Source: a virus (Duplodnaviria > Heunggongvirae > Uroviricota > Caudoviricetes). From it: DNA of 4,265 nucleotides. The stretch is taken from the IMG/VR virus record IMGVR_UViG_2671180846_000015; one strand, 5' to 3'. Below, in pieces: positions 1-4,265 of this stretch (positions are counted from its first letter, which is position 1; each line of letters opens with the position of its first letter). The notes beneath the pieces were generated by a model that made no database searches, was not told where the DNA came from, and saw nothing but the letters and a program-made list of their open reading frames with translations. The position numbers were made by a program, and so were the translations under genes.

Positions 1-143
1 TTCAGCAGCACGCTTTTTAATCCATCCACCGGACCTTCAATCGGCCCTTCGCTGATGGCATCAATCACACTCAGCAGCTGCGTGGATTTCAGGTTATCTT
101 TCGCTTCGCGCGGGGTATGCCCCTTACTGCTGCCTTTACCCAT
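1..143 (-). CDS. J: Tail tip host-specificity protein J (central tail fibre), N-terminal 47 codons only; the gene continues beyond the window start
   Basis: Reverse complement of 1..143 reads from ATG (143..141) as MGKGSSKGHTPREAKDNLKSTQLLSVIDAISEGPIEGPVDGLKSVLL with no stop before the window edge. This matches the lambda gpJ N-terminus as I recall it, and it sits 60 nt downstream of the I stop as in lambda. It is absent from the ORF track because it runs off the window. Confidence 0.85.
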   Translation of the reverse strand, partial: MGKGSSKGHTPREAKDNLKSTQLLSVIDAISEGPIEGPVDGLKSVLL

Positions 144-151
144 TCCTCACG

Positions 152-155
152 CTCC
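152..155 (-). promoter_or_regulatory. Candidate Shine-Dalgarno (GGAG) for J, 8-nt spacer to the ATG at 143
   Basis: Minus-strand reading of 160..141 is TTTATGGAGCGTGAGGAATG. The GGAG is 8 nt upstream of the J ATG; a second GAGG lies only 1 nt from the ATG and is too close to act as SD. Confidence 0.4.
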
Positions 156-165
156 ATAAACGACA

Positions 166-185
166 AAACCGCCCGCAGGCGGTTT
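166..185 (-). terminator. Candidate stem-loop in the I-J intergenic spacer (weak intrinsic-terminator-like or mRNA structural element)
   Basis: Perfect 8-bp inverted repeat aaaccgcc (166-173) / ggcggttt (178-185) with a 4-nt loop. On the minus-strand transcript it reads AAACCGCC-UGCG-GGCGGUUU followed by UGUCGUUUAU (U-rich but interrupted). It lies between the I stop (204) and the J start (143). Confidence 0.3.
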
Positions 186-203
186 CACATAAAACATTTT
201 GCA

Positions 204-875
204 TCAGCGACCAATCACCACAACCTGACCACCGTCCCCTTCGTCTGCCGTGCTGATCTCCTGAGAAACCACGCGAGACCCCACGCGCATTTCCCCGTAC
301 AGAACAGGCAGAACATTGCCCTGGGCAACCATGTTATCCAGTGAGGAGAAATAGGTGTTCTGCTTACCGTTATCCGTTGTCTGTGTACGGGGAGTTCTGG
401 CTTTCGGTGCCAGCATCTGCGCCACACCACCGAGCACCATACTGGCACCGAGAGAAAACAGGATGCCGGTCATACCACCGGCCCCAATGGCTGCCCCCCA
501 TGCTGCAAGGGTGGCTCCGGCGGTAAAGAATGATCCGGCAATGGCTGCAGCCCCCAGGACAATCTGGAATACGCCACCTGACTTGGCCCCGGCGACTCTG
601 GGAACAATATGAATCACAGCGCCATCAGGCAGAGTCTCATGTAACTGCGCCGTTAACCCGGACGCGCTGACGTCCCGCCCGGCAATCCGTACCTGATACC
701 AGCCGTCGCTCAGTTTCTGACGAAACGCCGGGAGCTGTGTGGCCAGTGCGCGGATGGCTTCAGCCCCCGTTTTCACACGAAGGTCGATGCGGCGGCCAAA
801 TCGTTGCAAATCCCCGTAAAGGCAGATGCGTGCCATTCCCGGTGACGCCAGAGGGAGTGTGTGCGTCGCTGCCAT
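204..875 (-). CDS. I: Tail tip assembly protein I (223 aa): N-terminal ubiquitin-like beta-grasp domain ending in Gly-Gly, then a Gly/Ala-rich hydrophobic C-terminal region
   Basis: Complete ORF with ATG at 875..873 and TGA at 206..204. Its 223-aa length and sequence (MAATHTLPLASPGMARICLYGDLQRF...) match lambda gpI as I recall it. It overlaps the 3' end of K by 103 nt in another frame, as in lambda. A purine-rich GGGAGAGG lies 11 nt upstream of the ATG. Confidence 0.95.
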   Translation of the reverse strand: MAATHTLPLASPGMARICLYGDLQRFGRRIDLRVKTGAEAIRALATQLPAFRQKLSDGWYQVRIAGRDVSASGLTAQLHETLPDGAVIHIVPRVAGAKSGGVFQIVLGAAAIAGSFFTAGATLAAWGAAIGAGGMTGILFSLGASMVLGGVAQMLAPKARTPRTQTTDNGKQNTYFSSLDNMVAQGNVLPVLYGEMRVGSRVVSQEISTADEGDGGQVVVIGR

Positions 876-1586
876 TTGTCGGTATACCTCTCCCGTTTAC
901 TCAGTTGTTCAGGAATATGGTGCAGCAGCTCGCCGTCACCACAGTAAATAGCGGCGTGATTCGGCACCGATGAACCAAAACAGCACAGCAGCACATCGCC
1001 CGGCTGCGCCGCTGACAACGGCACCTGATACAGCCCTGTGGCCTCCAGATTATCCAGATAGAGATTCTGACCGTTACGCCACCAGTCATCCTCACGCACA
1101 AAATCCGGCATCTCAATCTCCGCCAGATGATAAGCATCCCGGAACAGTGTGTAACAGTCCGTCACACCGTGCTCAAAGCGCCGCCCGGTGAGATGCGGCA
1201 CACAGCGGAACTTATGAATCTCACCCCGGCAGACCAGCCACCACGGCAAATCACTCTGCACCTGCAGCCGCCGGTCGGCCTCACTCAGCCAGGGCAGACC
1301 ACCGGGGTGGCTGTGGACCAGCGCCACAATCTCCCCCTGCATTTCTGCCTGCAGCCAGTCTTCCGGCGACATACGGAAATACGCCTCCGGCTCACCGGAG
1401 ATATTCACGCAGGGGAAATATCTTTCCCCCTCCGGCGTGCTTACCACGAAGCCGCACGACTCCGCTGGCGCACATCGCCGGGCGTGCGCCAGAATCGCTG
1501 ATTCNNNNNNNNNNNNNNNNNNNNNNNNNNNNNNNNNNNNNNNNNNNNNNNNNNTGCGCCAGAATCGCTGATTCTGTCTGTGTCAT
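773..1586 (-). CDS. K: Tail tip assembly protein K (JAB/MPN metalloprotease-like N-terminal domain + NlpC/P60 C40-peptidase-like C-terminal domain), interrupted in this assembly by an N gap plus duplicated flank
   Basis: The ATG at 1586..1584 opens MTQTESAILA, then the reading frame is broken by 50 N plus a 20-bp duplicated flank (70 nt, frameshifting). Deleting 1505..1574 gives one continuous ORF of about 247 aa: MTQTESAILAHARRCAPAESCGFVVSTPEGERYFPCVNISGEPEAYFRMSPEDWLQAEMQGEIVALVHSHPGGLPWLSEAD...DCYTLF...PNHAAIYCGDGELLHH...ASTFV, stop at 775..773. The intact part matches lambda gpK. The internal ATG at 1372 gives exactly 199 aa, the lambda K length I recall. JAMM motif HSHPx6Sx2D is at about 1274..1315 and the NlpC/P60-like Cys is at about 1154..1156. 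Confidence 0.85.
1485..1574. repeat. Perfect 20-bp direct duplication (tgcgccagaatcgctgattc) on both sides of the N gap; interpreted as an unmerged contig-end overlap, not a biological repeat
   Basis: 1485..1504 and 1555..1574 are identical. Collapsing one copy and the Ns restores the K reading frame and the lambda-like protein sequence across the join. Confidence 0.9.
1505..1554. other. Assembly gap (run of 50 N)
   Basis: Exactly 50 consecutive N, the conventional length for an unknown-size scaffold gap. It sits inside the K reading frame. Confidence 0.95.
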
Positions 1587-1591
1587 GGGAT

Positions 1592-2290
1592 TTACTGCGA
1601 AAGTTTGTTAATGGAAAGGAAGCCGCCAAAGTTGCCGACGTTATTGTGGAACTTACAACCGCTCAGGCATTTGCTGCATTTATCCTTCGTGATATCGGAC
1701 GTTGGCTGGTCATATTCATCCGCGACAGCCGGACCGCTATAACCGCACTCGTCACCGCGATAGGTCCAGGTGCAGGTGTTGGCCAGCATGATACGTCCCG
1801 GAAAAACAGCGCCNTCCGTTTCCGTCGGCGTGGACAGTACAAANGAGGCACTCACCGCGCTCAGTTCGCTGCACTGCTCAATGCGCCAGCGGCTGATCAC
1901 CTCCTGCTCCGGATCGGCGTAACTGTTTCCGTTGACGAAGTTCACCGCATCCAGAAAACGGGCGTAAACCTTACGCCTGACCACCGTTCCGCCGACCAGA
2001 CTCTGCATATCTTCCACCATACCGGTGACCATGCCGTGCAGGTTAGAAACCGTCAGTGTCGGACGGGCAGCACTGCCCTTGCCGTTCAGTTCAAATCCCG
2101 TCCCCTGAATGGGNTANNCCTGATACTGNCGCCCCTGCCAGNTNACCGGCTCACCTTTTTCGTTCTGCTCATTACAGAAAAAATAACGTTCNCCACCGAC
2201 CTCTGTCAGNTCGATTTCCCAGAGCACCACGCTGGCCGACTGCTCCGCACGGGTGCATTCATTCAGTGTTTCCTGCCGGATATCCTGCAT
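1592..2290 (-). CDS. L: Tail tip assembly protein L (232 aa) with a C-terminal cysteine cluster; contains 10 ambiguous base calls
   Basis: ORF with ATG at 2290..2288 (overlapping the M stop as TGATG) and TAA at 1594..1592. Its 232-aa length and sequence (MQDIRQETLNECTRAEQSASVVLWEI...CTWTYRGDECGY...CSKCLSGCKF...) match lambda gpL. Single N bases at 1814, 1844, 2114, 2117, 2118, 2129, 2142, 2144, 2192 and 2210 give X residues. AGGTGG lies about 7 nt upstream of the ATG. Confidence 0.93.
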   Translation of the reverse strand: MQDIRQETLNECTRAEQSASVVLWEIXLTEVGXERYFFCNEQNEKGEPXXWQGXQYQXXPIQGTGFELNGKGSAARPTLTVSNLHGMVTGMVEDMQSLVGGTVVRRKVYARFLDAVNFVNGNSYADPEQEVISRWRIEQCSELSAVSAXFVLSTPTETXGAVFPGRIMLANTCTWTYRGDECGYSGPAVADEYDQPTSDITKDKCSKCLSGCKFHNNVGNFGGFLSINKLSQ

Positions 2291-2619
2291 CAGTTCACCA
2301 CCTGTTTAAACTCTGCGCTGAACTCAACACGCAACATACTGACCTGCGACGACCATTTTGCGCAGGTCACCTTTATCTGCCTGTAACCATAAGGCGGCGT
2401 CCACAGAAAGGCCTTCCAGCCCCCGTGCTCAGCCAGAAACGACTCCAGCGCCGTGGCCTCCTCACGGGAGACAGACAGCGTCACGCTGTACGTTTTCAGG
2501 TCAGCGTTCAGCCCGGCAGGCACACGCTGGGAATAGCCATCACCAAAGCGCACCTCCCTGACGGAAGGGGCCGATGTCACATCCATACCGGGTTTCACTT
2601 TCCAGCGGAAGGTTTTCAT
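2290..2619 (-). CDS. M: Tail tip assembly protein M (109 aa)
   Basis: ORF with ATG at 2619..2617 overlapping the H stop (ATGA) and TGA at 2292..2290. Its 109-aa length and sequence (MKTFRWKVKPGMDV...RVEFSAEFKQVVN) match lambda gpM as I recall it. Confidence 0.95.
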   Translation of the reverse strand: MKTFRWKVKPGMDVTSAPSVREVRFGDGYSQRVPAGLNADLKTYSVTLSVSREEATALESFLAEHGGWKAFLWTPPYGYRQIKVTCAKWSSQVSMLRVEFSAEFKQVVN

Positions 2620-4265
2620 CGTCCACCTCCGGAGAACAGGCCACCATCACGCATCTGTGTCTGAATTTCATCACGGGCACCCTTGCGGGCCATGTCATAC
2701 ACCGCCTTCAGAGCAGCCGGACCTATCTGCCCGTTCGTGCCGTCGTTGTTAATCACCACATGGTTATTCTGCTCAAACGTCCCGGACGCCTGCGACCGGC
2801 TGTCTGCCATGCTGCCCGGTGTACCGACATAACCGCCGGTGGCATAGCCGCGCATCAGCCGGTAAAGATTCCCCACGCCAATCCGGCTGGTTGCCTCCTT
2901 CGTGAAGACAAACTCACCACGGTGAACAATCCCCGCTGGCTCATATTTGCCGCCGGTTCCCGTAAATCCTCCGGTTGCAAAATGGAATTTCGCCGCAGCG
3001 GCCTGAATGGCTGTACCGCCTGACGCGGATGCGCCGCCACCAACAGCCCCGCCAATGGCGCTGCCGATACTCCCGACAATCCCCACCATTGCCTGCTTAA
3101 GCAGAATTTCTGTCATCATGGACAGCACGGAACGGGTGAAGCTGCGCCAGTTCTGCTCACTGCCGGTCAGCATCGCGGCCATATTCTGTGCAATACCATC
3201 AAAGGTCTGCGTGGCTGCACTTTTTACCTGCGACATACTGTCCGTGGCGCTCTCTTCCCACTCACTCCAGCCGGACTTCAGGCCTGCCATCCAGCTCCCG
3301 CGAAGCTGGTCTTCAGCCGCCCAGGTCTTTTTCTGCTCTGACATGACGTTATTCAGCGCCAGCGGATTATCGCCATACTGTTCCTTCAGGCGCTGTTCCG
3401 TGGCTTCCCGTTCTGCCTGCCGGTCAGTCAGCCCCCGGCTTTTCGCATCAATGGCGGCCCGTTTTGCCCGTTGCTGCTGTGCGAATTTATCCGCCTGCTG
3501 CGCCAGCGCGTTCAGGCGCTCCTGATACGTAACCTTGTCGCCAAGTGCAGCCAGCTGGCGTTTGTACTCCAGCGTCTCATCTTTATGCGCCAGCAGGGAT
3601 TTCTCCTGTGCGGACAGCTGGCGACGTTGTGCCGCCTCCTCCAGTACCGCGAACTGACTTTCTGCCTTCCACAAATCCCGGCGCTGCTGGCTGATTTTCT
3701 CATTCGCTCCGGCATGCTTCTCCAGCGTCCGGAGTTCTGCCTGAAGCGTCAGCAGGGCAGCATGAGCACTGTCTTCCTGACGATCGCCCGCAGACACCTT
3801 CACGCCGGACTGTTTCGGCTTTTTCAGCGTCGCTTCATAATCCTTTTTCGCCGCCGCCATCAGCGTGTTGTAATCCGCCTGCAGGATTTTCCCGTCTTTC
3901 AGTGCCTTGTTCAGTTCTTCCTGACGGGCGGTATATTTCTCCAGCGGCGTCTGCAGCCGTTTGTAAGCCTTCTGCGCCTCTTCGGTATATTTCAGCCGTG
4001 ACGCTTCGGTATCGCTCTGCTGCTGCGCATTTTTGTCCTGTTGAGTCTGCTGCTCAGCCTTCTTTCGGGCGGCTTCAAGCGCAAGACGGGCCTTTTCACG
4101 ATCATCCCAGTAACGCGCCCGCGCTTCATCGTTAACAAAATAATCATCCTTGCGCAGATTCCAGATGTCGTCTGCTTTCTTAAACGCAGCCTCTGCCTTA
4201 ATCAGCATCTCCTGCGCGGTATCAGGACGACCAATATCCAGCACCGCATCCCACATGGATTTGAA
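2616..4265 (-). CDS. H: Tail tape measure protein H, C-terminal about 549 codons (5' end beyond the window); coiled-coil-rich middle region, Gly-rich hydrophobic segment and C-terminal domain
   Basis: The ORF is open from the window edge (4265) to TGA at 2618..2616. The first in-window residues FKSMWDAVLDIGRPDTAQEM... through to ...MRDGGLFSGGGR match the C-terminal two thirds of lambda gpH (853 aa) as I recall it. The track's ATG at 4256 is internal, not the true start. A Gly-rich stretch GIVGSIGSAIGGAVGGGASASGG is encoded at about 3083..3015. Confidence 0.95.
   Translation of the reverse strand, partial: FKSMWDAVLDIGRPDTAQEMLIKAEAAFKKADDIWNLRKDDYFVNDEARARYWDDREKARLALEAARKKAEQQTQQDKNAQQQSDTEASRLKYTEEAQKAYKRLQTPLEKYTARQEELNKALKDGKILQADYNTLMAAAKKDYEATLKKPKQSGVKVSAGDRQEDSAHAALLTLQAELRTLEKHAGANEKISQQRRDLWKAESQFAVLEEAAQRRQLSAQEKSLLAHKDETLEYKRQLAALGDKVTYQERLNALAQQADKFAQQQRAKRAAIDAKSRGLTDRQAEREATEQRLKEQYGDNPLALNNVMSEQKKTWAAEDQLRGSWMAGLKSGWSEWEESATDSMSQVKSAATQTFDGIAQNMAAMLTGSEQNWRSFTRSVLSMMTEILLKQAMVGIVGSIGSAIGGAVGGGASASGGTAIQAAAAKFHFATGGFTGTGGKYEPAGIVHRGEFVFTKEATSRIGVGNLYRLMRGYATGGYVGTPGSMADSRSQASGTFEQNNHVVINNDGTNGQIGPAALKAVYDMARKGARDEIQTQMRDGGLFSGGGR
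2626..2630 (-). promoter_or_regulatory. Shine-Dalgarno (GGAGG) for M, 6-nt spacer, embedded in the 3' end of H
   Basis: Minus-strand reading upstream of the M ATG is CTCCGGAGGTGGACG-ATG. Confidence 0.5.

What the first reader, a model, noticed from the sequence alone, without database searches (positions are those of the whole stretch)
204..1586. Adjacent overlapping genes encode a ubiquitin-like protein with Gly-Gly (I) and a JAB + NlpC/P60 peptidase (K)
The first 101 residues of I look like a small beta-grasp/ThiS-MoaD-like domain and end in ...VPRVAGAKSGG (Gly-Gly encoded at 573..578), directly followed by a hydrophobic Gly/Ala-rich C-terminal region. K, whose 3' end overlaps I by 103 nt, has a JAMM motif (HSHPx6Sx2D) and an NlpC/P60-like Cys/His set (DCYTL, PNHAAIY, LLHH). 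Comparative-genomics work has already pointed to phage tail-assembly I/K pairs as ubiquitin-like/JAB systems, so this is not new. The substrate and the role of any cleavage after the Gly-Gly remain an open mechanistic question.
Basis: partly seen in the sequence, partly recalled or inferred. Interest (0 to 1): 0.45.

Follow-up and report, generated by a model that had tools for sequence, protein, structure and literature searches.

The report
Lambda tail genes K and I
These are the well-known phage lambda tail-tip genes K and I, sitting in an E. coli prophage: K is a two-domain peptidase that trims a ubiquitin-like cap off I during tail assembly, which was predicted in 2006 and has since been supported by experiments, so the finding is real but ordinary.

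Summary
On the minus strand the window carries the lambda tail module: H (3' part), M, L, K, I and the start of J. It is 97.5% identical to lambda and, over positions 1-1504, 100% identical to E. coli chromosomal prophages.

- **K.** Once a scaffolding artefact is collapsed (50 N plus a 20-nt duplicate), K is a 247-aa Prok-JAB + NlpC/P60 protein. Both catalytic residue sets are invariant in relatives at 29-46% identity.
- **Conservation of the pair.** It was present in all seven distant phages sampled.
- **Prior knowledge.** Iyer et al. (2006) predicted that the JAB domain releases the ubiquitin-like domain. Cryo-EM finds only the C-terminal part of gpI in virions. An F-pyocin preprint shows the N-domain of the I homologue is removed. 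A 2025 conference report says gpK cleaves gpI.

I add three refinements:
- The family-conserved glycine is G96 (motif P-x3-G-[A/G/S]), not the Gly-Gly at 100-101, so the cut may fall after A97.
- Lambda's 199-aa annotation of K truncates the JAB domain.
- The 190-aa PGAP model of I truncates the beta-grasp domain.

Verdict: already known, low interest.

The parts
204..875 (-). Gene I (tail tip assembly / tip plug protein), 223 aa including stop
   Evidence: ORF. PF06805 at E 3e-28. It differs at 2 residues from the gpI sequence in PDB entries 8iyk, 8iyl, 8k35 and 8xcg.
585..836 (-). Ubiquitin-like beta-grasp domain of I (residues 14-97)
585..590 (-). G96-A97, the family-conserved end of the ubiquitin-like domain and a candidate cleavage site (after A97)
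   Evidence: G96 is present in 61 of 64 homologues and A/S/G at position 97 in 59 of 64. The motif P-x3-G-[AGS] is in 57 of 64. These residues lie at +3/+4 after beta5. A profile alignment puts G96 opposite the penultimate residue of MoaD 3rpf_C (weak, E 1.6).
573..578 (-).
   Evidence: Read from the sequence. G100 is in 39 of 64 homologues and G101 in 50 of 64. A GG within 6 residues downstream of the motif occurs in 38 of 64. One paper says the closed-state gpI model starts at about residue 101.
405..572 (-). Hydrophobic Gly/Ala-rich helices of I (residues 102-157; H1/H2, predicted membrane-inserting)
   Evidence: Composition. G108 is invariant in 64 of 64 homologues. Described.
207..476 (-). 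C-terminal plug domain of I (residues 134-223), the part resolved in virions
   Evidence: PDB 9e7m chains cover residues 133-222. Residues 135-223 and 134-222 are modelled as a trimeric plug holding the C-terminus of gpH.
773..1586 (-). Gene K, a 247-aa two-domain peptidase, interrupted in the window by the gap artefact
   Evidence: Reconstruction. Annotated as a 744-nt 'C40 family peptidase' in an E. coli chromosome. Clusters of 247-aa homologues each hold thousands of members.
1202..1580 (-). JAB/JAMM metallopeptidase domain of K (residues 3-105); E19 at 1460-1462, H68 at 1313-1315, H70 at 1307-1309, S78 at 1283-1285, D81 at 1274-1276
845..1186 (-). NlpC/P60 (C40) papain-like domain of K (residues 111-224); C121 at 1154-1156, H187 at 956-958, H199 at 920-922
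773..875 (-). 103-nt K/I overlap, coding in two frames
   Evidence: Coordinates. K's C-terminal tail (W215...N238, D239) is conserved across enterobacterial relatives at 68-95% identity. I's N-terminal residues 1-34 are conserved in relatives down to about 70% identity.
1485..1574 (.). Assembly artefact: 50 N flanked by an identical 20-nt duplicate
   Evidence: Collapsing it restores colinearity with lambda.
1592..2290 (-). Gene L (tail tip hub protein), context
   Evidence: PF05100 at E 2.5e-94.
2290..2619 (-). Gene M (distal tail protein), context
   Evidence: PF05939 at E 1.2e-38.
2616..4265 (-). Gene H (tape measure protein), 3' part, context
   Evidence: PF09718. Lambda annotation.
1..143 (-). 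Start of gene J (central tail fibre), context
   Evidence: Lambda and E. coli annotation.

Best explanation
This is the K-I pair of a lambda-type prophage tail module.

**I** is made as a precursor with three parts:
- an N-terminal ubiquitin-like beta-grasp domain (about residues 14-97);
- two hydrophobic helices;
- a C-terminal domain that docks as a trimer into the J/L hub and plugs the tail tip, holding the C-terminus of the tape measure protein.

**K** is an assembly-only enzyme that is absent from virions. Its N-terminal JAB/JAMM zinc metallopeptidase domain (E19, H68, H70, S78, D81) acts like a deubiquitinase. It cuts the ubiquitin-like domain off I after I has joined the tip complex. 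Removing that domain lets the tape measure, the M ring and the tube be added, so the cut works as an assembly checkpoint.

**What is shown here:** the folds, the domain families, the conserved catalytic residues and the conserved gene pairing.

**What is taken from the literature:** that only the C-terminal part of I is in virions, that the N-domain of a homologue is removed, and that gpK does the cutting.

**What is inferred:** the exact scissile bond. I favour after G96-A97, with after G100-G101 as the alternative. The role of the second domain (NlpC/P60) also remains inferred.
For: - **Identity.** The window is 97.5% identical to lambda and 100% identical over 1-1504 to E. coli prophages.
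- **Pairing.** A JAB+NlpC K lies directly upstream of a ubiquitin-like I in 7 of 7 distant phages sampled.
- **Literature.**
  - Prediction by Iyer et al. 2006.
  - Only gpI residues from about 101 or 134 onward are resolved in tails and virions, and gpK is not detected.
  - Lambda virion mass spectrometry found one gpI peptide at 9.87% coverage. That equals the 22-residue C-terminal tryptic peptide 202-223, and no N-domain peptides were found.
  - The N-domain of the F-pyocin homologue PA0640 is present in stalled tips and absent from mature particles.
Against: - The direct experimental claim that gpK cleaves gpI is available to me only as a conference summary, not as a paper with data.
- The cleavage site is not stated anywhere I could read.
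- The F-pyocin authors say the protease for PA0640 is still undefined, and they saw the N-domain removed by unknown host proteases when PA0640 was expressed alone in E. coli.
- Missing cryo-EM density and a single mass-spectrometry peptide would also fit a disordered, uncleaved N-domain.
- I could not model the K-I complex, so docking of the I tail into the JAB site is untested.
Confidence: 0.85

Rival explanations
1. The NlpC/P60 cysteine peptidase domain of K, not the JAB domain, removes the ubiquitin-like domain from I. In this reading the JAB domain only binds the ubiquitin-like domain.
For: - C121, H187 and H199 are as invariant as the JAMM residues.
- Papain-fold enzymes include most eukaryotic deubiquitinases.
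Against: - The full JAMM catalytic set (E, HxH, S, D) is invariant, which argues that the JAB domain is an active enzyme.
- The closest structural relatives of the JAB domain are enzymes that cut after the C-terminal Gly of ubiquitin or SAMP.
- The conference report attributes the activity to the 'deubiquitinating domain'.
- All 7 sampled K proteins keep the JAB domain.
Confidence: 0.08
2. I is not cleaved. Its ubiquitin-like domain stays attached but is flexible and invisible in virions, and K acts as a non-catalytic chaperone for tip assembly.
For: - The N-terminal part is simply unresolved in cryo-EM maps. One paper speculates that it persists and might act on the cell wall.
- Mass-spectrometry coverage of gpI in virions is very low, with one peptide.
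Against: - Two complete, invariant catalytic sets in K are not expected of a pure chaperone.
- The N-domain of PA0640 is detected in stalled tips but not in mature F-pyocin.
- The conference report states that cleavage occurs.
- The only lambda virion peptide is the C-terminal one, although the N-domain has several good tryptic peptides.
Confidence: 0.04
3. The ubiquitin-like domain of I is a true modifier or sulfur carrier. Once freed by K it would be activated and conjugated, as with ThiS/MoaD/SAMP or the bacterial Bil systems.
For: - The fold is closest to MoaD and SAMP1.
- The tail has a conserved Gly.
- JAB domains pair with E1/E2 enzymes in other bacterial systems.
Against: - No E1- or E2-like gene lies in the window or in the sampled L-K-I-J modules.
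- The residue after G96 is usually Ala or Ser rather than Gly.
- Iyer et al. list the phage system as ubiquitin-like protein plus JAB only.
Confidence: 0.03

Closest known systems
Phage lambda gpI (tail tip assembly protein I; Pfam PF06805 Lambda_tail_I; the TAPI family of Iyer et al. 2006)
   Same: Two substitutions out of 223 residues (A71 for T, T164 for I). Same length, same 103-nt overlap with K and same L-K-I-J gene order.
   Different: Nothing of substance. This copy sits in an E. coli chromosomal prophage rather than in lambda itself.
Phage lambda gpK (tail tip assembly protein K; Prok-JAB PF14464 + NlpC/P60 PF00877; C40 family peptidase)
   Same: Seven substitutions across the 247-aa ORF, with all catalytic residues identical.
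   Different: Lambda records annotate a 199-aa K starting at M49. The 247-aa form used here is needed for a complete JAB domain: 52.6 bits for the long form against 23.7 bits for the short one, which is below the cut-off of 25.
F-type pyocin PA0640 / PA0639 (I and K homologues)
   Same: Only the C-terminal plug is visible in mature particles, the N-domain is removed before the tip joins the tube, and the K homologue is absent from particles yet needed for tip assembly. PDB 25vf_9 is a 200-aa tail assembly protein that matches I at E 5e-18. Its length suggests it is PA0640, but I did not confirm that.
   Different: It belongs to a tailocin, not a phage, and is only distantly related in sequence. 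Its protease has not been formally assigned.
SAMP1/SAMP2 with the JAMM desampylases (HvJAMM1, PfJAMM1), and MoaD/ThiS
   Different: There is no E1 and no conjugation. Here the beta-grasp domain is the N-terminal part of a structural protein precursor, and its tail is G-A rather than G-G.
Bacterial ubiquitin-like defence systems (Bil: BilA-D; CBASS Cap2/Cap3)
   Different: Those are host defence systems with E1/E2 enzymes that conjugate a ubiquitin-like protein or a CD-NTase. This is a phage assembly device with no ligase.

Membership tests
Lambda_tail_I / TAPI (PF06805) | Sequence match above the Pfam gathering score | tested here: met
   98.5 bits against a cut-off of 23.8, over residues 14-97.
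Lambda_tail_I / TAPI (PF06805) | N-terminal ThiS/MoaD-like beta-grasp fold | tested here: met
Lambda_tail_I / TAPI (PF06805) | Conserved glycine at the C-terminal end of the beta-grasp domain, followed by a Gly-rich linker and the TAPI-C domain | tested here: met
   G96 in 61 of 64 homologues and G108 in 64 of 64. The C-terminal domain is nearly identical to the PDB gpI plug, with one substitution in residues 133-222.
Lambda_tail_I / TAPI (PF06805) | Position in the tail module between K (JAB + NlpC/P60) and J | tested here: met
   Seen in the window and in 7 distant phages.
JAB/JAMM/MPN+ metallopeptidase (PF14464 Prok-JAB) | Sequence match above the gathering score | tested here: met
   52.6 bits against a cut-off of 25 for the 247-aa K. 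The 199-aa form scores only 23.7 bits.
JAB/JAMM/MPN+ metallopeptidase (PF14464 Prok-JAB) | JAMM motif E...HxH...S-x2-D intact | tested here: met
   E19, H68, H70 and D81 are invariant and position 78 is S or T in 8 K proteins at 29-46% identity. The residues align with 2kks_A.
JAB/JAMM/MPN+ metallopeptidase (PF14464 Prok-JAB) | MPN fold | tested here: met
JAB/JAMM/MPN+ metallopeptidase (PF14464 Prok-JAB) | Zinc-dependent cleavage after the tail of a ubiquitin-like domain | not testable with these tools
   Only a conference summary reports it for gpK and gpI.
NlpC/P60 (C40, PF00877) | Sequence match above the gathering score | tested here: met
   46.7 bits against a cut-off of 23.
NlpC/P60 (C40, PF00877) | Catalytic Cys-His-(His/polar) triad | tested here: met
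   C121, H187 and H199 are invariant.
NlpC/P60 (C40, PF00877) | Papain-like fold | tested here: met
NlpC/P60 (C40, PF00877) | Peptidoglycan (gamma-D-Glu-mDAP) endopeptidase activity | not testable with these tools
   The substrate is unknown. gpK was not detected in virions, which argues against a role at infection.
Ubiquitin-like conjugation system (E1/E2 + ubiquitin-like protein + deubiquitinase, e.g. Bil, SAMP) | An E1-like adenylating enzyme (with or without an E2) encoded with the ubiquitin-like protein | tested here: not met
   The window encodes only H, M, L, K, I and J. The sampled homologous modules also lack one.
ThiS/MoaD sulfur carriers | A free C-terminal Gly-Gly on a stand-alone small protein | tested here: not met
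   The beta-grasp domain is fused to a C-terminal region of about 125 residues, and the tail is G-A.

The most novel reading that the evidence does not exclude
The invariant NlpC/P60 catalytic triad of K may have its own proteolytic substrate in the tail tip. The obvious candidate is the tape measure protein gpH, whose C-terminal cleavage to gpH* has no known protease. K would then be a dual-specificity assembly protease controlling two checkpoints. A smaller open point is that the I cut may fall after G96-A97 rather than after the Gly-Gly at 100-101.
Probability: 0.12. Interest if true: 0.5.

Novelty: already known. Interest (0 to 1): 0.15.

Why it matters
The K/I pair is a clean example of a ubiquitin-like domain and a JAMM 'deubiquitinase' working together without any conjugation machinery, as a proteolytic checkpoint in virus assembly. 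It bears on how ubiquitin systems evolved and on how siphophage and tailocin tail tips mature. All of that has already been proposed (2006) and is now being shown experimentally in lambda and F-pyocins. This window adds one more copy of a gene pair found in about 80% of complete E. coli genomes (4409 of 5426). The practical value lies in annotation: the 199-aa K and 190-aa I gene models in public records cut off essential parts of the two interacting domains.

Tried and rejected
- **Related-locus scans with single proteins.** Scans with single distant I proteins gave only one usable locus. I switched to a tblastn search of the phage collection and sampled distant records instead.
- **PDB search with K alone.** phmmer of the 224-aa K fragment against PDB found nothing at E <= 0.01. 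A profile of K homologues was needed to reach JAB structures.
- **K-I complex model.** I considered folding a natural K-I frameshift fusion (P0153, 428 aa) to see whether the I tail docks in the JAB site. I dropped the idea because the structure tool returns no coordinates, so distances could not be measured.
- **P0288.** This 2783-aa protein has 23 matches to I residues 10-62. It turned out to be a tandem-repeat protein in which each repeat scores only about 30 bits, so it is probably not a real relative.
- **Full paper on gpK cleaving gpI.** I searched for one and found only the conference summary.
- **Structure 2024 lambda tail paper (PDB 8IYK).** It is not in the library.
- **Plus-strand ORFs.** The ORFs across the region (for example 1127-1501 and 1580-2386) are antisense to well-supported genes, and I did not test them separately.

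Full report
**What the window is.** All the substantial ORFs that match protein families lie on the minus strand. In order they are:
- the 3' part of a tape measure gene (2616-4265; PF09718);
- M (2290-2619; PF05939);
- L (1592-2290; PF05100);
- K (773-1586);
- I (204-875; PF06805);
- the first 47 codons of J (1-143).

Megablast shows 99% coverage at 97.5% identity to phage lambda and its close relatives, with the genes annotated H, M, L, K, I and J. Positions 1-1504 are 100% identical to prophages in several E. coli chromosomes. Related sequence occurs in 4409 of 5426 complete E. coli genomes, with a median of 3 copies per genome. The window is therefore a lambdoid prophage tail-tip module, probably from a draft assembly.

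**Checking the observation.**
- I is 223 aa.
- Its residues 100-101 are Gly-Gly, encoded at 573-578.
- Residues 102-157 are 45% Gly+Ala and 84% hydrophobic or small.
- K's stop is at 773-775, so K and I overlap by 103 nt.
- K carries HSHP-x6-S-x2-D, DCYTL, PNHAAIY and LLHH.

One complication lies inside K. A run of 50 N (1505-1554) is flanked by an identical 20-nt duplicate (1485-1504 = 1555-1574). Together they insert 70 nt and break the frame. Removing them makes the window exactly colinear with lambda (4195 nt each; 99 substitutions plus 10 single Ns) and gives a 247-aa K with seven substitutions relative to lambda's ORF. I differs from lambda gpI at two residues. An E. coli chromosome carries the same K as an uninterrupted 744-nt 'C40 family peptidase' gene.

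**The ubiquitin-like domain of I.**
- Pfam places Lambda_tail_I on residues 14-97.
- I collected diverse homologues by an exhaustive search, which found 3201 representatives at E <= 0.001.
- I then modelled residues 1-110 with 64 of them as the alignment. Mean pLDDT was 81, and 85-93 across residues 11-90. The elements are beta1 14-19, beta2 29-33, helix 37-47, beta 59-64 and beta5 87-93.

**Which glycine matters.** I compared 64 near-full-length representatives at 32-79% identity.

| Position | Conservation |
|---|---|
| P92 | 62 of 64 |
| G96 | 61 of 64 |
| Position 97 (A, S or G) | 59 of 64 |
| G100 | 39 of 64 |
| G101 | 50 of 64 |
| G108 | 64 of 64 |

The motif P-x3-G-[A/G/S] occurs in 57 of 64, and a GG within six residues downstream in 38 of 64. 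Several homologues read ...GAGK followed directly by the hydrophobic helix, with no GG at all. In the model, G96-A97 sit three and four residues after beta5; from my own knowledge, that is the register of G75-G76 in ubiquitin. A weak profile hit (E 1.6) aligns G96 with the penultimate residue of MoaD 3rpf_C. From my own knowledge of MoaD and SAMP tails (FPPV[ST]GG), VPRVAGA aligns residue for residue. The conserved equivalent of the ubiquitin 'GG' is therefore G96-A97, and the Gly-Gly at 100-101 belongs to a variable linker. I infer that the cut is somewhat more likely after A97 than after G101. No source I could read gives the site.

**K.**
- The 247-aa K matches Prok-JAB over nearly the whole profile (52.6 bits) and NLPC_P60 (46.7 bits).
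- The 199-aa form annotated in lambda records scores only 23.7 bits for JAB, below the cut-off. It also lacks E19, the JAMM glutamate in PAESCG.
- Among 24 relatives at 68-95% identity, and among eight K proteins at 29-46% identity from Moraxella, Burkholderia, Vibrio, Shigella, Salmonella and Ralstonia phages and an IMG/VR contig, the residues E19, H68, H70, D81, C121, H187, H199 and H200 are invariant, and position 78 is Ser or Thr.
- A model of P0126, which is 97% identical to the window's K, has pLDDT 80.

Both domains look like active enzymes.

**The pair is conserved.** tblastn with I finds 1715 phage records across Escherichia, Klebsiella, Ralstonia, Pseudomonas, Burkholderia, Vibrio, Moraxella and Acinetobacter phages. 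In six annotated or ORF-scanned distant phages and one IMG/VR contig, the gene just upstream of I aligns with K and keeps both catalytic residue sets. I confirmed both Pfam domains in six of the seven. In Vibrio phage Pm34 one extra 166-aa gene with no Pfam match lies between K and I. Elsewhere the overlap is short (4-20 nt), so the 103-nt overlap is particular to the lambda group.

**What is already known.**
- Iyer, Burroughs and Aravind (2006) identified the ubiquitin-like domain of tail assembly protein I, its conserved C-terminal glycine, and the flanking K with JAB and NlpC/P60 domains. They predicted that the JAB domain releases the ubiquitin-like domain.
- Cryo-EM of lambda shows gpI as a structural trimeric plug inside the tip. 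Only residues from about 101, 134 or 135 onward are resolved, and gpK is not detected.
- The lambda virion proteome lists one gpI peptide at 9.87% coverage. I calculate that this matches only the C-terminal tryptic peptide 202-223, which is 22 of 223 residues. Five good N-domain tryptic peptides were not seen.
- A 2026 preprint on F-type pyocin shows by mass spectrometry that the N-domain of the I homologue PA0640 is present in stalled tips and absent from mature particles. It also shows that the K homologue PA0639 is needed for tip assembly but is absent from particles.

**Mechanism.** Putting this together:
1. I is a precursor.
2. Its C-terminal domain docks into the J/L hub.
3. K's JAB domain then removes the N-terminal beta-grasp domain.
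4. The tape measure C-terminus, the M ring and the tube can then be added.
5. K leaves.

My computations show the folds, residues and gene pairing. The cleavage itself comes from the literature. The scissile bond and the job of the NlpC/P60 domain are inferred or open.

The rivals are each unlikely:
- cleavage by the NlpC/P60 domain;
- no cleavage at all;
- a true conjugation or sulfur-carrier role. No E1 or E2 gene is present.

**Verdict.** Novelty: already known. Interest: 0.15. The only points beyond the literature I could access are small. The conserved glycine is G96 rather than G100-G101. Two common gene models are truncated: K at 199 aa and I at 190 aa. And the invariant NlpC/P60 triad still has no assigned substrate.

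Noticed in passing
window 1485-1574: A run of 50 N is flanked by an identical 20-nt duplicate (TGCGCCAGAATCGCTGATTC). This looks like a scaffolding artefact from overlapping contig ends. It inserts 70 nt and breaks the K reading frame, and collapsing it restores colinearity with lambda.
   Followed up: yes
window 1440-1586 (K residues 1-48): Lambda records annotate K as 199 aa starting at M49, which has a GGAGG 11 nt upstream. The ORF from the ATG 5 nt after the L stop gives 247 aa and a complete JAB domain that includes the catalytic E19. PGAP and most protein clusters use the 247-aa form. The classical lambda K annotation appears to be truncated.
   Followed up: partly
window 776-875 (I residues 1-34): Three start models for I are in circulation: ATG at 875 (223 aa, lambda), ATG at 836 (M14, 210 aa) and GTG at 776 (190 aa, PGAP, with a 4-nt overlap with K). 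Distant homologues begin at about residue 13-14, and G21 and L23 are at least 90% conserved. The 190-aa model therefore removes beta1 and beta2 of the beta-grasp domain. Whether residues 1-13 are translated is not settled.
   Followed up: partly
window 773-875: Both reading frames of the K/I overlap are conserved at the protein level in enterobacterial relatives (K tail W215..SAFTGI.NDL; I MAATHTLPLASPGMARICLYGDLQRFGRRIDLRV). The four nucleotide differences from lambda in this stretch are all synonymous in I and all change K. In more distant phages the overlap is only 4-20 nt.
   Followed up: partly
window 166-189 (I-J intergenic region, minus strand): A perfect 8-bp GC-rich hairpin, AAACCGCC-UGCG-GGCGGUUU, is followed by a U-rich stretch and lies between the I stop and the J start. 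The 71-nt region folds at -22.5 kcal/mol (z -2.35). It resembles a terminator or attenuator. The simple terminator scan did not list it.
   Followed up: partly
window 1814-2210 and 1978-2614: Ten isolated N bases fall inside gene L. Substitutions relative to lambda cluster in L (1978-2119) and across M (2307-2614), while H has only 10 differences in 1650 nt. This suggests mosaic recombination with another lambdoid phage, or low read quality in this stretch.
   Followed up: no
L007 929-1429 (Vibrio phage vB_PvuS_Pm34): An extra 166-aa gene with no Pfam match sits between the K and I homologues. This is the only sampled phage in which the pair is not adjacent.
   Followed up: no
P0288: A 2783-aa tandem-repeat protein gives 23 weak matches to I residues 10-64, at about 30 bits per repeat. 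The total score is inflated by the repetition, so it is probably not a true relative.
   Followed up: partly
P0153, P0198, P0133, P0030: Singleton database proteins fuse K to I (for example K1-218 + I6-223) or the JAB domain to I. They look like frameshift or deletion products within or near the overlap. The 'TAPI fused to JAB' architecture reported in 2006 may be of this kind.
   Followed up: partly

Follow-up and report, generated by a model that had tools for sequence, protein, structure and literature searches.

Negative gaps are a documented defect of genome scaffolds, with Sanger-validated examples that range from −1 to −43 bp (PMC3504050, PBJelly). For de Bruijn assemblies, it has been reported that contigs end k−1 bases past a position at which unresolved repeat copies disagree, and that false variants appear at "position k" (PMC5368935). 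The closest described gene system is that of phage lambda, in which K is classically annotated as a 199-aa protein that starts at Met49 of a longer frame, equivalent to position 1372 on the minus strand of the DNA analyzed here. This DNA, referred to below as the window, is the whole 4,265-nt stretch from IMG/VR virus record IMGVR_UViG_2671180846_000015, and its K gene holds a run of Ns bounded by two copies of one 20-nt word. Is K broken in this virus, or is the break a product of how the sequence was assembled? Comparison of the window with finished prophages argues strongly that the 50-N gap and its doubled 20-mer are an assembly artefact and that K is intact in the organism, a conclusion in which we place high confidence.

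Results

The genes of the window lie on the minus strand in the order H-M-L-K-I-J, which corresponds to a lambda-like prophage tail-tip module (Table 1). Gene assignments rest on the open reading frame (ORF) list and on how matching loci are annotated in a lambda record and in complete E. coli genomes. The 672-nt ORF of gene I and the 3′ end of K have ~100 nt in common, and the PGAP version of I in E. coli genomes is shorter, at 573 nt.

Table 1 Features of the window, in order of position.
Feature	Position	Strand	Remarks
Gene J, 5′ end (tip attachment protein)	1–143	−	ATG at 143; continues beyond the window
Gene I (tail assembly protein)	204–875	−	672-nt ORF, 223 aa as in lambda; PGAP model 204–776
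Gene K (tail tip assembly protein; "C40 family peptidase" in PGAP)	773–1586	−	744 nt, 247 aa without 1505–1574
Allele-discriminating site	1484		His11 of K, third codon position, synonymous (g in the window, a in alternative K alleles); 21st base counted back from the left contig end
20-mer, copy 1 (final 20 bases of the left contig)	1485–1504		tgcgccagaatcgctgattc
N run, apparent placeholder scaffold gap	1505–1554		Exactly 50 Ns; merged form aligns gap-free to finished genomes
20-mer, copy 2 (opening 20 bases of the right contig)	1555–1574		tgcgccagaatcgctgattc; very probably the same genomic bases as 1485–1504, written twice
Allele-discriminating site	1575		Thr4 of K, third codon position, synonymous (t in the window, a in the alternative K allele); 21st base of the right contig
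Gene L (minor tail protein L)	1592–2290	−	Contains 10 isolated Ns at 1814–2210
Gene M (tail protein)	2290–2619	−	
Gene H, 3′ part (tape measure protein)	2616–4265	−	Leaves the window at its end

The original prediction, made from the window alone, held that a perfect 20-mer stands directly before and directly after the 50-N run, and this arrangement was found as described: the word abuts the Ns on both sides (1485–1504 and 1555–1574), with a 20/20 match and zero bases intervening. On the minus strand, the first copy spans K codons 5–10 and reaches two bases into codon 11. No other exact direct repeat of at least 14 nt occurs in the window, the word is absent elsewhere on either strand, and the one other repeat of at least 12 nt is a single chance 12-mer. 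The doubled pattern arose in none of 200 dinucleotide-preserving shuffles of the window, and the chance identity for one given pair of 20-mers is ~4^-20. The segment from 1505 to 1574, comprising the Ns and the second copy, measures 70 nt; as 70 mod 3 equals 1, its presence shifts the reading frame. Its removal leaves a merged window of 4,195 nt with the junction ...ccgggcg-tgcgccagaatcgctgattc-tgtctgtgtcat..., in which the right flank begins tgtctg. Removal also restores the frame of K exactly as had been claimed, such that a 247-aa minus-strand ORF reads MTQTESAILAHARRCAPAESCGFVVSTPEG...

The merged 4,195-nt sequence forms a single ungapped block against three finished prophages, one in strain 2013C-3342 (L001) and two in strain 2003-3014 (L002 and L003). 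This collinearity, with no indel at the join, agrees with the proposal that two contig ends overlapping by 20 bp were scaffolded rather than merged. It also bears out the expectation of a negative gap, since the gap-free alignment of the merged form to finished genomes gives a length of −20 nt, the overlap itself being deduced from relatives. Positions 1–2306 of the window, Ns excepted, are base-for-base identical to L002 and to a locus of strain 2013C-3513 (L277). In every complete genome listed, those of Shiga-toxin-producing E. coli included, an 800-nt query composed of 1105–1504 joined to 1575–1974 aligns 800:800 in one piece and mismatches solely at its two Ns. At least 80% of this query is covered by a locus in 4321 of 5426 complete E. 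coli genomes. The sequence across the join is lambda-like, as had been predicted, with 99.1% identity to phage lambda over the merged 800 nt; for the left flank, identity is 97.5% to lambda and reaches 100% to prophages in many Shiga-toxin-producing E. coli. No 100% match to the right contig was found among complete genomes, the best being 99.3%.

Two further observations concern these relatives. After position 2306, at which the identity to L002 and L277 ends, the window shows 33 differences from L002 in 2307–2913 and matches L001 and L003 there. This switch in similarity at ~2307 could represent mosaicism of the kind natural to lambdoid phages, here at the L/M boundary, or else a jump of the assembly path from one co-resident prophage to another. 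Separately, the record MW057783.1, deposited as "Campylobacter phage CJLB-4" (48,361 bp), is as close to the window as lambda itself over the L–K region (99.1% over 800 nt), which suggests that it is lambda DNA, such as a control or a contaminant, rather than a Campylobacter phage.

The protein encoded by merged K matches that of L002, L003 and L277 (RefSeq WP_000194778.1) at every residue, in keeping with the claim that K is intact in the organism, and K is annotated as 744 nt and as "C40 family peptidase" in 5 of 5 finished loci. Two domains are resolved by profile searches. A Prok-JAB domain (PF14464) occupies residues 3–105 and matches profile positions 3–113 of 114 with 52.6 bits against a cut-off of 25, and an NlpC/P60 domain (PF00877) occupies residues 111–224 with 46.7 bits against a cut-off of 23. 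Merged K thus places Prok-JAB at its N-terminus and NlpC/P60 at its C-terminus and lies between L and I, as do members of the lambda gpK family, and the order H-M-L-K-I-J agrees with that of the annotated lambda and prophage records. The JAMM/MPN+ metal-binding motif is defined as E...HxHx7Sx2D, and merged K carries it as ...PAESCGF... together with HSHPGGLPWLSEAD. The JAMM glutamate, in PAESCGF, lies upstream of the classical Met49 start, as does the beginning of the Prok-JAB domain.

The position of the gap relative to K depends on which start of K is accepted. Among ~270 loci, K codons 2–48 have 6, 4 and 25 variable sites at codon positions 1, 2 and 3, respectively, and no stop codon was found in codons 2–48 in 269 loci. 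Because the Pfam match, this codon-position variation and the lack of stops all point to a coding 5′ extension, the 247-aa PGAP model is taken as the better and real one on sequence grounds, and the artefact would therefore fall in codons 5–11 of the real gene. The claim of an artificial frameshift in K holds for this model only; under the classical 199-aa K, the gap would fall outside the gene, 133 nt upstream of the start, and no frameshift would result. A current lambda record still gives K as 199 aa from Met49, the regions concerned being 1372–1586 of the window and 1169–1912 of L275. The related warning that any miscalled K here would be an artefact is well founded, but the likelier miscall is not a frameshift. 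In the window as written, the ORF list contains a 224-aa GTG-started remnant (773–1447) and a 64-aa ORF that crosses the Ns, so that automated annotation would probably yield a 5′-truncated K.

Both edges of the overlap coincide with sites that discriminate between paralogues, an observation that goes beyond the original prediction. In many lambdoid contigs, the 20-mer is preceded by another base, followed by one, or both. The 20-mer is the maximal word common to the K allele of the window and the commonest alternative, ...ccgggca-20-mer-agtctgtgtcataaaccggg... Among 274 loci, a sample biased by collection, the bases that flank the 20-mer are G..T in 123 (the allele of the window), A..A in 113, A..T in 31 and G..A in 6. 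Three of these alleles, G..T, A..A and A..T, all occur at 100% in each of five complete genomes, 2013C-3342, O26 RM10386, O103 RM8385, 2014C-3057 and 97-3250. In strain 2013C-3342, they lie at 2.119 Mb (G..T), 1.005 Mb (A..A) and 0.601 Mb (A..T), and in strain 2013C-3513, the G..T and A..A alleles are found together. The occurrence of edges on exactly these two positions offers an explanation for both the position of the break and the 20-nt length of the overlap. The probability that both edges fall on variable sites by chance is estimated as ~0.02–0.12, which is unlikely but not negligible.

That all four flank combinations occur among lambdoid loci (L004–L262, a biased sample) is a separate observation on the evolution of K, and it marks the first 11 codons of K as a point of recombination among lambdoid alleles.

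The ten isolated Ns in L stand at 1814, 1844, 2114, 2117–2118, 2129, 2142, 2144, 2192 and 2210. Based on about 240–260 lambdoid L alleles, 8 of the 10 coincide with sites at which the minor allele reaches a frequency of 5% or more, compared with 252 of 726 sites in the background (hypergeometric P = 0.004), and rare variants are present at the other two. A clean collapse of two copies was considered as their source and was rejected, as no single alternative L allele that differs at exactly the ten N sites was found among 229 loci; the nearest alleles in these loci show either 0–1 or at least 12 non-N differences from the window. The isolated Ns are most likely ambiguous consensus calls made from reads of several paralogous prophages. 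Their link to paralogue variation lends support to assembly of the region under repeat interference.

Discussion

What would cause two contigs that end in the same 20 bases to be separated by Ns? We consider the following series of events to be the most plausible. In a draft assembly of E. coli type, two contigs would have been joined inside the H-M-L-K-I-J tail module of a lambda-like prophage. The genome most likely contains several lambdoid prophages whose K alleles have the 20-mer in common and differ at the next base on each side. Each contig would have been extended through the common word and halted at the first base at which the copies disagree, such that the same 20 genomic bases would end both facing contigs, and the scaffolder would then have written a fixed 50-N placeholder instead of merging them. 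In a de Bruijn graph with k = 21, the common word would be a single branching node and the neighboring contigs would overlap by k−1 = 20 bases; alternatively, the contigs may have been extended greedily until a conflicting base was reached. That the source genome itself carries the alternative allele is inferred from the co-residence of these alleles in related complete genomes, and the assembler and its k are likewise deduced, an overlap of 20 being consistent with k = 21 but not proof of it. Among assemblers, ABySS sets scaffold gaps to at least 50, and Ray takes k = 21 by default.

This reading of the break as a repeat node, which we consider probable, has a difficulty. The hypothesis that the 20-mer is the sole word of at least 20 nt in common with a co-resident allele, under which k = 21 would fully account for the break, is rejected: the co-resident A..A allele of strain 2013C-3513 (L276) has ~20 other exact words of at least 20 nt in common with the window, none of which is accompanied by a contig break. 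Breaks would be expected at every unresolved common word of at least k−1 bases, and the L276 words do not show them. A plain k = 21 graph should break at these words too, and k = 21 therefore does not explain a break at this site only. The single break could reflect read threading, bubble popping or a tangle of three alleles at this node. Alternatively to the resolution of the repeat elsewhere by the assembler, the match between the edges and the SNPs may be partly luck.

The latter possibility leads to a different cause for the same artefact, namely that local coverage was low, that a 20-nt overlap of ends was below the minimum of an overlap-layout procedure and that the SNPs at the edges are coincidental. 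Over a length of at least 1504 nt, the left contig shows no break despite the other common words; the neighboring L region (1575–2300) varies at ~35% of sites among lambdoid alleles, which makes a coincidence possible; and the isolated Ns in L speak for a modest consensus quality. However, thin coverage does not predict that both edges would coincide precisely with the two positions that distinguish the allele of the window from its commonest alternative, nor does it account for isolated Ns that fall preferentially on paralogue-variable sites, which point to repeat interference instead, and the alternative alleles do co-reside in related genomes. Low coverage is accordingly viewed as an unlikely cause, and a break at a repeat node is retained as the probable one.

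A second possibility is that the join itself is wrong, with the left (K-I-J) and right (K start-L-M-H) contigs derived from different prophages of one genome, in which case merged K would be chimeric while each K would be intact. Such an error is conceivable in genomes of this kind, as relatives carry up to 13–14 copies of these genes, in strains 2003-3014 and 6883 the left flank is best matched in one prophage and the right flank in another, the flanks differ in their best matches to complete genomes (100% and 99.3%), and the window changes from L002-like to L001-like at ~2307. This change nevertheless lies ~730 nt from the join, and the exact haplotype across the join is contiguous in finished genomes, namely over 1–2306 in L002 and L277. 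Moreover, g precedes the 20-mer in 129 loci, and the base that follows the word is t, as in the right contig, in 123 of these and a in 6. We therefore regard a wrong join as very improbable.

Could the Ns conceal real DNA? A single copy of the 20-mer is present in every related locus fetched (274 of 274), and a 28-mer composed of a single copy plus 4 nt on each side is present exactly in at least 120 IMG/VR contigs. Two copies 0–60 nt apart gave 0 matches in IMG/VR (2.9 M viral contigs) and 0 in 185,579 species genomes, and copies 30–60 nt apart, the only spacing range scanned there, gave 0 in metagenome contigs, these counts being subject to the proviso that, in a local test, an N in the pattern matched an N in the target and that the collection scans may behave otherwise. 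No run of five or more Ns was found in 277 fetched loci, that is, the same gap artefact was not seen in them, and no element termini were found between the direct repeat and the Ns, which adjoin the 20-mer directly on both sides. Target duplications of E. coli insertion sequences measure ~2–14 bp. A mobile element with an unusually long 20-bp target-site duplication, or a genuine duplication with a spacer, either of which would leave K truly disrupted, is suggested by direct repeats around an unassembled stretch whose contents the Ns hide, but both are rejected as extremely improbable on the basis of the scans, the single-copy state of the 20-mer in relatives, a repeat longer than such insertions produce, the lack of any non-repeat base before the Ns where insertion-broken contigs normally run into element ends, and the absence of any reason for an insertion to place both edges on paralogue SNPs.

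The flagged structure is a known kind of scaffolding artefact and neither a biological feature nor a source of new biology, and its importance is one of data hygiene only. For the record, 1505–1574 should be deleted and K annotated as intact at 247 aa, and not as frameshifted, truncated or a pseudogene. The ten isolated Ns in L should not be counted as variation. Further joins of the same kind are probably present in the same assembly, and a quick diagnostic is available for such cases: an N run bounded flush by an identical short word, with edges that are variable between paralogues, indicates a contig break at a repeat node rather than missing sequence.

The locus can be compared with three described systems. 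With respect to the "position k" bias of de Bruijn assemblies (PMC5368935), the variants here stand at base 21 from both facing contig ends, as that bias predicts; the difference is that other common words of at least 20 nt occur here without breaks, such that the agreement with k = 21 is suggestive and not a demonstration. In relation to negative scaffold gaps (PMC3504050; ARBitR preprint 10.1101/2020.04.29.065847), the likeness consists of an N run of fixed length with identical sequence on each side, in which trimming of the overlap recovers the true sequence, and the reported range (PMC3504050) brackets the −20 bp proposed here. Nothing substantial sets the present case apart from these examples, other than that the overlap is perfect and its cause appears traceable to a specific repeat node. 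Finally, merged K resembles phage lambda gpK in its two domains and in the L-K-I-J gene order, and 241 of its 247 residues are identical to the translation of the long frame of lambda. It differs in that the lambda annotation is classically 199 aa, whereas the gene interrupted by the gap is the 247-aa form.

What the first reader, a model, noticed from the sequence alone, without database searches (positions are those of the whole stretch)
1372..1586. K needs the upstream ATG (1586) to encode a complete JAB/MPN domain; the 199-aa start at 1372 would cut off the catalytic Glu
With the gap artefact removed, the frame is open from ATG 1586 and reads MTQTESAILAHARRCAPAESCGFVV...(45 aa)...HSHPGGLPWLSEAD. 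The N-terminal stretch fits the usual prokaryotic JAB pattern (h-x-x-H-A-x4-P-x-E-x-C-G), and the Glu-to-HxH spacing is close to that of archaeal JAMM, where I recall Glu22/His67/His69/Asp80 but cannot verify the numbering here. The 199-aa lambda K length I recall corresponds to the internal Met at 1372 (MSPEDWLQ...), which leaves only about 19 residues before HxH, too few for the fold. The internal ATG has a GGAGG 11 nt upstream, whereas the ATG at 1586 has no clear SD but lies 5 nt after the L stop. So either the longer 247-aa protein is the real product by translational coupling, or both isoforms are made.
Basis: partly seen in the sequence, partly recalled or inferred. Interest (0 to 1): 0.55.

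Follow-up and report, generated by a model that had tools for sequence, protein, structure and literature searches.

The report
Lambda tail gene K's true start
The phage tail-assembly gene K in this window really begins 48 codons upstream of the textbook start and encodes a complete two-domain protease; databases already annotate it this way in E. coli prophages, and the short textbook form comes from one base missing in the 1982 lambda reference sequence.

Summary
The 50-N gap (1505-1554) is flanked by an exact 20-nt duplicate. Removing the gap and one copy gives an open 247-codon frame on the minus strand, from ATG 1586 (5 nt after the L stop) to the stop at 773-775.

Only the 247-aa product holds a whole JAB/MPN (JAMM) domain. 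Pfam Prok-JAB matches residues 3-105 at 52.6 bits, with motif residues E19, H68-S-H70, S78 and D81. An NlpC/P60 domain follows at 111-224. The 199-aa form lacks Glu19, a helix and two strands, and falls below the Pfam threshold.

Homologues down to 39% identity keep the N-terminal 48 residues and start within a few bases of the upstream gene's stop. The internal Met49 is Ile or Leu in 13 of 20 diverged homologues, and its GGAGG occurs only in the lambda clade.

The 199-aa textbook K has a simple cause. J02459/NC_001416 lack one G after position 14266 (window base 1382), so the N-terminal codons fall out of frame. Other lambda records and RefSeq E. coli annotation have the G, and RefSeq E. coli aa.

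The JAB+NlpC/P60 architecture was published in 2006. The finding is therefore correct but already known. Its value is curatorial.

The parts
773..1586 (-). Gene K coding sequence: 247 codons plus stop once the artefactual 70 bases (gap plus one duplicate copy) are removed
   Evidence: Joined ORF and its translation. The exact protein is found on 987 public contigs. RefSeq E. coli annotates the same 744-nt CDS.
1505..1554 (.). Assembly gap of 50 N, flanked by an exact 20-nt duplicate (1485-1504 = 1555-1574). This is a scaffolding artefact, not biology.
   Evidence: The joined sequence aligns without indels to three other lambda sequences.
1584..1586 (-). K start codon ATG, 5 nt downstream of the L stop. 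It has no Shine-Dalgarno sequence and sits in an unstructured A/U-rich context.
   Evidence: SD duplex dG +0.7; mean unpaired probability 0.76. Among diverged loci, 15 of 18 place the K start 3-11 nt after the upstream ORF's stop.
1592..1594 (-). Stop codon (TAA) of gene L, the upstream partner for translational coupling
   Evidence: L ORF 1592..2290; Pfam Phage_tail_L.
1202..1580 (-). JAB/MPN (JAMM) metalloprotease domain, K residues 3-105. The range includes the artefactual gap.
   Evidence: Pfam PF14464, 52.6 bits, profile 3-113 of 114. PDB 2KKS aligns to residues 7-109. AF2 model pLDDT 96.6. Foldseek hits to PfJAMM1, AMSH, Rpn11 and CSN5.
1460..1462 (-). Codon of Glu19 (GAG), the JAMM general-base glutamate, which is absent from the 199-aa form
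   Evidence: Read. Invariant in 21 sequences and at least 90% conserved in 51. Aligned with the conserved Glu of 2KKS.
1274..1315 (-). Remainder of the JAMM motif: His68-Ser69-His70 (1307-1315) through Ser78-Glu-Ala-Asp81 (1274-1285)
   Evidence: Motif definition EXnHS/THX7SXXD from PMC300881.
1370..1372 (-). Internal ATG (Met49), the textbook 199-aa start
   Evidence: The residue is Ile in 11 and Leu in 2 of 20 diverged homologues.
1384..1388 (-). GGAGG 11 nt upstream of Met49. It lies within codons for Pro-Glu-Ala and is predicted to pair with an upstream CUCCGG.
   Evidence: dG -9.5 in the lambda clade only, at least +0.4 in Citrobacter and Edwardsiella; hairpin; unpaired probability 0.45.
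1382..1382 (-). The G that is missing from the lambda reference sequence (after J02459 position 14266). It is present in this window.
   Evidence: Alignment. In J02459 the ATG at 14133 opens only a 76-aa ORF that is out of frame with the annotated K.
845..1186 (-). NlpC/P60 (C40) papain-like peptidase domain, K residues 111-224, with Cys121 (codon 1154-1156), His187 and His199
   Evidence: Pfam PF00877, 46.7 bits. Cys121 is at least 90% conserved and H187 and H199 are invariant in 51 sequences. Foldseek hits to MepS/Spr and LytE.
204..875 (-). Gene I (223 aa), downstream partner whose start overlaps the 3' end of K by 103 nt. Its N-terminal domain is ubiquitin-like.
   Evidence: Pfam PF06805 on I residues 14-97. 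Iyer et al. 2006.

Best explanation
Gene K of this lambda-type prophage is translated from the ATG at 1586 (minus strand) into a 247-residue, two-domain peptidase.

Shown here:
- The N-terminal domain (about residues 3-105) is a JAB/MPN metalloprotease with the full JAMM motif: Glu19, His68, His70, Ser78, Asp81.
- The C-terminal domain (about residues 111-224) is an NlpC/P60 cysteine peptidase with Cys121, His187 and His199.
- The 199-residue K of textbooks and of RefSeq/UniProt lambda entries is an annotation artefact. The 1982 reference sequence lacks one G eleven bases upstream of the internal ATG, so the first 45 codons fall into another frame.

Inferred:
- The start codon has no Shine-Dalgarno sequence but lies 5 nt after the stop of gene L in an unstructured stretch. 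Ribosomes finishing L most likely re-initiate there (translational coupling), as elsewhere in this tightly packed tail operon.
- From published predictions, K acts during tail-tip assembly and is not in the virion. Its JAB domain probably cuts the ubiquitin-like N-terminal domain from protein I.
For: ORF and domains:
- The frame is open and complete after gap removal.
- Pfam Prok-JAB gives a full-length match only with the upstream start.
- PDB JAMM protein 2KKS aligns over residues 7-109, including the Glu.

Structure:
- AF2 model pLDDT is 96.6. Residues 3-15 form a helix and 21-27 and 30-36 form strands.
- Foldseek finds PfJAMM1 (5LD9/5LDA, TM 0.66), AMSH, Rpn11 and CSN5, plus the NlpC/P60 proteins MepS and LytE.

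Conservation:
- The N-terminal 48 residues are conserved, with E19 invariant, from E. coli to Paraburkholderia.
- Codons 2-48 are under purifying selection (median dN/dS 0.34, against 0.14 for the rest).
- Distant representatives of 228-271 aa align from query residue about 4-10 near their own N-terminus.
- Diverged loci have their only plausible start 3-11 nt after the upstream ORF's stop.
- 79 of 80 viral contigs carry an intact 247-codon ORF; in the remaining one my start-pattern search found no ORF.

Reference error and annotation:
- J02459 lacks one G that is present in OM418625, PV340536 and the window. Whole-lambda contigs that contaminate unrelated genome assemblies keep the 247-codon frame intact, which requires the G.
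- RefSeq E. coli annotates 744 nt starting 5 nt after L.
- The exact 247-aa proteins occur on about 1000 contigs each.

Published background:
- The JAB+NlpC/P60 architecture of K and its predicted action on I are in Iyer et al. 2006.
- gpK is absent from virions.
- Only gpI residues from 101 onward are seen in the tail tip.
Against: - No direct protein-level evidence (N-terminal peptide, ribosome footprints) was available here. The lambda ribosome-profiling paper is not held.
- The upstream ATG has no Shine-Dalgarno sequence, whereas the internal ATG has a strong GGAGG. Some internal initiation in the lambda clade therefore cannot be excluded.
- Four phage records lack the G, giving 923-nt matches. 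These are J02459, its RefSeq copy and two others (OR474059, OR974322). I assume the two others follow the reference but did not verify that.
- Zinc binding, catalysis and cleavage of I are untested.
Confidence: 0.9

Rival explanations
1. Both isoforms are made. The 247-aa protein comes from the coupled upstream start. A 199-aa protein lacking a working JAB domain but keeping NlpC/P60 comes from internal initiation at Met49, driven by the GGAGG. The short form would have its own role.
For: - GGAGG sits 11 nt upstream of the ATG, with a predicted anti-SD duplex of -9.5 kcal/mol.
- The ATG at codon 49 is kept in 78 of 79 close viral contigs.
- Iyer et al. note natural K variants that have only the NlpC/P60 domain.
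- Gene callers often pick this start. The 199-aa clusters hold about 11,000 member sequences.
Against: - Codon 49 is ATA, ATC or ATT (Ile) in 11 and CTG or CTT (Leu) in 2 of 20 diverged homologues.
- Homologues that keep Met (Citrobacter, Edwardsiella) have no SD there, with dG of at least +0.4.
- The GGAGG is explained by the Pro-Glu-Ala codons, and it is predicted to be paired in a hairpin.
- The 11-nt spacing is longer than optimal (from general knowledge of bacterial initiation).
- Conservation among the 79 contigs reflects at least 96% identity, not selection.
Confidence: 0.08
2. The classical annotation is right. K is a 199-aa protein starting at Met49, and the upstream 144 bases are an untranslated spacer or a separate small ORF.
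For: - J02459, NC_001416, HK630, DE3 and lambda imm21 records all annotate 199 aa.
- UniProt TIPK_LAMBD is 199 aa.
- There is a strong SD before Met49.
Against: - These annotations trace back to a reference that lacks one base. HK630, DE3 and lambda imm21 carry the G, yet their annotation was copied 'by similarity to lambda'.
- The upstream 48 codons are conserved at protein level with purifying selection and carry the invariant catalytic Glu.
- The 199-aa form fails the Pfam JAB threshold.
- Many homologues have no Met at that position.
Confidence: 0.02

Closest known systems
Phage lambda tail tip assembly protein K (TAPK family; Iyer, Burroughs and Aravind 2006; Anantharaman and Aravind 2003)
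   Same: - About 97% nucleotide identity to lambda across L-K-I.
- Same gene order H-M-L-K-I.
- Same JAB + NlpC/P60 architecture as described for TAPK.
- The exact protein is already in databases as a 247-aa 'C40 family peptidase / phage tail protein'.
   Different: This is a prophage allele with a handful of substitutions relative to lambda. The lambda reference entries (AAA96551, NP_040598, TIPK_LAMBD) list only the C-terminal 199 residues because of the missing G.
Stand-alone prokaryotic JAMM proteases that act on ubiquitin-like proteins (AfJAMM; Pyrococcus furiosus JAMM1 with SAMP2, PDB 5LD9/5LDA; haloarchaeal desampylase)
   Same: - JAMM motif E...HxH-x7-S-x2-D.
- MPN fold: Foldseek TM 0.66, rmsd 2.6 A to 5LD9.
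- Weak NCBIfam desampylase hit over residues 3-115.
- A ubiquitin-like partner (protein I) is encoded next door.
   Different: - K's JAB domain is fused to an NlpC/P60 peptidase.
- It works in virion assembly, not in protein modification or sulfur transfer.
- No activity has been shown.
- The NCBIfam score (29.9) is far below the desampylase cut-off (130).
NlpC/P60 (C40) endopeptidases such as E. coli MepS/Spr and B. subtilis LytE
   Same: - Pfam PF00877 match above threshold.
- Conserved Cys-His-His.
- Structural matches.
   Different: - K's NlpC/P60 domain is fused to an N-terminal JAB domain, which MepS/Spr and LytE lack.
- gpK is not detected in the virion.
- Its substrate is unknown; Iyer et al. 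suggest it may also process protein I.

Membership tests
JAB/MPN+ (JAMM) metalloprotease, Pfam PF14464 Prok-JAB | Full-length profile match above the curated threshold | tested here: met
   The 247-aa form scores 52.6 bits against a cut-off of 25 and covers profile positions 3-113 of 114. The 199-aa form scores 23.7 bits and covers only 63-113.
JAB/MPN+ (JAMM) metalloprotease, Pfam PF14464 Prok-JAB | JAMM motif E-x(n)-H-S/T-H-x7-S-x2-D | tested here: met
   E19, H68-S69-H70, S78 and D81 are present. They are invariant in 21 sequences. Among 51 sequences, H68, H70 and D81 are invariant and E19 and S78 are at least 90% conserved. Motif definition from PMC300881.
JAB/MPN+ (JAMM) metalloprotease, Pfam PF14464 Prok-JAB | MPN fold | tested here: met
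   AF2 pLDDT 96.6. Foldseek hits to 2KKS, 5LD9/5LDA, AMSH, Rpn11 and CSN5 at probability 1.00. This rests on a predicted structure, not a solved one.
JAB/MPN+ (JAMM) metalloprotease, Pfam PF14464 Prok-JAB | Zinc binding and (iso)peptidase activity | not testable with these tools
   Needs biochemistry.
NlpC/P60 (peptidase family C40), Pfam PF00877 | Profile match above threshold and a conserved catalytic Cys with two His | tested here: met
   46.7 bits against a cut-off of 23, on residues 111-224. D120, H187 and H199 are invariant and C121 is at least 90% conserved in 51 sequences. Structural matches to MepS and LytE. Assigning these residues as the triad is an inference from the alignment.
Lambda tail assembly protein K (TAPK) | Position between minor tail protein L and ubiquitin-like protein I in a lambdoid tail operon, with close sequence identity to lambda K | tested here: met
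   ORFs and Pfam hits for M, L and I. About 97% nucleotide identity to lambda, with K, L and I annotated under the match.
Genes with a functional in-frame internal start (two isoforms from one ORF) | Internal start codon and its ribosome-binding site conserved among homologues | tested here: not met
   Codon 49 is Ile or Leu in 13 of 20 homologues. The SD is present only in the lambda clade.
Genes with a functional in-frame internal start (two isoforms from one ORF) | Detection of the short protein or of initiating ribosomes at the internal site | not testable with these tools
   No proteomic or ribosome-profiling data were reachable.

The most novel reading that the evidence does not exclude
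In lambda and its closest relatives, the GGAGG-ATG at codon 49 is a working internal start. It would yield a JAB-less, NlpC/P60-only 199-aa K isoform with a role distinct from the full-length enzyme. This would echo the natural NlpC/P60-only K variants noted by Iyer et al.
Probability: 0.08. Interest if true: 0.4.

Novelty: already known. Interest (0 to 1): 0.2.

Why it matters
The biology is not new. K as a JAB+NlpC/P60 protein was described in 2003 and 2006, and NCBI's pipeline already calls the 247-aa protein in thousands of E. coli prophages.

What is worth passing on is curatorial. The flagship lambda entries (J02459/NC_001416, NP_040598, UniProt TIPK_LAMBD) still give a K that lacks the catalytic glutamate and a third of the JAB domain, because one G is missing from the reference DNA. 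That truncation has been copied into other phage records, including HK630, DE3 and lambda imm21.

It also reaches experiments. The 2003 JAMM paper cites the 199-aa entry, and a 2025 ORF-expression screen lists NP_040598 as gpK. Anyone testing K's predicted processing of the ubiquitin-like protein I must clone from the upstream ATG.

Tried and rejected
I used the 97%-identical P0006 instead.
- Literature searches for the position '14266', and for papers listing differences between lambda stocks and NC_001416, found nothing relevant. My recollection that a commercial supplier's lambda sequence notes list a G insertion at 14266 is from memory only.
- The Casjens and Hendrix lambda review and the lambda ribosome-profiling paper are not held.
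- The lambda interaction-map paper contains none of the K-related terms I searched for.
- An AF2 model of the 199-aa form came out as confident as the full-length model (pLDDT 95.5). AlphaFold simply builds the remaining part, so this comparison says nothing about whether the truncated domain folds.
- The viral-contig scan returned only near-identical loci. The divergence needed for the codon analysis came from the genome scan.
- I considered whether the reference's missing G could be a real mutation of the lab strain, or a site of programmed frameshifting. Independent lambda sequences and whole-lambda contaminant contigs all have an intact frame, so a sequencing error is far more likely. I could not prove it.

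Full report
**What the window is.** The 4265-base window carries the lambda-type tail genes on the minus strand. In order these are the 3' part of H (tape measure), M (2619-2290), L (2290-1592), K and I (875-204). Pfam confirms M, L and I. The K region is about 97% identical to phage lambda. The first 400 bases of the query occur in 4336 of 5426 complete E. coli genomes, so this is a very common prophage module.

**Checking the observation.**
- A run of 50 N (1505-1554) is flanked by an exact 20-base duplicate (1485-1504 = 1555-1574).
- Deleting the gap and one copy yields an uninterrupted 247-codon frame, from ATG 1586 to the stop at 775-773.
- The join is validated by an indel-free alignment to three other lambda sequences.
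- The coordinates for the upstream ATG, the 5-nt spacer after the L stop, the internal ATG at 1372 and the GGAGG 11 nt before it are all right.
- The only slip is that 42 residues, not 45, separate ...GFVV from HSHP.
- The recalled AfJAMM numbering (E22/H67/H69/S77/D80) is correct (PMC300881).

**Domain evidence.**
- Against Pfam, the 247-aa protein gives Prok-JAB (PF14464) over residues 3-105. This covers profile positions 3-113 of 114 at 52.6 bits (cut-off 25).
- It also gives NlpC/P60 (PF00877) over residues 111-224.
- The 199-aa form keeps NlpC/P60, but its JAB match shrinks to profile positions 63-113 at 23.7 bits, below the cut-off.
- The JAMM motif reads E19 ... H68-S-H70-x7-S78-x2-D81.
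- A solved JAMM protein (2KKS) aligns over residues 7-109, with LAHARQALPNEACG against LAHARRCAPAESCG.
- An AlphaFold model built on 51 homologues has mean pLDDT 96.6. In it, residues 3-15 form a helix and 21-27 and 30-36 form strands.
- Foldseek finds 2KKS, Pyrococcus JAMM1 (free and bound to the ubiquitin-like SAMP2), AMSH, Rpn11 and CSN5 for the first half. It finds MepS/Spr and LytE for the second half.
- The 199-aa start therefore removes the catalytic glutamate and three secondary-structure elements of the fold.

**Comparative evidence.**
- Most protein clusters related to K are 242-249 aa with both Pfam domains. Clusters of 199 aa exist but carry only PF00877.
- In an alignment of 21 K genes, from E. 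coli to Pasteurellaceae and Paraburkholderia (39% identity), the N-terminal segment aligns throughout and E19, HSH, S78 and D81 are invariant.
- In 51 sequences down to 31% identity, E19 is at least 90% conserved.
- Codons 2-48 show purifying selection, with median dN/dS 0.34 against 0.14 for the rest of the gene.
- An exhaustive HMMER scan of 1.84 billion representatives found 2777 relatives. The distant full-length ones (228-271 aa) align from query residue about 4-10 close to their own N-terminus.
- In diverged loci the only plausible start is an ATG 3-11 nt after the stop of the L homologue, in 15 of 18 cases.
- The residue at position 49 is Ile in 11 and Leu in 2 of 20 diverged homologues.
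- Where Met is kept outside the lambda clade, no Shine-Dalgarno sequence precedes it.
- The lambda-clade GGAGG is simply the codons CCG-GAG-GCG (Pro-Glu-Ala), and it is predicted to be paired in a hairpin. The upstream start sits in an unstructured stretch.

**Why lambda K is listed as 199 aa.**
- Aligning J02459 with resequenced lambda records (OM418625, PV340536) and with the window shows that the reference lacks one G in GGAGGC-TATTTCCGTATG, immediately after position 14266. That base is window position 1382.
- In J02459 the ATG at 14133 therefore opens only a 76-codon ORF that is out of frame with the annotated K at 14276.
- Whole-lambda contigs that contaminate unrelated genome assemblies (about 48.4-48.5 kb, in Pseudomonas and Shewanella assemblies) keep the 247-codon frame intact.
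- 79 of 80 viral contigs carry an intact 247-codon ORF. In the remaining one my start-pattern search found no ORF.
- The simplest reading is a sequencing error in the 1982 reference. I recall a supplier's note listing a G insertion at 14266, but I could not find it in the held literature.
- The truncated annotation has been copied into records whose DNA does have the G: HK630, DE3 and lambda imm21.
- One lambda record uses a 211-aa GTG start.
- PV340536 and RefSeq E. coli genomes annotate the 744-nt gene starting 5 nt after L.
- The exact 247-aa lambda protein and the exact window protein each occur on about 1000 contigs, under the names 'C40 family peptidase', 'phage tail protein' and 'metal-dependent protease of the PAD1/JAB1 superfamily'. 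The 199-aa sequence is AAA96551 / TIPK_LAMBD.

**How it most likely works.**
- Shown here: the gene encodes a complete JAB domain fused to an NlpC/P60 domain, and this architecture and start position are conserved.
- Inferred: initiation at the SD-less ATG depends on ribosomes terminating at the L stop 5 nt upstream. This fits the tight packing of the operon, where H/M and M/L overlap and K/I overlap by 103 nt.
- From the literature: K is needed for tail-tip assembly but is not in the virion.
- Iyer et al. predicted that K's peptidase domains process protein I, with the JAB domain releasing its ubiquitin-like N-terminal domain at a conserved glycine.
- Cryo-EM resolves gpI only from residue 101 onward. 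That is compatible with the prediction but does not prove it.

**Rivals.**
- A second, 199-aa isoform from Met49 cannot be excluded for lambda itself, because the SD is strong. It has no comparative support, so I give a functional short isoform about 8%.
- The classical 'only 199 aa' reading is contradicted by every comparative test, and I give it about 2%.

**Novelty and score.** The JAB+NlpC/P60 architecture of K was published in 2003 and 2006, and the 247-aa start is the standard RefSeq call for E. coli prophages. The finding is therefore correct but already known.

The residual value is curatorial. The reference lambda entries remain truncated and are still used. The 2003 JAMM paper cites AAA96551, and a 2025 expression screen lists NP_040598 as gpK. 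Interest is 0.2.

Noticed in passing
window 773-875 (minus strand); loci L153 and L154 at 1561-1564: Gene I has the opposite annotation problem. RefSeq E. coli genomes and PV340536 start I at a GTG overlapping the K stop, giving 190 aa. That cuts about 20 residues from the ubiquitin-like domain. Pfam PF06805 begins at residue 14 of the 223-aa I (MARICLYGDLQRFG), and diverged homologues start there (MATVRFYGDLQRYG), 58-67 nt inside K. The lambda clade has a further upstream ATG 103 nt inside K, and E. albertii has only that one. A K/I overlap of at least 58 nt therefore appears to be conserved.
   Followed up: partly
loci L087-L100, L106-L107, L110-L111, L115, L118, L123, L129-L130, L132, L138, L140: Many 'genomes' of unrelated organisms (Pseudomonas, Shewanella, Bradyrhizobium, Paenibacillus, Streptomyces, Enterococcus and others) contain low-coverage contigs that are 94-99% identical to lambda-type K. 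Some are about 48.4-48.5 kb long. These look like lambda DNA contamination or spike-in in public assemblies.
   Followed up: no
window 1814, 1844, 2114, 2117-2118, 2129, 2142, 2144, 2192, 2210: There are ten ambiguous bases (N) at nine sites inside gene L, in addition to the 50-N gap in K. The window comes from a low-quality draft sequence.
   Followed up: no
locus L153 at 821-1564 (E. coli E2865); loci L135-L137: Some chromosomal copies of K are pseudogenes. RefSeq flags an internal stop in the E2865 copy, although its first 400 bases are 100% identical to the window. Three further E. coli and Shigella copies are frameshifted or truncated within the JAB region. This looks like prophage decay.
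   Followed up: no
window 1373-1410 (minus strand): The GGAGG before Met49 is predicted to pair with an upstream CUCCGG in a local hairpin, and the AUG lies in a second hairpin (fold energy -42.6 kcal/mol for -60..+40). The true start region is almost unstructured by comparison (-15.2 kcal/mol). No shuffle control was run.
   Followed up: partly
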